64,000 bases of DNA from Ostreococcus lucimarinus. Taxonomy: Eukaryota. Below the pieces are notes generated by a model that was given only the letters and a program-made list of their open reading frames with translations, had not been told where the DNA came from and made no database searches. Made by a program: the position numbers and the translations under genes. Positions 1-64,000 of this stretch are shown here, in pieces. Position 1 is the first letter of the stretch, and each line of letters opens with the position of its first letter. The DNA is taken from assembly GCA_000092065.1 (NCBI GenBank), contig CP000587.1; one strand, given 5' to 3'.

Positions 1-31
1 CGGGACGAACGACGCGGGCGTGTTTAATCGA

Positions 32-1426
32 ATGGCGGGCGCGGCGGCGTCCGCCGCGGGCGGGTTTCGGGCGTTTAGTTCGCTCAGGGTTGGATCTAGG
101 GAAGGGTCGAGGCACGGGCAAAACGGTCTACCGAGCATGGAGGTGTTGTACGATAAGAATAAGCCGTTGTTTTTGTTCAGAGACGTACCCGTGAACGAAC
201 GAGCGGCGTTGTTTGGGAAAAAGTTACAGCTGTGTTCGTATTGTTTCGATTTCACCGATCCCGCGATCGACGCGAGGGAGAAGGAAATCAAGCGTCAGAC
301 GTTGATCGAGATCGTGGACTACGTCAATCAAGGCACGGGGCGGTTCACGGAGCAAGTGCTGGAACACATCAACTTCATGCTGGCGCAGAATTTGTTCCGC
401 ACGTTGCCGCCGACGAGCTCGGAGCAGACGGGACTGGTGAACGCGGCGATGTTCGACCCAGAAGAAGAAGAGCCGAGCCTCGAGCCGTCTTGGCCGCACT
501 TGCAAATCGTGTACGAATTCTTGTTGCGTTACGTCGTTTCCAACGACATTGACATTAAAAACGGGAAGACGTACATCGATCAATCCTTCGTGCTCAGGCT
601 TTTAGAGTTGTTTGACAGCGAAGACCCGCGGGAGCGCGATTACTTGAAGACGATTTTGCACAGAATTTACGGGAAATTCATGATCCATCGGCCGTTCATC
701 CGTCAGGCGATCAATAATATCTTCTTCCGCTTCATTTATGAGACGGAGAAACACAACGGAATCGCGGAGTTGCTCGAAATTTTGGGATCAATCATCAACG
801 GGTTCGCGCTGCCGCTCAAGGACGAACACAAAACGTTCTTAAAGCGCGCTTTGTTGCCGTTACACAAGCCGAAGTGCGTCGGAATGTATCACTCGCAACT
901 CGTTTACTGCGTGACCCAATTCGTCGAAAAGGATCCGCGCATGGCCGACGTCGTCATTCGCGGTTTGCTCAAGTACTGGCCCGTTACGAATTCCCAGAAA
1001 GAAGTGCTCATCTTGGGAGAGTTGGAAGAGGTGTTAGAGCTCACGCAAAGCGCGCAGTTTGCCAACGTCATGGTGCCGCTGTTCAAACAAATATCCTTCT
1101 GCATCAACTCCACGCACTTCCAAGTCGCCGAAAGAGCGCTGTTTTTGTGGAACAACGACTACATTGTCAACCTGGTGGCGCAACATCGCCACGCGTTGCT
1201 TCCCGTCTGCTTCGGTGCGCTCGAAAAGAACGCCGTCGGACATTGGAACCCAGTCGTGGGCGGATTAACCATAAACGTCCGCAAGATGCTTCAAGAGATG
1301 GACCCCGAGCTCTTCGCGCAGTGTCGCGAGCGTTGGTTGGCGGATCAAGAGCGTCTCGCTGAGGACGAAAAAGCTCGCCAAGCGCGCTGGTCTCGCGTCG
1401 AAAGACTCGCCGGCGCTTCTGCATGA
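32..1426 (+). CDS. Protein phosphatase 2A regulatory subunit B' (B56 family)
   Basis: ORF 20..1426; the track start is GTG and the first ATG is at 32. Family strings: [62 protein letters not shown]. Confidence 0.85.
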
Positions 1427-1607
1427 AGTTGACATAGTGCATTTAGACTTAGACGCTCGCTCGCTTTCGTTTGTAATCGAGCGCGAGCGACCCGACGCCC
1501 GGAAAGCGCGCCCAAGGCTCCCCCCGCGTTGTCCTCACTCCCGCGCGTGCGCCTCCATCCTCGCGCCGAGCCCGTTCGTGAAGGACGCACGTGTAATTTC
1601 GAACGTT

Positions 1608-2642
1608 ATGCGCGCTTCGAGCGCGTCACCGCGCGCGCACCGCGCGTTTCCCTCGCACACCGCGCGAAAGACGTCGCGCGAAAAAGCGTCGTCTCGGTCT
1701 CGCGCGGTGGCGGCGGCGTCGACTTCGGACGCACCGGGGCCGTTCGGGGACGACCGAAACCTGCTCGTCGTCGGACCCGGTGTTTTGGGCTCGCGCATCG
1801 CGCGCGTGTGGCTGTCGAACTTCCCCGGGGCGGTGGTGGTCGGACAGACGAACACCGACGCCGCGCACGACGGCTTGCGAAGCGTCGGCGTGACGCCGCG
1901 AACGAAGGATTTCGGTGCGGACGATCCCACGGCGACGCGGCGGTTTCCCTACGTCGTTTTCAGCGCGCCACCGAGTGGCAGTGAGGATTACCCGGGCGAA
2001 GTCGCGGCGGCGTTGAAGTATTGGGACGGCTCGGGCGCGTTCGCGTTTACGAGCTCGAGCGCCGTGTACAAGAATGAAGCCGGCGAGGCGTGCGACGAGG
2101 AGAGTGAAGTTTATGAAATAGGCACCAATCCTCGTGTCGATCGGTTGCTGAAGGCGGAAAAAGTCGTGTTAGACGCTGGTGGTGTGGTGTGTCGATTAGC
2201 CGGGCTCTATCACTCCGAGCGAGGCGCGCACAAGTACTTCATCAAGACGTCCTCGCTCGATTCTCGCGCCGACGCCTTGGTGAATTTAATTCACTACGAA
2301 GACGCCGCCGATCTGTGCTTCGCCGCGATGACGAAAGGAGCAAAGTCTCACATTTATCTCGGCACCGACGGCGTCCCGATCACCCGCGAGGCGATCGCGC
2401 GCGTCTCCGTGGAGTCTGGCGTCTACGGCGCCGACGCCGCCGCGCCCGCCTTCACCAAAACCGACGGCCCGCTCGGTCGCGCCATGTCCAACTCCCGCAC
2501 CAAGACCGAGCTCGATTGGTCGCCTCGGTACGAATCTTTCGAATCTTTCGCGTTGCGTCAGGGCGCGCGCGACTCGTACGCGCCCTGGAACGCGCCGACG
2601 CGTTCGCGCGGGTGGACCCCCGCGGGCGCGCGTCACGTGTGA
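1608..2642 (+). CDS. NAD(P)-binding Rossmann-fold protein (epimerase/dehydratase-like), probably plastid-targeted
   Basis: ORF 1437..2642. ATG at 1608 gives a Ser/Arg/Ala-rich presequence followed by the dinucleotide-binding motif LLVVGPGVLGSRIA. This is a family-level call only. Confidence 0.55.
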   Translation: MRASSASPRAHRAFPSHTARKTSREKASSRSRAVAAASTSDAPGPFGDDRNLLVVGPGVLGSRIARVWLSNFPGAVVVGQTNTDAAHDGLRSVGVTPRTKDFGADDPTATRRFPYVVFSAPPSGSEDYPGEVAAALKYWDGSGAFAFTSSSAVYKNEAGEACDEESEVYEIGTNPRVDRLLKAEKVVLDAGGVVCRLAGLYHSERGAHKYFIKTSSLDSRADALVNLIHYEDAADLCFAAMTKGAKSHIYLGTDGVPITREAIARVSVESGVYGADAAAPAFTKTDGPLGRAMSNSRTKTELDWSPRYESFESFALRQGARDSYAPWNAPTRSRGWTPAGARHV

Positions 2643-2880
2643 CGCCACCTAGCCATATTATAGCCACCATTTATTCGATTAGACGACGGCTTCACACTAT
2701 TTCACCTCCCGAACTGTATGCGCACACGAATAAAAGCCGATCACGCACAGCCCCACGCGCGGCGTCGATCGCGCGCGCGCGCGTCATCGATTCCCGTCAC
2801 TTCACCGCACGCGCGACGCCTCACACGCGTTCGTCGCCTCACCGCCCGTCGACGTCAAAAGAACCCAAAAAATTCTCGCA

Positions 2881-5228
2881 ATGTCGTCCGCCGCCGCCCT
2901 GAGCCCGGCCGCGCTCGCGCTCCGCGCCAAGCTCACCGCCAAGGTCCAAAACCGTCGCTCGCGCATGAGCGCCAAGGTCGTCACGCGCGCCGCCGTCGCC
3001 GCGCCGCCGGGCGTCTCCGCGGACACGGTGAACGACGCGATCAACACCGTGCGATTTTTGGCGATCGACGCGATCAACAAGTCCAACTCCGGTCACCCCG
3101 GCTTGCCGATGGGCTGCGCGCCGATGGGCTACGTGATTTTCCGCGAAGCGATGACGCACAACCCGAAGAACACGAAGTGGTTCAACCGCGATCGATTCGT
3201 GCTGTCCGCGGGACACGGGTGCATGCTGCAGTACTCTTTGATGCATTTGACCGGTTACCCGAGCGTTTCGGTGCGTTCGTCGCGACGCGCGCGCGCGGGC
3301 GACGCGATTCTCGAACGCGCGCGCCGATCGTGTGGATAAAGCCTCAAGTTGGGGTTTTGGATAAGAGCCCGCGCGGACGCGCGAAGGATGGACGCGAACG
3401 CGCGAGAGCGTCGCTCTGGCGGACGCGCGAGCGATGATGGAGATAAAACTCGATGACTGACGATGAATGCGCGATGCACGCTCGACGCGCGTAGATTGAA
3501 GACATCAAGCAGTTCCGTCAGTGGGACTCCAAGACCCCGGGTCACCCGGAGAACTTCATCACCGACGGCATCGAAGTCACCACGGGCCCGCTCGGTATGG
3601 GTATTTGCAACGCCGTCGGTCTCGCGATGGTCGAGAAGCACCTCGCCGGTCGATTCAACAAGCCGGATTGCGAAATCGTCGATCACTACACGTACTGCGT
3701 CATGGGCGACGGCTGCAACATGGAGGGCATGTCCGGCGAAGGCGCGTCCCTCGCCGGTCACTGGGGCCTCGGCAAGTTGATTGTCTTCTATGACGACAAC
3801 CACATCTCCATCGATGGTCACACCGACATCTCCTTCACGGAAGACGTCGTCGCGCGCTTCAACGCGTACGGCTGGCACACGCAACACGTCGAGAACGGTA
3901 ACACCGACGTCGACTCGATTCGCGCCGCCGTCAACGCCGCCAAGGCTGACCCGCGCCCGTCGCTCATCAAGGTGACCACCTTGATTGGCTACGGTTCCCC
4001 GAACAAGTCCAACACCCACGACGTGCACGGCGCGCCGCTCGGTAAGGATGAAACCGCCGCGACTCGCGAAAACTTGAAGTGGAAGTACGGCGAATTCGAA
4101 GTTCCGGAAGCCGTCAAGGCGTACATGGATTGCTCCGAAAAGGGCACCGCCGCCGAAGCCGAATGGAACGCCAAGTGGGCCACCTACAAGAGCAAGTACG
4201 CCGAAGATGCGGCCGAGCTCGAGTCCATCATGTCCGGCAAGTTGCCGTCTGGCTGGGAAAAGTCTCTCCCGACGTTCACGCCGGAGGACAAGGGTGTCGC
4301 CACGCGCATCCACTCCCAAACCATGCTCAACGCCCTCGGTGGCGCGATCCCGGGTTTCATGGGTGGTTCCGCCGATCTTGCGCCGTCCAACATGACGTTG
4401 ATGAAGCAATTCGGTGACTTCCAAAAGGACACCCCGGCCGAGCGCAATGTTCGCTTCGGCGTCCGCGAGCACGGTATGGGTGCCATCGCCAACGGCATGA
4501 AGCTCCACTCCCCGGGTATCATTCCGTACTGCGCGACCTTCTTCATCTTCACCGACTACATGCGTTGCGCCATGCGCATCGCCGCGCTCTCCCAAGCCGG
4601 TACCATCTTCGTCATGACGCACGATTCCATCGGCGTCGGCGAGGACGGCCCGACTCACCAGCCGATTGAGCACGTCGCGTCCTTCCGCGCCATGCCGGGT
4701 ATGGACATGGCTCGCCCGGCCGACGGCAACGAGACCGCCGCCATGTACAAGATGGCTGTCGAAAACTCGATGAACGGTGCCCCGACTACGTTGGCGCTCT
4801 CCCGCCAAGTCGTGCCGAACCTTGCGGGTACCTCCATGGAAGGCGCCGCCAAGGGTGCGTACGTCGTCCAAGGCGCCGCCGCTGGCGAAGCGTGCGACGT
4901 GATCCTCATCGGTACCGGTACCGAACTCGAACTCGCGTGCCAAGCTGGTGCCGAGCTCGAATCTAAGGGTAAGAAGGTTCGCGTTGTCTCCATGCCGTGC
5001 TGGGAAGCCTTCGAGCGCCAACCGGCCGCCTACCAAGAGTCCGTCTTGCCGGCTGCCATGCGCGCGAAGACCGTCTCCATCGAGGCGGGCACCACGTTCG
5101 GCTGGGCTAAGTACGCCGGCGCTTCCATCGGACATGACGATTTCGGCGCTTCGGCACCGGCCCCGATTCTGTACAAGCAGTTCGGAATCACTGCCGATGC
5201 CATGGCCGCGAAGGCGATGTCGTTGTAA
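2881..5228 (+). CDS. TKL: Transketolase, plastid-type; two exons (2881..3270 and 3495..5228)
   Basis: ORFs 2881..3339 and 3597..5228 join in frame once 3271..3494 is removed, giving ...LTGYPSVS|[19 protein letters not shown].... ThDP-enzyme strings: [47 protein letters not shown]. The first ~40 aa look like a transit peptide. Confidence 0.92.
3271..3494 (+). other. Spliceosomal intron (224 nt) in the transketolase gene
   Basis: Donor GTGCGT at 3271; ACTGACGA at 3456-3463; acceptor AG at 3493-3494. Removal restores a conserved transketolase segment in frame (phase 0). Confidence 0.85.
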
Positions 5229-5479
5229 GCGTAGGGACCGGATGTCGAAGCGTTGCGCTCGGGAAAATTCCCCGCAACGAGTCCCCGCAACGGACAGCCG
5301 CTCGTGCCACTTTAGTCGCGCACTTTTGATTGAAGTACTAATATAAATTCCTTCTCCTTTCCCGTCGTCGCCGTCCGTTCTCCTTTGCCGTCGTCGCCGT
5401 CCCGAGCTCCCGAGCTCCCGTCGCGCCGACGCCATCCCGAGCGTCGCGCCTCGCCGTCGCGACCGCACTCCGCGCCTCG

Positions 5480-6448
5480 ATGGGATGCGCGAGCTCGCGC
5501 GTCGACGTCGATCCCGCGTCGCATCGCGCGCTCGACCGGAGTTCGCCGCCGTCGACAAGCGCCGCGGTCGCGACGTCGCGGTCGAGACGCTCGCTCGACA
5601 TCTTTCACGACGCCCTGACGTCGTTTCGAGAACACTTTTCGAGCGCCTCGAAGACGCACTGGGACGCCGCGCCGTGCGAGTGGCTGCGCGTGCGCGCCGC
5701 GTCGTACTTCGTGGACGCTAAAAAGGCACCACCGCGCGAGAGACCGCTGCTGACGCTGCGACACGTCGATCTGTTCGATGGCTCGAGCCTGGCGAGCGAC
5801 GGCGACGACGCGCGCGTCGATTTTTGTCGAACGCGACCGGAGAGTTGGTTCAGGCGCGAGTTCGAGCGCGACGGAGGAGCGACGACGGCGTGGACGTTCG
5901 CGATGCACTTCGTAAATCCGGATGGGGCGAATTTGGTGTGCTATTTTCAGCCCGAGGGCGACGGCGCGGAGAGCGTTCGCGACGCGCGGCGGTTGTGCGA
6001 TTGGGTCGACGCGAATTCGTCGCCGTCGTTCGCCAAGACGTTGAGACGGTTCGTGGAGACCGATGATGACGCATATCGCGCGGCGAGAGTGAAGCTGTGC
6101 GCGAAACTTCATCCGCAGTCGCCGTTGATGTTGCGCAAGTGCGTGCCGACGAAACCGGTGCTCGTGGGAAAACGCGCGTCGACGCGCTTTTTTCGCGGCG
6201 CCGGCGATACCGAGGGGTACGAGGACCGTTATTTAGAGTGTTGCATCGAGTGCGGGACGAGCGCGTCTGCGAAATATCTGTACAACATGTTCTCCGGGCT
6301 CAGCGCGCGGAGCGACGAGGATTTGGCGATATGGATCGAGGGCGCGCGCGAAGACGAGTTGCCTGAGCGCGTGCTCGGCGCCGTGCGTCTGCGAAGGATT
6401 TCGCCGAAGTGCTTGACGAAGTTGACAAAACTACCTTTAGTTAGATGA
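5480..6448 (+). CDS. DUF1336-like (EDR2 C-terminal-like) protein with an N-terminal MGC acylation motif
   Basis: ORF with ATG at 5480. It starts MGCASS, a myristoylation/palmitoylation-type N-terminus. The body ([27 protein letters not shown] ... [12 protein letters not shown]) resembles DUF1336 from memory; no search was run. Confidence 0.4.
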
Positions 6449-6521
6449 TCTCTTTAGCGAATTATTGTATGTGTGTATTAACCGATAGCGGCGTAGTATT
6501 ATCGTCGTCACGAGACAGTCT

Positions 6522-7616
6522 CTACTCCTCCTCGTCCGGGAACAACGCGTCGACGAACCCGACCGCGTCGAACGACTGCAAGTCTTGCATCGACTCGCCG
6601 ACGCCAACGAACTTGACGGGAATCCCCAACTCATCCACCACGCTCACCACCGCGCCTCCTCGCGAGGTGCCGTCGAGCTTGGTCAAAATGATTCCCGTCA
6701 CGCCCACGGCTTCGTTGAAAACGCGCGCCTGGTTGAGCATGTTCAACCCGGTGGTGCCGTCCAAGACGAGTAAAACCTCGTGCGGCGCGCTCGGCAAGCG
6801 CTTGGAGATGGAATTCTTCACCCCGACTAATTCATCCATGAGCTGAGAGTTGTTGTGCAATCGCCCGGACGTGTCCGCGAGCACGACGTCGACGTCGCCC
6901 CGCGCGCACGCCTCGTCCACCGCCTTGTAACACACCGCCCCCGGTTTGGTGTTCGGCGGCGAGTCGCTCATCACCGCTCCCGTGCGTTCAGCCCACGTCG
7001 CGAGCTGTTCGGCCGCCGCCGCGCGAAACGTGTCTCCCGGCACCATCATCACCTTCGCCCCGCTCTCCGCGAATCGATGACTCAATTTTCCCAGCGTCGT
7101 CGTCTTCCCCCCCCCGTTCACGCCCACCACCAACACCACGCTCGGTTCGCCCGCCGTCTCGTTCAATCCAATCTTCATCGCGTCCCCCGCCTTGGTCAAC
7201 ACCTCCACGATCGACGCCTTCAGCGCTCGCCGCACGTCCCCCCCCGTCTTACACTCGCCTCGCTCCACGCGCGCGCGCACGCCGTCCGTCACCCGCGTCG
7301 CCGCCTTGGGCCCGAAATCCGCCCCCAGCAGCGTCTCCTCCAGCTCCTCCAGCGCGTCGTCGAAATCCTCCATGCGCCACAGCGCCAACACGTCGTTCAC
7401 CGCGCTCAATCGCTCCCGCGTCTTCGACGTCCCGTTGAACACGCGCTCGACATCCATCGCCGTCTTCTTTCGCAGCACCGACGCGAGTTTGCCGAGATCG
7501 AATCCCGCGCGCGTCGCGATTCGTCTCGAGCGCGCGTCGCGACGCGCGGTGCGCGACGACGTCGACGTCGACGTCGTCGCGCGCGCGGGCGTCGCGCGCG
7601 TCGCGACGCGCGTCAT
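6522..7616 (-). CDS. FTSY: Chloroplast SRP receptor cpFtsY
   Basis: SRP-GTPase motifs: [41 protein letters not shown]. The start at 7616 ([15 protein letters not shown]...) gives a typical transit peptide and ~365 aa. An upstream in-frame ATG at 7871 is the alternative start. Confidence 0.85.
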
Positions 7617-7898
7617 CGCGTCGCGGTGTGCCGCGCGCGGACGACGATCGGGCGATGGTTGTGGATAAGGTCCGTGTAGAGTCTCAAACAGCAACCGCCC
7701 GCCCGGCGGCGTCGCGACGACGCGCGGCGCGCGCACACGGCGACGCGGGCGCGAACGAGCGCGACGCGAGCGCACGACGCGTCGTTCGAACCGTCCGCGC
7801 AAGTCCGACGACCGCGCGAGAGTCCGACGACCGCGCGACGCGACGCGTTCGTAAAGCGAATCGCACGACATCGTTCGTAAGCGCGAGCTCGACGCGCG

Positions 7899-10800
7899 AT
7901 GATGACGACGGCGACGCGTCGACCGGCGACGACGGCGCGGTGGACGGCGACGCGGGATTTGGTGAAGAAGAATTCTTTGCGTCGAACGCGCGGGCGCGCG
8001 TGCGCGGCGCGCGTGCGGGCGAGCGCGCCGGAACCGCCGACGGTGCGTCGAGACATCGTCGCGCGACGACGCGAAACCCTGTGGATGGCGAGGGTGTGAC
8101 CTAGGAGACGCGCGCGACGGAGGGCGAGGAGCGACGGCGAGGGCGCGGAGACTGACGATGCGAGCGCGATCGGACGATTGATGCGATTAGGATCGAGCGA
8201 GCCCGTTCGGGTTCGAGCGCGAGATGGACGCGGTGGAGAAACAAATCGCGGCGCTGCCGACGGCGGCGCGGTTGGGGGCGTACGGCGCGCTCGTGGCGCT
8301 CGGCGCCGGATTGGGGAACGCGGTGGGCTCCGCGATGCCGGCGAACGTCAGGGGAGGGGCGAAAGCGGCGCTGACGGCGGTCGTCGGTGGTGGCGCCGCG
8401 TATGGGGTGTCGGTGGCGGATAAGAAGCGGTTCACGGCGGCGCCGAAGAGCTTGTGGAACTCGCTGCAGGGACGGGATCCGTTGAGCGTGACGGCTGAGG
8501 AAGTCAACGCGATGGGGGCGAAGTTTGGGATCGCGAACATGGGTCAATCGTGCGCGACGGCGATGACGGAGCTTTACGACGTCTACTTGATGTCTCTCGT
8601 GCCGCAAGGGTTGGATCCGGTGCAAGGTTGGGAAGCCGCGGCTTTGGCGCAGTTTCGCCAAACGCTCGGCATAGACGACGCCTCGGCGGCGCAGGCGCAC
8701 TTGGAGGCTGGTCGTCGCTTGTTCAGAAAGCGCATCGAACTCGGATCGACGGATAAGGAGACGGACTTGGAATCGCGCAAGGAGTTCCAAAAGCTCGTCT
8801 TCATCTCTACGCAAACCTTTGGCGAAGAGCAAGCGCGATTTTTGCTCCCGTGGAAGCGCGTGTTCCGCGTCTCGGACGCCCAAGTCGACTTGGCCAACAG
8901 AGACAACGCGAGCCAGCTGTTGCGCACGAGCTTGTCCAAATCTAACGCCATCGCTAACGTTGACGCCGCGGCGATCGCGTCGGCGGCTGACTACAAGGCG
9001 TCGCTGAATTTGGACGACGACGCCGCCGGTGAAATCGCCCAAGACCTCGCCACGGCGCACGTCGCCGGCATCGTCAACGGCACCATTACGTTGAACAAGG
9101 AACGTGGCTCTGCGCGTGACGTCGGTACGATTTGCAAGAACGTTGAACAAGTTTTGGCTTACAACGTCAAGCTCGAAGGCGCGCAAGGTTCTTTCCCGGG
9201 TGTTGGTCCGGTGACGCTGTTCGGCGGCGAGTTTGACTCGAAGATGACGGAACTCAAGGACGTGTTCAGAACCTACCTCGAGGAAGGCATCAAGGGTTAC
9301 TCCTTCAGTGCCGCGCTCAACGACAACCTCGGCAAGCTCCGTCTCGTGTTTGGCATGGGCAACAAGGAGGCAGACGACATTATTCTCGCCTCCACCACCG
9401 CCTCGTACCGCCTGGCGCTTCGCGACGCCGTCAAGAGCGGCTCGTTGGACAACGCCGAGTCTCCAGCCAAGGTGCTCCAAGGTTTGTGCGAAGGCCTCCG
9501 ATTCCCTCCGGAAGTGGCTGCGGGCATTCACGAAGAGAACTATCGCACCAAGCTCGAGTCCATCATCTCATCGAATAAAAAGCTCGAAGACGCCGACGTC
9601 GAAGCCTTGGCTCGCGTTCGCAAGCTCTTGTGCGTGCCGAAGGGCGTCGTTGAGAAGCTTCACTTTGAAATCTGCGGCGAAATTTACCGCACCGCGGTTC
9701 GCTCGGCGCTTTCCGTGCCGACCGAGTCCTTCACTCCGGCGCTTCGCGACCGATGCAAGGCTGCCAAGGCAAACGTTCGTCTCGACGACGAAACCGCGCT
9801 CAAGATTCTCGGCGCCGAGGCTCGCAAGCAAATGAGTGGTTTCATCCGCACGTCCAAGTCCATTAGAAACAAGACGGACGCGCAGAAGGAGATTCGCAAG
9901 ATGATCTTCTACAACCAAGGCGTCGTGACGCCGCTCGTGCAGGACGTGACCAAGGCAAAGGCTGAGGCGGCGGCGGAGGAGCTCGCCTCGCTCTTGAAGG
10001 AGGCGCAAGAGGCGGCGGCGAAGGAGGAAGCGGAAGAGAAGGCGAAAGCCGCCGCGGAGGCTACCGCGGCGGAGCCTGAAGCCGCCGCTGAGCCCACGGT
10101 GGATGATAGCCTTCGAAGTGCGGCGGAGGGTCAAGGCTTCGCCAGTGACACCCCCAAGAAGGTTGAGGAAGTGAAGGCTGAGGCGGCGACGGAGACCGCG
10201 GAGGAGGAAGAGAAAGAGGAAGAAGTCGTCGTCAAGGAGGAAGAAGTCCCGCACCAGAAGGAAGTCACGCTCGCCGAAGACATGGATGTGGTCACTCGCC
10301 AAGCGATGTACAGAGAATACCTCATGTTCTGCATGACTGGTGATCAAGTGAACGCCCCGATGGGCGTGCGCATCAACATCGAGCGCGACCAAAGCGAATT
10401 CAAGCGCTTGTCCCAGCTCGGCGATATCCTCGGCCTTAACATGATGGAAGTCGGTCAAGTGCACAAGGATCTGGCCGACAAGGCGTTCCGGACGCAAGCT
10501 GAGCAAATGCTCGGCGACGGCCGCGGCCTCACCGCCGATCGCGCCGAGAAGCTCAAGGAAATTCAGACGCAGCTCAACTTGCCCGAGGACGAGGCGCAAA
10601 AGATCATCAAGGGCATCACCTCGCAACGCATGATGTCCAACGTTCAGCAGCAAATTGCTTCTGGTACGCTCGATGCGGCTGAGGTGAGAAAGATGATCGA
10701 AGCTGGCGTCGAAATCGAGCGCATGATTCCGGAAGACAAGCGCATGAACTTGTTCCGCAAAAACGCCGAGCGCCGTTTGGGCGACGGAAGCGGAAGCGCC

Positions 10801-11202
10801 GACATCGAAGCGCTCACGGGTACCTTGGTCGAAGATCTCAAGATTGATGGTGAGAAGGCCAAGACTGAGCTCAAGAACATCGCTGCCGAGAAGAAGCGCT
10901 CTCAAATGATTCAAGGCGTCGCTGTCTTGCGTCAAAAGAAGGCTGCCGACGTCCTCCTGTGCTGCCGCAACTTGGTCGCGTGCCAAGCCGTGGCGCCCGA
11001 GGCCAAGTTGGAGTGGAAGGTGGAATCTGAGGTGTTCGACATGTACTCTGTCTTCGTCCAAGAGTGCTCAGACGTGGAAGAGCGCAAGGTTCTTCAATCT
11101 GCTTTGAGCATTAGCGACGAAAGCGCCCGCAAGCTTGAACAAGTCGTCGCCGACGGCGCGTTCAAGTTTTCCGAAGACTCGTTAGACGAGGCCCTCTTCT
11201 AG
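7899..11202 (+). CDS. TIC110: Tic110, chloroplast inner-envelope translocon subunit; two exons (7899..8042 and 8191..11202)
   Basis: A ~1040-aa protein with a hydrophobic N-terminal anchor (LGAYGALVALGAGLGNAVG). It carries Tic110-like strings (FGEEQARFLLPWKRVFRVSDAQVDLANRDNA) and an acidic Glu/Ala/Lys insert. Exon 1 (48 aa, MMTTATRRPATTARW...) is inferred from splice signals and frame. Confidence 0.75.
8043..8190 (+). other. Spliceosomal intron (148 nt) in the Tic110 gene
   Basis: Donor GTGCGT at 8043, exactly at a codon boundary of the 7899 ORF. ACTGACGA at 8151-8158; AG at 8189-8190. The downstream sequence is open and in frame with the 8224 ORF. Confidence 0.65.
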
Positions 11203-11339
11203 TTTCTCGATCTAGATTGAGAAACGATCCACCGTAGCAAAGAATTGATTGATTCGAAACTTAAAGCTTTATTGTTGTCATTACGCATGTGGCACGAACA
11301 AAAGTCATCTAGATGCTAACGCTACTCTTCGCTCCGCGC

Positions 11340-12464
11340 TCAACTCGCGCCGATGCCTCGAAACGCGCCAGCGGCGTCGAGAGCTTTGACGCTGCACGCG
11401 GCGACCACACCGACGGAAGTCGCCGCGCACGCCCCGACGACGAACGGCGCCACACCGACGCCGCTAAGCGCCGACGCGCTCATGCATAAACCGACCGCCG
11501 CCATGGATGTCGGCAAAACCACGTTGGACGCGAAATCCCCCGTCGCCTTGTGGAAACGCTTCCACCGCGCGTCGTCGCGAACGGATTCCGTGGCGTCCCC
11601 GAGCGAACGCAGCGCCGCCATCGCGACGAACGCGATCAAAAACCCCGGCACGAGCGCCGGACGCTTCGCCGCCGCGCCCGCGCCCGCGTCCGCGCTCCTG
11701 AACGCGTACGCGAGATACGGAATCGCCAACGCCAGGGTGAGATTTCTCGTCAACTTTGTCACCGTCGCCGCCTTAAACGCCATCTCATCCTCGAACGCGT
11801 CTCGAAACGTCATCCCTGCCCCGACGACCTGCGCCGTATCGTGCACGCTGAGCCCCAAAAACACCCCCGCCGGGACGCCGCCCTCCGGAAACAACCGCTT
11901 CGCCGCCCACGGATACGCCAGCATCCCGAGCGTCCCGTACGCCGCCACGTTCGCCACCGCCACCCCAATCTCCCGCTGACTCGCCCCGATCGCCGGCGCC
12001 AGTCCCCCGATCGCCGTCACGCCGCACACGCTCGTTCCCGCCGCCAGCAGCGCGCCCACCTTTCGCGTCAGCCCGCTCGCCGGTCCGAACCTTTCGCTCG
12101 CCGCCCTTCGCAGCGCCGGCGTCGCCGCGAGCCCGGTCGTCACCGTCGCCGCGATCGCCGGCGCCGCCGCCGTCGCCGTCTCCCCGATCTCGCGCAACGA
12201 AAGCTTCGCCCCCAGCGCGGCGATCCCGAGTTTCAGCCCTCGATCCGCGCACGCCCGCGCGCCCGGCTCGAAGATTCTCGCGAACGCGGCCTCGCGCGTT
12301 CGAAATCTTCGTCGCAGCAGCGCCCCCCCGGCGATCGCGAGCGGCGCCGCGGGCGCGGGCGACGCCCCGTCGCGGTTCGCGACGCGTCCGATCGCGCCCG
12401 ACGTCGCCGTCGCGAGCGCGCACGTCGCGAGCGCGAGCGCGACGCCCGCGGCTTTCGTCGCCAT
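11340..12464 (-). CDS. UPF0324/YeiH-family integral membrane protein
   Basis: Polytopic membrane protein with YeiH-like strings: GVTAIGGLAPAIGASQREIGVAVANVAAYGTLGMLAYPW and LGLSVHDTAQVVGAG. The track start at 12686 is GTG; the first in-frame ATG is at 12464. Confidence 0.6.
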   Translation of the reverse strand: MATKAAGVALALATCALATATSGAIGRVANRDGASPAPAAPLAIAGGALLRRRFRTREAAFARIFEPGARACADRGLKLGIAALGAKLSLREIGETATAAAPAIAATVTTGLAATPALRRAASERFGPASGLTRKVGALLAAGTSVCGVTAIGGLAPAIGASQREIGVAVANVAAYGTLGMLAYPWAAKRLFPEGGVPAGVFLGLSVHDTAQVVGAGMTFRDAFEDEMAFKAATVTKLTRNLTLALAIPYLAYAFRSADAGAGAAAKRPALVPGFLIAFVAMAALRSLGDATESVRDDARWKRFHKATGDFASNVVLPTSMAAVGLCMSASALSGVGVAPFVVGACAATSVGVVAACSVKALDAAGAFRGIGAS

Positions 12465-12642
12465 CGCGTCGGCAACCGCCGCGACAGAGCGACGCGGAGT
12501 GACGACGCGCGACGGCGCGACGGCGCGCGCGTTCGGGCGCGGGCGCGAAGAAAAAATCGACTCGCTCGACGGCGCGGTCGACGGGACGAGGCGCGACGGC
12601 GGCGAGCGACGGCGCGACGAAGACGCGAAGACGGACGACGAA

Positions 12643-14418
12643 ATGACGGCGGGCGCGCGGACGACGACGACGCTGGAGCGGTACACGCCGCGGGACGCGG
12701 ACCCGGACGAGGTGTTCGAGGAGATGATTTTGGATTGGCGCGCGAATCCGCGGGTGAAGCTGCGGCGAAGGCGCGAGTGGGGGTGGGACGCGAGGGACGC
12801 GGCGACGACGGCGGCGCTGAGCGCGGCGTGGACGCTGGGACCGGCGACGCTGGCGTGGACGGCGGCGAAGGCGTACGTGAATCGGGGAAGCGCGATGGAG
12901 CGAAGGAAGAAAAAGTGGGGGGTCGTGATGGCGCTCGCGGCGAGCGAATTGGGGTGGTACGCGCACAGGCGAGGGGTCGGGAAGCGATTCGACGACGACG
13001 AAAATATGAAGGCGACGCCGACGCGACGGGATTTCGATCGGTTCTTGCAGCTTCGCTACGACGGAGTGTTGGATTTTAACGCGTACATCAGGGGATGGAT
13101 GAAGACGTGGAAGAGTTTCGCGTTCGGTGAACGCGAGAATCCGTTTCGGGCGACGCCGTCGAGCCCGCCCTTGTCCAGGGCGTCGACGCCCGGGATCGAT
13201 CGCGCCGAGTCGCCGGCGTTTCACCGAGAGACGGCGCTGGATTTTTTACGTTTCGGCTTTCACGACGCGCTGAGCGCGGAAGAGATCGGCGAGCGCAAAG
13301 AGCGGGAGCTGAGGACATTCATGGAGGAAATTGAGGCGCACTGGAACTTGAAATTCGACGACAACGCGGCGAGGGAATCGTTCGAGTTTATGTTTCACAC
13401 AAAGGAAAAGCTCGGGGCGTTGCATCAACCGCTGTTGTTCACCGCGTGGGTGAACGGTGTGGCGGGCGTGACCGGGCTGGCGTTACACGCGTTGGGATTT
13501 AAATTGTATCACGGCGCCAACGGGTGTTCGTACTGGGCGAACTGCGAAATCGTCGAGAATAATTGGAAGCGACGACGCGCGAGGACGGCGACGCGAGAGA
13601 CGAGGCACGGCCGAGGCGTCGAGACGAGACCGGTGTTGTGCGGAGACGCGGGCGACGCGAGCGACGGCGATACGAAGCCAATCATTTTCGTCCACGGCCT
13701 GGGCGTCGGACTCGCGCCGTATGTTCCGCACATCGCGCAACTCTTGCGCAGCAGACCGAATCGCAAAATCGCCATGCTGACGCTTCCTCACATTAGCATG
13801 CGAGCGGTGCCGAAGGTGCCTGAACTCGACGACATGGTGGACACGGTGGTGGAAATCACGAAGAAGCACGCATTTCGCGCGCCAGCGCTGTACGGACACA
13901 GTTTCGGCACCTTTGTCGTGGCGAGGACGTGTCAAAGGTTTTGCGTGAGTTCAATCGTGCTCCTCGATCCGGTTTGCGTGTGCTTGTGCTTACCGCAAAC
14001 TGTAGGTATTTTATACCAGCTCAATAAGAGCTGGGTCGACTTCAGGAATAGACTCATGGAAGGTCCGCGAACGCTCGCGACCGCGTCGTTTTGGCGCGAT
14101 GGAAATGCATTGTTGTACTTTTTGTTGCGCGACTACTTTCTTCTTCGAGAAATCGGCGTCATGACGGCGCTTCGAAGAAAGTTTTGGTGGGCTCGTTATA
14201 ACTTGTGGGCGGACGATTTGCCGGTGGACTCACTCATCGTGCTCGAATCGAATGATCTATTGCTCGACACGGACGCCATCTGCAGGCACGTGTTGAGGCA
14301 ATCAAAGGCGCGAATTATTTGGCAAGAGAAATTCGCGCACGGCGAATTTTGCATGCCGTGGGGATACGGCTTGCGAAGCGACGTTGTCGACTTCTTAGAC
14401 GCGTTAAAGAACGCGTAA
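12643..14418 (+). CDS. Alpha/beta-hydrolase-fold protein
   Basis: IIFVHGLGVGLAPY plus the nucleophile elbow LYGHSFGTFVV (GxSxG). The track start at 12499 is GTG. The first ATG, at 12643, removes the overlap with the divergent YeiH gene. Confidence 0.55.
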   Translation: MTAGARTTTTLERYTPRDADPDEVFEEMILDWRANPRVKLRRRREWGWDARDAATTAALSAAWTLGPATLAWTAAKAYVNRGSAMERRKKKWGVVMALAASELGWYAHRRGVGKRFDDDENMKATPTRRDFDRFLQLRYDGVLDFNAYIRGWMKTWKSFAFGERENPFRATPSSPPLSRASTPGIDRAESPAFHRETALDFLRFGFHDALSAEEIGERKERELRTFMEEIEAHWNLKFDDNAARESFEFMFHTKEKLGALHQPLLFTAWVNGVAGVTGLALHALGFKLYHGANGCSYWANCEIVENNWKRRRARTATRETRHGRGVETRPVLCGDAGDASDGDTKPIIFVHGLGVGLAPYVPHIAQLLRSRPNRKIAMLTLPHISMRAVPKVPELDDMVDTVVEITKKHAFRAPALYGHSFGTFVVARTCQRFCVSSIVLLDPVCVCLCLPQTVGILYQLNKSWVDFRNRLMEGPRTLATASFWRDGNALLYFLLRDYFLLREIGVMTALRRKFWWARYNLWADDLPVDSLIVLESNDLLLDTDAICRHVLRQSKARIIWQEKFAHGEFCMPWGYGLRSDVVDFLDALKNA

Positions 14419-14442
14419 TAGGCGCTCATGCCGTGATATTGG

Positions 14443-14447
14443 TGTAA
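14443..14447 (+). terminator. Candidate TGTAA poly(A) signal (hydrolase gene)
   Basis: TGTAA 25 nt after the stop at 14416-14418. Confidence 0.3.
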
Positions 14448-14478
14448 TAATGAGAATAGCTAATTGATCTTCGCTCTT

Positions 14479-14483
14479 TTACA
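14479..14483 (-). terminator. Candidate TGTAA poly(A) signal (CbiA-like gene)
   Basis: TTACA on the + strand, 38 nt downstream of the stop (14521-14523) in gene orientation. Confidence 0.3.
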
Positions 14484-14520
14484 CGCAAGCGAGCTAATGG
14501 TACATTTGTTTCACATTTTT

Positions 14521-17500
14521 CTAGCGCCACTCGACGAAGTGTTGGCGCAGTTGCTTTGGTCGACAAGAGCGACCTTCTTCGAGGTTGAACTTGTAGCAAA
14601 CTCCTTGACGCAGTTCCATCGGGAACAAATCCGGATGGAGAATTCGAGCTAAAGTCTCCACACCATCAACGAGTTGTGGACCGGCTTGACAAATCATTTC
14701 GTGGGAGAGAACGAAGACGCGGCGATCGCGCACGGCAGGAATCACCCACCAACCCGGCTGACTCGCCAAATGTTCTAGCTGTTCGAGCGTCCTCTCCATG
14801 GTTTCTTCGGATGATTTACCTATGTAGCAAGGCACGAGAAGTAACACATCTGGGCCGTACGACAGCACTTGCTCCCATCGCATGCGCTCAGCTGAAACGC
14901 CCGGTTCGTGAAGTTCGTCGATACCGCCGGCGATTGATTTCATCTCGGGCAGCCAGTGTCCGCCGGCGACGAGAGGTTTGATGCCTTCCAAAGACATGAC
15001 CTTCGGCCTTTCGTCAGCCGTGGCGACGACACGAGCGATAGTACGCAAACGTGATCGAAGCTGCGTCAGCAAAGTCACCGCCTTTTCCTTTACACCGCAC
15101 AAAATCCCGATTTGAAGAATCACGTCCAAGACGTCGCTCAGCGTCTTTGGAGCGACGGGGAAGATTGACGGCCGCGACGCGTCGACTTCCAAGGAATCTT
15201 CGTCCGAATCAAACTCTGCGTTCGTCAAGAAAACTTCGGCTTCGTGTAGAAACTTGGCGGTGCCAAAACGCACATCGGTGCACTGTGAGCACACGTCTGG
15301 GGTGAAGATGAGTCGAGCCTCTGCGTGGCGCACAAAGTTGACGTCGAAGAAACACCATTTGTCGAGCGCGCTCACGTGCGACGACGAGCTATGCCTGGCC
15401 TCCAAACGAGTCAGCGAGTTGTAGCTCGACCCGTGATGAGTTCCACCAAAAAATTCGAAATCGCCATTCAAAGAGTTCGAAGACTTCTTTCGATTGTCAG
15501 CGAGACCAGCGCTCGATTGCGGCAAAGCGAGAGAGTGCAAGTGTCTGGCGACGATTTTTGGGTAATCCGTGATGTCCTCTGGAAGCACGCACGCCTCCGT
15601 GATGCCGACGATTCGATCGCCGACGCCAAGTGCATAGAGGATAGATGTCGCAGTCGTGGAAAGGGAAATTATCGACCCCACCGATTGCGGCAACGGAAGC
15701 TGCAGCTGCGAAGGCGCGTGGAGATGATCCGCCATGACTTGCGGCGCGGCGCCAAAGTATAAGTGCAGAGCCACATCGAGCTCGGGTTGCGTCGTTGACT
15801 TACGAGGCATTCCCGAGAGTTTCGATATTTGCGCACCCAGTGACTGCATCGACGCCGATGAGCGCGAGCGGAACATTCCTAATCCCTCCGCCGAGTCCAA
15901 GTCAACCGAGTACTCGCGGAAGTCGCGAGACATCGCACGAGCGCGCCGCGGCGGCAAAACCTGTTTGACTTTTTCTGGTGAATCCGACTGCGCTGACCGC
16001 GCGAGCATCTCTTCCTCGCTCATACTCCTGCTTCGTTCGAGAGCCTTGTCGAACTTTCTCGAACTGATTGGCGTCAGAGGTCCGAAGCTCTTGCTCATCG
16101 TCCTTCGTGAAACCATCGCCGCGCGCGCCGCGGCTTCCGCCGCGCCCGGCGGCACGCTTCTGCACGACTCAACGAACGAGGAAGCCAAAGATGGATTAGC
16201 GCCAAAGTGAAGGTGTAACTGCGATACCAGCACATTGTTCCACGCGAAACCGTCGAGATTGATCGAGTTTTTGCCCTTGCCGAATTTTCGTTCCTGCTTC
16301 ACCTCGTACGTCGCGCCCCAGCCGATGGCGACTTTATCCTCCGTCACGCGCATCTTGCTCGGTCTATCGCCGTGTATTTCGCTGTATCGAAACGTCTGAC
16401 CTCGAACGACTTCACCCTCGTTGAACAAAGGATTTCCGGGCGCAATAGTGATCTCGGCGTATCCCGTCTTCACCGAACTCGTGAGTCGCGTCGCGAAGGG
16501 CGCGACGCCGCACATGGATCGAGGCGAGCTCCCATCCGGCGCTGAGAGCGACTGCGAAAGGAACATCAATCCACCGCATTCGGCGTACACCACGCCTCCT
16601 GCTGTGGCAAACGCCGTCACCGCCGATCGTAAAGGCCGATTCTTGAACAAGGCCTGCGCGTGAAACTCGGGATAACCTCCGCCAAAGATGACGCCTTGGA
16701 CGTCGCTCGGCAATCCTTCGCCGGCTATCGGACTAAAGTAGACTAATTCCGCCCCCGCGTCTTCCAACTTGGCTAAATTTTCGGGATAGTAGAAGCAAAA
16801 CGCTTCGTCTCGAGCGACAGCGATGCGCACTTTCGGCTTTGACGGCCCCGCCTCGAGTTCCTCTCGCATGGCGCGTTCGAGCGCCAAATCGCGCGCGACG
16901 CGCGGCGAAATTTCGTACGCCGGCATCGCTTCGAACAACGCGTCGAGATCGACGTTTTGCTCGAGCAACATCGCCATGTGCTGAATTTTCTGCTCCATGG
17001 CGTCGTCACTCGTCGTCGCCGCGCTCGTTGGATCAAACGTGGGCCCGTTGGTGTCCTTGGGAATCCCCCCGAAGACGTCCACGTGCGCCATCGCCGCCAA
17101 GAGACTTTCTCGCAAGTACTCCGTGTGCGCCTCACCACCGGTTTTGTTGAAAACCACCCCCACCAAATTCAACTCCGCGTCGAATTCTCTGTACCCCTTG
17201 ATCACCGCCGCCACCGAGCGCGCCATGGCGTTACAATCCACCACCAGCAGCACCCCCGCCTCGAGCCACTTTGCCATCTGCGCCGTCGATCCGTCCTCGC
17301 TCATCCCATCTCTCCCATCGTACAGCCCCATCACCCCGTCCACGATCGCCACGTCGCACGTCTCCGCGTGTTTCGCCACCACCCTCGCCACCGCTCCCGC
17401 GCTCATCATGTACCCATCCAGATTTTCGCTCTCCCGCGCGTCCCCGCTCTGGCTCCGCAGCGCCGATCGGTGCGCCATGGGATCCACGAAATCGCACCCA

Positions 17501-17613
17501 ACCTTGAACGCTCGCACTCGCAGTCCCCGTCTCGCGTACGCCAGCATCAACGCCGTCGCGATCGTCGTCTTCCCCACCCCCGAGTGCGTTCCCGCGACGA
17601 CCACCACCTTCAT
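14521..17613 (-). CDS. Cobyrinic/hydrogenobyrinic acid a,c-diamide synthase-like (CbiA/CobB) fused to a BtuF-like periplasmic-binding-protein domain
   Basis: Starts MKVVVVAGTHSGVGKTT (P-loop). CbiA-like strings: DGVMGLYDG, GSTAQMAKW, VARDEAFCFYYPENL and the GATase context YAECGGLMFL. A Ser-rich linker follows. The C-terminal PBP signature is IISLSTTATSILYALGVGDRIVGITE ... PDVLLLVPC ... AVRDRRVFVL ... GPQLVDGVETLARILHP. The 255 aa upstream in the track ORF (GTG start) is rejected. Confidence 0.75.
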   Translation of the reverse strand: MKVVVVAGTHSGVGKTTIATALMLAYARRGLRVRAFKVGCDFVDPMAHRSALRSQSGDARESENLDGYMMSAGAVARVVAKHAETCDVAIVDGVMGLYDGRDGMSEDGSTAQMAKWLEAGVLLVVDCNAMARSVAAVIKGYREFDAELNLVGVVFNKTGGEAHTEYLRESLLAAMAHVDVFGGIPKDTNGPTFDPTSAATTSDDAMEQKIQHMAMLLEQNVDLDALFEAMPAYEISPRVARDLALERAMREELEAGPSKPKVRIAVARDEAFCFYYPENLAKLEDAGAELVYFSPIAGEGLPSDVQGVIFGGGYPEFHAQALFKNRPLRSAVTAFATAGGVVYAECGGLMFLSQSLSAPDGSSPRSMCGVAPFATRLTSSVKTGYAEITIAPGNPLFNEGEVVRGQTFRYSEIHGDRPSKMRVTEDKVAIGWGATYEVKQERKFGKGKNSINLDGFAWNNVLVSQLHLHFGANPSLASSFVESCRSVPPGAAEAAARAAMVSRRTMSKSFGPLTPISSRKFDKALERSRSMSEEEMLARSAQSDSPEKVKQVLPPRRARAMSRDFREYSVDLDSAEGLGMFRSRSSASMQSLGAQISKLSGMPRKSTTQPELDVALHLYFGAAPQVMADHLHAPSQLQLPLPQSVGSIISLSTTATSILYALGVGDRIVGITEACVLPEDITDYPKIVARHLHSLALPQSSAGLADNRKKSSNSLNGDFEFFGGTHHGSSYNSLTRLEARHSSSSHVSALDKWCFFDVNFVRHAEARLIFTPDVCSQCTDVRFGTAKFLHEAEVFLTNAEFDSDEDSLEVDASRPSIFPVAPKTLSDVLDVILQIGILCGVKEKAVTLLTQLRSRLRTIARVVATADERPKVMSLEGIKPLVAGGHWLPEMKSIAGGIDELHEPGVSAERMRWEQVLSYGPDVLLLVPCYIGKSSEETMERTLEQLEHLASQPGWWVIPAVRDRRVFVLSHEMICQAGPQLVDGVETLARILHPDLFPMELRQGVCYKFNLEEGRSCRPKQLRQHFVEWR

Positions 17614-17812
17614 CGCGCTCGATCGTTCGCGCGCGCTCGAGCTCTCGACGTCTCGTCCCTCTCGCGCGTCGTCGCGCGCGTCGTCGCGCTCGATCCGTCC
17701 CGCGCGCTTCCGCTCGACGCTGACGCTCGACGCGCGTTCGCTCGCGCGCGCTCGCGCGTTCGCGCGTCCCCGCGTCTCGCGCGCGTCGCGCCGTGCGGCG
17801 CCGGCGCCAACG

Positions 17813-17844
17813 GGTCGGTCGGTCGGTCGGTCGGTCGGTCGGTC
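17813..17844. repeat. (GGTC)8 microsatellite in the CbiA-like/uL18 divergent promoter
   Basis: Eight perfect GGTC units. They are read as TDRPTDRPTDRP in the spurious N-terminal extension of ORF 14521..18378. Confidence 0.9.
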
Positions 17845-17920
17845 CGTGTTTGTAAAACGGTCGGTCGCCGCGGCGCAAGCCCTAAGCCGGCGACGGCGCG
17901 CGACACACGGCGACGCGACG

Positions 17921-18836
17921 ATGAACGCGCTCACGCACGCGATGCTCACGTCGAGGGCGACGATTAGAGGGAACGGCTTAGCCACGTCGGTGACGACGAC
18001 GCCGAGGAGAGGTGCGCGCGCGAGACGCGAAGACCGAAGACCGAAGACGCGCGAGGAGACGCGAGGGAACGCGATGGGGGGGCGACGACGGGACGCGCGC
18101 GAAGCGCGCGCGATGGGAGTGGACGCGCGAGGGCGCGCGAATGGAGGGTAGAAATGCGCGGGCGTCGAGCGGGACGCGCGAACGCGCGCGACGGGGGTCG
18201 CGGCGCGGGAAGTCGGCGCGACGCGAATGGGGCGCGGAAACCCCGAGGGTTGGGGAAACCCTGGAGCGAGGGTCGGCGAGCGAGGACTGACGAATGATGC
18301 GCGATTCTCGCGAGCGCAGCCGCCGTGGTGACTTCGGCGAAGATGACGCCCAAGGAAGCGAAGCGTCAGCAGCGACACCGCAAGATTCGATCCAAGGTGC
18401 GTCGATGGATCGAGAGTCGCGAAGACGCGAGCGACGACGGACGCCCCCTCGCGAAGACGCGAGGCGAGACGAGCGCGAGAGACTGACGAGCGATGCGATC
18501 GTCCGTTTCCATCGATAGATTTCCGGATCGTCCGAACGCCCGCGCATTTCCGTGTACAGATCGAACCAGCACGTCTACGTCCAAGTCATCGATGACGAAA
18601 ACCAAAAAACCATCGCCGCGCTCGGGACGATGAGCGCGTCCGTCAAGGCCGTCATCGGGAGCGAGGAGTGGAAGGGCAAGACCGTGGAGTCTGCGGAGCA
18701 AGTCGGGAAGATGCTCGGTGCCGTGTGCGTCGAAAAGGGCATCACGCAGGCTGTGTTCGACCGCGGTGGATTCCTCTACCACGGCCGCGTCAAGGCCATC
18801 GCCGACGGCGCTCGCGCCGCCGGCGTCGCGATGTGA
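17921..18836 (+). CDS. RPL18: Organellar (bacterial-type) ribosomal protein uL18; three exons (17921..18011, 18320..18396, 18519..18836)
   Basis: Exons 2+3 give KMTPKEAKRQQRHRKIRSK|ISGSSERPRISVYRSNQHVYVQVIDD..., a cyanobacterial-type L18 N-terminus plus body. Exon 1 (MNALTHAMLTSRATIRGNGLATSVTTTPRR) is a presequence that joins in frame (phase 1) via splice signals. The exon 2/3 junction is strong; exon 1 is inferred. Confidence 0.7.
18012..18319 (+). other. Putative intron 1 of uL18 (308 nt)
   Basis: Donor GTGCGC at 18012; ACTGACGA at 18286-18293; AG at 18318-18319. The spliced frame runs straight into the ATG at 18343. Confidence 0.5.
18397..18518 (+). other. Intron 2 of uL18 (122 nt)
   Basis: Donor GTGCGT at 18397; ACTGACGA at 18482-18489; AG at 18517-18518. 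Removal reconstitutes the conserved RHRKIRSKISGSSERPRISVYRSN segment. Confidence 0.85.
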
Positions 18837-18942
18837 GCGCGCTCCGCGAATGCGACGCTCGCGCTCGTCTCGATCGCCGCGCCTCGCGCGCGCGTCTCGA
18901 TCGAGCGCGTCGTTGTTGTTTAGATCATATTCATCTTCACTT

Positions 18943-18947
18943 TGTAA
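18943..18947 (+). terminator. Candidate TGTAA poly(A) signal (uL18)
   Basis: TGTAA 107 nt after the stop at 18834-18836. Confidence 0.25.
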
Positions 18948-19148
18948 TCGTGAACTGTTAGCAGCAAAAACACTCGCCTCGCCGCCGCCTCGGCCTCGCC
19001 GCGCCTTGGATAAGGGGATAAGTGACGTCAGCCATCGAACGCGGTCGCGAGCCATCGCGTCGCGGCACACGCCGGCGCGTCGAGACCCGCGTCTTGACGC
19101 TCGATCGCTCGCGCGCTCGACGCACGAACACTTCGCGCGCGCGCACCG

Positions 19149-20186
19149 ATGCACGCCCAAGCGCGCACCGCGCGCGCCGTCGACGTCGCGCGAACGACGT
19201 CCAAAAAGCAAAAGCATCACAGCCAACGCGCGGTGTCCGCGCGCGCGGCGGCGACGAGCGAGACGACGACGAGCGTCGGAGTGAGGATAGGAAGCGCGAG
19301 CGTCAAAGGGACGGTTCGTAAGCAAAACGAGGATCGATTCTCGACGTACGCGCCGAAGACGAAACCCGAAGACGGGACGCCGAGCTTGATCGCGAGCGTC
19401 TTCGACGGTCACGGAGGCAAAGCGGTGAGCGAATGGCTGCGAGAAAACTTGAACGAGTTCATTCTGGGGGAGTGGAAGCAGGCTGATTTTCCACTCGACG
19501 CGCTGCGAACGGCGTGCTTGAAGGCGGACCAGGTTTTGGTGGCGCCGCAGGAGGGATTTTTCGCGTCGTTTGGCGAGCGAGGCGTCGGCGGGTCCAAGTG
19601 CGGGAGCACGGCGGTCATCGTGGCGTTGTATGAGGAGGGCGGTTCCAAGCGCTTGGCCACGGCGAACGTTGGCGATGCGCGTATTTTGTTGGTCCGCGAT
19701 GGGAAGGCGTTGCAGTTGAGCGTTGATCACGTGCCGGATGACGAAGCCGAGCGCAAGCGCATCGATCGCGGCAACCCGAACTTGCGCCAGTCGCTCGTGA
19801 AGTTTACCGAAGGTTCTTGGCGAGTCGGTGGTGTCTTGGCGCTTTCGCGCGCGTTCGGTGATTCCTTCTTGAAGGAAAGCGGTCGCTTCGAAGGCATCGG
19901 CGAGAAGAACGCGGATTATGGCAGTGGATTTGGCTTGAACGCCGAGCCGGATTGCTACATTGAGCAAATCACGGCGGCCGACTCGTGGGTCATGCTTTCC
20001 TCCGATGGTTTGTTCGAGAACCCCGAACGCGGTGGTGGTGGCGGTTGGACGAACCAAGAGATCGCCGATTTCTTGACCTCGGCGCCCGCGGACGCGGAGC
20101 CGGAGACGCTCGCGAAGGAGCTCATCGCGCAAGCCGTCGCCAAGGGTAGCACGGATGACGTGACGGTTCAACTTTTGCGCCTCTGA
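19149..20186 (+). CDS. PP2C-family Ser/Thr protein phosphatase
   Basis: PP2C motifs: RKQNEDRF, SVFDGHGG, GSTAVIV, ANVGDARILL, LSRAFGD, SDGLFE, GSTDDVTVQLL. The N-terminus looks like a presequence. Confidence 0.85.
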   Translation: MHAQARTARAVDVARTTSKKQKHHSQRAVSARAAATSETTTSVGVRIGSASVKGTVRKQNEDRFSTYAPKTKPEDGTPSLIASVFDGHGGKAVSEWLRENLNEFILGEWKQADFPLDALRTACLKADQVLVAPQEGFFASFGERGVGGSKCGSTAVIVALYEEGGSKRLATANVGDARILLVRDGKALQLSVDHVPDDEAERKRIDRGNPNLRQSLVKFTEGSWRVGGVLALSRAFGDSFLKESGRFEGIGEKNADYGSGFGLNAEPDCYIEQITAADSWVMLSSDGLFENPERGGGGGWTNQEIADFLTSAPADAEPETLAKELIAQAVAKGSTDDVTVQLLRL

Positions 20187-20328
20187 GCGCGTTCGCGCGA
20201 GCGACGATCACAGTAGGAACCCCATCGACGATCTCGACGAGTTGTTTTGCAATAACGATAACAAGGAAAAAGCTGCCTCTTTCATTTCAAAGTACGTGCG
20301 CGCGAAATTCCATTGCGAGAAGACTAGT

Positions 20329-20333
20329 TTACA
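20329..20333 (-). terminator. Candidate TGTAA poly(A) signal (rubredoxin gene)
   Basis: TTACA on the + strand, 44 nt downstream of the stop (20377-20379) in gene orientation. Confidence 0.3.
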
Positions 20334-20376
20334 TATTAAGCGCCGTCGGGAAATCGCCCGACCGCCGCGTGGAGTA

Positions 20377-20943
20377 TTAATCCATCAAGTATCCCGCGAT
20401 GAAGCACAAGAAGAAGAACGCCAGCGCACCGTAAATCAACTGCGACTTCTCGCCCTCTGTCATCGCGTTCGTCCCGAGCCCGTAGCCTTGGTTTTGCTCA
20501 AACCCCGCGACTTGCTTCCCGAGCGACTTGAACTTGACCTTCTCCGCCCCGCACGTCGGACAACGCCAGTCATCCGGCAAGTCCTTAAACTGCGTTCCCG
20601 CGCTCACGGGATAGAAATCGTCCCCAACTTTGGGCTTGTATTCGTACATGCAGCTCTGACACTGCCAGTCGCCCTGCCCGATGACGGCGAACTTTTCCAC
20701 CAAATCTGGGTTATCGCGGTTCAGCGCCCCCTTAGCCTCGCTCTGGTTCGCGAACATGTACTCATCGTCCTCTTCTCCCGCCTTCACCGCGACCGAGCGC
20801 GCCGCGCGCGCGTCCAGCGTCGCGCTTCGCGGCGCGATCGCGACCGCGCGCGCGAGGGATGACGTCGACGTGACTTTTCGCGCGTTCGCGGGCGCGAGAC
20901 GGGCGACTCGCGCGCAGCGCGCGCGCGCCATCGTGAGCGTCAT
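20377..20943 (-). CDS. Membrane-anchored rubredoxin (RubA/RBD1-like, plastid)
   Basis: Rubredoxin Cys pairs WQCQSC ... WRCPTCG. There is a transit-peptide-like N-terminus and a C-terminal hydrophobic anchor (LIYGALAFFFLCFIAGYL). Confidence 0.8.
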   Translation of the reverse strand: MTLTMARARCARVARLAPANARKVTSTSSLARAVAIAPRSATLDARAARSVAVKAGEEDDEYMFANQSEAKGALNRDNPDLVEKFAVIGQGDWQCQSCMYEYKPKVGDDFYPVSAGTQFKDLPDDWRCPTCGAEKVKFKSLGKQVAGFEQNQGYGLGTNAMTEGEKSQLIYGALAFFFLCFIAGYLMD

Positions 20944-21224
20944 TACGTTTGTTTCGTTCGCGCGCGAGCGGGGCGACGCGCTCGGGCGTGCGCGACGGCG
21001 TTTGCGGCCGAGACGCGCGACGCGGGCGGTGTCGATGAAGCGGCGCGCGCGGCGCGCGATGACATTTCGTCACAGCGCGACGCGTCGAGCGGTCGCGACG
21101 CGACGCGCGTCGACGAGGCGCGAAAACGACGCGCGCGCGATCGATCGCGCGGGTTCGACGGGCGCGCGATCGCGTCGTGCGAAAGAAACGCGCGATCGCG
21201 CGCGGGGGGAGATAACCGAAAGCC

Positions 21225-21908
21225 ATGCCGGGACGGACGTGGACGCGCGGTGACGCGACGACGACGGCGAAGGAGGCGGTGAAAACGAAACCGGCGGTGA
21301 AATCATCGCCCGCGCAAACTAAAAAGCGTCAAGCCACGTGGTCGCGCGAGGATGGTGAGGCGAAAAGAGGTGGAAATGGGAAAGAGGGGACGCAAGCGCG
21401 TCTGCGCGCGAGCGCGGCGGCGTTCGAACCGGCGAGCGCCAAGGCGCAGCGCGAGGCGCTGGAGGCGAAGATGAAAGCGGTGGAGGCGGAGAAGGCTAAG
21501 TTAAAGGCGGCTTTAGAGGCGGCGGCGGCGAAGAAGGCTCAGGACGCGCGAGAGAAGAAGGAAAAGGAAGAAGCCGCCAAGGCGGACGCGGCGAGGCGCC
21601 AGCGCGCCGCCGGGAACCTACTGAGCGGGTTTCGCGGCGTTCGCAAGCAGTGCGAAGAGCGCGTGGACGAGATCGCGAAGCCGGTGGAAAATTTATCGCA
21701 AGAAGAGATCGAGCGGCGCGCCGTGCAGCGCGTGGTGCTCGCCGGGACGGATTGGCAAGTCTTAGACTTGCCGCCGGGCTCGCAAAAGAAGTGGGTGACG
21801 AAGAGCTATCGCGAGCTCGCGAAAATTCTACATCCCGACAAGTGCGCCGCGCCCGGGGCGAAGGAGGCGTTTCAAAAGCTCAACAAAGCGTACAAGGCGC
21901 TGTCGTAG
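21225..21908 (+). CDS. J-domain (DnaJ-like) protein with a Lys/Ala/Glu-rich coiled region
   Basis: The C-terminal J-domain core is DWQVLDLPPGSQKKWVTKSYRELAKILHPDKCAAPGAKEAFQKLNKAYKALS (HPD motif). The domain ends at the stop codon, so it is short. Confidence 0.6.
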   Translation: MPGRTWTRGDATTTAKEAVKTKPAVKSSPAQTKKRQATWSREDGEAKRGGNGKEGTQARLRASAAAFEPASAKAQREALEAKMKAVEAEKAKLKAALEAAAAKKAQDAREKKEKEEAAKADAARRQRAAGNLLSGFRGVRKQCEERVDEIAKPVENLSQEEIERRAVQRVVLAGTDWQVLDLPPGSQKKWVTKSYRELAKILHPDKCAAPGAKEAFQKLNKAYKALS

Positions 21909-22004
21909 CGCGTCGACGAATGACGACGACGTTGTATTATTAACATAGAATCTCCGCAACTGTCGCGTCGCCGAGCGCCACTTCACCGCGCGCGTCGATC
22001 ACCG

Positions 22005-22616
22005 ATGTCGTCGCGCGCGCGCTCGAGCGACGACGATTTAGCGTCGCGGTTCGACGCTTCCGTGCGCGTGCGCGACGGCGCGCACGGTGACGCGATAGAG
22101 CGCGCTTTCAGCGTGCCCAAAGACTTCAATCAAGAATTAGAAACAAAGTCCAACGTCGAGTTGCGCGCGCTCATGACGGACGACGACGCCTTCGACGCGC
22201 TCTTAGCGTCCACGACGTGCGTGCGCGAGAGCGTGGCGTTCGTGAAGGAGTTGAAGGCGGAGATATCGCGCGCGTGCGATGATAACGAGGCGTTGGCGGG
22301 TGAAGTCAGAGCGGCGCAGACGCAACGCGCGCTGTTAGAGTCCACGGATCTACGTCGCGCCGAAGAGGCGTACGAGCTCGCGCGCGAAAACGTGTCGACG
22401 AGACGCGCAAACTACCCCACGCTCGCGCTCGCGATCGATCGCGCGCGGGAACGGGCGAGATCTCTAGAGGAGTCGTGTCGCGCGAGCGCCGCCGCGTTGG
22501 CGTCGACGCGCGGTCGCGTCGATCGAGACGATCTCGACGATTTCGTCCGCGCCTACGTCGAGCAAAAGACGACACAGCATAGATTAGACCTCACAGCCGA
22601 TATCGCGCAGGAATAG
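22005..22616 (+). CDS. VPS37-like ESCRT-I subunit (Mod(r) domain)
   Basis: The pattern SNVELRALMTDDDAFDALL ... NEALAGE ... LDDFVRAYVEQKTTQHRLDL matches my recollection of the Mod(r)/VPS37 C-terminal domain layout. Confidence 0.5.
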   Translation: MSSRARSSDDDLASRFDASVRVRDGAHGDAIERAFSVPKDFNQELETKSNVELRALMTDDDAFDALLASTTCVRESVAFVKELKAEISRACDDNEALAGEVRAAQTQRALLESTDLRRAEEAYELARENVSTRRANYPTLALAIDRARERARSLEESCRASAAALASTRGRVDRDDLDDFVRAYVEQKTTQHRLDLTADIAQE

Positions 22617-22624
22617 CTCGCGGA

Positions 22625-22629
22625 TGTAA
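22625..22629 (+). terminator. Candidate TGTAA poly(A) signal (VPS37-like gene)
   Basis: TGTAA 9 nt after the stop codon at 22614-22616. Confidence 0.3.
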
Positions 22630-22705
22630 CCCGACGATCGACGCTTCGCGCTCGCGAATTGCCTGGCGCGCCGCACACGCCGCCGCTCCATCGCCACCGC
22701 GCGTC

Positions 22706-23647
22706 ATGTCGCTCGACTGTCGCGCCGGCGCGCCGAGCGCGACGATCGCGTCGCGCGCGGCCGCGCGCGCGAGCCTGTCGCGCGCGTCGCGCGCACCGCG
22801 AGGCCGATTCTCGTCGCCGCCGACGGATAAGCATCGTCCTTTTTCGACGCCGCACCGCGCGTCGCGTCGCGCGCGCGCGATCGCGAACGACGAGGACGTC
22901 GCCGGGAACCCTTTTGAGCAGAGCTCGTCCGCGGCGGGCGAACGCAGGGCGCTTTTCAACGACATCGCGCCCGTGTACGATCGATTGAACGATGGGTTGT
23001 CGCTCGGGCTGCATCGCGCGTGGAAGCGCGCGGCGGTGAAATGGATCGATTGCTCGCCGGGCATGGAGGCCCTGGACGTGTGCTGCGGGTCGGGGGACGT
23101 GGCTATTAAAATGTCGACGTTCGTGGGCGCGACGGGACGGGTGACGGGGTTGGATTTCGCGGCGAATCAATTAAAGTACGCGGCGGAGAAGGAGCGAGAT
23201 TTGCGCGCGGCGAGCGCGGACGCGAGCGCTCGCATGGGGAAGATTACGTGGATCGAGGGTGACGCGCTGAATTTGCCTTTTGACGATGAGTCGTTTGATT
23301 GCGCGACGATCGCTTACGGATTGAGGAACGTGAGCGATATTCCACGGGCGATGGGGGAGTTGAGACGAGTGTTGCGTCGAGGCGCCAAGCTCGCGGTTTT
23401 GGATTTCAACAACCCGGAGGATCCCACGACGGCGGCGGTGCAAGGATTTATGCTGGATAACGTCGTCGTCCCGATCGCAGATCTCAATGGCGTCGCCGCG
23501 GAGTATAGGTACTTGCGTCCGAGCATCGAACGCTTCCCGCGAGGGCGCGAGCAGGTGAATTTGGCGCGAGACGCGGGTTTCAGAGAGGCTAAGTTTTACG
23601 AACTCGCTCCGGGCGGTTTGATGGGGTGCTTGGTGTGCACGAAGTAG
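22706..23647 (+). CDS. MENG: UbiE/MenG-family methyltransferase (demethylphylloquinone/menaquinone methyltransferase), plastid-type
   Basis: LFNDIAPVYDRLNDGLSLGLHRAWKR, the SAM motif LDVCCGSGD, IAYGLRNV, and YRYLRPSIERFP. The N-terminal presequence is long. Confidence 0.8.
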   Translation: MSLDCRAGAPSATIASRAAARASLSRASRAPRGRFSSPPTDKHRPFSTPHRASRRARAIANDEDVAGNPFEQSSSAAGERRALFNDIAPVYDRLNDGLSLGLHRAWKRAAVKWIDCSPGMEALDVCCGSGDVAIKMSTFVGATGRVTGLDFAANQLKYAAEKERDLRAASADASARMGKITWIEGDALNLPFDDESFDCATIAYGLRNVSDIPRAMGELRRVLRRGAKLAVLDFNNPEDPTTAAVQGFMLDNVVVPIADLNGVAAEYRYLRPSIERFPRGREQVNLARDAGFREAKFYELAPGGLMGCLVCTK

Positions 23648-23705
23648 TGGAATCTCGAGTACAGTAGAATGTTATTACGAGTATTATTGATTAGTCTACA
23701 ACATC

Positions 23706-25214
23706 TCACGGCGCGACGAGCGCGGCAAAATACAGAGGCAACACAAAATTGTCCGACACGCCCTCGACGGAGAGCTCAAAGAGCGCCGTGGCGACGCACG
23801 CGCCCGCGAGTTTCGACGCGGAAATATCGACGCCGACGTAGGACGCGGCGACGAAAGTACTCACTGCGAACGCAATCGCGCCTTCGAGCGTCTTGGACGA
23901 GCGCTCACCGAACACTTTGCGGCGTCCAATCGCGCCGCCGACGATGGAGGCGAAGCTGTCGCCGACGCCGAGCGTGAGCACGCCCGCCCACGGTACGAGA
24001 GATTTCGAGTCGCCGCTGAGCCACACCGGGACGGCGATGCCGAGGAGCAATGAAAAGTGATCCAAAATGATGAGCGACACCACGCCGTCGCCGACGAATT
24101 GCGCGAGAAGCACGCTGAGCTTCCAGCCGAAGAGCCCGTGGCCGTAGTAGGCGTCGAAGACGCGAGCGCACTCGACGCAGGCGAAGAGCGCGAAGGCGAC
24201 GGCAAAGGCGACGCGAATCAACTCACCGAGTCCGCTGTTCGGCATCAACGTTGGCGCGAACATGACGATGGCGAGGAAATGAAACGCCTTCCTGCGCATC
24301 GTGAGCGGCATCGCTCGCGCGTTGTACGCCACGCCGAGGGCGACGGCGAGACCCGTGCACCAGAGCTTCGTCAACGACGTCAAGGTCTCCATGTTCGTCT
24401 TCATCGTGTATCGCACCACACCGAGGATCATGTTACTCTTACCAGGATTACTCACGCGATAAAACCACTCGGGAACCGACAGCGCGAGGCTCAGAACGCC
24501 GAATTGCGTCGCCTTGCTCGCCGGCGTCGGCCAGCACACGAGCCGAGCGCTCGCGAGCAAAAGTCCGACGCCCGCGATCGCGAACGCGCCCGCCAACGCG
24601 CTCGACTCGGACGCGCGCGCTCTCGTCCCGACGTCGCGATAAATCCCCACGCACATCTCCATCACGCTCGCCGCACCGACGGACAGCAGCGTCGTCTCGC
24701 TCGGCGCCGCCGCCCCCGCGAGCCCCCACGCGCACGCGCGCGCGAACGCCACCATCACCGCATCCATCGCGAACGCCCCGCTCATCAAGCGCATGGCCAA
24801 CATCCACACCAAGGCACTTATAAACGTCTTCTTCTCGCTCGACGGCGTCCACGCGTCGACGTACGCGACGCTTCCCGCAGCGCTAAACGCCGTCGCCGTC
24901 GCTCGTCCCAGTCGCGTCCCCGCATTCGTCCCGGACACCGCACACAGCGCCCACACGGGCGCCATCGTCGCGTACGCGCTGAACGTGGACACTTCGGTCG
25001 ACGACGCGTCGCGCATCGTCCGTCGCATCGCGCCGAGCGCGGCGAATAGCATCAATCCGAGCGACATTGCGGCGTTCACAAAGTCGCCGCCATCCTTCAA
25101 TTCGACGCGTGACAGGTGCGCGTGCGCGACGATGAGCGTCGTGACGCCGACCACGATCGACGTGCACGACGCGTGTGCGTTTTGCGCGGCGTTCGCGCGC
25201 TTGGATGGGGGCAT
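23706..25214 (-). CDS. Dolichol kinase-like polytopic membrane protein (CTP-dependent polyprenol kinase family)
   Basis: About 500 aa with many hydrophobic segments. Strings: RKAFHFLAIVMF and the C-terminal GVGDSFASIVGGAIGRRKVFGERSSKTLEG. Length favours DOLK/SEC59 over the shorter phytol kinases. Confidence 0.55.
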   Translation of the reverse strand: MPPSKRANAAQNAHASCTSIVVGVTTLIVAHAHLSRVELKDGGDFVNAAMSLGLMLFAALGAMRRTMRDASSTEVSTFSAYATMAPVWALCAVSGTNAGTRLGRATATAFSAAGSVAYVDAWTPSSEKKTFISALVWMLAMRLMSGAFAMDAVMVAFARACAWGLAGAAAPSETTLLSVGAASVMEMCVGIYRDVGTRARASESSALAGAFAIAGVGLLLASARLVCWPTPASKATQFGVLSLALSVPEWFYRVSNPGKSNMILGVVRYTMKTNMETLTSLTKLWCTGLAVALGVAYNARAMPLTMRRKAFHFLAIVMFAPTLMPNSGLGELIRVAFAVAFALFACVECARVFDAYYGHGLFGWKLSVLLAQFVGDGVVSLIILDHFSLLLGIAVPVWLSGDSKSLVPWAGVLTLGVGDSFASIVGGAIGRRKVFGERSSKTLEGAIAFAVSTFVAASYVGVDISASKLAGACVATALFELSVEGVSDNFVLPLYFAALVAP

Positions 25215-25292
25215 GATGGCGAGCGAGAGGCGCGCAGTGAAGGCGAGTCGGTTGGTTGGCGGAGGCGTCGTATTTCAAGGCGGCGGCGAGTA

Positions 25293-26270
25293 CTAGCGAT
25301 TCAATCGTAACGAAGCGTGGAACTTTCGAACAGCTTCATAGTGCGCTTTGCGGTAAAACATTCTGTGCTCTGCCCATAACGGCAGGAATTCGCGCATGGA
25401 GATCTCGCCGCTTCGATGGAACACGAGCGCGACTTCGACGACGAATCGCTCGTCGGCGTCTGGTAAAACGACTTCTTTCAGCGCCTTGGCGTAAGGAGCT
25501 GAGTCTGGACATCCATGAGTGCACGCGTACTTCAAACACTCCAAATGTCCATTCGAGGCGGCATTATAGCACGTCAACGTGTTCCAAGGACACCCTTGCT
25601 CGTGCGCGTACTTCAAACACTCCAAATGTCCTCTCTTGGCGGCAGATGAGCACGTATTCTCGTCCCAAGGACACCCGTTCTCGTGCGCATACTTCAACAT
25701 CTCCAAATGTCCATTACGGGCGGCTCCCGTGCACGTCCACCGGTCCCAATGATGCCCGTGTTCGCGCAAATACTTCAAACATTCCAAAAATCCAAACTCG
25801 GCGGCGGTTGTGCACGCGTGGTTGCTGAATTTGCACCCATGCTTGAGAAGATATTTCATGCATTCCGTACTACCGTGCTCAGCGCAGACGTACAGTATCT
25901 TCAAACTCGTCGCTTCAAATCTACACTTACCCCAGGGGCACTCACACTCGTGCAAAAACTTCAAACGCTCAATCGAATCGTTTTTCACAGCATCCTGGCA
26001 CGCGTTCGCGCTCCAACGCTTCCACGCCTCTTTCGACACCACATCGCGACAAAGTCCCATCACTTCGGCGTCTCGTCGATCCAACGCGATGTCCGGCCCT
26101 CGCTGATTAAACTCCGAATCCACACGCTTCAACGCGTTCCGCACCTTCGCTTTCGCCCCCGGCGCGCCGCGATCGCTCGTCATCAACTCGCGCATCTTTC
26201 CGTACAGTTTTGCATCTCGCTTGTCTCGGAGGTGCCGAGATTTTCGCGTCGCGTCGTCGCCGTCCTTCAT
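25293..26270 (-). CDS. Repeat protein with 27-aa ankyrin-like GHLECLKYAHExGCPW repeats
   Basis: Five to six consecutive units, e.g. GHLEMLKYAHENGCPWDENTCSSAAKR and GHLECLKYAHEQGCPWNTLTCYNAASN. Confidence 0.65.
   Translation of the reverse strand: MKDGDDATRKSRHLRDKRDAKLYGKMRELMTSDRGAPGAKAKVRNALKRVDSEFNQRGPDIALDRRDAEVMGLCRDVVSKEAWKRWSANACQDAVKNDSIERLKFLHECECPWGKCRFEATSLKILYVCAEHGSTECMKYLLKHGCKFSNHACTTAAEFGFLECLKYLREHGHHWDRWTCTGAARNGHLEMLKYAHENGCPWDENTCSSAAKRGHLECLKYAHEQGCPWNTLTCYNAASNGHLECLKYACTHGCPDSAPYAKALKEVVLPDADERFVVEVALVFHRSGEISMREFLPLWAEHRMFYRKAHYEAVRKFHASLRLNR
25527..25960. repeat. Tandem 81-bp coding repeats (about 5 units, diverged)
   Basis: The motif gtacttcaaacactccaaatgtcc recurs at 25527 and 25608. 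Degenerate copies sit at 25689, 25770 and 25851, giving a period of 81 nt. Confidence 0.8.
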
Positions 26271-26390
26271 CGCGCCGTGCGCGTCCGCGCGTCCGCGCGC
26301 GTCGCGACGGCGTGCGTTCGCGTCGCGCGCGTCGTCGTCGTTCGCGCGCCGCGGACTCGTTCCGTCGCGTCGCGTCGCGTCGCGGAATGC

Positions 26391-26425
26391 CGTCTCGTCT
26401 CGTCTCGTCTCGTCTCGTCTCGTCT
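26391..26425. repeat. (CGTCT)7 microsatellite
   Basis: Seven perfect pentamers in the spacer upstream of the ankyrin-like gene. Confidence 0.9.
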
Positions 26426-26492
26426 CTCGGTCGCGCGCGCACCGGCGAAACGACGTTCACACTTCCCGGCGCACCGGCGCGCGCCGGCGACG

Positions 26493-26792
26493 ATGGACCT
26501 CGCGCGCGCGCGCGCGAGCGCGTACGAACGGTTACGATCGGTCGGGGCGTTTCGCGGCGACGACGCGACGCGTCGGGCGACGCGGGACGCGGACGACGCG
26601 ATCGAGTGGATTCAAAAGTCATTCAGACAGCTCGAGACTTTGAGCGACGACGACGAGGAGGAGGAGGAAGACGATGGACGCGCGGTGCGTCGCGCGTCGA
26701 ACGCGTCGCGCGTCGCGCGGTTCGCGTTGGTGTTTTGGTACGAGAGCGTGCGCGTGCGAAAGGGAGCGCGCGCGAGGACGCGCGAGGGGTGA
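26493..26792 (+). CDS. Hypothetical small acidic protein (99 aa)
   Basis: An ATG-initiated segment of ORF 25683..26792 (MDLARARASAYERL...DDDEEEEEDDG...). It fills an otherwise unusually long 614-bp spacer. I recognise no homolog. Confidence 0.2.
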   Translation: MDLARARASAYERLRSVGAFRGDDATRRATRDADDAIEWIQKSFRQLETLSDDDEEEEEDDGRAVRRASNASRVARFALVFWYESVRVRKGARARTREG

Positions 26793-26884
26793 CGTCGGGA
26801 CGCCTTCGGGACGACAAACGTCGAGGACGAGGACGCGCTCGCGTCAGTGCGCGACGACTCGCGATTTTCGTCGAGCGGGCTTCG

Positions 26885-27403
26885 ATGATCGTTGATGTGC
26901 CTCGCGACGCGCGCGCGAAGACGCGCGCGTGGGCGGTGGTGATCGTCGCGTTCGTCTTCGCGTCGAGCGCGGCGGCGGGCGTTCGCGCGTCCGAGAGCGG
27001 CGTCGGCGGCGCGCCTTCGGCGCGACGGAGTCTCGTCGACGTCACGGGGGCCGCGTTCTTCGACGTGTTCGGCTTCGAGCTCAGCGCGAGCGCGGCGTTC
27101 GATCCGATTTGCGAGTTTCTGAATCCGTTCCTGCATCCAGACTATCGGTTATCGGCGTGCGCCGAAGAGCAAGCCGCCGCGGCGGAATACGAGGACGAAT
27201 ACGAGGCGTACGGCGAAGGACGCGATCGCATCGTGATGGATCCAGAGGGCACGTTCGTGAATGGGGTCACCGGGAACGTCGCCGGCGGTATCGGCGGCGG
27301 CGGTATCGGCGGCGTCGCGGGCGGATCCGCGGGCTTCATCGGCGGAGGTCTCGGCGGCGTCGGCGGCGGCGTCGGCGCCGGACCGATCGGACGCCGACTT
27401 TAG
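26885..27403 (+). CDS. Hypothetical signal-anchored/secreted protein with a Gly-rich C-terminus
   Basis: ATG at 26885 within ORF 26210..27403. It has a hydrophobic signal-like stretch (WAVVIVAFVFASSAAAG), an acidic middle and a tail of the form GGIGGGGIGGVAGGSAGFIGGGLGGVGGGVG. Confidence 0.4.
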   Translation: MIVDVPRDARAKTRAWAVVIVAFVFASSAAAGVRASESGVGGAPSARRSLVDVTGAAFFDVFGFELSASAAFDPICEFLNPFLHPDYRLSACAEEQAAAAEYEDEYEAYGEGRDRIVMDPEGTFVNGVTGNVAGGIGGGGIGGVAGGSAGFIGGGLGGVGGGVGAGPIGRRL

Positions 27404-27420
27404 GACGGCGCGCGAAAAAT

Positions 27421-27425
27421 TGTAA
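27421..27425 (+). terminator. Candidate TGTAA poly(A) signal (Gly-rich protein gene)
   Basis: TGTAA 18 nt after the stop at 27401-27403. Confidence 0.3.
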
Positions 27426-27487
27426 AACAGTGATTCTTTGTGTCATCAGCGCCGCGAACTTCGCCAAACGAAAATGTTAATCAGTTA

Positions 27488-27492
27488 TTACA
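27488..27492 (-). terminator. Candidate TGTAA poly(A) signal (EF-G gene)
   Basis: TTACA on the + strand, 62 nt downstream of the EF-G stop (27554-27556) in gene orientation. Confidence 0.3.
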
Positions 27493-27553
27493 CGAATGAA
27501 TGTTGAGCTAAAAGCGAAGACGCAAGCGCGGGTGAAGCGGAAAAGGAAGTCTT

Positions 27554-30266
27554 TTACTTCGCTTCTTTTTCCTTTCTACTCGCGGCAAGCTCCGTTTGAA
27601 TGGCCATGGGGACGGGCTCGTAGCGCGCAAGCTTCATGGAGTAGTTGGCGCGACCCTTGGTCATGCCGCGCAACTTGGAGACGTAGTTGAACATTTCCGC
27701 GAGCGGCACGAACGCCTTGACCGTCTTCATGCCACCCGGCTTGTCGCCGAGCTCGTTGACGGCACCACGACGAGAGTTCAAGTCACCGATAACGTCACCC
27801 ATGGATTCTTCCGGGGTGATGACATCAACCTCCATGACGGGCTCCAAAAGCTTCGGGGCGCACTTGGAGATGCCTTCTCTGAACGCGCCCTTGGCGGCGA
27901 TTTCGAAAGCCATGACGGAGGAATCGACGTCGTGGTAAGAACCATCGAACAAGGTGGCGCGCAAGTCCACGACAGGGAAACCGGCGATGATACCAGAGCC
28001 CATCATTTGTTCCAAACCGCTCGCGACGCCCGGAATGTATTCCTTCGGCACGGTGCCACCCTTGATGTCGGTGGTGAACTCGAAACCGGAACCCGGTTCG
28101 AGCGGTTCAAACTTGATTTTAACCTCGGCGTATTGACCGGAACCACCAGACTGCTTCTTGTGCGTGTACTTGACTTCACCCGGCTTGGAGATAGATTCAC
28201 GGTAGTTGACTTGCGGCGCGCCGACGTTGGCTTCAACCTTGAATTCGCGCTTGAGGCGATCGACGATGATGTCGAGGTGAAGCTCACCCATACCTTCGAT
28301 GACGGTTTGGTTGGTTTCTTCGTCACGCGTGAAGTGGAAAGACGGATCTTCCTGCGCGAGCTTGATCAAACCGGTGGACATCTTTTCGACGTCAGCCTTG
28401 GTCTTCGGCTCGATGGCAACCTTGATAACGGGATCGGGGAACTCCATGCGTTCGAGGATAATTTGCTTTCCTTGGTCGCACAACGTGTCACCGGTGGTGG
28501 TGTCCTTGAGACCAGCGATGGCGACGATGTCACCAGTGCGCGCCACTTTGACGTCCTCACGCTCGTTCGCGTGCATCTCGAGGAGGCGACCGATGCGTTC
28601 CTTCTTACCCTTGACGGAGTTGTACGCGTAAGAGCCGGATTCGATGATGCCAGAGTACACGCGGGTGAAGGTGAGCGAACCGACGAACGGATCAGTCATG
28701 ACCTTGAACGCCAACGCAGAGAGCGCTTCATCGTCATCCGCCTTGCGGGTGAGCTTCTTTTCGGCGTCATCGACGTCGGTACCTTGGACATCCGGGACAT
28801 CCGTCGGCGCCGGCAAGTACGCGAGGACGGCGTCGAGCATCGGTTGGACACCCTTGTTCTTGAACGCGGAGCCGCACAACACCGGGACGAAGGAGAGAGA
28901 GCACGTGCCCTTACGGATGCACTTGACAATCTCTTCCTCGGTCGGTTCTTCACCTTCGAGGTACTTTTCCATGACGTCGTCGTCTTGCTCGACGGCCATT
29001 TCAATCATGTTGGCGCGCATCTCTTCAGCCTTCTCCTTGAGGTCGTCCGGAATTTCGACAACGTCCCAAGACGCGCCGAGCTCTTCACCCTTCCAGACGA
29101 GCGCCTTCATGGTGATGAGATCGACGACGCCGGCGAAGTCTTCTTCGGCGCCGATCGGGATTTGGAGCGGGCACGGACGCGCGCCGAGGTTCTTGACAAT
29201 CATGTCGATGGTGCGGAAGTAGTTGGCACCCATGCGATCCATCTTGTTCACGAAGCACAAACGTGGAACGTGGTACTTGTCGGCTTGGCGCCAGACGGTT
29301 TCGGATTGCGGTTCGACACCGGCGACGGAGTCGAAGAGGCAAATGGCGCCGTCGAGCACGCGAAGCGCGCGTTCAACTTCCAACGTGAAATCGACGTGAC
29401 CAGGGGTATCGATGATGTTGATACGGTGATCGTTCCACGCGCACGTGGTCGCGGCGGACGTAATCGTGATACCGCGCTCTTGTTCTTGTTCCATCCAGTC
29501 CATCGTCGCCGCGCCTTCGTGCACTTCGCCGATTTTGTGCGAGCGACCGGTGTAGTACAACACGCGTTCCGTCGTCGTCGTCTTACCCGCATCGATGTGG
29601 GCCATGATACCGATGTTGCGGTACTTGTTCAACGGAATCTTCCGTGCTTCGGCTTCTTCGCCCTTGGCCGCGCGAACGACGTGGGTGCGTCGTTGCTGCT
29701 TTTGGTTCTGCGTTCGGGACGAGCGTAATCAATCGCGCGCGTCGTCAGTCGTCTCGTCCCTCGCGCGCCGTCCTCGCGCGCCGTCCTCGCGCGCGTAAAT
29801 TTCCCTCAACCATTTCCCCGCATCTCCGTCCCTCGCGCGCCGTCCTCGCGCGCCGCATCGCGCGACGCCTCCCCCGACGCGCGAAGGGATAAGGCGGCCG
29901 CCGCCAGGGTGACGTCGAACGTCGCGCCCGTCCCCTCGCGCATCGCGCGCGCCCGCCCCCCTCCGCCGCCGCGCATCGCGCGCTCAAAATTATCCCGCCC
30001 CGTTTCGCCGCGCGCGCGCGCCGCCGCGCGTTCGCCGCGCCCGCGAAGCCCCCGCGCGCGCGCCGTCGAGGGTGACGTCGCATTCCCATCGTCGTCGTCG
30101 TCGCGCGTCGCGCGCGTCGTCGTCGCGTCGCGCGCGCGCGCGTCGCGCGTCGCGCGTCCGAAAATCGCCGCGCGCAAAACTCGCGCACCTCGGTGGATCG
30201 ACGCACCGGCGAGGCGGCGTACGCGCATCGCGCGGTGGTCACGGAAGACGCCACGGAAGACATCAT
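27554..30266 (-). CDS. FUSA: Chloroplast-type elongation factor G; two exons (30266..30189 or ..30207, and 29707..27554)
   Basis: Near-identical to plastid/cyanobacterial EF-G strings: [74 protein letters not shown]. The track start is TTG; the frame stays open upstream (..[21 protein letters not shown]) with no ATG. An inferred upstream exon ([20 protein letters not shown]...) supplies the start. Confidence 0.88.
29708..30188 (-). other. Putative EF-G intron (481 nt; 499 nt if the 30206 donor is used)
   Basis: Minus-strand donors GTGCGT (30206-30201) and GTGCGC (30188-30183) are both phase 0. ACTGACGA at 29749-29742; acceptor CAG ends at 29708. Exon 2 starts in frame at 29707. Confidence 0.55.
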
Positions 30267-30444
30267 TCGTTCGGTGCGGGGAGTGCGGCGCGCGGCGTCG
30301 CGCGCGCGCGCGGGCGGTCGGCGACCGACCGCGTCGTCGATAAAAAAGCATCGCGCGTCGTCGGCATCGTATTCGAGCGATGGTATCGTCACGATGCGTC
30401 GACCACGCGCGAGGTAAAAAAAGCGGCACATCTCCATAAGAAAA

Positions 30445-30460
30445 TGACGTGCCTACGTCA
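30445..30460. promoter_or_regulatory. Palindromic ACGT-core element TGACGT-gcct-ACGTCA (bZIP/CRE-like)
   Basis: A perfect inverted hexamer pair in the 560-bp EF-G/thioesterase divergent spacer. Any function is inferred only. Confidence 0.25.
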
Positions 30461-30656
30461 CGTTCGTATTCAAGCGCGCGCCGACCCAGTTCGCGTACGC
30501 GACCGCGCGTCGCGTACGGGTCGTCGGCCCGCAGAGCGCGCGTTCGCGGCGCGACGACGACGACGGGCGACGCGCGCGCGCGACGCTCGACGCACGCGCG
30601 ACGCGCGCGCGGCGCGACGGCGCGCGCGGTGATCGCGGTGATCGCGGCGGTGTGCG

Positions 30657-30688
<32 letters not shown>

Positions 30689-30826
30689 GCGACGGCGATC
30701 GGCGCGGCGCGCGCGGCGTCGACGCGGGCGGTTCGGTACGGCGCGCGACGCGACGTCGGGGGTGAGGGACGACTCGGGACGACGCGCGCGCGCGCGAGCT
30801 CGAGCTCGGTGGACGACGCGCGCGCG

Positions 30827-31507
30827 ATGGCGTCGTACCCGGCGCCGATCGTCGTCGAACCGCGGGGAGGCGACGCGAACGCGGCGATGATTCTGTTGCA
30901 CGGATTGGGCGACACCGGACGCGGATGGGCGGGCGCGGCGGGGCAGATTCCCACGCCAGCGGGCGCGCACGTGCGATGGGTGTTTCCGACGGCGAAAACG
31001 ATGCCGGTGACGCTGAACGGAGGGATGCGCATGACGGCGTGGTTCGATTTGAACGCGTTGGACGAACGCTCCATCGTGGACGACAGAGGCGAAATCGACG
31101 CGTCGGTTGAATATTTGAACGCGTTGGTGCGAGAGCAGATGGATAAAGGAATTCCGAGCGAGAAAATTATGATCGGCGGGTTCTCGCAGGGCGGCGCGAT
31201 CGCGCTGACGGCGGCGTTGCGGTCGGAGGTGAAGCTCGCGGGGTGCGTGGCGATGTCGACGTATCTTCCGTTGCGCGCCGATTACCCGGACAGGTTCGGC
31301 GCGCACGCCAAGAGTTTGAAGATTTTTCAAGCGCACGGAACGAGCGACATGGTGTTGCAATACTCGTACGGAAAAATGTCCGCGGAATTGATGCAAGCGG
31401 CGGGCGTCGATGTTGATTTTAAGACGTACAACGGGATGGCGCACAGCGCGTGCGCCGAGGAATTCGACGACGTCGCCGACTTCTTGAAAGCCAGGCTGGC
31501 TGGATGA
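30827..31507 (+). CDS. Acyl-protein thioesterase/lysophospholipase-carboxylesterase family
   Basis: ILLHGLGDTG, the nucleophile GGFSQGGA, and the His region FQAHGTSDMVL...MAHS. The track start at 30449 is GTG; the first ATG is at 30827 (MASYPAPIVVEP). Confidence 0.75.
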   Translation: MASYPAPIVVEPRGGDANAAMILLHGLGDTGRGWAGAAGQIPTPAGAHVRWVFPTAKTMPVTLNGGMRMTAWFDLNALDERSIVDDRGEIDASVEYLNALVREQMDKGIPSEKIMIGGFSQGGAIALTAALRSEVKLAGCVAMSTYLPLRADYPDRFGAHAKSLKIFQAHGTSDMVLQYSYGKMSAELMQAAGVDVDFKTYNGMAHSACAEEFDDVADFLKARLAG

Positions 31508-31602
31508 TGTTTTTCTTCTAACTTTTGTGAAATATTCATGATCAATGGCATGAGCTACTACGTCTATCACGTCCTAATCTGTTTCTAATCTAGTGCGCCG
31601 CG

Positions 31603-33246
31603 CTATTTTTTCTCCTCCGCCTTGACCGACTCCTCGATCGAGCCGCTCCTGTCGTCGTGCATGCACCAATCCGGAATGAGCACGTAAATGAGCGGTATGG
31701 AGAAGAGTGGTAAGATGATACCGCATACGATCAACAAAGGGATGAGTTGGTCGAAGTTGCAGTGGCCGTGCACCAAGTCGGTGTGGATTCCCACAAACGT
31801 CATCGACGCCGACCCGAGCGTGAGCGCCACGCCCGAGGCGACGTTCACCACCCCGGCGAGCAGGGTGTACATCGTACACGATACTTCTTTGTCTACGATC
31901 TTCGACAGCACCGCATTCGCTGGCATGTACGTCAAAACATACGCGATTCCCTCGATGATGCCCTCGCCCATGACGTACGCGCTGCGATCGTCGATGCCCA
32001 TGGCGATGTTCCAGCGCAAGATGATCCATATATCCCCCAGCTTGGCGATCACCTTCGTGAGCGCGCACGCGAGAAATACGCTGCGTATTTTCGAACGACT
32101 CAAATATTTCTGAAAGAGCCAGATGCCGATCATTTGCGCCCCGAGGGAGAAAAGAAAGGTGGTGACGCTGTAAAACACGTAGCTAAAGTGCGGGCCATCG
32201 GGCACGCACTTGGCGCCTTCGGTGTACCAGTACGTCTTTGCCTGCCTCACGTTCACGCCGAGAACGCGATCGACGGCGACATAAATGAGTAAGCAAGCCT
32301 CATCCCGCTCCAAATGCGCGTACACGACTCCCGTCATGATGAGCAAGATGCCGAAACAAGTCGAGACGCAAAGCGCGAGATCCGTCTCAAACGCGTCTAC
32401 GAGTTGCATGCTGACCACCCCGACGGAAGCGAGGGTGATGGTAACGGTCACGACGAACACGTTCCAATACTTCTTCGCGAGCGCGTGCGCGTTGAAATCA
32501 CTCCCCACGCGCTCTTCCGGTAACAACCCGTACGCGGTGGTGAACGCAAACTGCGCCACGAAAGGCGTCACGAGCCAAAATATAAGCTTATAATCGCCTC
32601 GCGACAACCCGATGTACGCCAACAGCGTCCCGAAGATGCTCCCCACAGTAGCCACGGTCCAGCTATACGTCATTAAATCCCCACCGATCCGTTGCACCTC
32701 GGACATCGCCTCGAACACCCTCGCTCCCGCGAGCGAGTCCCCAAACGCCAACAGCATGTTCGTCGCCAACACAAATACTGTGTACCACGTCGCGTCGTCG
32801 GACGAGAACGTCTTCGTCGCAAGAACTATGATCGCAACTAGCCCCGTGACGGCGAACGTGGCGAGATAGTACCTCTTGCGATACCCAAATACCGGCGTCG
32901 TGTCCGTCACCATGCCCATGAATGGCTTCAACATCCAAGGAAAGCTCACGAGAACTTCGAAGCGCTGGAACGCCTGCGCGGAGAATTTCAGGTACCGCTG
33001 CGCGTACGGCAGCGAAGTGGTGCTGATCATGTGCTTCGCCGCGCCCTTGACGAAGAAATCGGCGGAGAACACGAACGCGAGGAGTTGCCAGCCGAACACC
33101 CCGCGCAGGCGCTCGTGAAAGGCGACGACGTCGGACAGCGGTGCGCACGACGCTCGCGCGCTCGCGGACGCCGCCGACGATGGATCATCGTCGTCGGCAC
33201 GTACACGCGCGCCGCGCGCGTCGTCGTCGCGCTTGGACGTCGCCAT
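31603..33246 (-). CDS. BT1/folate-biopterin transporter family MFS protein (paralog 1)
   Basis: Twelve-helix-type membrane protein. BT1-like N-terminal strings: LPYAQRYLKFSAQAFQRFEVLVSFPWMLKPFMGMVTDTTPVFGYRKRYYL. Confidence 0.7.
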   Translation of the reverse strand: MATSKRDDDARGARVRADDDDPSSAASASARASCAPLSDVVAFHERLRGVFGWQLLAFVFSADFFVKGAAKHMISTTSLPYAQRYLKFSAQAFQRFEVLVSFPWMLKPFMGMVTDTTPVFGYRKRYYLATFAVTGLVAIIVLATKTFSSDDATWYTVFVLATNMLLAFGDSLAGARVFEAMSEVQRIGGDLMTYSWTVATVGSIFGTLLAYIGLSRGDYKLIFWLVTPFVAQFAFTTAYGLLPEERVGSDFNAHALAKKYWNVFVVTVTITLASVGVVSMQLVDAFETDLALCVSTCFGILLIMTGVVYAHLERDEACLLIYVAVDRVLGVNVRQAKTYWYTEGAKCVPDGPHFSYVFYSVTTFLFSLGAQMIGIWLFQKYLSRSKIRSVFLACALTKVIAKLGDIWIILRWNIAMGIDDRSAYVMGEGIIEGIAYVLTYMPANAVLSKIVDKEVSCTMYTLLAGVVNVASGVALTLGSASMTFVGIHTDLVHGHCNFDQLIPLLIVCGIILPLFSIPLIYVLIPDWCMHDDRSGSIEESVKAEEKK

Positions 33247-33358
33247 CGCGCGTCGATGACTGCGGGCGCGATGGTGTTGGAGCGTCGGTCGACGCGCGGG
33301 CGCGGACTCTAGACTTGGTACGACTATCTAATGTTATCCATTAATCCGATCTATGTGT

Positions 33359-35059
33359 CTAAGTGGATTTCGCTAAGAGTGGTACGCGCTCGGTGGGCGC
33401 TTCGTTGGCGTCGTCGGCCGAGCTCGCGACGGCTTTACCCGTGTCCAGGTCGACGACGTCCTGCATATTAATGTTCGGGACGAAGACGAAGGTGAGGGGG
33501 ATGGAAACCAACGGAAGGAGCATGCCGCAGTAAAACACCAGGCTGGGTAAGCCTGAGAAGTCGCACGCACCGCCTTCGCCCGAGGTGAGGTCGGTTTTAA
33601 TCCCCGCTACGTCCATGGCGAAGACGCCGAGCGCGCTCGAGAGCGAGTAGCCGAGGTTGTTGAAGCTCGCCAAGATGGCAAACATCGTCGCCTCCATATT
33701 CTCTGGACACATCTTCGACATCAAAACCATGCTCGGCATGGATGCCATCATCCCAACCATCGGTTCCAACACGGTGTCGCCGATCAAGTAGAACGCCTTG
33801 TCCGATAATCCGACGCGAAGGTTCCAGCGCTTGACGATGCAGTAATCGGAGATGCTCGCCATGGAGCTCAAAATCGCCGACACCCAAAACGTCACTCGCA
33901 CGTTGGCGTTTGAAAAGAACACTTGAAATAAGTACACACCAATGGCGGTACAAATGCGCGCGATGATTGACGTGTACACGGAGAAAAAGAGATAATCAAA
34001 GTGCGGCCCGCCCGGGTTGCACTTTTCATCCACCGTGAACCAGTAACTCATCGCGCTTCCGAACGACACGCTCAGCACGCTGGTGAGAAACAGAAAGAAT
34101 GTGACGTTGGCGATGGATCTCGGCAACGCGACGTAAATCGACACGCTCAACACGAGGGTAATCCCGAACGAAATGGCTAAATCTACATACTTGTTCTCTG
34201 GCTGCAAAAATTGCACGACGCCGAGAAGCAAACACATCGACGCCATGAAAATCGACATCACGAACACCCTCCAGTTCTCGTTCCACAGCTCTTTCCCATA
34301 CACCTTCCTCGATCCACTCTCAGCCTCGTTTTCCGCGCGCTCGTCTCTTGGCACGACCTTTTCCTCCGGAAGCCATCCCGCGAGCGACGTGTACACCGCC
34401 TGCCCGCTCAGCGGCACCGCGATCCACATCAACGACCGATACGCCTCGTACTTGATGGAAAAAAAGCTACACGCCGTGGCGAAAACGGACCCAAACGTGA
34501 TGCACATCCACACGTAACTCACCATATCGCTCGACTTCGTCGGGTGCTCCCGCATGCGCTCGGTGTACTTGCCCTCCGTCAGCAAATCCGCCGTCGCCAC
34601 TTGAAAATTAATCGCCACCAAGCCGAGGACGTACCACGCCCCCATCCCCGGTTTGAATTCAACGACGGCCAAGTACACCAGCGCCGCGCATCCGAGCGCG
34701 CTGGAGATGGCGATGTAATATCGCTTGTGATACCCTCCGATTGGAAACAAATCCGAAATCATCCCCACGAGCGGTTTCACCGTCCACGGAAACATCGCCA
34801 CGATGCCGTATCGCTGCATCTCCTCCGCGGTGAACTTCAGGTACTTTTGCGAGTACGGCAGCGCCGCCGTGCTGACGAGCTGCATGAGCGCGCCCTTGAG
34901 TCCGAACGCGACGGAGAATATGAACACCAAAAGATTTCGTCCGTACGTCGCGCGAAGCGTGCGCAGCAGCGTCGCGGGATTACCGACGCCGCGCGCCGCG
35001 CGCGCCGTCGTCGACGGTTTCGCGTCGTCGTTTTCACCGCTCTCGCCCGGCGTCGCCAT
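33359..35059 (-). CDS. BT1/folate-biopterin transporter family MFS protein (paralog 2)
   Basis: Collinear with the upstream paralog: LPYSQKYLKFTAEEMQRYGIVAMFPWTVKPLVGMISDLFPIGGYHKRYYI. Confidence 0.7.
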   Translation of the reverse strand: MATPGESGENDDAKPSTTARAARGVGNPATLLRTLRATYGRNLLVFIFSVAFGLKGALMQLVSTAALPYSQKYLKFTAEEMQRYGIVAMFPWTVKPLVGMISDLFPIGGYHKRYYIAISSALGCAALVYLAVVEFKPGMGAWYVLGLVAINFQVATADLLTEGKYTERMREHPTKSSDMVSYVWMCITFGSVFATACSFFSIKYEAYRSLMWIAVPLSGQAVYTSLAGWLPEEKVVPRDERAENEAESGSRKVYGKELWNENWRVFVMSIFMASMCLLLGVVQFLQPENKYVDLAISFGITLVLSVSIYVALPRSIANVTFFLFLTSVLSVSFGSAMSYWFTVDEKCNPGGPHFDYLFFSVYTSIIARICTAIGVYLFQVFFSNANVRVTFWVSAILSSMASISDYCIVKRWNLRVGLSDKAFYLIGDTVLEPMVGMMASMPSMVLMSKMCPENMEATMFAILASFNNLGYSLSSALGVFAMDVAGIKTDLTSGEGGACDFSGLPSLVFYCGMLLPLVSIPLTFVFVPNINMQDVVDLDTGKAVASSADDANEAPTERVPLLAKST

Positions 35060-35264
35060 GACGACCGCGCGCGGCGAGCGCGTCCCGATGTGATGACGCC
35101 CGCGTGCGGGGTGTTGCGCGCGCGCTTCGCGCGCCGAGTCGAGGTCGACGGCGAGAAGGCACGATTCGGCGCGGCGCGATTCGACGCGGCGCGGTGTTGA
35201 TGATAAAACTACGTCGCGCGAACGTTCGCGCGAGGACGCGACGGCGCCGTCGCGCCGGACTAGA

Positions 35265-36080
35265 CTAGACGGTGAAGAAGAGCCGCGCCAAGCCGCGCAG
35301 GTAGTCGACGATTTCGCTCGCCCCGAGCTTGCTCTCGCCGTACACGCGATCGACGAACGCGATCGGGACCTCGCCCACGGTGTACCCCGCCTTCTTCGCC
35401 CTGTATATGATCTCCATCTGAAACGCGTACCCCCGCGACGTCGACCGCGCGACCAAATCCTCGAACGCGTCTCGTCGATAGCACCGAAAGCTCCCCGTCA
35501 AGTCGCTCGCGCCCGGATTCAGCGCCGCCTTGGCGATGTAATTCGCCACCATCGACGTCAACTTTCGCCTTAAATCCCACCCGCACACCCCCCCCCCGAG
35601 CGCGTACCGCGTCCCGCTCACGACGTCCAACTTTTCTCTTCGCCTCTTCGTCAACATCTCGGAAATGTACTTTGGATGATGGCTCAAATCCGCATCCATG
35701 ACGACCACCTCGCGTCCTCGCGCGCGTCGCAGCCCGTGCGCGTACGCCGTCCCGAGCCCTAATTTCCGCCCCCGTTCGCACAGCACCAAAAACGCGTCCT
35801 CGTGCGCGTCTCGCAGCGCGCGCACGACGTCCGCCGTCCCATCCGGCGACCCATCGTCGACGACGACGATCTCCCATCGCCCGCGGTCGTCGTCGAACGC
35901 GGCCTCGGCTTCGCGCGCGAGGTGGTACAGCGTCGCGATGTTCATGCGCTCGTCGTACGTCGGGACGATGATGGACACGGCGACGGCGTCGGCGCGGGGT
36001 CGCGTCGTCGTCGAGCGCGCCATCGGTGTATCGTCGACGCGTCGACGCGTCGTGGATTCATCATTTCGCGTCATCAGCAT
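35265..36080 (-). CDS. DPM1: Dolichol-phosphate mannosyltransferase catalytic subunit (DPM1, GT2)
   Basis: VSIIVPTYDERMNI, EIVVVDDGSPDGT, VVMDADLSHHPKYI, VVSGTRY, DLTGSFRCYRR, YAFQMEII. The track start at 36140 is GTG; the first ATG is at 36080. Confidence 0.85.
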   Translation of the reverse strand: MLMTRNDESTTRRRVDDTPMARSTTTRPRADAVAVSIIVPTYDERMNIATLYHLAREAEAAFDDDRGRWEIVVVDDGSPDGTADVVRALRDAHEDAFLVLCERGRKLGLGTAYAHGLRRARGREVVVMDADLSHHPKYISEMLTKRRREKLDVVSGTRYALGGGVCGWDLRRKLTSMVANYIAKAALNPGASDLTGSFRCYRRDAFEDLVARSTSRGYAFQMEIIYRAKKAGYTVGEVPIAFVDRVYGESKLGASEIVDYLRGLARLFFTV

Positions 36081-36105
36081 CCGTCCCGGGCAGTCACGGG
36101 GAGTG

Positions 36106-36119
36106 TAGGGTTTAGGGTT
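36106..36119. promoter_or_regulatory. Interstitial double telomere unit (TAGGGTTTAGGGTT; telo-box-like AAACCCTAAACCCTA on the minus strand)
   Basis: Two tandem telomere units 26-39 nt upstream of the DPM1 ATG, inside the DPM1/BRCT-gene bidirectional spacer. Confidence 0.45.
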
Positions 36120-36337
36120 GACGCGCGCGGGTGTTTTCACACGCCACCAGATGCGTGTTTCGCGCTAAGTAGTTTGGGTCCGCTTTAGTGGTATTTGGAT
36201 CCGTTATAGTGCCATCTTGGGTCCGCCCTCAGTGGTCGTCCGCGACTCCCGCGCAGGGGACGGAGCGCGCGGGACGTTCGACGCACGCAATGGCCGCGGG
36301 ACGTTGACGCATTCATTCGCGCGCGCGTCACACCGCG

Positions 36338-38455
36338 ATGGTGGCGCTGCCGCCGAGACCGACGTTCAGCGACGACGCGACGTCGGACGACGTCACCTCG
36401 AGCGACGCGTCGAGCGCTGAACGTCGAGCGGACGCGAACGCGCGCGAGACGGCGACGCGCGACGACGCGACGTCGCGGGACGACGACGTCGCGAGACGCG
36501 GGACGCGCGACGCGCGAGGGCGACGAGGACGTGCGGGACGAACGAGGGAAGAGGCGAGCGACGACGACGACGCGAACGACGGGGCGTCGTACTGGGCGAA
36601 CGCGCGAATCGCGGTGACGGAGTACGCGAGAGAGGATGCGATTGAAATCGCGCGAGAATTGCGCGCGCTGGGGGCGACGGCGACGGAACGGTACGACGAG
36701 GCGTGCACGCACGTGGTGACGCCGTTTCAGCGAGGCGAGGGGTACGAGCGCGGGATGATGGACGGGAAAATCGTCGTGTCGTACGCGTGGATCGAGGATT
36801 GCGCGACGCAAAAGAAGATTGTGGACCGAGACGCCAAGGCGCTGTACGCGCCGCTGCGAAGCGCCGAAGGCGTGGACGGATTCGGGACGCTGTGCGTCGT
36901 CGTGGACGGGTACGAAGGGCAGGAGAAGTTAGATATCGTGGAACTGATCGAAGCCGCGGGGGGGAGGGCGGACGAGGACGTGAGCGCGCAGACGACGCAC
37001 TTGGTGTGCCGTCGCGCGGGGTCGCCGGCGTACGCGCAAGCCGTGCTCGCGGGACGCGCGCGAGTCGTCAATCACGTCTGGGTGGAGGATTGCATTCGGC
37101 AGTGGACGCTGTTGCCGACGCGCGCGGGCGATCGGTACACCAAGCCCGGGGTGGAGATCGATTACGAGCTCGCGCTCGAGCGCGAGCGACGCGCGCGCGC
37201 CGAGGCGGAACGCGAGCTCGACGAGGAGGAGCGTCGAACGCAGAGCTTGCAAGAGCTGCTCGACGCCGAGGAGCGCGAGCGAGACGATTTGCAGCGACAG
37301 TTGGACGACAGCGAGTCGCAGCGCATGGCGCTTCGCGAGATGCTCGAGGGCGAGGCGGACAATCGCGAGGGCGTGTACGAACAATTTCTTCGTCAACGCG
37401 GCGACGTCGAAGAGTTGCAAAAGCTGCTGCGTCAATCCGAGGCGAGCCGGGCGGAGCAAGAGTCGCGAATCGTGCAGGGCGAGGAAGAAAGACGCTCGTT
37501 GCTTCGCCAACTCGAGCAAACGCGCGGGTTGCAGACGAATTTACAAACGCAATTCACGCACTCGCGTCAAGACTTGCTCACGCAGCTCGAACAACGCTTG
37601 CAACAAATCGAAGAGACGCGCTCGGAGCTCGCCGAGGAGCGCCGCGCGCACGCCGAGACGCGACAATTGTTGGAAGACGAACGCAAGGTGCAATTCACCG
37701 CGCACGAAAAGATTCGAGTCGCGGAGAAGGAGGCGAAGCAGGCGCGGGATCAGCTCAACGGCGAAGCGCGCGAAAAGACGGCGTTGCAAAAGCAATTGGA
37801 CGCCGAGCGTAAATCTCGTTTGCACATTCTCAGCGACTTTGACAACGAGCGCAAGCAACGCGAGCACTTGATTAAGCAGCTCGAGGCCGAGCAAAAGCTT
37901 CGTCAAAGTTTACAACAAGCCGTGAGCGCAAAGGAAGAGTTGCGCGTGCGCGCCGAGGAAGAGATTCAACGCCTCAACGAAGACATTCAAGAGATGATGG
38001 ACGAAATCGATCGCCTGAAGACGTTTGAACCGCCCGAGGTGGACGAAACGGAAAAGATTCAAGTGAAACTCTTCTTGGACGAGGACATTCGATTCCTCGA
38101 GCTCGAACGAGACGTGTCGTTCGAAGAGCTCGTCATCGCCGTGGGCAAGGTGTTCATCGAGTCGTACTCGATCAAGTTTGAAGACGCAGACAAGCACCAC
38201 ATCACGCTGCGATCGACGGACGACGTGCGCATCGCGTGTCGTCAACACGAAAAATCAGAAGCCTCGTATTTAAAGCTTCTTTTGGACAGAGCGATCAAAG
38301 AAAAGGGAGGCTTGTTCTCGATGCGTCGTAAAAAGTCACAGAGTCTCGGCGGCGACGCCGACGCGAAAAAGAAGGGCGGCTTGATGGATAAAATCTTGTT
38401 CTTCCGCAAGTCGAAAAAGTCGGGCGACGACGACGACGACGACGACGACGCGTGA
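36338..38455 (+). CDS. Tandem-BRCT, long coiled-coil, C-terminal PB1-like domain protein
   Basis: Two BRCT-like units (THVVTPFQRG...VVSYAWIEDC; THLVCRRAGSPAYAQA...VVNHVWVEDCIRQW). A ~330-aa heptad-rich Glu/Arg/Gln/Leu region follows. The C-terminus reads IQVKLFLDEDIRFLELERDVSFEELVIAVGKVF...IKFEDADKHHITLRSTDDVRIA, then a poly-Asp tail. Confidence 0.6.
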   Translation: MVALPPRPTFSDDATSDDVTSSDASSAERRADANARETATRDDATSRDDDVARRGTRDARGRRGRAGRTREEASDDDDANDGASYWANARIAVTEYAREDAIEIARELRALGATATERYDEACTHVVTPFQRGEGYERGMMDGKIVVSYAWIEDCATQKKIVDRDAKALYAPLRSAEGVDGFGTLCVVVDGYEGQEKLDIVELIEAAGGRADEDVSAQTTHLVCRRAGSPAYAQAVLAGRARVVNHVWVEDCIRQWTLLPTRAGDRYTKPGVEIDYELALERERRARAEAERELDEEERRTQSLQELLDAEERERDDLQRQLDDSESQRMALREMLEGEADNREGVYEQFLRQRGDVEELQKLLRQSEASRAEQESRIVQGEEERRSLLRQLEQTRGLQTNLQTQFTHSRQDLLTQLEQRLQQIEETRSELAEERRAHAETRQLLEDERKVQFTAHEKIRVAEKEAKQARDQLNGEAREKTALQKQLDAERKSRLHILSDFDNERKQREHLIKQLEAEQKLRQSLQQAVSAKEELRVRAEEEIQRLNEDIQEMMDEIDRLKTFEPPEVDETEKIQVKLFLDEDIRFLELERDVSFEELVIAVGKVFIESYSIKFEDADKHHITLRSTDDVRIACRQHEKSEASYLKLLLDRAIKEKGGLFSMRRKKSQSLGGDADAKKKGGLMDKILFFRKSKKSGDDDDDDDDA

Positions 38456-38478
38456 GGACGCAGACGCGTCGTCTCGCT

Positions 38479-38483
38479 TGTAA
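38479..38483 (+). terminator. Candidate TGTAA poly(A) signal (BRCT gene)
   Basis: TGTAA 24 nt after the stop at 38453-38455. Confidence 0.3.
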
Positions 38484-38562
38484 CAACCAATCGAATTGAA
38501 TCAACATCTTCGTAGAATTTCAAACAAAAGGACACCGCGCGTTATCAATCGGTATCAAACAA

Positions 38563-38567
38563 TTACA
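38563..38567 (-). terminator. Candidate TGTAA poly(A) signal (RTF2-like gene)
   Basis: TTACA on the + strand, 13 nt downstream of the stop (38580-38582) in gene orientation. Confidence 0.3.
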
Positions 38568-38579
38568 GTCTCAAACAAT

Positions 38580-39869
38580 CTACCACGCCTTGCGAGCGTT
38601 TCTGGCTAAAAAGTCGTCGTCTTTATCGTCCGCGGGATCGGCGGAGGACGTGAAGAGCGACGCGTACACCGCGGCGTCGGCATTTTTTGGCGCCTGAGCG
38701 ACAAACTTTTTACGCTTTGCGGCGTTTTCGCCGGCGTCGCCGCGCGTCGCGTCCGACTTGCCTCTTTTCGCCTTCTTCTTGCTGTCTTTCTTCGCTTTCT
38801 CTTCGTCTAAAATAGCCTTCAAAAGCTCGAGCTCTTCGCCACGAGGATTCACGGGAATGGGCGGCGGCGCGTCGGCGAGTTTCAATCCGTCGTTCATTTC
38901 CTCCACCGCCGCCTTGGCCTCGCGAAGCGCTTTGTCCGCGACGACCACGCCGCTCGGACGCATGACGACGAATTTCGTCTTCCCGTTGAAATCTAGCCCC
39001 GTGATCGGGCACGCGAACACCGCTTCGGCGTTGCCGCATCGAAAGTTTCTCGCGTTCACCGACGACGACTCAACCTTGGACGACTTGTCCGCGCGCCGCT
39101 TCTCAAATTTGCACGTCACGAGCGCCTTCATCCCGGTGATGTGCTCGATGCGTTTCGGCAGCGCGACGCCGTCGATGGCTTTATCGCGCAACGCCTTCAG
39201 CACGGGCTCTTTGTTATACAGCGCCCCGACGCGATCGACGACGACGCCGTTTTCCCCGCTCTCGAGCGGTTCCTCCGTCAACGCGCACGTGAACCATCGC
39301 GCCAAATCCTCCTCCGCCTCGTCCCTATCGCGCACGGTACTTTGCGCGGAATACCGCACGAACCCGCCGAGACTTTCCTTCTTCCGACTGAACGTCGTCC
39401 CCCCGTTCCACGCGTACATCTCCAAATACGCCGAACGCGACTCCGCGCCCGTGGCGCCGCCGTCGCCGCCCCCCCCCAGCAATCCCAGCGTCATCGCCCG
39501 TCCGTCCCCCCCGCGTCGCCGAACGATCTCGTACACATCGCTCGCGCCCCTCGACGTCGCGTCGGCGTCGATCACGTCGTCGTCCGCGTACTCCGCGCGC
39601 GCCGCCGTCTCGCCCGGCCGCCGCCGCCGCGTCAGCGCCAATCCTCGCACGTCCTCGCGCTCGCTCGCGCGCAGCGCCCGCGCCAGCACCTCGCGCGCCG
39701 TCGTCGCGTTCGGCACGACGTCCACGCCTCGAGCGCGCCCCGTCGCGGACGCGCGCGCGTCGCGAACGAAGATTTGTTTCGCGCGCGTCCCGACGTCCGT
39801 GGAACTTTTCGTCCCGTCTTCACCGCTCGCGCGCGCCGTCGCGCGCGCGCGCCGCGCGTCGACGCGCAT
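38580..39869 (-). CDS. RTF2 (Rtf2 RING-finger domain) protein with an N-terminal ubiquitin-like domain
   Basis: Rtf2-type strings: CALTEEPLESGENGVVVDRVGALYNKEPVLKAL and FACPITGLDFNGKTKFVVMRPSGVVVADKALRE. The N-terminal ~90 aa read KQIFVRD...VDVVPNATTAREVLARAL...VYEIVRRRGG (ubiquitin-like). Confidence 0.6.
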   Translation of the reverse strand: MRVDARRARATARASGEDGTKSSTDVGTRAKQIFVRDARASATGRARGVDVVPNATTAREVLARALRASEREDVRGLALTRRRRPGETAARAEYADDDVIDADATSRGASDVYEIVRRRGGDGRAMTLGLLGGGGDGGATGAESRSAYLEMYAWNGGTTFSRKKESLGGFVRYSAQSTVRDRDEAEEDLARWFTCALTEEPLESGENGVVVDRVGALYNKEPVLKALRDKAIDGVALPKRIEHITGMKALVTCKFEKRRADKSSKVESSSVNARNFRCGNAEAVFACPITGLDFNGKTKFVVMRPSGVVVADKALREAKAAVEEMNDGLKLADAPPPIPVNPRGEELELLKAILDEEKAKKDSKKKAKRGKSDATRGDAGENAAKRKKFVAQAPKNADAAVYASLFTSSADPADDKDDDFLARNARKAW

Positions 39870-39978
39870 CGTAGGTTCTCGCGTTCGCGCGCGCGTCGCG
39901 CGTCGCTCGACGGTCGACGCGTCGCGACGTGCGGCGACGCGCGTTCGTCACTCGTCGCCGCGCCGAAAAGTTTGCGTC

Positions 39979-41424
39979 ATGGACGACGACCTCGTCGCCG
40001 CGTTCAGCGCGAACCTGCTGAGCAAATCGTACGTGAACCAGGGCGCGCAGAGCCTGCGGGCGCACGACAAGGTGTTCGCCAGGTTGCTCGCGAATCGACG
40101 GATGCTCGGCAGAGGATTGAACGACGTCGCGATTGAATTCTTGGTGCACAAACTGAGCGTGATGGATTCGAATAATTTTATCGATAACGTCGGCGTGGGC
40201 GAGCGAGAGGGACGAGTGTTCAGCGACATGGTGCGACGACGGTGCTACTCGATGACGCACGGGATCGGGCGGTCGGGAGACATCACGGCGGAACAGCCAA
40301 AGGCGTGCGGGAGCTCGGCGGCGCACGCGTTGGCGCAGTGCATGGCGAGAGACGCGTTGAGATTGGCGGGAATGCGAGACCTGGGGAAGCGCGCGTTGGT
40401 GCTGCCGCTCGCGACTGGGATGACGCTGACGTTGGTGCTCAGCTCGTTGCGGTTGATGGTTAGAAATAGCGCGGATGGGGGGGTTGACGCGGCGGCGCCG
40501 AACGTCGTGATTTGGTGTCGCTTGGATCAAAAGACGTGCGTCAAGGCGGCTACGTGCGCCGGTCTCGAGATCGTCGTCATCGAGCCCGTGTTGAACGGTG
40601 ATCAATTAGATACGAACGTGCACGCGATCGAGCGCGCGATCGAGGACGTCGGTGTCGACCGACTCGTGGCTGTGGTGACGAGCACGAGTTGTTTCGCGCC
40701 GCGCGCGTGCGACGACGTCGAGACGGTGGCCAAGTTGTGCGAAAAGAAGAACGTCGCACACGTCATCAATAACGCCTACGGCGTGCAGAGTAGGGTGTTA
40801 TGCGAGCGTGTGAGCAAGGCGTGGACCGTCGGGCGCGTCGACGCGGTGGTGCAGTCGACGGATAAAAACTTCATGGTGCCCGTGGGCGGCGCCGTCGTGT
40901 GTTGCGGCAAGCGAAACGAGGCGTTGGTGGAAGCTGTGGCGCGCAACTACCCCGGACGTGCCTCGGCGTCGGCTAGCATGGATATGTTCATCACGCTGCT
41001 ATCCATGGGAGAGGAGCATTGGTTGCGTCTGCTCGACGAGCGAGAAAAGTTGTACGATTACATGCACGCAGAGCTGAGCAAAGTCGCCGAAGAGGAGGGC
41101 GAACGAATGTTGCGCACGCCCGGAAATCCCATATCGATGGCGATGACGCTTTCATGCGCTCGAGGCATTTCTCCGACTATGTTCGGCTCTATGCTGTTCT
41201 CGCGATGCGTCTCGGGCACGCGCGTCGTGGCGCCTGGAGAAGTCAAAACCGTCGGCGGCATCGAGTTTCACGGCTTCGGCGCGTCGCATTCGGCGTACCC
41301 GGAGACGTACTTTACCGCGGCCGCGGCGATCGGGACCACGCGCGCCGACGTCGATCGCTTCGCGTCAGTCTTGCGCAAGACTTTCAAGGATTTCAAGAAA
41401 AAGTCTCAGCCAGCTGCCGCATAG
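39979..41424 (+). CDS. SEPSECS: O-phosphoseryl-tRNA(Sec) selenium transferase (SepSecS)
   Basis: ATG at 39979 within ORF 38758..41424. Strings: LSVMDSNNFIDNVGVGEREGRV, HGIGRSGDITAEQPKACGSS, VQSTDKNFMVPVGG (PLP-Lys region). Confidence 0.8.
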   Translation: MDDDLVAAFSANLLSKSYVNQGAQSLRAHDKVFARLLANRRMLGRGLNDVAIEFLVHKLSVMDSNNFIDNVGVGEREGRVFSDMVRRRCYSMTHGIGRSGDITAEQPKACGSSAAHALAQCMARDALRLAGMRDLGKRALVLPLATGMTLTLVLSSLRLMVRNSADGGVDAAAPNVVIWCRLDQKTCVKAATCAGLEIVVIEPVLNGDQLDTNVHAIERAIEDVGVDRLVAVVTSTSCFAPRACDDVETVAKLCEKKNVAHVINNAYGVQSRVLCERVSKAWTVGRVDAVVQSTDKNFMVPVGGAVVCCGKRNEALVEAVARNYPGRASASASMDMFITLLSMGEEHWLRLLDEREKLYDYMHAELSKVAEEEGERMLRTPGNPISMAMTLSCARGISPTMFGSMLFSRCVSGTRVVAPGEVKTVGGIEFHGFGASHSAYPETYFTAAAAIGTTRADVDRFASVLRKTFKDFKKKSQPAAA

Positions 41425-41443
41425 ATTCTAGAATTTGCTATTT

Positions 41444-43234
41444 CTATTCGATTTCGTCGCGACTGCGCTTGCCCGACCCGTAGGACGCGAGGAGGACGTC
41501 AACACGCGCGAGCGCCGACTGCATGATCCCAATTTGCCCGGAAAGATACCAACGCGTCGCGTTAGCGACTGAGTGGGTGCTTTCGTGGTGCACCGTGCTC
41601 AGGCGGTGACTGAGCGAACCCTCTGATGCTTGCCGCTCCGCCACTAAATGGCACAGATGCGACCGCAGCTCGCAGAGAACTTTGTACTCGAGTTCGCCGT
41701 CGACGACGGTGTACGGATGGTATCCATCTATCCGTTCACACCACTCCATAAAACGTTGCGGAGCGCTCATGATCCTCATTTGCGTCAATACGCGATCGAG
41801 CGAACCATCGAGCGCGATGCACGCGGGAAGCTCCGTCAAATCGACTCCGCACATTTCCGAAGCGCGCGCGAGCGCTGCTGTTTGTTCCTCGTTCGCTTGG
41901 GACGCGAGCGATGAAAGCACCACGCGATCGTACGGGTTGCTCGGCAGAGTGAACCCGTAATACGCCATTAAGTCGGCGTTGTCTAAACGACCGTACGATA
42001 TAGTGATCGCGTCGCCCGGGCGCGCGCCGCGCGCGAGTTCTAGTCGAAACGCGCGCGTTCCGCGCTCCAATGACGTGTATCGCACGGAGTGCGCGTACAA
42101 CGCGTGATTACACAAAAACACGCCGGGAACGATAACCTCGTAAATTTGCAAAGTCTGAGGATCCTGCACCTTCATGGCGTACGACGTCCAAATGTCGTAC
42201 GCTAAAGCGAATCGCGAGTAATCGCCGAATACGCTCGCGGGAAACGCCTCCGGCACTTGTTCGCACAACGCCGGGAACAACGCGTCGTACTGCACTCGTA
42301 CTTTTCGCTGGTAATCGATCAATCGTTCGACTTGATCGTGGTCCATGACGAGTCGCATGGTGTCCACATCCCACGCCAACGCGGTGCACGGCGCGCGCGG
42401 AAGCGCGCGCAGCGTCGGCGCCCACGCTTCGTACAGGCGCGAGTCCTGGCCGCTCATCGCCGCCGCGAGCCATATCGTCATGATGATTTGATCGCCCATC
42501 GCCGTGAGTTGTTTCAAAACCTCACAAATCGGCGCGGACGATGAAAGCACCGCCTGCTCGACGCCGAGCAACGCGTCCCAAGGCACGCGCGCCGCCGCGT
42601 CGCCCGCGTCGACGGCGGCGCTCGCGCGCGCCTCTCGCATCCCCCCTTCGCTGACGTTCGCCACGAACTTAAACATCGCCCCTCGTTGCGTCGCCCAGAG
42701 AAACATCTCATCGCACGCGTCGTCACGCGCGGCGTTCGTCGTCGACGCAGCGCCCGCGAGCCCAGACAACGCGCGCGTCGCCTCCATTTTAAGCGTCTCA
42801 AGCGCGATTTCCGCCGCGCGGCGTCCATCCTCACCGATCGCCGATCCCGCGATCGCGTCGGCCAGCGCGCGCATCGCCAGCGCGTACGCCGCCGTGTCTC
42901 GTCCCGGCGACGCGCGCGCGTCGAGCGTCGCGTCTCCAGGATCCACGCCCTCGCGCGTCCTCGCGAACGCCTCGTCCGCCGCTCGCAGCGCGCGCGTCGC
43001 GTCCTCGATCGTCGCGCCGCGATGTTCGCGCGCGCCTCCCGCGCTCGCGCACCGCGCGATCGTCATCAACGCGCGCACTTTCTCCGCGATCCACCGTTCG
43101 CCGTCGTCCCTCGAGCTCGCTCGCGCGTCGTCTCGCGCGTCGAACGTCACCGCATTCGTCGCGAGCGTCGCGCGCGCGAGCTCGAGCGCGAACGCGTCGT
43201 CGACGCCGACGGCGATCTCGCACGCGACGGGCAT
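41444..43234 (-). CDS. SET-domain lysine methyltransferase (Rubisco LSMT-like architecture)
   Basis: The SET C-terminal core is FLCNHALYAHSVRYT...GDAITISYGRLDNADLMAYYGFTLPSNPYD. A helical substrate-binding-like region follows it. Confidence 0.6.
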   Translation of the reverse strand: MPVACEIAVGVDDAFALELARATLATNAVTFDARDDARASSRDDGERWIAEKVRALMTIARCASAGGAREHRGATIEDATRALRAADEAFARTREGVDPGDATLDARASPGRDTAAYALAMRALADAIAGSAIGEDGRRAAEIALETLKMEATRALSGLAGAASTTNAARDDACDEMFLWATQRGAMFKFVANVSEGGMREARASAAVDAGDAAARVPWDALLGVEQAVLSSSAPICEVLKQLTAMGDQIIMTIWLAAAMSGQDSRLYEAWAPTLRALPRAPCTALAWDVDTMRLVMDHDQVERLIDYQRKVRVQYDALFPALCEQVPEAFPASVFGDYSRFALAYDIWTSYAMKVQDPQTLQIYEVIVPGVFLCNHALYAHSVRYTSLERGTRAFRLELARGARPGDAITISYGRLDNADLMAYYGFTLPSNPYDRVVLSSLASQANEEQTAALARASEMCGVDLTELPACIALDGSLDRVLTQMRIMSAPQRFMEWCERIDGYHPYTVVDGELEYKVLCELRSHLCHLVAERQASEGSLSHRLSTVHHESTHSVANATRWYLSGQIGIMQSALARVDVLLASYGSGKRSRDEIE

Positions 43235-43515
43235 CGGCGCGTCGCGCGTCGTTCGTCGAGTCCCGGTCGCGTCGCGCGCGCGTCGCGGCGGGCCGCCTCG
43301 CGCGCGCGCCGCCGTGCGACGTCGCGCCGCCGTCGCGCGTCGGCGGGTCGGCGGCGCGCGCGTCCCGCGACGTTTCGCCTCCCCGCGACGATGGCGCGAT
43401 CGCGGCGTGCGCGGTGACGCCGGAAGGGCGCGCTCGGACGACGCGCGCCACCTCGCGACGACCCGCGTCGTTCGCGTCGCCGCGCGTCGTCCATCGACGT
43501 CGCGGCGCGACGCGG

Positions 43516-44082
43516 ATGACGCGCGAGACGCGCGAGACGCGCGAGACGCGCGCGAGACGCGCGAAGACGCGCGCGAACGACGGTTCGACCAAGGCTGGCG
43601 ACGCGAGCGCGAACGCGCGGACGCTCGTGACGTTCGGGTTCGGGTCGATGTCGCGAAAATACGCCGAGCGCGCGCGCGCGTCGCCGTCGTCGTCGCCGTC
43701 GCCGTCGTCGACGCGGGACGGGCGTCGCGCGGCGTCGAGCGAAGACGCGCGCGCGCGCGGCGTCGCGTGTCGCGTGTGCCTCGAGCCGGGCGACGACGAC
43801 GACAAGGGTCCGCTCGAATCGCTCGGGTGCGACTGCGCCGCGGACGTTAGATTCGCGCACGAATCGTGCGCCGCGCGTTGGTTCGCGCCCAAGACTCGCG
43901 GCGTGGCCGTCGGACGCGCCTTGGCGCGCGAGTGGTCGTTGACGTGGTCGTGCGCGTGCGAAATCTGCGGCGCCGCGCTCTCGCGCGACGTCACGCGTCG
44001 CGTCGTGCGCTTCGCGAAGCGCGCCGTTCGCGAGTTCGACGTTCGCTCGTCCTCGTCGTCGGATCGACGCCCGTCGGATTGA
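43516..44082 (+). CDS. RING-CH (RINGv, C4HC3) zinc-finger protein
   Basis: CRVCLEPG...LGCDCAADVRFAHESCAARW...CEICG fits C-x2-C...C-x-C...H-x2-C...C-x2-C. The track start at 43414 is GTG. The first ATG is at 43516; an alternative ATG is at 43648. Confidence 0.45.
   Translation: MTRETRETRETRARRAKTRANDGSTKAGDASANARTLVTFGFGSMSRKYAERARASPSSSPSPSSTRDGRRAASSEDARARGVACRVCLEPGDDDDKGPLESLGCDCAADVRFAHESCAARWFAPKTRGVAVGRALAREWSLTWSCACEICGAALSRDVTRRVVRFAKRAVREFDVRSSSSSDRRPSD
43519..43551. repeat. 9-bp tandem repeat (ACGCGCGAG)x3 plus a partial unit
   Basis: Read as TRETRETRETR at the start of the RING-CH ORF. Confidence 0.7.
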
Positions 44083-44122
44083 CGACGCGATTGATGACGC
44101 GCGCGTCGTCATTCAATCAACG

Positions 44123-44142
44123 CAATCAATCAATCAATCAAT
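44123..44142. repeat. (CAAT)5 microsatellite upstream of UBA1
   Basis: Five perfect tetramers in the RING-CH/UBA1 spacer. Confidence 0.9.
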
Positions 44143-44247
44143 CGACGCACCCATCGAATCGAACGACGAAACCCATCGCGCGCGCCTCGACGGCGATCTC
44201 TCTCGAGCGCGCGTCACTCGCCGACGCGACGCGCCGAGCGGTCGTAC

Positions 44248-47200
44248 ATGCCGTTGAAAGAGAACGCATCGACGACGCGCACCGACGACGCGACGCACGC
44301 CGACGAGGACGCGAAACGCTTGAAAAAGTCGCGCGCGCGAGACGCGAGCGCGGTCGAGGCGCGATCGATGACGACCGAAGATGCCGCCGTGACGGCGATG
44401 GAGATCGACGAGGACCTGCACTCGCGACAGCTCGCGGTGTACGGACGAGAGAGCTTTCGAAAACTCGCGAGCGCGCGGGTGTTGGTGATCGGGGCGCGAG
44501 GTTTAGGGTGCGAGATCGCGAAGAATGTCGTCTTGGCGGGCGTGCGCGCGGTGAGCGTGTGCGACTCGGGGGCGTGCGAGGCGGCGGACGCGAGCGCGCA
44601 GTTTTACGTGGACGAAGCGAGCGTGAAGGCAAACGTGACGCGCGCGCGGGCGAGCGTGGGGAAGTTGCAGGAGCTGAATCCGGCGGTGGAGGTGAACTGC
44701 GTGGAGACTTGCGACGAAGACGCCGTCAAGGCGCACTCCGTGGTGGTGTGCGCCGGGGAGACGTCCGAGGCGGAGGCGGTGGCGATTAACGCCATGTGCC
44801 GGGCGAATAACGTGGCGTTTATTAAGACGGACGTGCGAGGGGTGTTCGGAAACGTGTTTTGCGACTTTGGTGACGCGTTCAACGTCTTGGACGTGGACGG
44901 CGAGGAGGCGCTGTCGTGCATCGTGGCGAGCGTGTCAAACGATTCTCCGGCGCTCGTCACGTGCATCGAAGACGAACGCGTGGAGTTGCAAGACGGCCAG
45001 CGAGTGACGTTTAGCGAGGTGCGAGGGATGACTGAACTGAACGGGCTGTCGGTCGTGGTTAAAAACGTGAAGAAGCATTCGTTTGAGCTCGACTTGGACA
45101 CGAGCGCGTTTTCGCCCTACGTCGGCGGCGGCATCGCGACGCAAGTCAAAGAAACGAAGACGCTCAAGTTTGCCTCGTACGCGGACTCGCTCGAGTCCCC
45201 AGGGGACTTTTTGTTGAGCGATTTCGCCAAGATGGAACGCTCGCCCCAGTTGCACTTGGCCTTCGGCGCGCTCGACGCGTACGTCGCCAAGCACGGCGCG
45301 TCGCCGACGCCGGGTTCCGACTCGGATGCTGAAAAATTCGTCGCCGAAGCGGAAGCGTTGAACGCGACGCGTAAAGCGGTGGATGAAGTTGACAAGGACT
45401 TGTTAAAGACGTTTTCGAAGACGTGCCGAGGTCACGTCTCGCCCATGGCGGCGATGTTTGGCGGCATCGTCGGCCAAGAAGTCGTCAAGGCGTGCACGGG
45501 CAAGTTCCACCCGTTGTTCCAATGGTTTTACTTTGATTCCGTCGAAAGCTTGCCCGAGACGTTGACCGAAGAAGACCTCGCGCCGCGAGGTGATCGCTAC
45601 GACGGTCAAGTCATGTGCTTCGGGACGAAGATGCAGGACAAAATTCTCAGTCAAAAGATTTTCCTCGTCGGCGCCGGCGCGCTCGGTTGCGAGTTTTTGA
45701 AAAACTTTGCGTGCATGGGGTTGTCGTGCGGTCCGAGCGGTGGTGTGACGGTGACGGACGACGACGTTATTGAGAAGTCAAACTTGTCCCGTCAATTCTT
45801 GTTCCGCGACTGGAACATCGGTCAAGGCAAGAGCGTGTGCGCCTCGAACGCGGCCAAGGTGATCAATCCGAACCTCAACGTCACCGCGCTCGAGAACCGC
45901 GTGAGCCCGGACACGGAGGACGTTTTCGACGATGGATTCTGGGAAGGCCTGGATGTGGTCGTGAACGCTCTGGATAACGTAAACGCGCGGTTGTACGTAG
46001 ACAGTCGATGCGTGTACTTCCAAAAGCCGCTGCTCGAGAGCGGGACTCTCGGCACGAAGTGCAACACTCAAATGGTCATTCCGAACATGACAGAGAACTA
46101 TGGTGCTTCTCGTGACCCTCCGGAGAAGAGCGCGCCGATGTGCACGCTGCACTCGTTCCCGCACAACATCGATCACTGCTTGACGTGGGCGCGAAGCGAA
46201 TTCGAAGGTGCATTCGAGAAGGCTCCCGCCGAGGCCAACTCTTATTTGTCCAAGCCAGAGGAATACGCCGCGGCGGCGCTGTCGAACCCCGATGCTTCCG
46301 CGCGAGAGAATGTCGAAAAGGTTGCGCAAGTGTTGTTGAAGACGGCATGCTCCACGTATGACGAATGCATCGCTTGGGCGCGCACGCAGTTCCAAGAGCA
46401 ATTCCACGACAAGATTTTACAGCTCACGTTTACGTTTCCCGAAGACGCCGTCACGTCGACGGGTTCACCTTTCTGGAGCGCACCGAAGCGTTTCCCGCGA
46501 CCAGTCATATTTTCCACCTCGGACGCTTCGCACATGACGCTCATCCGCGCCATGGCGAACCTCAAAGCGGAGCTCTCTGGGATCGCGCGACCGGCGGCGG
46601 GAGTCAACGACGACGCCGCGCTCGTGCAGCTCGTCGACAAGGTGGCCGTCGCTCCTTTCGAACCGAAGAAGGGCATCAAGATCGAGACCGACCCCAAGGC
46701 GAACACCGCCGCTTCGAGCATTCCTGAAGGTATCGACGACGAGGCTGTGATCAAGGACGTGTTGGCCAAGCTCGAAACGAAGCGAGCGGGCTTGGGAGGA
46801 GATTACAGACTCAACGTCATCGAGTTTGAGAAGGACGACGACACAAACTTTCACATGGACGCCATCGCTGGTCTTTCCAACATGCGTGCGCGCAACTATG
46901 ACATCGGTGAGGTCGATAAACTCAAAGCAAAGTTTATCGCGGGGAGAATTATTCCAGCCATCGCGACGACGACGGCGATGGCGACGGGTTTGGTGTGCCT
47001 CGAATTGTACAAGGTGTTCAAAGGCGCGAAGATTGAGGCGTATCGCAACACGTTCGCCAACCTCGCGCTCCCGCTGTTCGCCATGGCGGAGCCCATCGCG
47101 GCCAAGCAAGACAAATTCAAAGACTTGTCGTGGAGCATGTGGGACCGATGGATCTTGGAGGGCGATTTCACGGTTCAACAAGTCTTGGACCACTTCGAGG

Positions 47201-47427
47201 CCAAGGGCCTGATCGCGTACTCCATGTCCGTCGGCGCGAGTTTGGTTTATAACAATATTTTCCCCAAACACAAGGAGCGTTTGAACCAAAAACTCAGCGA
47301 GTTGGTGCAAACCGTGGCGAAGATGGAAATTCCCGCCAAGCGTCGACACTTCGACATCGTCGTCGCGTGCGAAGACGACGAAGGCGAAGACGTCGACATC
47401 CCGATGGTGTCCATTCGCTTTAGATGA
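44248..47427 (+). CDS. UBA1: Ubiquitin-activating enzyme E1 (UBA1)
   Basis: 1059 aa. Strings: IDEDLHSRQLAVYGRE, the two ThiF repeats (VLVIGARGLGCEIAKN; FLVGAGALGCEFLKN), the catalytic-Cys context PMCTLHSFPHNIDHC, and a C-terminal UFD. Confidence 0.93.
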   Translation: MPLKENASTTRTDDATHADEDAKRLKKSRARDASAVEARSMTTEDAAVTAMEIDEDLHSRQLAVYGRESFRKLASARVLVIGARGLGCEIAKNVVLAGVRAVSVCDSGACEAADASAQFYVDEASVKANVTRARASVGKLQELNPAVEVNCVETCDEDAVKAHSVVVCAGETSEAEAVAINAMCRANNVAFIKTDVRGVFGNVFCDFGDAFNVLDVDGEEALSCIVASVSNDSPALVTCIEDERVELQDGQRVTFSEVRGMTELNGLSVVVKNVKKHSFELDLDTSAFSPYVGGGIATQVKETKTLKFASYADSLESPGDFLLSDFAKMERSPQLHLAFGALDAYVAKHGASPTPGSDSDAEKFVAEAEALNATRKAVDEVDKDLLKTFSKTCRGHVSPMAAMFGGIVGQEVVKACTGKFHPLFQWFYFDSVESLPETLTEEDLAPRGDRYDGQVMCFGTKMQDKILSQKIFLVGAGALGCEFLKNFACMGLSCGPSGGVTVTDDDVIEKSNLSRQFLFRDWNIGQGKSVCASNAAKVINPNLNVTALENRVSPDTEDVFDDGFWEGLDVVVNALDNVNARLYVDSRCVYFQKPLLESGTLGTKCNTQMVIPNMTENYGASRDPPEKSAPMCTLHSFPHNIDHCLTWARSEFEGAFEKAPAEANSYLSKPEEYAAAALSNPDASARENVEKVAQVLLKTACSTYDECIAWARTQFQEQFHDKILQLTFTFPEDAVTSTGSPFWSAPKRFPRPVIFSTSDASHMTLIRAMANLKAELSGIARPAAGVNDDAALVQLVDKVAVAPFEPKKGIKIETDPKANTAASSIPEGIDDEAVIKDVLAKLETKRAGLGGDYRLNVIEFEKDDDTNFHMDAIAGLSNMRARNYDIGEVDKLKAKFIAGRIIPAIATTTAMATGLVCLELYKVFKGAKIEAYRNTFANLALPLFAMAEPIAAKQDKFKDLSWSMWDRWILEGDFTVQQVLDHFEAKGLIAYSMSVGASLVYNNIFPKHKERLNQKLSELVQTVAKMEIPAKRRHFDIVVACEDDEGEDVDIPMVSIRFR

Positions 47428-47679
47428 GAATACGTTTGATTTCCCGCAAACGTGACGACGACGACTATGACGACTATTACGACGACCACGACGATTTGTT
47501 ATGATACGTTTACACGCACAGACGATGTCGCGCGCGTCGTTTCCGTTCATACGCCGTGATCGATCGTCGCGTCCGCGCGTCTCGCCGCGTCCTACAGCCT
47601 CGCGGAGAGCGACGAAAAAGTGCCCGATCGTCGACCGTCGATCGTCACTGCGAGTCGGTGCCGTCGTCGCGAAGACGCG

Positions 47680-48819
47680 ATGCCGACGGTGTCGATGACG
47701 ACGCACGCGCGATTCGCGTCCAACGCGCATGCGGCGCGCGCGCCGCGACGGCCGCGCGCGCGCGCGAACCCGCGCGCGCGTCGACAGGGGAACGGCGGCG
47801 ATTCGGCGCGACGCGCGGTGAGCGATGGCGGCTTAGATGCGGCGAGAGAGGCGGCGAGAGAGCGCGACGTGGCGGCGAAGTGGGCGGGCGGCGCGTCCAA
47901 GGCGTCCTCGTCGTCGTCGCCGTCGCCGTCGCTCGTGGACCGAGCGAAACGTGCCGCGGGACGGGCAAAGACTGGGGAAGACGCGTCGACCTCGAGCGGG
48001 GAAGGATTCGAGGGCGAGAGCTGTTTGCTTGGCGATGGGATTTGGGAACGACTGCGCGAAGAGGCGAAAACGGATCTCGAAGGTGAACCCGCGCTGGCGA
48101 GTTATTTGTATTCCACCGTGTTGGCGCACAAGAGCATCGAGGACGTCTTGGCGTTTGTGCTCGCGAACAAGCTGCGAAACAACGTGTTGTTGGATTCGCA
48201 ATTGCTCGAGCTCTTCAGTTCACAGTATAAAAAGTACCCCGAGCTCGGCAAAAAGTGTTTAGCGGACATGCAAGCGGTGTACGAACGCGATCCCGCGTGC
48301 GATAGGTATTTGGCCATCGTGCTGTTCTTCAAAGGGTTCCAAGCCATTCAGGCGCAACGCGTGGCGCACTCGCTCTGGCTGGAAGACCGCAAAGCGTTGA
48401 GTTTTTTGCTACAGAATCGAATCTCGGAAGTTTTCCACGTCGACATTCACCCGGGCGCGGTGTTGGGTCAAGGGATGATGATGGATCACGCCACGGGCGT
48501 CGTCATCGGTGAGACGGCCGTGGTCGGAGAAAACGTCTCCATTCTCCACGGCGTCACTTTGGGCGGGACCGGTACGTCACAGGGCGATCGACACCCTAAA
48601 GTTGGAGACGGCGTCGTTATCGGCGCGAACGTCACGATTTTAGGGAATATCAACGTAGGCGCCGACACAAAAATCGGCGCCGGCTCGGTGGTGCTCGACG
48701 ACATACCCGAAGGGTCCACCGCCGTGGGTATTCCTGCTAAAGTCATCAACCGCGGCGCACCGCAGCAACCATCGCTGTCGATGGACCAAACGTCCTACAT
48801 CACGGACTACTTTATCTGA
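47680..48819 (+). CDS. SAT: Serine O-acetyltransferase (organelle-targeted)
   Basis: SATase N-domain (DMQAVYERDPACDRYL, FKGFQAIQAQRVAHSLW) plus hexapeptide repeats (GVVIGETAVVGENVSILHGVTLGGTG...HPKVGDGVVIGANVTILGNI). The track start is GTG; the first ATG is at 47680 and is followed by a presequence. Confidence 0.88.
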   Translation: MPTVSMTTHARFASNAHAARAPRRPRARANPRARRQGNGGDSARRAVSDGGLDAAREAARERDVAAKWAGGASKASSSSSPSPSLVDRAKRAAGRAKTGEDASTSSGEGFEGESCLLGDGIWERLREEAKTDLEGEPALASYLYSTVLAHKSIEDVLAFVLANKLRNNVLLDSQLLELFSSQYKKYPELGKKCLADMQAVYERDPACDRYLAIVLFFKGFQAIQAQRVAHSLWLEDRKALSFLLQNRISEVFHVDIHPGAVLGQGMMMDHATGVVIGETAVVGENVSILHGVTLGGTGTSQGDRHPKVGDGVVIGANVTILGNINVGADTKIGAGSVVLDDIPEGSTAVGIPAKVINRGAPQQPSLSMDQTSYITDYFI

Positions 48820-48846
48820 GCCGAACGAAGCGCCTAGGCGTCCTTT

Positions 48847-48851
48847 TGTAA
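48847..48851 (+). terminator. Candidate TGTAA poly(A) signal (SAT gene)
   Basis: TGTAA 28 nt after the stop at 48817-48819. Confidence 0.3.
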
Positions 48852-49145
48852 TTTTTCACAGCAAAAACAACAAAAAATAACGCTTCGAATATGCCGATAC
48901 CGCCTTCCGCACACCGCGTCTGTCGTCCTCGCGCGCGCAAGACCGCGCGCGCGACGCGCGCGCGAGGACGCAGATCGCGCGCGTGACGCGCGGCGTGTTA
49001 CTTCCGCCGCGCAGCCCTCGCGCGCGCCCCGCGCGTTCTCGTGAGCCCGTGGATGATAAAGGGACGTTTCGACGAAAATAGCAGCTTTTCGTTTCCCGAC
49101 ACGTGTGCGCGCGATGGTGGCGTCGAGCGACGTGATGTGCGCTTG

Positions 49146-51780
<2,635 letters not shown>

Positions 51781-51806
51781 TTGATTCGCGAATTAACACA
51801 GCACCG

Positions 51807-51811
51807 TGTAA
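51807..51811 (+). terminator. Candidate TGTAA poly(A) signal (KRR1)
   Basis: TGTAA 27 nt after the stop at 51778-51780. Confidence 0.3.
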
Positions 51812-51819
51812 TCGTGTAC

Positions 51820-51824
51820 TTACA
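51820..51824 (-). terminator. Candidate TGTAA poly(A) signal (methyltransferase gene)
   Basis: TTACA on the + strand, 17 nt downstream of the stop (51841-51843) in gene orientation. It lies 9 nt from the KRR1 signal on the other strand. Confidence 0.3.
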
Positions 51825-51840
51825 ACAACATATAGCTTAC

Positions 51841-53139
51841 TTACTTTTTCACCCCGCGAATCATGCCGTATTGCATGAGTTCTTCCCCGAACGCTCGGCG
51901 CATGCGTTCGAGACAAATGATGTCGCGAAGAGTCTTGTACCAAATCTTCGGACGCGTGAATACGGGCAACGGATCGTACACGCCCGCCCAGATCGAGTGT
52001 CTCCAGCTCACAATCGTCTGCTTGGTCCAATCGTCGCCATCGACGTTCTTCATCGCGCCCGTGCCTTCGGCTAACTCGCAATAGTCTTGGATGGAGATGA
52101 AGTACGGATGCGCCCACTCGTCGTAAAGGAACTGCAGCTTGGACTTTTCCTCCTTTGTGAGCGCCGGCGGTGTGTGTCGCTGGCACCACGTCGCGATCAC
52201 GAGCGTGCCTCCGGGCTTCAACACGCGCACCATCTCTTCCACGTACTTTTTCTTATCGGGCATGTGCTCGCCGCTCTCGCACGCCCACACCATGTCAAAC
52301 GTGTCGTCGTCGAACTCCATCGCCAAGGCATCCATGACTTCAAACTTGGCGTTTGGGATGTTTTGCGCCGCCGCCAACGCCGTCGCTCGAGCGGCTTGCT
52401 TCGTCGAAAGCGTGATTCCAGTGACTTCTGCGGTCGCCCCCGCGCACTTTGACGCCAAGCGACGCGTCGCGCCGCCGATGCCGCAACCGACGTCTAAAAT
52501 CTTCCGCGGCTTGGCGCCGCCGTTGTTCGCCTCCGCCTTGCTCCACGCGTACATTTCATCAACAAAGTCCTCTTTCGCTTCGATGAAATCCTTCACGCGA
52601 TGTCCAAAAAGCGTCCCCGCGCCTCGTTTCAAGTCTTCGTCCTTGTAATATCCCAAATGAATGTGTTCGCCCCAATAATACTCTAAAATTTCTTCCTCCG
52701 TCCACGCGTCGTACTCCGCGCCCACGGTGTTCTCTCCCGGCACGTACGTTCGACTCGGGGTGTCTAAGATGGCCTTCGCCTTGGCGACGCCGTACGCCAG
52801 CCCCAATCCCAACCCCGCGGCGCCCAACTGCGCGACGTAATCCACATCCGTCCGTCGCGTGTACGGCGGTCGCAGCGGTCGCGCCGGCGTCGCCGCCACC
52901 GCCACTTGCGCGACGACGTTCGTCGCGTCTCGTCGCGCCGGCATCAACGCCTGCATCTTCGTCGTCGTCGCAATTTTCGCACCCATCGCGAGCGATTCGC
53001 CAGAAATAGCATCGTCGCCGCCGTCCCCGACCGCGGCTCTGCGCGTCGACGCGCCGCGCGCTGAGATCGTCGCGCGCGTCGTCGCGCGCGTCGTCGCGCG
53101 CGTCGTCGCGCGCGTCGTCGTCGTCTTCATCGCGCGCAT
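51841..53139 (-). CDS. SAM-dependent methyltransferase of the gamma-tocopherol/MPBQ methyltransferase (VTE4/Sll0418-like) family, plastid-targeted
   Basis: EYYWGEHIHLGYY, LDVGCGIGGATRRLA, DMVWACESGEHMPDKKKYVEEMVRVLKPGGTLVIATWCQR. The track start at 53208 is GTG; the first ATG is at 53139 (MRAMKTTTTRATTRATTRAT...). Confidence 0.65.
   Translation of the reverse strand: MRAMKTTTTRATTRATTRATTRATISARGASTRRAAVGDGGDDAISGESLAMGAKIATTTKMQALMPARRDATNVVAQVAVAATPARPLRPPYTRRTDVDYVAQLGAAGLGLGLAYGVAKAKAILDTPSRTYVPGENTVGAEYDAWTEEEILEYYWGEHIHLGYYKDEDLKRGAGTLFGHRVKDFIEAKEDFVDEMYAWSKAEANNGGAKPRKILDVGCGIGGATRRLASKCAGATAEVTGITLSTKQAARATALAAAQNIPNAKFEVMDALAMEFDDDTFDMVWACESGEHMPDKKKYVEEMVRVLKPGGTLVIATWCQRHTPPALTKEEKSKLQFLYDEWAHPYFISIQDYCELAEGTGAMKNVDGDDWTKQTIVSWRHSIWAGVYDPLPVFTRPKIWYKTLRDIICLERMRRAFGEELMQYGMIRGVKK
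53068..53115. repeat. 12-bp tandem repeat x4 encoding (TRAT)4 in a transit peptide
   Basis: gtcgcgcgcgtc-type units, in frame within the presequence of the methyltransferase. Confidence 0.8.
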
Positions 53140-53328
53140 CGTCGTCGTCGTCGTCGAGTGTCGTCGCGCGCATCGTTCGACGATCGCTTTTTCGCGCAGC
53201 CGCACCACGTCAGCGCGGGGTCGATTGATTGATTGATTCGTGCGCGACCGCGATTCCGCGACGCGTCCGAGCGCGCGGTCTCGCGGATCGGTATCCGCGC
53301 CGAAGCGTTCTCAGTCTCCGCTCGAGCG

Positions 53329-53931
53329 ATGCTTCGCGCGCCGTCGCGCGCGACGCCCTCGCGCGTCGTCGCGGCGCGCTCGAATCGTCACCGACGCCGA
53401 CACCGTGTCGGCGCGCGCGCGTCGGCGCGCGAGACGCCGAAGAACGGCGAGCGAGTGACGCTGCACTATAAGATGACGCTCAACGACGGCACCGTGATCG
53501 ACGACACGCGAAGCGACGCGAGACAGGGACAGCCCGTGACGATCACGCTCGGGGACGATTCGCTCTTCGCGCGCATCGGCGAAGAGTTGGCGACGATGAC
53601 GCCGGGAGACGTGCGAGAGAACGTGACGCTCGCGGCGAAAGACGCGTTCGGCGAGCGAGACGACGCGAAAGTGCAGCGGTTTCCGCTGTCGCCGGAAGAG
53701 GCGCAATCGATGGCGTCGCAAGTCCAAGTGGGACAACTCGTGCAACTGCCGGACGGCGCGCGCGCGCTGTGCCTGGGGCTCGACGGAGAGAGCGTGACGC
53801 TCGATCTCAATCACCCGCTCGCGGGGCAAGATTTATGCTTCGAGCTCGAGCTCGTGTCCATCGCCGAGGGCTTGAACATTTTCGGCACGCCCATGGTGTC
53901 GTTCACCCCGCCTCAGCCCGCGTCGCGTTGA
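53329..53931 (+). CDS. SlyD-like FKBP-type peptidyl-prolyl isomerase (organelle-targeted)
   Basis: GERVTLHYKMTLNDGTVIDDT, an IF-domain-like insert, and LDLNHPLAGQDLCFELELVSI. ATG at 53329 is followed by a presequence. Confidence 0.7.
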   Translation: MLRAPSRATPSRVVAARSNRHRRRHRVGARASARETPKNGERVTLHYKMTLNDGTVIDDTRSDARQGQPVTITLGDDSLFARIGEELATMTPGDVRENVTLAAKDAFGERDDAKVQRFPLSPEEAQSMASQVQVGQLVQLPDGARALCLGLDGESVTLDLNHPLAGQDLCFELELVSIAEGLNIFGTPMVSFTPPQPASR

Positions 53932-53995
53932 CGTAGTATGGCGCGTCGCGTTGTGATAAACACGCTCCACTCGTTGACTCGCGCGCGCTCGATCG

Positions 53996-54709
53996 ATGTC
54001 GAGCTCGTTCGCGCGCGCGGCGTTACGACGCGCATCGCTCGCCGCGTTTCGTCCCGCGCGCGATCGCGCGTCGTTTTCCGCCGCCGCGACGTCGTCGCCG
54101 CACGCCACGACGGTGCTGTGCGTGCGCAAGGATGGCGAGACGGTGATCATGGCGGACGGTCAAGTCACCATGGGGAGCGAAATCGTGAAGCCAAACGTGA
54201 AAAAAGTGAGAATCATCGAGCCGGGCGTCGTCGGTGGGTTCGCGGGCGCCACCGCGGACGCGTTCACGCTGTTTGAACGACTTGAACAACAGCTCGAGCA
54301 GCACCCGGGGCAATTGACGAGGGCGTGCGTGGAGCTGGCGAAACAGTGGCGCACGGATAAGTTTTTGAGAAAACTCGAAGCGACGATGATCGTGGCGGAC
54401 AAAGAATCGAGCTTTCAAATCACCGGTTCGGGAGACGTGCTGGAACCGCACGATGGGGTGATTGGAATCGGAAGCGGAGGGTCGTACGCCTTGGCGGCGG
54501 CGCGAGCGTTGGTGGACGTCCCGGGGATGAAGGCTTTCGATATCGCGAAAAAGGCGATGACGATCGCGGCGGATACGTGCGTGTACACGAACCATAACTT
54601 CACCCATCAAATCATCGGAGGACCGGACGCGACGACGAAGGCGGAGGAGAAATCGGACAAGGGCAAGGAGACGAAGGCGTCGACGAAGGCGTCGACGAGC
54701 GGCGAGTGA
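53996..54709 (+). CDS. HSLV: HslV (ClpQ) proteasome-like protease subunit, mitochondrial-type
   Basis: A presequence, then the catalytic N-terminal Thr context [23 protein letters not shown]. Also [17 protein letters not shown] and [14 protein letters not shown]. Confidence 0.85.
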
Positions 54710-54794
54710 AGTCATCCTCGTGCGGCTATGCGCTCGTTTACTTTTTACAGCATTTGCGTCTCGTCTATCGCTATTTTAGGAAGTATTTTACTCG

Positions 54795-54799
54795 TGTAA
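54795..54799 (+). terminator. Candidate TGTAA poly(A) signal (HslV); second copy at 54804-54808
   Basis: Two TGTAA pentamers 86 and 95 nt after the stop at 54707-54709. Confidence 0.25.
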
Positions 54800-54814
54800 C
54801 CAGTGTAACCATTG

Positions 54815-55325
54815 CTAGAATCCAACCGACCAAAAGTCTTCGCCGCCGGACGCGTTCATCAGCTTGGCCGCGTTTGGGTCGTCGAGAAACGAAGGACCTT
54901 TGATCGCGGGCAAAACGCGTTCACCATCGTCGTCGTACAGAACTTCATCTTCGGAAGGAACGTCTTCGATCCAAACTTTCGGATCCGCCTTCATCGCCGT
55001 GCGCTTTGCCGCCTTGGACGTCTTATTTTCTTTCTTCTTCGCGTGCGCGGCGGCGGCGGACCAAGGTCTCTTCGCGCGCGTCGCCTCTTTCCGCGCGCGC
55101 CGTTTTTCCTCAAACTTGGCTCGTCGCTCGTCTTTTCGACGGCGCTTCGCCATCTCCTCGTCCTCGTCGTCGCGGGCACCGCCGACGTTCGCGGCGTATT
55201 CGGCTAATAACTTTTTCTTAATCTCGCGCTTGCGCTTTCTCGCCGCCGCGCGCTTCGCCTCTTCTTCTTCACTCAAAACCACATTCGCGTCGCCGACGTC
55301 GTCTGCTACCGCTTCCGGCTCGCCT

Positions 55326-55357
<32 letters not shown>

Positions 55358-56089
55358 ATCTTCGTCGTCGCTCGCGTCGCTGTCTTTCTTCGCGTCGTCT
55401 TTAACGACTCGCGTCGGCGCCGGCTCGTCGACGTCGCCCGCGCGCTTGAAATGCGACCCAGCGCGCAGTTCTTCCAAGCGCGCCTCATCACCGACCAACT
55501 CCGCCGCCGCCATTGCGGTGTTGATGCTCACCGCGTCCACGTCCATGTTCTGCCCCACCATCTCGTCGAAAAGTTTCAACGCGCGCGCGCCGTCGCCCGC
55601 GCGCGCGCACGCCCCCATGGCGACGTTGAAAGATATCACGCTCGGCTCGTGCCCGATCTCGCGCATCTCTTCGAACAACTTCAACGCCTCTTCAGGTTTC
55701 TCCGCCTTGACGTTCGCCACCATGGCGGCGTTGTAATTCACCGCGTTTCGCTCGACGCCGAGCGCCTTTTGCGCCGCGAAGACGTCCAACGCCGCGTCGA
55801 AGCGTTTCCCTCGATTCAATCGCGAGATGAACGTCGTGAACGCCCGCGGGTCCGCGCGCAGCGGTCGCGGATTATCGTCCGCGCTCATCGCGCGCGCCAG
55901 CGCATCGAAAATCGCGCGGCGCCGCTCGTTCGCGTCGAGCGCGCTTTCAGCGATTCGCGACAGCGCCTCCGTCGTCTCGTACACCACGGACCCGTGCGGC
56001 TTGTACCCGGCGCGCTTACCCGACGACGGCTTCTTCTTCGCCTCGCGCGGCGTCTTCGCGCCCGCGGCGCGACGCGGGTGCGGCGCCAT
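54815..56089 (-). CDS. Pentatricopeptide-repeat (PPR) protein with an acidic/basic C-terminal tail
   Basis: About four 35-aa PPR-like units, e.g. VNYNAAMVANVKAEKPEEALKLFEEMREIGHEPSV and ISFNVAMGACARAGDGARALKLFDEMV. Confidence 0.55.
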
Positions 56090-56208
56090 GGCGTCGACGC
56101 GCGTCGTTGCGGCGTCGCGCTGTGCCGCACACGCGCGCGCGCGGGCGAACGACGCGCGCGCGCGACGCGACGCCGGAACGCGCGCGATCGGAGCGAACGC
56201 GACACGCC

Positions 56209-57057
56209 ATGGACATCTTCGGCAGCCGTCTGCGCGCGCAGGAAGGGGCGTTCTTCAAGAGCGAAGCCGAGCGAGACATTGAAAAGTTGGCTGCGAGACG
56301 ACGCGCGCGAAACGCGGACGGCGCGGAGGCGCTGCTCGCGAGCGGGGACGATGAGAAAGACGCGCGCGCGAGTTCGTCGTCGTCGGCGAGTGGGAACGAC
56401 TACGCCAAGGCTGGGAGCGCCGCGCGCGGCGGGGTGGACAAGCTCGGCAGCGTGTACGCCGAGGAGCTGCGGTTGCCGGGGACGACGACGAACGCGCGCG
56501 CGACGCACTTGCGTCGAACGGTGGGGCGAGGTGATGAAACCAAACGCGATGGCTTGCGTCGCGCGGCTAGCGACGGCAGAGACTCGATATTCGCCGCGCA
56601 GACGTTGGGAAGTAAGCTCAATAGACGCGACTGGATGCGCGAGGTGAGCGCGGATTTACGACGCGCCGCGGCGGAGCGCAAAGCTTTGAGTCCGATGGAA
56701 ATCAAAGCTCTCGAAACGTCGCAAATGGCGCAAAGACACGCGATGGTGGGAGGATTGCGCGCGCTCGCGTATGGAACTGTTTTGGCGTTCGTCGGCGTCG
56801 TCGGCGGCAGCGTCGCGGCGAGTTCGTTGTTCCAGATAGATTCGCACGGCGATTTCGAACGCAAATTTCGAGCGACGTTCGAGCCACACGTGCAAGCCGC
56901 GCGCGCATCAGCGGAGCCGTATAAAAGGTGGATCGCCGCCGACGGCGGCGAGGGCGTTGCGAGTCGCGTCTCGCTACTGGAGAACAGCGCTATGGTTTCT
57001 CGACTGCGCGCGAAACTCGGTCGACGGAAAGACGACGGACATTCGGGGCCGTTCTGA
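56209..57057 (+). CDS. Hypothetical protein with one predicted transmembrane helix
   Basis: ATG at 56209 within ORF 56107..57057. It has one hydrophobic segment (LAYGTVLAFVGVVGGSVAASSLF). I recognise no family. Confidence 0.35.
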   Translation: MDIFGSRLRAQEGAFFKSEAERDIEKLAARRRARNADGAEALLASGDDEKDARASSSSSASGNDYAKAGSAARGGVDKLGSVYAEELRLPGTTTNARATHLRRTVGRGDETKRDGLRRAASDGRDSIFAAQTLGSKLNRRDWMREVSADLRRAAAERKALSPMEIKALETSQMAQRHAMVGGLRALAYGTVLAFVGVVGGSVAASSLFQIDSHGDFERKFRATFEPHVQAARASAEPYKRWIAADGGEGVASRVSLLENSAMVSRLRAKLGRRKDDGHSGPF

Positions 57058-57212
57058 GACGGTTTAGCGTCGTTAGCTCAATTAGTTTATACACCTAGCG
57101 GAAATTAAAGGAGACGCCCGTCATCGATTTCATTTCGTGCCATCGCCACGACGGTCGCCGGAAATCGCTCGATGGCGCGACGACTGTCGTTTCATTGGTG
57201 TGCGCTATTCAC

Positions 57213-57217
57213 TTACA
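57213..57217 (-). terminator. Candidate TGTAA poly(A) signal (Ku gene)
   Basis: TTACA on the + strand, 40 nt downstream of the stop (57257-57259) in gene orientation. Confidence 0.3.
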
Positions 57218-57256
57218 TCCTATTCATTCTACATCACGTCGTTTCATTCATGGCTC

Positions 57257-59179
57257 CTATTCCATATCGTCGAACACGTCTAAATCGGGCGGGCTCACCA
57301 AGGCCTCTTCTTCCCCGTCCTCCGTCTTGACGACGTCCACCAACACGGCAAACGAAGGCTGGGACTGTGGACGTTCGGGAAGCGATGCGGAGACGCGTAG
57401 CGGCGAGGGAGCCTTAGCCGCGCCCTCGTCGGCCGCCAATCGTGGTCGTGCACTTCTGTCTTGCGCTGCGTTCAGACCGAATCGCGCGGCGAAATCGCAC
57501 GCCGAGGCTTCGGCGACTCCTAGCGCTAAAGATGGTCTCCTTTTTAGAGACGCTTGCGCGCCGAGCGCTCGCGCCTCGAACAAGTCTCGATATGCGCGCA
57601 AAGTCGGATTGAGCGACTCCCAGGGCATCGTCGTCGCGCGTCGATCGCCGTCGAGAGAGTTCGCCCTGACGAATTCGCGAGCGTCGACCAAGCGCGGGTC
57701 CTCCGCATCGACGCGTGCGCTCGCCGGGACCGACGGTAAAGAGTACTCGTTGTAGTCTTCTTTGAACGGCAACGGCGTGTAGAGCAAAAAGTCTCCTGCA
57801 TCCGTGAGCCGCGGCGTAAGGGCGCCGATGTGGATTGAAGTCGTGCCTTCCGTGAACGCGCCGCGAACGAGTAGCGCAAGCTTTGCGTCATCCAGAGCCC
57901 TTGCGAGCGCGCTAAGTGCCGTCGCGTCCGCCGCCGCGCGCTCTTGGCTCAAACCAGTCGTCTTCGTACTCGGCTGCGGTACGCACACCGATGGCTCGCC
58001 AACGCTGAGCCACAACGGGCATTCATCCATGCTGATTGAACCGATTACTTTCATGCTCTTTTCGAATCGCATCGACAAGCGGCTTTCGGTCTCGGCATCA
58101 ATCGGTATGTGCTGCTTGCCGTACCGAAACGCCTTCACGTGGCGCTCTGGCGGCACGAATTCGCCGTCAAGATCGTTGACATTCCTGTACGTAGTCTCCA
58201 CAAGCGTCTGATGCGACTCCTCCGGACGATCCGCGAGCTCCTCGCTGTATCTATTGAGCTTCACCGGCACCGCTTCCGTGTTCAGCTTGTAAAGCGCCAC
58301 GTTCACACCCGCGTTGAAACCGAAGGATAGAAAACCGCGATAGCCAGACGTCGGTCGCACGCGCTTAATCTGCAAATCTAAAAGAAGCGCGCTCGCGCCG
58401 ACGACGGCGCTATCGTTACCGGCGTCGGCAGCGGCGAGAACATCGCACGCCTGACGCAAAGCCTCGAAATCCGGTTCGCGAAACGTTGCCGACGCAGTCA
58501 CGCGAACGCCTGCGTCGCCGCGCGCTCGAGACATCTCGCACGCGTCGACGACGCCGACTTTTAATCGAACGTTTTGCGCTTTCATACCATCTAATAGCGT
58601 CGCCACAAACTCGTCATCTACCGCACTTTGCATCGTCGCCGCGCCCGTGGCATCGGTGATCAAAACAATATCCTTCACGCAACCAGCCAATCGCTTCTTC
58701 GTCGCCGCGTTGACGCCTTCCGGCGAGTACTGGCGTATGAGCGAATCACACGCTACGGCGAGCGCCTCAGGAACGTCCGCGGCGCCGTCAACCGCCGCCG
58801 CCGTCTCTAAAATATCCCTCTCGTACTCCAACCCCGTCTTGCTCTCCGGCGGTCGCAGCTGTCGCGCCGTGACGATGCCGGCGTATTCGTCGCCCTCACC
58901 GTCGTCGTCGAGCGCCGCCGCCGCAACATCGTTCGACGTGTCTCGCGCGCCGAAGAGCGTCAACCCGAAACAATGGTCGCGTTGCGATGGCGTACGTAGC
59001 TGCGTTTTCGCGTTAACGCACCCGCGAATACAAGACGCGACGATGGCTCGTGCAGACGTCGTCGCGACGTGCCCGTTTCGACGCGCTTCGTCTTCGTCGT
59101 CGCCCGCGCACGCGACGACGCAGCGATCGAGCGCGGAGACGTCGACGACGAACATCACCGCATGATCGCGCGCCGACAT
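57257..59179 (-). CDS. KU80: Ku70/Ku80-family DNA end-binding protein (probably Ku80)
   Basis: A vWA-like N-terminus (AVMFVVDVS). The Ku core reads FRYGKQHIPIDAETESRL...ALSALARALDDAKLALLVRG. The acidic C-terminal tail ...DLDVFDDME is reminiscent of the Ku80 C-terminal motif. Confidence 0.6.
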   Translation of the reverse strand: MSARDHAVMFVVDVSALDRCVVACAGDDEDEARRNGHVATTSARAIVASCIRGCVNAKTQLRTPSQRDHCFGLTLFGARDTSNDVAAAALDDDGEGDEYAGIVTARQLRPPESKTGLEYERDILETAAAVDGAADVPEALAVACDSLIRQYSPEGVNAATKKRLAGCVKDIVLITDATGAATMQSAVDDEFVATLLDGMKAQNVRLKVGVVDACEMSRARGDAGVRVTASATFREPDFEALRQACDVLAAADAGNDSAVVGASALLLDLQIKRVRPTSGYRGFLSFGFNAGVNVALYKLNTEAVPVKLNRYSEELADRPEESHQTLVETTYRNVNDLDGEFVPPERHVKAFRYGKQHIPIDAETESRLSMRFEKSMKVIGSISMDECPLWLSVGEPSVCVPQPSTKTTGLSQERAAADATALSALARALDDAKLALLVRGAFTEGTTSIHIGALTPRLTDAGDFLLYTPLPFKEDYNEYSLPSVPASARVDAEDPRLVDAREFVRANSLDGDRRATTMPWESLNPTLRAYRDLFEARALGAQASLKRRPSLALGVAEASACDFAARFGLNAAQDRSARPRLAADEGAAKAPSPLRVSASLPERPQSQPSFAVLVDVVKTEDGEEEALVSPPDLDVFDDME

Positions 59180-59269
59180 CGCGCGAGCGAGTTCCCCGTG
59201 CGCACGAGTCGAGCTGTGTCGTACACACAGATTTCTGTTAATACACGCGACGCACGCGGCGGTGCGGTG

Positions 59270-59935
59270 CTATGATTCCTTAGTCGAGGCGGCGATGATG
59301 GCGTCCACGCTCAACACCGGAGGCGCGAGTCCTGAAAAGTCTTCCCATGCAGTGTCGTCTACGCTTGTTCGGCGCCAGTACTTGCGACTAGAGTCGTTCA
59401 AATCCAAAACATCAACCTCCAGCGGGACGAGAAGACCGACGCAAAACGATTCAGGAACCGCACCGCGAGACTCGATCAACGCTTTCGTGGCGCGCTCGTA
59501 GACGGCATCTTGACGGTCTTTCGCGAGCACGTCCGGTGGGTAGAAGAATTGCGCTCGATCACCGAGATCGAGCTGCTCCCAAAGCGCGTTTCGACTCCCG
59601 CTCTGGGCACTGGTTTCGAAGCGCATCGGTCCTCGAAATCGAAACTGGACGCGCGCGCTCGAGAACCACCAGCAAATCTCGACTTCGTCACTCGCGCGCT
59701 TGGCGAACTTGTTGCTGTTGGAACTGAGCTTGCACGAGAGCGCAAAGCGGTCGTCGATGTCCACGGCGAAGCCTTCAAAGACAACCGTTCTCGCGCGCGG
59801 TGTCACCCCCCTTGGCCCGTGCTCGACGGTTGAAAGCGTAAAGTAGGACGCGCATGACGGATCACGCATCATCGTGTCTTGCAGTGGTTTCACGTACGGC
59901 GCGGACGCGCCCGAGACGCTCACATGAGCGCTCAT
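59270..59935 (-). CDS. Pyridoxamine 5'-phosphate oxidase-like FMN-binding split-barrel protein
   Basis: YFTLSTVEHGPRGVTPRARTVVFEGF ... EICWWFSSARVQFRFRG ... ALWEQL fits the PNPOx-like (Pyridox_oxase_2-type) pattern. The start is either ATG 59935 or ATG 60040; the latter overlaps the fibrillin CDS. Confidence 0.5.
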   Translation of the reverse strand: MSAHVSVSGASAPYVKPLQDTMMRDPSCASYFTLSTVEHGPRGVTPRARTVVFEGFAVDIDDRFALSCKLSSNSNKFAKRASDEVEICWWFSSARVQFRFRGPMRFETSAQSGSRNALWEQLDLGDRAQFFYPPDVLAKDRQDAVYERATKALIESRGAVPESFCVGLLVPLEVDVLDLNDSSRKYWRRTSVDDTAWEDFSGLAPPVLSVDAIIAASTKES

Positions 59936-59972
59936 GTGAGTGATGAGTCGCGTTATGAAGCAAAGCGCTGCG

Positions 59973-60773
59973 TCATCCGTGAAGTCGAGTGAGAATGAAG
60001 ACGCCGCCGCGCCCTCCGCGACTGATTCGCATGGAATCATCGCAAAACGTCGTGTTCAACGACCCTCGCGGACGCGGAAGCGGAATGGAAACTTTGGGAG
60101 TTTTCGCCTCCCCGCGCGCGAACCGCAGTTGTACGTCGAAGCTCGTAAACGTGACAAACGCGCGTCGCGCGAGCGCATCCTCGGTTTCGATCTCGCCGTC
60201 GACGCCGATTGTCAGCGTCGACATCGGCAGCGTGGGAAGACTGGCTACGTCCAACTCGACCTCGTTTCTAACTACGCCCGCGTCGACGTCGACGACCTGT
60301 ACGTTTCGAGCGCCCGTGCGATTCGTCTCCGCCGATCCGGCGAGCCATGGTGCAAACTTAAAGAAGACACTGTAAAGCGTTTTCGTCACCTCTTGCACAA
60401 TCTCGTCGCTAACGCCGAGGGATTCGAGTGGGCTCGCCGAGGCTTTGACGTTGCTGTCGTCGTCGAGATTCGCGCTGTAGGCCAAAGTCCAACGTCCTCG
60501 CGCGTCGCCGTTGGACTCGAACGATTCAACGCGTTTGATTGCGCTCGCGACGTCGCGCGCGCTCGCGTTTCCTCGCCGCAAAGCCGCTACCGCTCGCAAT
60601 AACTCACGCTTTGCGTCATCTTTATCGTCGGTCGTCGCAGCGCTCACGCTCGCGCTCGCGCGCGACGACGACGACGACGAAGACGCACGCCCCCTGACTC
60701 GCTGACGCGAGCGGCACCGACTCTGCGCGTCGACGACGATCGAGGCGCGATGCGTCGCCGTCGCGGTCGCCAT
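59973..60773 (-). CDS. PAP/fibrillin-family plastid lipid-associated protein
   Basis: KRELLRAVAALRRGNASARDVASAIKRVESFE, RWTLAYS, and the C-terminal FCDDSMRISRGGRGGVFILTRL. ATG at 60773 (MATATATHRAS...) lies within ORF 59973..61193 and is followed by a Ser-rich presequence. Confidence 0.7.
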   Translation of the reverse strand: MATATATHRASIVVDAQSRCRSRQRVRGRASSSSSSSRASASVSAATTDDKDDAKRELLRAVAALRRGNASARDVASAIKRVESFESNGDARGRWTLAYSANLDDDSNVKASASPLESLGVSDEIVQEVTKTLYSVFFKFAPWLAGSAETNRTGARNVQVVDVDAGVVRNEVELDVASLPTLPMSTLTIGVDGEIETEDALARRAFVTFTSFDVQLRFARGEAKTPKVSIPLPRPRGSLNTTFCDDSMRISRGGRGGVFILTRLHG

Positions 60774-60823
60774 GCGGCGACGACGACTGAGGCCGGTCCT
60801 CATTCGTCGCCGCACGGTGCGCC

Positions 60824-61666
60824 ATGGACGCGACGACGACCACCGGCGCGACCGCGTCGCGCGCGAGCGCCAAGGCGCGCGAGCTCGCCATCGCGCGCGC
60901 GCTCGCGGCGTGCGAAAGAACGGCACCGGACTCGAGCGTGAACGAGCGAAAGCGGCAGCAGATTCTCGAATCGTTGAGGGACGGGTTGAAAAGCATCGAG
61001 GGTGACGTCGATGCGGCGATATGGAAGGCTTACGCGACGAGAATTGACAGATTAGATGTTCTTCACTCGACGACTCGAGGTGAGGTCGCGTCGACGAGCG
61101 GTGCGCCGCTGAACGAGACGTCGGTCGACGCACCGCCGCCGACAGCCGGCGCCGCGGCGACGACGCGACGCGCGTATCGACCGTCGTTTGCAAAGACGAC
61201 GACGCCGCGAGGCGTCGTCGCTTGCATTACGGAAGTAGTTAGCAAAGACGACGATGAATGCGCCGCGTCGAGCGCGGCGAGACGAAGTCTCCACGGACCG
61301 CCGTCGACGAAGACGCTCACGGCGGAGGACGAAGTCGAGTTGAGAAGGCAACGCGCTATACAGGACGGATTAACGGATGAGATGTCCGAGCTCGCGAGTG
61401 GATTAAAAGCTAACGCACTCGCGCTCGAACGTGGGCTTGGTCGTTCGTCTGCGGCGGTCGCGGAGTTAGAGTCGCGATTAGGCGCCAACGTTCACGGCGT
61501 GAAGTCGAGCGCGAAGCGGCAAGACGCCGCGTTTCGGGCGAACCGGCGCGGCTCCTGTTGGACGTGGCTCATACTCGCTTTAGTCGGCGTTTTATTCGCG
61601 TGGACATACGTCGTCATCAAAGTTTCTAGCGATAGGACGAAGCGTTCACGCGCCAAGGCGCTGTAA
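60824..61666 (+). CDS. Tail-anchored SNARE-like protein (Use1/Slt1-like)
   Basis: A heptad-like region (LTDEMSELASGLKANALALERGL...AVAELESRL) is followed by a C-terminal anchor (CWTWLILALVGVLFAWTYVVI). Family assignment is tentative. Confidence 0.4.
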   Translation: MDATTTTGATASRASAKARELAIARALAACERTAPDSSVNERKRQQILESLRDGLKSIEGDVDAAIWKAYATRIDRLDVLHSTTRGEVASTSGAPLNETSVDAPPPTAGAAATTRRAYRPSFAKTTTPRGVVACITEVVSKDDDECAASSAARRSLHGPPSTKTLTAEDEVELRRQRAIQDGLTDEMSELASGLKANALALERGLGRSSAAVAELESRLGANVHGVKSSAKRQDAAFRANRRGSCWTWLILALVGVLFAWTYVVIKVSSDRTKRSRAKAL

Positions 61667-61739
61667 CAGAACATTTCTAATAAGAAAAGTAGAAAAGGTT
61701 CGAGTTCGTTCACTCGTCACTCCGCGCGCGAGCGACGCG

Positions 61740-63194
61740 ATGCGTGACGCTCATCCCGCGAAACGCATCGCCATCGTCGGCGGAGGTATTTCCGGGCTCG
61801 CGCTCGCTAAGTTCCTTCGCGACGTAGACAGCGATAGGCGACGATTCGAGTTGCATCTGTTCGACACCGGCGAGCGAGCGTGCGGCGGACGAGCGTCGAG
61901 TAAGGCTCTCGCCGGCGTCGACGTCGATCACGGGTTGCAGTACTTTACGCTGTCCTCGGACGTCGCGCGCGAGTCGTTCGCGAGGTCCCTCGTCGACGCC
62001 GGCGCGCTGACGAGATGGTCGGACGATGTCGTCGGCACTCTGGACGCGGCGAGCGGTCGTTTTACGTCGTTCAGCGACGGCGCGGAGCGCTTCGTCGGCG
62101 TCGATGGGTTTAGAGGAATGTCCGAAGAATTGGTCAAGCATTGCGATGTCGTGCATCGTCCGCAATGGGTCGGGGCGATGCATCCTGTGCGCCGCGACGA
62201 CGACGGAAACGTCGTGGAGTGGGCGTTGGCCTCAAACGAAAGCGACAGGGCGAAACAGTTGGGAACGTACGATTTCGTCGTCGTTGCACATAATGGTAAG
62301 TGTGCCCATAGATTGGCGTCGACGGCGAAGGATGAAGATGGACGCAGCGCGTGTGAGAAGGTGAAATCGTCGCTCCGATGCGGCTTCGGCGTAAAGCCGC
62401 GCGACGAGCTCTCTCGCGAAAACAAACTCGTGCTTAGCAGCGTGTGGTCGGTCATGGTAGTTTTCGACGGAGTGCACGAGTTTGGCGATGGCTTTGAAGG
62501 CGCACACGTCGTAGATGGCGGGCCTTTGTCGTGGGTTTCTAATATTTCCGCGAAACGCGGCGCGTTGTTGAAGGAGGGCGCAAAGGAAACGCGTGTCGTG
62601 TTACAATCTACCGCGGAGTACGCACGTGAAAACAAAGTACCACAAGAGGCGGTGCCGAGAACAAAGTCCAAAGAGGTGATGGAGACGCTCGTCGGAGCGC
62701 TGGAGAAGTCGCTGAAGCTTGAGCCGAACGCAATGTTGTCAAAGGTGGCGTTGTACAAAACGCAGCTCTGGGGCGCGGCGAACCCGTTGAACGTTTGCAA
62801 CGTTCCATGCGTGCTCGATTTACGAACGTCGACGGCTGCGATAGGGGACTGGTGCACGAGCGGACCCGCGTGCGTTGAATCCGCAGTTTTGAGTGCCAAC
62901 GCGTTGGCTCAGGCGTTGGACGATTATTTTCCCGACGCGACCCCCGGCGCGGCGACGAAGGCGTTGAACGCCGCGCGTCCGCGATGGACGCTTCCGAACG
63001 GCGCAACGTCTGCTCAGGGAGGGTTTCCAGGCACGAGCGTTCCCGAGATGCGCGAAGCGTCTCCAGTTCCTGAGCGAAGGCGCGGAGGAGGCCGCGGCCG
63101 CGGCCCGAGAGGCCGCGGCGGAGGTCGAGGTGGGCGAGGGCGAGGTCGCGGCGCGCATGAATCTACGGCACGCCTCGTTCGGATGGCTTTGTAG
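61740..63194 (+). CDS. FAD/NAD-dependent oxidoreductase (amine-oxidase/renalase-like, COG3380-type) with a C-terminal RGG tail
   Basis: The dinucleotide motif IAIVGGGISGLALA, then CGGRASS...VDHGLQYFT, the C-terminal IGDWCTSGPACVESAVLSANALA, and finally RRRGGGRGRGPRGRGGGRGGRGRGRG. Confidence 0.55.
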   Translation: MRDAHPAKRIAIVGGGISGLALAKFLRDVDSDRRRFELHLFDTGERACGGRASSKALAGVDVDHGLQYFTLSSDVARESFARSLVDAGALTRWSDDVVGTLDAASGRFTSFSDGAERFVGVDGFRGMSEELVKHCDVVHRPQWVGAMHPVRRDDDGNVVEWALASNESDRAKQLGTYDFVVVAHNGKCAHRLASTAKDEDGRSACEKVKSSLRCGFGVKPRDELSRENKLVLSSVWSVMVVFDGVHEFGDGFEGAHVVDGGPLSWVSNISAKRGALLKEGAKETRVVLQSTAEYARENKVPQEAVPRTKSKEVMETLVGALEKSLKLEPNAMLSKVALYKTQLWGAANPLNVCNVPCVLDLRTSTAAIGDWCTSGPACVESAVLSANALAQALDDYFPDATPGAATKALNAARPRWTLPNGATSAQGGFPGTSVPEMREASPVPERRRGGGRGRGPRGRGGGRGGRGRGRGAHESTARLVRMAL

Positions 63195-63205
63195 CGGGCA
63201 CTGTG

Positions 63206-63210
63206 TGTAA
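63206..63210 (+). terminator. Candidate TGTAA poly(A) signal (last gene before the telomere)
   Basis: TGTAA 12 nt after the stop at 63192-63194. Confidence 0.3.
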
Positions 63211-63457
63211 GAATGGCATGTTAGCCCATGGATTCGCGTGACGCCGGCGCCGCAGTCGTCGTCCCTGCGTCTAGGATTTTTAGGCGTTTTCTCGTTTGCG
63301 CGATGTGACATACGCGAGCGCGCGCGCGTGAAGATACAACTGTGCGAACCACACGGGGATCGCAAACGAACGATCGCGGGCTAGAAATAGAAGAAATAGG
63401 AATGCAAAACGATTCACCCACGTCGCCGTCGCGCCCCTCGAACGCGCCTCCCTGAAA

Positions 63458-63493
63458 CTAGGGTTAGAAACTCGGGCTGAAAACTAGGGTTAG
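63458..63493 (+). repeat. Subtelomeric degenerate telomere-like motifs (two copies of ACTAGGGTTAG about 26 nt apart)
   Basis: CTAGGGTTAG at 63458-63467 and at 63484-63493. Confidence 0.7.
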
Positions 63494-63769
63494 CAGTGTC
63501 TCTGGAACATGACGCTTTTGCCGCCCTGAAAGTTGCGCGAGTAAAGGGGTCACCAAAACCACTACACTGGCGGTCGACGACGCTGGAATTTTGCATACAC
63601 GCATGAAACACGCATTTGCATCTGTGTACGCGCGCGTTTTGCGGCACTCTGGGTGCCGGCGGCGACCCGGACCTTTACGTCGTCGCGGGCGTAGGCCGCG
63701 GTTTGGGTTTTTTGGAAATGTGTGATACTGGTTTTGGGTGGAGGACTACGTCAGGTGGGGCGGGGTGAA

Positions 63770-63804
63770 CTAGGGTTTGGAGGGCTAGGGTTCGATTTGT
63801 AGGG
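63770..63804 (+). repeat. Degenerate telomere-proximal variant units (CTAGGGTTTGG, CTAGGGTT, TTTGTAGGG)
   Basis: A transition zone of imperfect units immediately before the perfect array. Confidence 0.75.
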
Positions 63805-64000
63805 TTTAGGGTTTAGGGTTTAGGGTTTAGGGTTTAGGGTTTAGGGTTTAGGGTTTAGGGTTTAGGGTTTAGGGTTTAGGGTTTAGGGTTTAGGGTTTAG
63901 GGTTTAGGGTTTAGGGTTTAGGGTTTAGGGTTTAGGGTTTAGGGTTTAGGGTTTAGGGTTTAGGGTTTAGGGTTTAGGGTTTAGGGTTTAGGGTTTAGGG
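63805..64000 (+). repeat. Telomere: (TTTAGGG)28, G-rich strand running 5'->3' to the window end
   Basis: 196 nt, equal to 28 perfect heptamers of the plant/green-algal type, reaching the last base of the window. Confidence 0.97.

Follow-up and report, generated by a model that had tools for sequence, protein, structure and literature searches.

Splice Sites and Branch Boxes of the Five Introns

The window, by which we mean the whole 64 kb stretch of DNA analysed here, is the telomeric end of an Ostreococcus lucimarinus chromosome, with a GC content of 0.62 and about 5 introns per about 41 genes. On the plus strand, the transketolase gene is interrupted by an intron of 224 nt (3271..3494), which has the donor tcg|GTGCGT at 3271-3276, the acceptor GCGTAG| ending at 3494, and a branch box, GACTGACGA, at 3455-3463 with the branch A at 3460. 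Also on the plus strand, exon 1 of Tic110 (7899-8042) encodes a 48-aa presequence and is followed by a phase 0 intron of 148 nt (8043..8190; donor acg|GTGCGT; acceptor GATTAG| ending at 8190), in which the same box is found at 8150-8158 with the branch A at 8155. The gene for plastid uL18, again on the plus strand, contains two introns. Its exon 1 (17921-18011) precedes intron 1, a phase 1 segment of 308 nt (18012..18319; donor gag|GTGCGC; acceptor GCGCAG| ending at 18319) with the branch box at 18285-18293 and the branch A at 18290, while intron 2 is a phase 0 segment of 122 nt (18397..18518; donor aag|GTGCGT; acceptor CGATAG| ending at 18518) with the branch box at 18481-18489 and the branch A at 18486. 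Finally, the minus-strand gene for plastid EF-G, whose exon 1 starts at the ATG at 30266, has an intron of 481 nt (29708..30188; donor gag|GTGCGC at 30188-30183; acceptor ACGCAG| ending at 29708), with the branch box at 29750-29742 and the branch A at 29745. The EF-G donor is ambiguous, as a second in-frame site, ccg|GTGCGT at 30206-30201 on the same strand, lies 18 nt upstream and would give an intron of 499 nt.

A sequence-only reading of the window had proposed that these introns obey one rigid code, a GTGCG[T/C] donor and the box ACTGACGA 29-37 nt before the AG. We recomputed all of the positions and they agree, including the spacing between branch A and acceptor G, which is 34, 35, 29, 32 and 37 nt (transketolase, Tic110, uL18 intron 1, uL18 intron 2 and EF-G, respectively). 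The same reading gave the flank of the box as gAgACTGACGA, of which only the G at -1 is invariant, so that GACTGACGA occurs in all five introns and the leading 'gAg' in two of them. In the spliced models the intron lengths span 122-481 nt and none is divisible by 3. The introns have a GC content of 0.65-0.75, contain only 38-52% pyrimidines and share a CGCG-rich makeup with the 5' intergenic DNA.

Evidence That the Segments Are Introns

We take all five segments to be genuine introns, on junctions placed by homology, reading frame and orthologs. In transketolase the Pfam domain Transketolase_N is split by the intron (3-86 / 82-334), the spliced product is continuous across the junction after ...GYPSVS|, and the intron position is identical in the orthologous loci L001, L002 and L005. 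The spliced junction of uL18 intron 2, ...RHRKIRSK|ISGSSERPRISVYRSNQH, agrees with Ribosomal_L18p orthologs and is read straight through by those that are intron-less (L001-3, L019-23 and L027), as it is in loci provisionally assigned to Micromonas and Bathycoccus. Exon 2 of EF-G lacks an ATG before the conserved G-domain motif, and orthologous introns are present in an O. tauri-like locus (L007) and two O. mediterraneus-like loci (L008 and L009); the N-terminus of a transcript-derived O. mediterraneus EF-G from MMETSP (P0063) fits the spliced junction of L009 with one residue different, on a translation that was read by eye. Four loci (L001, L002, L004 and L006) have a conserved, in-frame Tic110 exon 1 (..ARVRAS..PEPPT|DR.SPFGFE) and an exon 2 with no ATG at the matching position, and the donor, branch box and acceptor are kept in the alignment (A1). 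The weakest-supported of the five is uL18 intron 1, where the spliced ORF begins with an ATG and maintains the frame, and all Ostreococcus-type loci examined have an orthologous intron containing an ACTGAC box. An exact look-up of the five spliced protein models, one ORF of the window and the NCBI Tic110 model returned no identical database entry.

The Tic110 ORF is the same as NCBI's O. lucimarinus Tic110 in all aligned segments. As a separate observation, the NCBI gene model for Tic110 is faulty, in that it is without exon 1 and has an acidic coding stretch removed as an intron. The exposure of such a fault in a public model is a practical use of checking splice signals.

Distribution of the Signals in the Window

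The window holds five exact copies of ACTGACGA, at 3456, 8151, 18286 and 18482 on the plus strand and at 29749-29742 on the minus strand; counted inside and outside introns, as the sequence-only reading had suggested, all five fall inside introns, 29-37 nt from the AG. The raw count itself is not enriched (5 observed against 2.69 expected, with at least 5 in 11 of 100 shuffles). The core ACTGAC is scarce across the window, at 8 copies against 20.8 +/- 4.4 expected, and 5 of these 8 lie on the sense strand of the introns, where 0.08 would be expected in 1,283 nt (Poisson P ~3e-8). The placement of ACTGAC is thus highly non-random. On the sense strand of the CDS (~42 kb) it does not occur at all, against 2.7 expected by codon shuffling (P ~0.05); CTGAC is depleted about twofold in the CDS on both strands, so the exon effect is not strand-specific and may be compositional.

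When the signals are combined into a three-part rule, namely a GTGCGY no more than 600 nt upstream of ACTGAC and an AG 15-45 nt downstream of it, a search of both strands of the window selects exactly the five intron sites with no false positives. The expectation that introns could be found ab initio in this genome is thereby borne out for these 64 kb, in which the code is perfectly specific and so of practical value.

Further candidates were considered and rejected. An ACTGAC at 26848 on the minus strand, a candidate intron in the 5'-UTR of an ankyrin gene, is without an upstream GTGCGY donor, adjoins the start of an opposite-strand gene and was taken as a chance occurrence. A GT2 gene whose domain begins before the first listed ATG looked like a case of a hidden intron, but has a further in-frame ATG upstream.

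The pentamer GCGAT, which had been described as trailing the branch box, does follow it by 0-7 nt in all five introns. Set against the introns' own rate of GCGAT the chance of this is ~6e-5, but it rises to ~0.04 once any shared 5-mer is allowed for in these low-complexity introns; moreover, GCGAT is gone in a population variant (L011) with an identical uL18 exon 3, and in other species. We therefore reject it as a general third signal. A more consistent extension of the branch box is ACTGACGAT(G).

Conservation of the Signals in Orthologous Introns

Across 20 orthologous introns from at least six lineages, ACTGAC is present 22-46 nt from the AG in 19 and a donor of the GT[GA]CG type in 19. 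In uL18 intron 2, ACTGAC is kept in six of six distinct sequences from Ostreococcus lineages. The signals do vary in detail, with branch boxes that read ACTGACC, ACTGACT or ACTGACG and donors that read GTACGT, GTGAGC, GTGGGT or GTAAGT, and a CTRAY box is missing from the expected zone of the L006 Tic110 intron, which indicates that the splice code is not absolute. The one tree used is that of Tic110, built by NJ from a single gene. In other Ostreococcus lineages the donor, ACTGAC with its spacing and a few short internal motifs are kept, whereas the remaining interior has diverged; the alignments retain little besides donor, branch box, acceptor and a telomere-repeat-like motif. That signals persist while interiors diverge argues for purifying selection on the signals and not for an introner family.

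AAACCCT telomere-repeat-like motifs are conserved in two 5'-proximal introns, those of Tic110 and uL18 intron 1. The Tic110 intron keeps one telo-box (GAAACCCTG) across Ostreococcus lineages and uL18 intron 1 a tandem pair; likewise kept are GACGTCAC and TTATCC/GGATAA in EF-G and GATAAG in transketolase, with the sequence around these short motifs mostly unalignable among the lineages. It is a tentative thought, and one we rate as rather doubtful, that 5'-proximal introns may persist in an intron-poor genome by carrying promoter-type cis-elements; a literature search found no report of such elements retaining introns in Ostreococcus. If true, these introns would be regulatory modules as well as splicing substrates, comparable with intron-mediated enhancement or telo-box/TRB-type control in land plants, and the conserved intronic telo-boxes are in that respect modestly interesting for intron retention in intron-poor genomes.

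Origin of the Uniform Signals

The splice code of O. lucimarinus is already published (Irimia and Roy, 2008, PLoS Genet 4:e1000148; PMC2483917). EST-confirmed introns outside chromosome 2 carry ACTGAC in 87.2% and GACTGACG in 66.5% of cases, the donor consensus is GTGCGTG, CGCAG is the preferred acceptor and 20-35 nt separate the branch point from the AG (PMC2483917). The five introns are members of this published set, and the code that they display was known before. The claim of tightly constrained, yeast-like signals thus holds in the window and matches the genome-wide EST-based data (PMC2483917), while the description of the box as an invariant 8-mer is true of five introns out of five here but reflects a sample of five, the genome-wide figures being 87% for ACTGAC and 66.5% for GACTGACG. 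As a discovery the pattern carries little weight, since donor, branch box and spacing have been known genome-wide since 2008 and are used in gene modelling in Mamiellophyceae.

We conclude, at a probability of roughly 0.93, that the five segments are ordinary U2-type (major-spliceosome) introns and belong to the canonical class that occupies most of the genome, the low-GC part of chromosome 2 excepted, with signals that are uniform by selection and not because the introns are copies. Their GT...AG ends with a restored protein, their donors and their branch boxes all agree with the canonical U2-type class of Mamiellophyceae. The BOC1 class, with introns of ~40-65 nt that are AT-rich, lack a branch motif and lie in the low-GC region, does not match introns of 122-481 nt with a GC content of 0.65-0.75 and a strong branch motif; nor does the U12-type class, with its donor [AG]TATCCTT and its branch TCCTTAAC 10-15 nt from the 3' end, match GTGCGY donors and ACTGAC at 29-37 nt. 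From general knowledge of the spliceosome, the donor G|GUGCGY would be read by U1 and then by U6, and the (G)ACUGAC box would pair with the branch-binding sequence of U2 snRNA with its second A bulged. The spliceosome would then take an AG 22-37 nt downstream of the branch box in the presence of no real polypyrimidine tract. In this intron-poor genome, purifying selection most probably keeps every intron near the optimal signal, the same situation as that of TACTAAC in hemiascomycete yeasts.

The sequence-only reading had also asked whether the introns share an origin or face strong selection on their signals, and our answer favours selection, as the interiors are dissimilar and the orthologs keep the signals and a few short motifs. 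A common origin would make the five introns copies of one mobile family, comparable with IE-A and IE-C/ABC-IE of Micromonas or with fungal ILEs. It is true that the IE-C/ABC-IE elements of Micromonas commoda bear the same GACTGACG branch motif (PMC3879977), and that uL18 intron 2 resembles a lineage-specific gain at an AAG|GT proto-splice site. However, when the interiors were compared all against all, in a comparison among the five introns only, the 10 pairs gave z = -0.6 to 2.8 against dinucleotide shuffles, which is within chance, so that the multi-copy interior similarity of introners was not seen; this supports selection on the signals and speaks against an introner origin. The lengths are spread over 122-481 nt, the CGCG-rich composition is also that of 5' intergenic DNA, and the four intron positions other than uL18 intron 2 are common to Ostreococcus lineages with diverged interiors, those of transketolase, uL18 intron 1 and probably Tic110 being filled even in the distant, Micromonas-like L005. 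In addition, no family of this kind is described for Ostreococcus in the introner papers (PMC4540971; PMC3879977). We consider descent from one mobile family very improbable, and the comparative data instead illustrate how uniformity can come from selection on signals and not from common descent of introns.

Another explanation is that the splicing machinery itself has changed, with U2/U6 snRNA or SF1/BBP altered in Mamiellophyceae to fit GUGCGY and GACUGACG as a new optimum, a possibility of co-evolution that was raised by Irimia and Roy (PMC2483917). The +3G/+4C of the donor and the G just 5' of ACUGAC are atypical and, by our own reasoning from canonical snRNA sequences, would have no pairing with standard U1/U2 at those positions; standard U1 mismatches the preferred donor at +4. 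Against this, the U1 pairing region was standard in each of the five Mamiellales genomes that Roy and Bowser searched (bioRxiv 10.1101/2022.06.08.495308), chromosome-2 introns with weak and quite different signals are spliced in the same cells (PMC2483917), and orthologous introns change freely between GTGCGT and GTACGT or GTAAGT. The whole window was scanned with Rfam without a match, which leaves no sign of an snRNA gene or of a catalogued snoRNA or other RNA in the introns. We regard altered machinery as unlikely. Still less probable, in our estimation, is an artefact of ascertainment, whereby introns were found through the motif, their uniformity is circular and non-conforming introns were missed. 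Three of the five introns do fall within presequences of low conservation, where the boundaries could not be set from homology alone, further introns may lie in UTRs, and ~13% of published introns outside chromosome 2 are without ACTGAC (PMC2483917). Yet the boundaries of the transketolase, uL18 intron 2 and EF-G introns were set independently of the motif and that of Tic110 by its conserved exon 1, and Pfam scans of 40 ORFs (~30 distinct genes) revealed no further split or truncated domain.

Only uL18 intron 2, of the five, shows an empty-site pattern in relatives. It is present in several Ostreococcus lineages, but one Ostreococcus clade lacks it, as do all provisional Micromonas and Bathycoccus loci, a distribution that is modestly interesting for intron gain in intron-poor genomes.

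Comparison With Known Systems

The nearest likeness to the five introns is with the canonical O. lucimarinus introns outside chromosome 2, which have the same donor, the same ACTGAC/GACTGACG box, the same spacing and an occasional CGCAG acceptor. One distance here (37 nt) is just beyond the published peak of 20-35 nt, and the occurrence of ACTGACGA in five of five is a small-sample extreme of the GACTGACG motif seen in 66.5% of that set. Canonical introns of Micromonas (Verhelst et al., 2013; van Baren et al., 2016), whose genome is also poor in introns and rich in GC, are alike in having the donor AG|GTGCGT and the branch motif NCTGAC (PMC3879977) at a fixed distance. In Micromonas, however, the motif lies 43-52 nt from the acceptor with a pyrimidine-rich tract after it, whereas the distance here is 29-37 nt and pyrimidines make up 38-52%; spacing and tract of the Micromonas type were seen in L005 and in Micromonas-like uL18 loci. 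The introner elements of Micromonas (IE-A/D-IE and IE-C/ABC-IE) are functional spliceosomal introns with a GYGCGT-type donor and a GACTGAC(G) branch, as here, the branch also being given as GacUGAC (PMC4540971), but those families consist of hundreds to thousands of copies that are near-identical over their full length, whereas our five introns share signals only. Hemiascomycete yeasts, with GTATGT ... TACTAAC, resemble O. lucimarinus in combining an intron-poor genome with a near-invariant donor and branch; the consensus differs (GTATGT/TACTAAC against GTGCGT/ACTGAC), and the case of the green alga is an independent and convergent one.

Identification of the introns

All five segments of the window that the sequence-only reading had proposed as introns are introns. 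In the transketolase gene (3271-3494, plus strand) the Transketolase_N domain is broken at the gap in a Pfam scan (profile positions 3-86 and 82-334), and removal of the intron joins the two flanking peptide stretches into one product. In the plastid uL18 gene, intron 2 (18397-18518, plus strand) yields the spliced product ...RHRKIRSK|ISGSSERPRISVYRSNQH, and orthologs lacking it read uninterrupted across the same junction, while intron 1 (18012-18319, plus strand) is based on an in-frame, ATG-started model and on orthologs whose intron at that position contains ACTGAC. For Tic110 (8043-8190, plus strand), the 48 aa exon 1 is conserved, in frame, in four other lineages (..ARVRAS..PEPPT|DR.SPFGFE), in which exon 2 is without the ATG present in O. 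lucimarinus. Exon 2 of the plastid EF-G gene (29708-30188/30206, minus strand) has no start codon ahead of the conserved G-domain motif and thus needs an upstream exon; in L009, a contig resembling O. mediterraneus, the orthologous intron lines up with the junction ...HRRVNAT|ATKR... of a transcript-derived O. mediterraneus protein. None of the five lengths is divisible by three.

Pfam scans of 40 ORFs, representing roughly 30 distinct genes, revealed no other split or truncated domains, and one further suspected split gene was accounted for by an upstream ATG. The window therefore holds about 5 introns in about 41 genes, a count for coding sequence, with UTR introns possible besides. For EF-G exon 1 there are two candidate donors in the same reading frame, ccg|GTGCGT and, 18 nt further downstream, gag|GTGCGC (30206-30183, minus strand), the latter being favoured by the exon-1 ends in orthologous sequences; alternative use would gain or lose six transit-peptide residues (VRRSTE).

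Splice signals in the window

The 64-kb window has exactly five copies of the 8-mer ACTGACGA, all at the positions first assigned to them, and upstream of every copy (5/5) lies GTGCGT or GTGCGC following an open reading frame. Distances of 34, 35, 29, 32 and 37 nt between branch A and acceptor G were likewise reproduced, with the reading frame resuming at the AG. The number of ACTGACGA copies alone is unremarkable (2.69 expected; five or more in 11 of 100 shuffles), but their placement is non-random, and it is thus placement that counts. The 6-mer core ACTGAC is scarce in the window (8 observed against 20.8 ± 4.4 expected), and counting it inside and outside the introns places five of the eight copies on the intron sense strand (1,283 nt), where 0.08 would be expected (P ~3e-8). 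Moreover, a three-part rule (GTGCGY at most 600 nt upstream, ACTGAC, and AG 15-45 nt past branch A), scanned on both strands, returns exactly the five intron sites and zero others.

The flanks of the box are less constrained than had been claimed. Rather than an invariant 'gAg', just the directly preceding G is invariant, making GACTGACGA. The GCGAT said to follow the box is indeed present in 5/5 introns, but these are low-complexity sequences and the sharing is only marginally unusual (probability ~0.04 once any shared 5-mer is allowed); among uL18 loci it is retained neither in a close population variant nor in other species.

In the ~42 kb of CDS, CTGAC is depleted about twofold on both strands (11 vs 21.9 and 12 vs 22.3 in codon-shuffled controls), and ACTGAC has 0 copies on the exon sense strand. 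As the depletion affects both strands, its cause may be compositional rather than avoidance of cryptic branch sites.

The introns, their signals, spacing and conservation pattern are direct observations. From general spliceosome biology, the GUGCGY donor would be recognised by U1/U6, U2 would pair with ACUGAC leaving branch A bulged, and the downstream AG would then be used as acceptor. This scheme does not account for the donor preference for +3G/+4C, nor for the preferred G before ACUGAC. The 64-kb window contains no snRNA genes.

Conserved motifs within the introns

A telomere-repeat-like AAACCCT occurs once in the Tic110 intron (8074-8080), in the form GAAACCCTG, and twice in uL18 intron 1 (18234-18262), as a tandem GGAAACCC[C/T] ... 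GAAACCCTG. In four Ostreococcus lineages this telo-box-like motif shows no variation, although the surrounding intron is mostly unalignable, and it may act as a cis-regulatory element; we found no report in the literature of intronic telo-boxes in Ostreococcus. The EF-G intron has two GACGTCAC motifs (30079-30072 and 29916-29909, minus strand) and a TTATCC/GGATAA motif (about 29878-29872, minus strand), which recur in the otherwise diverged EF-G introns of one O. tauri-like (L007) and two O. mediterraneus-like contigs (L008, L009); GACGTCAC is also found in several 5' intergenic regions. In the transketolase intron, a patch GTGG...GGATAAGA(TAAG)CCC is kept across species (3330-3375; about 4790-4835 and 4815-4850 in syntenic contigs L001 and L002), and includes a GATAAG motif, recurring in orthologous introns, which we take to be I-box-like.

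The Tic110 gene model and the chromosome end

The Tic110 ORF is identical to the NCBI O. lucimarinus protein in every aligned segment. The two differ only in that the NCBI model (901 aa) begins at an internal Met, missing exon 1 (7899-8042) and the intron, and treats an acidic, low-complexity coding stretch of 54 aa (about 10100-10260) as an intron; the uninterrupted ORF is backed by 100%-identical metagenome gene calls.

A (TTTAGGG)n telomere repeat occupies 63801-64000, its G-rich strand running 5' to 3' to the window end, with degenerate copies from about 63771, so that the window makes up the last 64 kb of a chromosome. Two subtelomeric near-repeats containing CTAACCCTAG lie at about 63455-63495. 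Spacer DNA is markedly asymmetric across the window: 5'/divergent spacers have a GC content of 0.63-0.75 and a CGCG-rich texture, resembling introns, whereas those of the 3'/convergent kind are AT-rich, with GC 0.21-0.43, and span just 19-137 nt. About 7 units of a (GGTC)n microsatellite (about 17815-17850) lie just 5' of the uL18 start codon, within the divergent promoter region common to uL18 and a CobQ-like gene.

Selection on signals or common origin

Such uniformity could reflect a shared, introner-like origin or strong selection on the signals. The comparison covered contigs L001-L009, which are syntenic with the window and come from other Ostreococcus lineages and from Mamiellophyceae further removed, together with 67 metagenome uL18 loci (L010-L076). 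ACTGAC lies 22-46 nt from the AG in 19 of 20 orthologous introns, whose donors are GTGCGT (9), GTGCGC (4), GTACG[T/A/C] (6) and GTAAGT (1). All six distinct uL18 intron 2 sequences also contain ACTGAC, with donors GTGCGT (3), GTGCGA, GTGAGC and GTGGGT. When the Tic110 intron and uL18 intron 1 are each aligned across four lineages, donor, box, acceptor and one further short motif are kept, and little else. An introner-like family should be visible as similarity between introns, yet none of the ten pairwise comparisons between the five interiors stands out from dinucleotide shuffles (z = -0.6 to 2.8), and their CGCG-rich texture is common to 5' intergenic DNA, 3' intergenic DNA being AT-rich. 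Since orthologs keep the signals and not the interiors, and the interiors in the window are dissimilar, the uniformity is best explained by purifying selection on splice signals, not by common descent of the five introns.

In a comparison that included uL18 loci L010-L075, O. lucimarinus shares uL18 intron 2 with at least four further Ostreococcus lineages (in L004 it spans 10840-10964). The intron is cleanly missing at AAG|GTG from one Ostreococcus clade (L001-3, L019-23 and L027; site 20302/20303 in L001) and from every locus given a provisional assignment to Micromonas or Bathycoccus. A single-gene Tic110 NJ tree places the clade lacking the intron as sister to O. lucimarinus, which suggests that the intron was gained at a proto-splice site in the Ostreococcus stem and probably lost once, precisely, thereafter.

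Comparison with known splice codes

The splice code is already known as a textbook property of the O. lucimarinus genome, and its novelty here is nil. In EST-confirmed introns outside chromosome 2, ACTGAC was found in 87.2% and GACTGACG in 66.5%, with an 'atypical consensus GTGCGTG' donor, a CGCAG acceptor preference and a branch-to-AG distance of 20-35 nt; an explicit likening to intron-poor yeasts is made there as well (Irimia & Roy 2008, PMC2483917). The interpretation given by the sequence-only reading was essentially right. The U1 pairing sequence is standard in the five Mamiellales genomes searched (Roy & Bowser 2022, bioRxiv 10.1101/2022.06.08.495308), so a compensating U1 change does not explain the donor. 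In Micromonas, canonical introns have AG|GTGCGT and NCTGAC (Verhelst et al. 2013, PMC3879977) and introner elements GYRaGu / GacUGAC / CAG (Simmons et al. 2015, PMC4540971). By contrast with the window, in loci provisionally assigned to Micromonas by GC content and identity the box precedes the AG by ~45 nt and a pyrimidine tract comes after the box, and in uL18 loci assigned in the same provisional way to Bathycoccus the box is absent; thus, judged from these loci, a spacing of 29-37 nt with no pyrimidine tract is a genus-level trait.

What the first reader, a model, noticed from the sequence alone, without database searches (positions are those of the whole stretch)
14521..17613. A CbiA/CobB-type tetrapyrrole amidotransferase is fused to a BtuF-like binding domain, with no other corrin pathway gene nearby
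The 1030-aa protein has a complete a,c-diamide synthase layout. This comprises the P-loop MKVVVVAGTHSGVGKTT, DGVMGLYDG, GSTAQ, VARDEAFCFYYPENL and a glutamine-amidotransferase half with the nucleophile context YAECGGLMFL. A ~150-aa Ser/Arg-rich linker follows. The C-terminus carries a class-III periplasmic-binding-protein signature: IISLSTTATSILYALGVGDRIVGITE ... PDVLLLVPC ... AVRDRRVFVLSHE ... GPQLVDGVETLARILHP. That is the fold of BtuF and of haem/siderophore binders; here it has no signal peptide and a large insertion. If the source is a prasinophyte picoalga as inferred, these organisms are known B12 auxotrophs without de novo corrin synthesis. A lone corrin-type amidase wired to a tetrapyrrole-type ligand-binding module is therefore unexplained. 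Possible roles are corrinoid salvage or remodelling, or amidation of a different tetrapyrrole (by analogy with CfbB in F430 synthesis). I know of no described function for this fusion.
Basis: partly seen in the sequence, partly recalled or inferred. Interest (0 to 1): 0.65.

Follow-up and report, generated by a model that had tools for sequence, protein, structure and literature searches.

The report
Corrin amidase fused to cytosolic B12-binder
A vitamin-B12-requiring picoalga encodes one long protein that joins a bacterial-type corrin side-chain amidating enzyme to a domain whose closest bacterial relatives sit in B12-uptake operons; it probably salvages or repairs imported B12, and its function has not been studied.

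Summary

It is not a lone oddity. The same architecture occurs in green algae, liverworts, mosses, lycophytes, a haptophyte, oomycetes and dinoflagellates.

The C-terminal half is not a degenerate BtuF. It shares 36-43% identity and four invariant cysteines with a large family of leaderless ~300-aa prokaryotic proteins. In Gammaproteobacteria and Planctomycetota these lie in cobalamin-riboswitch-controlled operons beside B12-uptake and adenosylation genes and a Dph6-like ATP-dependent amidoligase.

Best reading: a cytosolic protein that binds imported corrinoid and (re)amidates its acetate side chains, for salvage or repair rather than synthesis. This is unproven. The distribution does not follow B12-dependent methionine synthase, and the glutaminase cysteine was lost at least eight times. 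I found no paper on its function.

The parts
14521..17613 (-). Complete CDS of the fusion protein (1030 codons plus TAG).
   Evidence: Single open frame. Orthologous single ORFs of 1016-1056 aa at 65-98% identity. RefSeq models XP_001419027 (aa 1-485) and XP_001419026 (aa 824-1030) cover only its two ends.
16849..17613 (-). ATP-binding synthetase domain of CobB/CbiA type (aa 1-255). The P-loop GTHSGVGKT is aa 8-16, nt 17566-17592.
   Evidence: Pfam CbiA and AAA_26. NCBIfam CobB equivalog, full length. AlphaFold pLDDT about 90. P-loop conserved in homologues.
16093..16848 (-). CobB/CobQ-type glutamine amidotransferase domain (aa 256-507). Nucleophile Cys346 is at nt 16576-16578. Invariant His467 is at nt 16213-16215.
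   Evidence: Pfam GATase_3, E 4.5e-27. Motif columns across 120 homologues. Codons verified.
15700..16092 (-). Disordered linker rich in Ser, Leu, Ala and Arg (aa 508-638).
   Evidence: pLDDT 28-37. 60-68% identical among Ostreococcus clades, so it is coding and under constraint. Composition.
14629..15699 (-). Class III PBP-like domain of the leaderless four-cysteine family (aa 639-995). Cys675 is at nt 15589-15591, Cys775 at 15289-15291, Cys778 at 15280-15282 and Cys929 at 14827-14829. His886-Trp887 are at 14953-14958.
15361..15534 (-). Mamiellales-specific disordered insertion within the N-lobe of the PBP-like domain (aa 694-751).
   Evidence: pLDDT below 50. Absent from most non-Mamiellales homologues. 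Only 34-48% conserved within Ostreococcus.
14524..14628 (-). Conserved eukaryote-type C-terminal tail (aa 996-1030, consensus LKLxLxxGxxCRPxxLxxxFxPY).
   Evidence: Alignment conservation. Modelled with pLDDT about 90.

Best explanation
This is a cytosolic, bifunctional corrinoid-handling protein.

The C-terminal domain is the eukaryotic version of a leaderless bacterial B12-regulon protein. It holds a corrinoid that has entered the cell in its inter-lobe cleft, which is lined by four invariant cysteines and a His-Trp pair.

The N-terminal CobB/CbiA-type enzyme is tethered by a ~130-aa flexible linker. It uses ATP and glutamine-derived (or free) ammonia to convert free acetate side chains (positions a and/or c) of that corrinoid into acetamides.

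The alga has no corrin pathway, so the likely purpose is salvage or repair of incompletely amidated or deamidated corrinoids, not de novo synthesis.

Shown: the single ORF, intact catalytic motifs, both folds, family membership of each half, and the B12-operon context of the bacterial relatives of the C-terminal half.

Inferred: that the ligand is a corrinoid, that the enzyme acts on it, which side chains it acts on, the hand-over between domains, and the cytosolic location.
For: 1. One polypeptide.
- The ORF is uninterrupted.
- The linker is conserved at 60-68% among Ostreococcus clades.
- Complete MMETSP transcripts encode the whole fusion in O. mediterraneus (1042 aa) and Bathycoccus (1254 aa).

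2. The enzyme half is a bona fide CobB/CbiA by curated thresholds. It is about 32-38% identical to bacterial cobyrinate a,c-diamide synthases; the Marchantia orthologue is 41-51% identical to them. The P-loop, the DxAFxFYY motif, Cys346 and His467 are present here and in about 105 of 120 homologues.

3. The binding half is closest to a prokaryotic family.
- The family has at least 593 confirmed loci and 1639 representative clusters at E<=1e-30.
- Its members are ~300-aa proteins that start at the first beta-strand, with no leader.
- It shares with them four invariant cysteines and the GHW and FSRPGPRLV motifs.

4. That family sits in cobalamin-riboswitch operons in six loci from two phyla.
- L045 and L082: riboswitch, then TonB receptor, Dph6-like, PBP-like and BtuR. 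L082 continues with BtuC, BtuD and a second, BtuF-like binding protein.
- L046: riboswitch, then TonB receptor, DUF6580, PBP-like and PduO-type adenosyltransferase.
- L074: riboswitch, then TonB receptor, DUF6580 and PBP-like.
- L027 and L064: riboswitch, then DUF6580, PBP-like and Dph6-like.

5. The most frequent direct neighbour in bacteria is an ATP-dependent amidoligase-family protein (PF01902). It is adjacent in 7 of 80 loci, spread over several distant lineages. This repeats the theme of 'binder plus carboxylate amidation' seen in the eukaryotic fusion.

6. The start is directly at the P-loop strand, with no N-terminal extension. This fits a cytosolic location.
Against: - The phyletic pattern does not follow B12 use. 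The fusion is present in liverworts, mosses and lycophytes, which lack METH, MTRR, CblC and CblD according to PMC11439496.
- It was not seen among named hits from Chlamydomonas/Volvox, Phytophthora or seed plants, although bacterial CbiA at E 1e-105 were listed.
- The glutaminase nucleophile is replaced in O. mediterraneus, Bathycoccus, Riccia, Elliptochloris, Diphasiastrum, Selaginella, Tetraselmis GSL018, P0060, P0070 and P0237. Glutamine-dependent catalysis is therefore dispensable in many lineages.
- Only 5 of 42 bacterial loci scanned with Rfam carry the riboswitch. A sixth came from a separate look-up.
- None of the 80 bacterial loci has cobB next to the PBP-like gene.
- No ligand binding or activity has been measured.
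- The relative orientation of the two domains could not be predicted (pTM 0.53).
- Four invariant cysteines could instead mean a metal or Fe-S site unrelated to corrinoids.
Confidence: 0.45

Rival explanations
1. B12 escort or chaperone with a largely non-catalytic CobB half. The C-terminal domain receives and holds cobalamin in the cytosol, possibly through a cobalt-thiolate bond. The SIMIBI-type ATPase/GATase half serves as a nucleotide-driven loading, release or docking module rather than as an amidotransferase.
For: At least eight independent replacements of the nucleophile cysteine occurred while the rest of the protein stayed conserved. In bacteria the PBP-like protein lies between importer genes and the adenosyltransferase. 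Some SAR proteins appear to have PBP, Kelch and DUF5522 without CobB.
Against: Cys346, His467, the P-loop and the substrate-side motifs are retained in about 105 of 120 homologues, including the window protein. The score against the CobB equivalog is far above its threshold. From my own knowledge, CbiA can use free ammonia when its glutaminase is inactive (Fresquet et al. 2004, not checked here), so losing the cysteine need not abolish amidation. The CobB-less proteins may be truncated gene models.
Confidence: 0.2
2. Amidation of a non-corrin tetrapyrrole that these organisms make themselves. The substrate would come from the sirohaem branch (precorrin-2, sirohydrochlorin or sirohaem), giving a sirohaem-amide-like or CfbB-like product. 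The PBP-like domain would act as the tetrapyrrole carrier.
For: The protein is present in land plants that lack METH. All carriers of the protein make sirohaem (general knowledge). CfbB still scores 335 bits. Structural neighbours of the domain include haem binders on a par with BtuF.
Against: The CfbB score is below its 560-bit cut-off and below the CobB score. The closest relatives of the binding domain lie in cobalamin-riboswitch operons with BtuB, BtuCDF and adenosyltransferases, not with sirohaem or haem genes. Seed plants make sirohaem but no orthologue was listed for them. No N-terminal extension for plastid targeting is seen in the window protein, although sirohaem synthesis in plants is plastidial (general knowledge).
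Confidence: 0.15
3. Artefact: two adjacent genes, or a decaying pseudogene, merely read as one ORF, as the RefSeq annotation with two partial models implies.
For: RefSeq has two partial models covering aa 1-485 and aa 824-1030. GC3 drops from 0.74 in the CobB half to about 0.60 in the C-terminal half.
Against: There is no stop or frameshift across 3090 nt. The linker is conserved at protein level among Ostreococcus clades. The same single-ORF architecture is found in many genomes and in complete transcripts. The C-terminal domain's first strand and N-lobe (aa 645-693) lie in the part RefSeq left unannotated, so the 207-aa model is an incomplete domain.
Confidence: 0.03

Closest known systems
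CbiA / CobB, cobyrinic (hydrogenobyrinic) acid a,c-diamide synthase of bacterial B12 synthesis
   Same: Full-length match above the curated equivalog threshold. Same two-domain layout, with a P-loop synthetase plus a Triad-type GATase_3. The Cys nucleophile and His are conserved. The window CobB half is about 32-38% identical to bacterial enzymes; Marchantia is 41-51% identical.
   Different: It is encoded in a eukaryote without the rest of the corrin pathway. It carries a 130-aa linker and a C-terminal binding domain. The nucleophile has been lost repeatedly in sister lineages. The substrate is unknown.
Leaderless four-cysteine PBP-like proteins of bacteria and archaea (named 'cobalamin-binding protein' or 'ABC transporter substrate-binding protein' by automatic annotation; no characterised member found)
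   Same: 36-43% identity over about 300 aa. Same invariant Cys675, Cys775, Cys778 and Cys929, and the same GHW, E876 and FSRPGPRLV motifs. No signal peptide.
   Different: The bacterial proteins are standalone. In some lineages they are encoded in B12-riboswitch btu operons next to a Dph6-like protein, DUF6580 or an adenosyltransferase. The algal domain is fused to CobB, has an extra disordered insertion and has a conserved ~35-aa tail.
BtuF, the periplasmic B12-binding protein of the BtuCD-F importer
   Different: Only 15-23% identity. No leader peptide. It does not reach the BtuF equivalog model. In L082 the leaderless protein coexists in one operon with BtuC, BtuD and a second, BtuF-like binding protein.
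CfbB, Ni-sirohydrochlorin a,c-diamide synthase of F430 synthesis
   Same: Homologous enzyme with the same chemistry on the a and c acetates of a tetrapyrrole. Scores 335 bits.
   Different: Below the 560-bit family cut-off and below the CobB score. There is no methanogen context.
CBA1, algal cobalamin acquisition protein 1
   Same: An algal protein with a predicted BtuF-like fold, implicated in B12 handling (PMC10828217).
   Different: CBA1 has a signal peptide, is associated with the ER, has no enzyme domain, and is required for uptake. It tracks METH in algae, which this fusion does not. Sequence relatedness was not tested here.

Membership tests
CbiA/CobB a,c-diamide synthase | N-terminal P-loop ATPase domain of the DTBS/MinD type, with GxxGxGK[ST]. 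| tested here: met
   PF01656 2e-19 and PF13500 8e-14. GTHSGVGKT at aa 8-16.
CbiA/CobB a,c-diamide synthase | C-terminal GATase_3 domain with a cysteine nucleophile and a conserved histidine. | tested here: met
   PF07685 4.5e-27. Cys346 in YAECGGLMFL and His467 in HLHF.
CbiA/CobB a,c-diamide synthase | Score above the curated equivalog or subfamily threshold over the full model. | tested here: met
   NF002204 gives 391.4 bits against 254, covering profile 1-420 of 420. TIGR00379 gives 346.6 against 261.4.
CbiA/CobB a,c-diamide synthase | Works within a corrin biosynthetic pathway, with neighbouring or co-occurring cob/cbi genes. | tested here: not met
   No cob/cbi or B12 gene among 20 window ORFs, and no tblastn hit for seven B12-related seeds. 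The whole genome could not be searched. Absence of the pathway in Ostreococcus rests on published knowledge.
CbiA/CobB a,c-diamide synthase | ATP-dependent amidation of cobyrinic or hydrogenobyrinic acid at the a and c acetates. | not testable with these tools
   Needs an enzyme assay.
CfbB (Ni-sirohydrochlorin a,c-diamide synthase) | Score above the NF033195 cut-off. | tested here: not met
   335.1 bits against a cut-off of 560.
BtuF (periplasmic B12-binding protein) | Class III periplasmic-binding-protein fold. | tested here: met
BtuF (periplasmic B12-binding protein) | Secreted, with a signal peptide, and partner of BtuCD. | tested here: not met
   It is an internal domain of a leaderless protein. 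Its bacterial relatives start at the first strand. In L082 a second, BtuF-like Peripla_BP_2 protein is encoded next to BtuC and BtuD.
BtuF (periplasmic B12-binding protein) | Score above the NF002894 equivalog cut-off. | tested here: not met
   No hit at E<=0.01 for the window domain. A bacterial relative scores 34 bits against 234.
Leaderless four-cysteine PBP-like family | Sequence identity across the whole domain, including the helical insert of the N-lobe. | tested here: met
   36-43% identity over profile residues about 1-315 of 332 in 80 loci; the query was a profile of ten eukaryotic domains, the window domain included. At least 593 loci confirmed. 1639 representative clusters at E<=1e-30.
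Leaderless four-cysteine PBP-like family | Invariant Cys in (H/D)xC-D-x-P, Q-x-x-C-x-x-C and P-C, plus the G-H-W and FSRPGPRLV motifs. | tested here: met
   C675 in 79/80. C775, C778 and C929 in 80/80. H886 and W887 in 80/80. All are present in the window protein.
Leaderless four-cysteine PBP-like family | Binds a corrinoid. | not testable with these tools
   Only indirect evidence: cobalamin riboswitch operons in six loci.
CBA1 (algal cobalamin acquisition protein) | Sequence homology to the CBA1 HMM, plus a signal peptide. | not tested
The description comes from PMC10828217.

The most novel reading that the evidence does not exclude
A corrinoid repair or re-amidation route exists that nobody has described. 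A leaderless four-cysteine B12-binding module works with an ATP-dependent amidating enzyme. In bacteria that enzyme is a Dph6-like PP-loop ligase inside riboswitch-controlled btu operons. In eukaryotes it is a fused CobB. The pair turns deamidated or incompletely amidated corrinoids back into usable cofactor. The module's retention in mosses, liverworts and lycophytes would mean that these plants still handle corrinoids, although they are considered B12-independent.
Probability: 0.25. Interest if true: 0.8.

Novelty: new variant of a known kind. Interest (0 to 1): 0.66.

Why it matters
Over half of microalgal species need B12 made by prokaryotes. Catalogues of eukaryotic B12-related proteins (METH, MTRR, MCM, RNR-II, CblA-J, CBA1, COBT/S) do not include this protein.

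If it binds and re-amidates corrinoids, several things follow:
- It adds an enzymatic step to algal B12 economy and widens the pool of 'usable' corrinoids in the sea.
- It gives a function to a large uncharacterised bacterial B12-regulon family, and to the Dph6-like and DUF6580 genes beside it.
- It offers a new marker for cryptic corrinoid metabolism in early-diverging land plants.

If the substrate turns out not to be a corrinoid, it would reveal an unknown amidated tetrapyrrole in eukaryotes. Either outcome can be tested directly with recombinant protein and existing knock-out systems.

Tried and rejected
1. Bacterial 'fusion' P0120 (760 aa), which lies in a cobU-cobT-cobS-cobC-[cobB+PBP]-cobA operon. 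I rejected it as a model for the algal architecture.
- Its PBP part is the ordinary periplasmic type. It matches the Pfam profile end to end and is only about 22% identical to the window's C-terminal domain.
- A signal-peptide-like segment (MSHLIPLVALIALLPISAAAS) sits between the halves.
- The cluster is a singleton from one metagenome contig. It is likely a read-through of adjacent cobB and btuF genes.

2. Long ORFs at L034, L049 and L031 looked like other fusions. Their N- or C-terminal extensions are low-complexity or non-homologous ORF run-on.

3. Is DUF6580 the known B12 transporter BtuM? A PDB sequence search found no solved relative, so this is unresolved.

4. Orientation of the PBP cleft towards the CobB active site. 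The full-length model has pTM 0.53 with a disordered linker, and no coordinates or PAE are available, so it cannot be judged.

5. The AFDB50 fold library was unavailable.

6. The CobB half has no relative in the PDB by sequence.

7. Literature searches on the fusion, on DUF6580, on DUF5522, and on Dph6 with cobalamin riboswitches found no functional study.

8. Riboswitch scans were negative in 37 of 42 bacterial loci. The B12-regulon link is therefore lineage-restricted.

9. A crude neighbour-joining tree of CobB halves places the bacterial best hits in one cluster and groups eukaryotes by taxonomy. It has no bootstrap and no CobB/CfbB reference sequences, so I use it only as weak support for vertical inheritance.


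Full report
**1. Observation**

The feature lies on the minus strand. The ATG is at 17611-17613 and the TAG at 14521-14523, giving 1030 codons with no stop or frameshift. The frame is open for another 256 codons upstream but holds no ATG, so the protein begins directly with the P-loop strand MKVVVVAGTHSGVGKTT.

Pfam finds three domains:
- CbiA, aa 4-189, E 2e-19.
- GATase_3, aa 263-473, E 4.5e-27.
- Peripla_BP_2, aa 824-969, E 6.5e-15.

NCBIfam places the first ~470-480 aa in the CobB equivalog (391.4 bits, cut-off 254, whole profile) and in TIGR00379 (346.6 against 261.4). CfbB reaches 335 bits, under its 560-bit cut-off.

Twenty other ORFs across the window are ordinary nuclear genes. They include PP2A-B56, transketolase, Tic110, an FtsY-like protein, PP2C, rubredoxin, EF-G, E1, serine acetyltransferase, Ku and two BT1 transporters. 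tblastn with seven B12-related seed proteins finds nothing.

**2. Source and gene model**

The 100%-identity cluster contains XP_001419027 ('predicted protein, partial', Ostreococcus lucimarinus CCE9901). The 98% cluster contains XP_001419026 ('ABC(binding protein) family transporter: iron compound, partial'). Both are on a 783-kb contig. They map to aa 1-485 and aa 824-1030 of this ORF. The public annotation therefore split the gene and left aa 486-823 unannotated.

Three results argue for one protein:
- The linker (aa 508-638) is 60-68% identical among Ostreococcus clades, comparable to the domains.
- Single ORFs of 1016-1056 aa recur in seven related clusters.
- Complete MMETSP transcripts encode the whole fusion in O. 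mediterraneus and Bathycoccus.

**3. Distribution**

The architecture is widespread. It occurs in:
- Mamiellales, Chloropicon, Tetraselmis, Trebouxiophyceae and Monoraphidium.
- Streptophyte algae: Chlorokybus, Mesotaenium, Spirogloea and Chara.
- Liverworts (Marchantia, Riccia), mosses (Physcomitrium, Ceratodon) and lycophytes (Diphasiastrum, Selaginella).
- The haptophyte Pavlova.

In oomycetes (Aphanomyces, Saprolegnia, Achlya), dinoflagellates (Prorocentrum, Polarella) and Triparma, the order is CobB, PBP, Kelch propeller, then DUF5522, with a short linker.

With Marchantia as query, no seed plant, Chlamydomonas/Volvox or Phytophthora protein appears among the top 120 hits. Bacterial CbiA at E 1e-105 are listed, so orthologues in those well-sequenced groups are very unlikely.

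Dorrell et al. 2024 (PMC11439496) report METH, MTRR, CblC and CblD only in hornworts among land plants. They report CblB and CblJ also in liverworts. The fusion therefore does not track METH.

**4. The enzyme half**

The P-loop, the DxAFxFYY motif, the nucleophile Cys346 and His467 are intact in the window protein and in about 105 of the 120 best homologues. The cysteine is replaced as follows:
- Gly in O. mediterraneus, Riccia, Elliptochloris, P0060 and P0070.
- Ser in Bathycoccus, Diphasiastrum, Tetraselmis GSL018 and P0237.
- Ala in Selaginella.

That is at least eight independent losses.

The window's CobB half is about 32-38% identical to the bacterial enzymes aligned with it. Marchantia's is 41-51% identical to its closest bacterial sequences, which include 'cobyrinate a,c-diamide synthase' of Desulfovibrio and Syntrophobacter.

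A crude NJ tree groups eukaryotic sequences by taxonomy and the bacterial hits together. No solved structure is detectable by sequence. The AlphaFold model of this half is confident, with pLDDT about 90.

**5. The binding half**

A model of aa 621-1030 has pLDDT 81.5 and pTM 0.81. It matches class III binding proteins:
- Foldseek E 1e-13 to RhuT, ShuT and V. cholerae BtuF.

Fold alone does not separate haem from B12.

A scan of one genome per prokaryotic species, using a profile of ten eukaryotic C-terminal domains (the window's among them), changed the picture. It gave at least 593 confirmed loci. The best 80 share 36-43% identity over ~300 aa. They come from Nitrospirota, Acidobacteriota, Chloroflexota, Planctomycetota, Actinomycetota, Gammaproteobacteria, Bacteroidota and one Thaumarchaeote.

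These are standalone proteins of ~300-315 aa that begin at the first beta-strand, so they have no leader. The family has 1639 representative clusters at E<=1e-30.

Four cysteines are invariant in it and present in the window protein: C675 in 79/80, and C775, C778 and C929 in 80/80. So are H886-W887, E876 and FSRPGPRLV.

The family does not reach any specific NCBIfam model, including BtuF. NCBI names its members 'cobalamin-binding protein' or 'ABC transporter substrate-binding protein' automatically. It also includes a Mamiellales-specific disordered stretch, aa 694-751.

**6. Context of the bacterial family**

Rfam finds cobalamin riboswitches heading the operon in L027, L045, L046, L064 and L074 and in L082. 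The gene orders, are:
- L045 (Porticoccus): riboswitch, TonB-dependent receptor, Dph6-like (PF01902), PBP-like, BtuR/CobO.
- L082/L083 (SAR92/Porticoccaceae): the same, followed by FecCD, an ABC ATPase and a second Peripla_BP_2 (a BtuC, BtuD and BtuF-like set). The protein here was seen on 140 contigs.
- L046: riboswitch, receptor, DUF6580, PBP-like, PduO-type adenosyltransferase.
- L074: riboswitch, receptor, DUF6580, PBP-like.
- L027 and L064 (Planctomycetota): riboswitch, DUF6580, PBP-like, Dph6-like.

Across the 80 loci, the Dph6-like gene is directly adjacent on the same strand in 7, from several distant lineages. DUF6580 is adjacent in 6. cobB is adjacent in none.

In 22 Nitrospira-type loci the neighbours are an HAD hydrolase and squalene-synthase- and amine-oxidase-like genes, with a ribonucleotide-reductase-family gene (PF02867; class not determined) at position -3 in 11 loci overall. 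The other 37 loci scanned have no riboswitch. The B12-regulon link is solid where present, but it is lineage-restricted.

**7. Mechanism**

The most economical reading has two parts. The C-terminal domain is a cytosolic corrinoid-binding module. The tethered CobB-type enzyme amidates free acetate side chains of the bound or handed-over corrinoid.

Ostreococcus lacks the corrin pathway (published knowledge, e.g. Helliwell et al. 2011; not tested here). This points to salvage or repair of incompletely amidated or deamidated corrinoids.

The bacterial pairing offers an independent parallel. There the same binding protein sits beside a Dph6-family enzyme, whose characterised members amidate a carboxylate with ATP and ammonia. 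This is inference.

The cysteines may ligate cobalt. Thiolate-cobalt bonds are known in B12 trafficking proteins (my own knowledge, not checked here). They could also form a redox or metal site. This could not be tested.

Evidence against this reading is substantial:
- The phyletic pattern is patchy and independent of METH.
- The glutaminase nucleophile has been lost repeatedly.
- There is no biochemical evidence.

I put this explanation at 0.45. The rivals are a mainly non-catalytic B12 escort (0.2), amidation of a sirohaem-branch tetrapyrrole (0.15) and an annotation artefact (0.03).

**8. Comparison and novelty**

The N-terminal half passes every sequence-based membership test for CbiA/CobB. 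It fails only the pathway-context criterion.

The C-terminal half has the BtuF fold but fails BtuF membership: it has no leader, it falls below the model cut-off, and a second, BtuF-like binding protein sits beside BtuC and BtuD in the same bacterial operon. It is a member of the leaderless four-cysteine family. CfbB membership fails. CBA1 was not tested.

[quoted passage not shown] Two papers mention an algal 'CobB' transcript in passing: PMC4057078 and bioRxiv 10.1101/2020.07.01.177865. I found no functional study.

I rate it a new variant of a known kind, with interest 0.66.

Noticed in passing
window 14521-17613 (-): RefSeq for O. lucimarinus represents this ORF as two 'partial' proteins: XP_001419027 (aa 1-485) and XP_001419026 (aa 824-1030, named as an iron-compound ABC binding protein). 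aa 486-823 are left unannotated, including the first strands of the binding domain.
   Followed up: yes
window 14524-17613 (-): GC3 falls along the gene. It is 0.74 in the CobB half, like neighbouring genes at 0.75-0.76. It is 0.66 in the linker and 0.60-0.65 in the binding half. This accounts for the local GC dip at 14-16 kb. The cause is unknown.
   Followed up: partly
window 31603-33246 (-) and 33359-35059 (-): Two tandem genes of the BT1 family (folate/biopterin transporter family).
   Followed up: no
homologues P0007, P0009, P0010, P0022, P0025, P0026, P0033, P0043, P0046, P0057, P0060, P0070, P0237, P0238: The glutaminase nucleophile cysteine is replaced by Gly, Ser or Ala in at least eight independent lineages. 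The rest of the CobB half, including His467, stays conserved.
   Followed up: yes
L027 7328-9658; L064 7385-9625; L045 5276-9523; L082 3399-10316: In bacteria, a Dph6-like ATP pyrophosphatase (PF01902) and/or a DUF6580 membrane protein are co-transcribed with the leaderless PBP-like gene behind cobalamin riboswitches. Neither has a described role in B12 metabolism. DUF6580 looks like a candidate corrinoid transporter.
   Followed up: partly
P0051, P0066, P0270, P0285, P0301 (SAR lineages); P0292, P0307, P0283, P0306: Stramenopile and alveolate versions append a Kelch beta-propeller and a Cys-rich DUF5522 after the binding domain. Some proteins show PBP, Kelch and DUF5522 without a CobB half; these may be truncated gene models.
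   Followed up: partly
L001 3302-5584: A metagenomic bacterial ORF joins cobB to an ordinary periplasmic-type binding protein, with a signal-peptide-like segment in the middle, inside a cobU-cobT-cobS-cobC-...-cobA operon. It is probably a read-through of two genes, or a membrane-spanning oddity. It is a singleton.
   Followed up: partly
P0100 (Tetraselmis striata): A second Tetraselmis protein has a permuted order: glycosyltransferase family 8, then the PBP-like domain, then CobB. It could be a merged gene model or a real rearrangement.
   Followed up: no
L002, L006, L010 and 19 other Nitrospira-type loci: Conserved synteny in 22 loci: a 272-aa protein at -2, an HAD hydrolase at -1, the PBP-like gene, a squalene/phytoene synthase at +1 and an amine-oxidase (HpnE-like) gene at +2. 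A ribonucleotide-reductase-family gene sits at -3 in 11 loci overall. No riboswitch was found in the eight of these loci that were not scanned by Rfam, nor tested; none of the 22 was included in the Rfam scans.
   Followed up: partly
L064 4311-4398 (+): A c-di-GMP-I riboswitch lies about 2.7 kb upstream of the cobalamin riboswitch in a Gemmataceae contig. It is unrelated to the finding.
   Followed up: no
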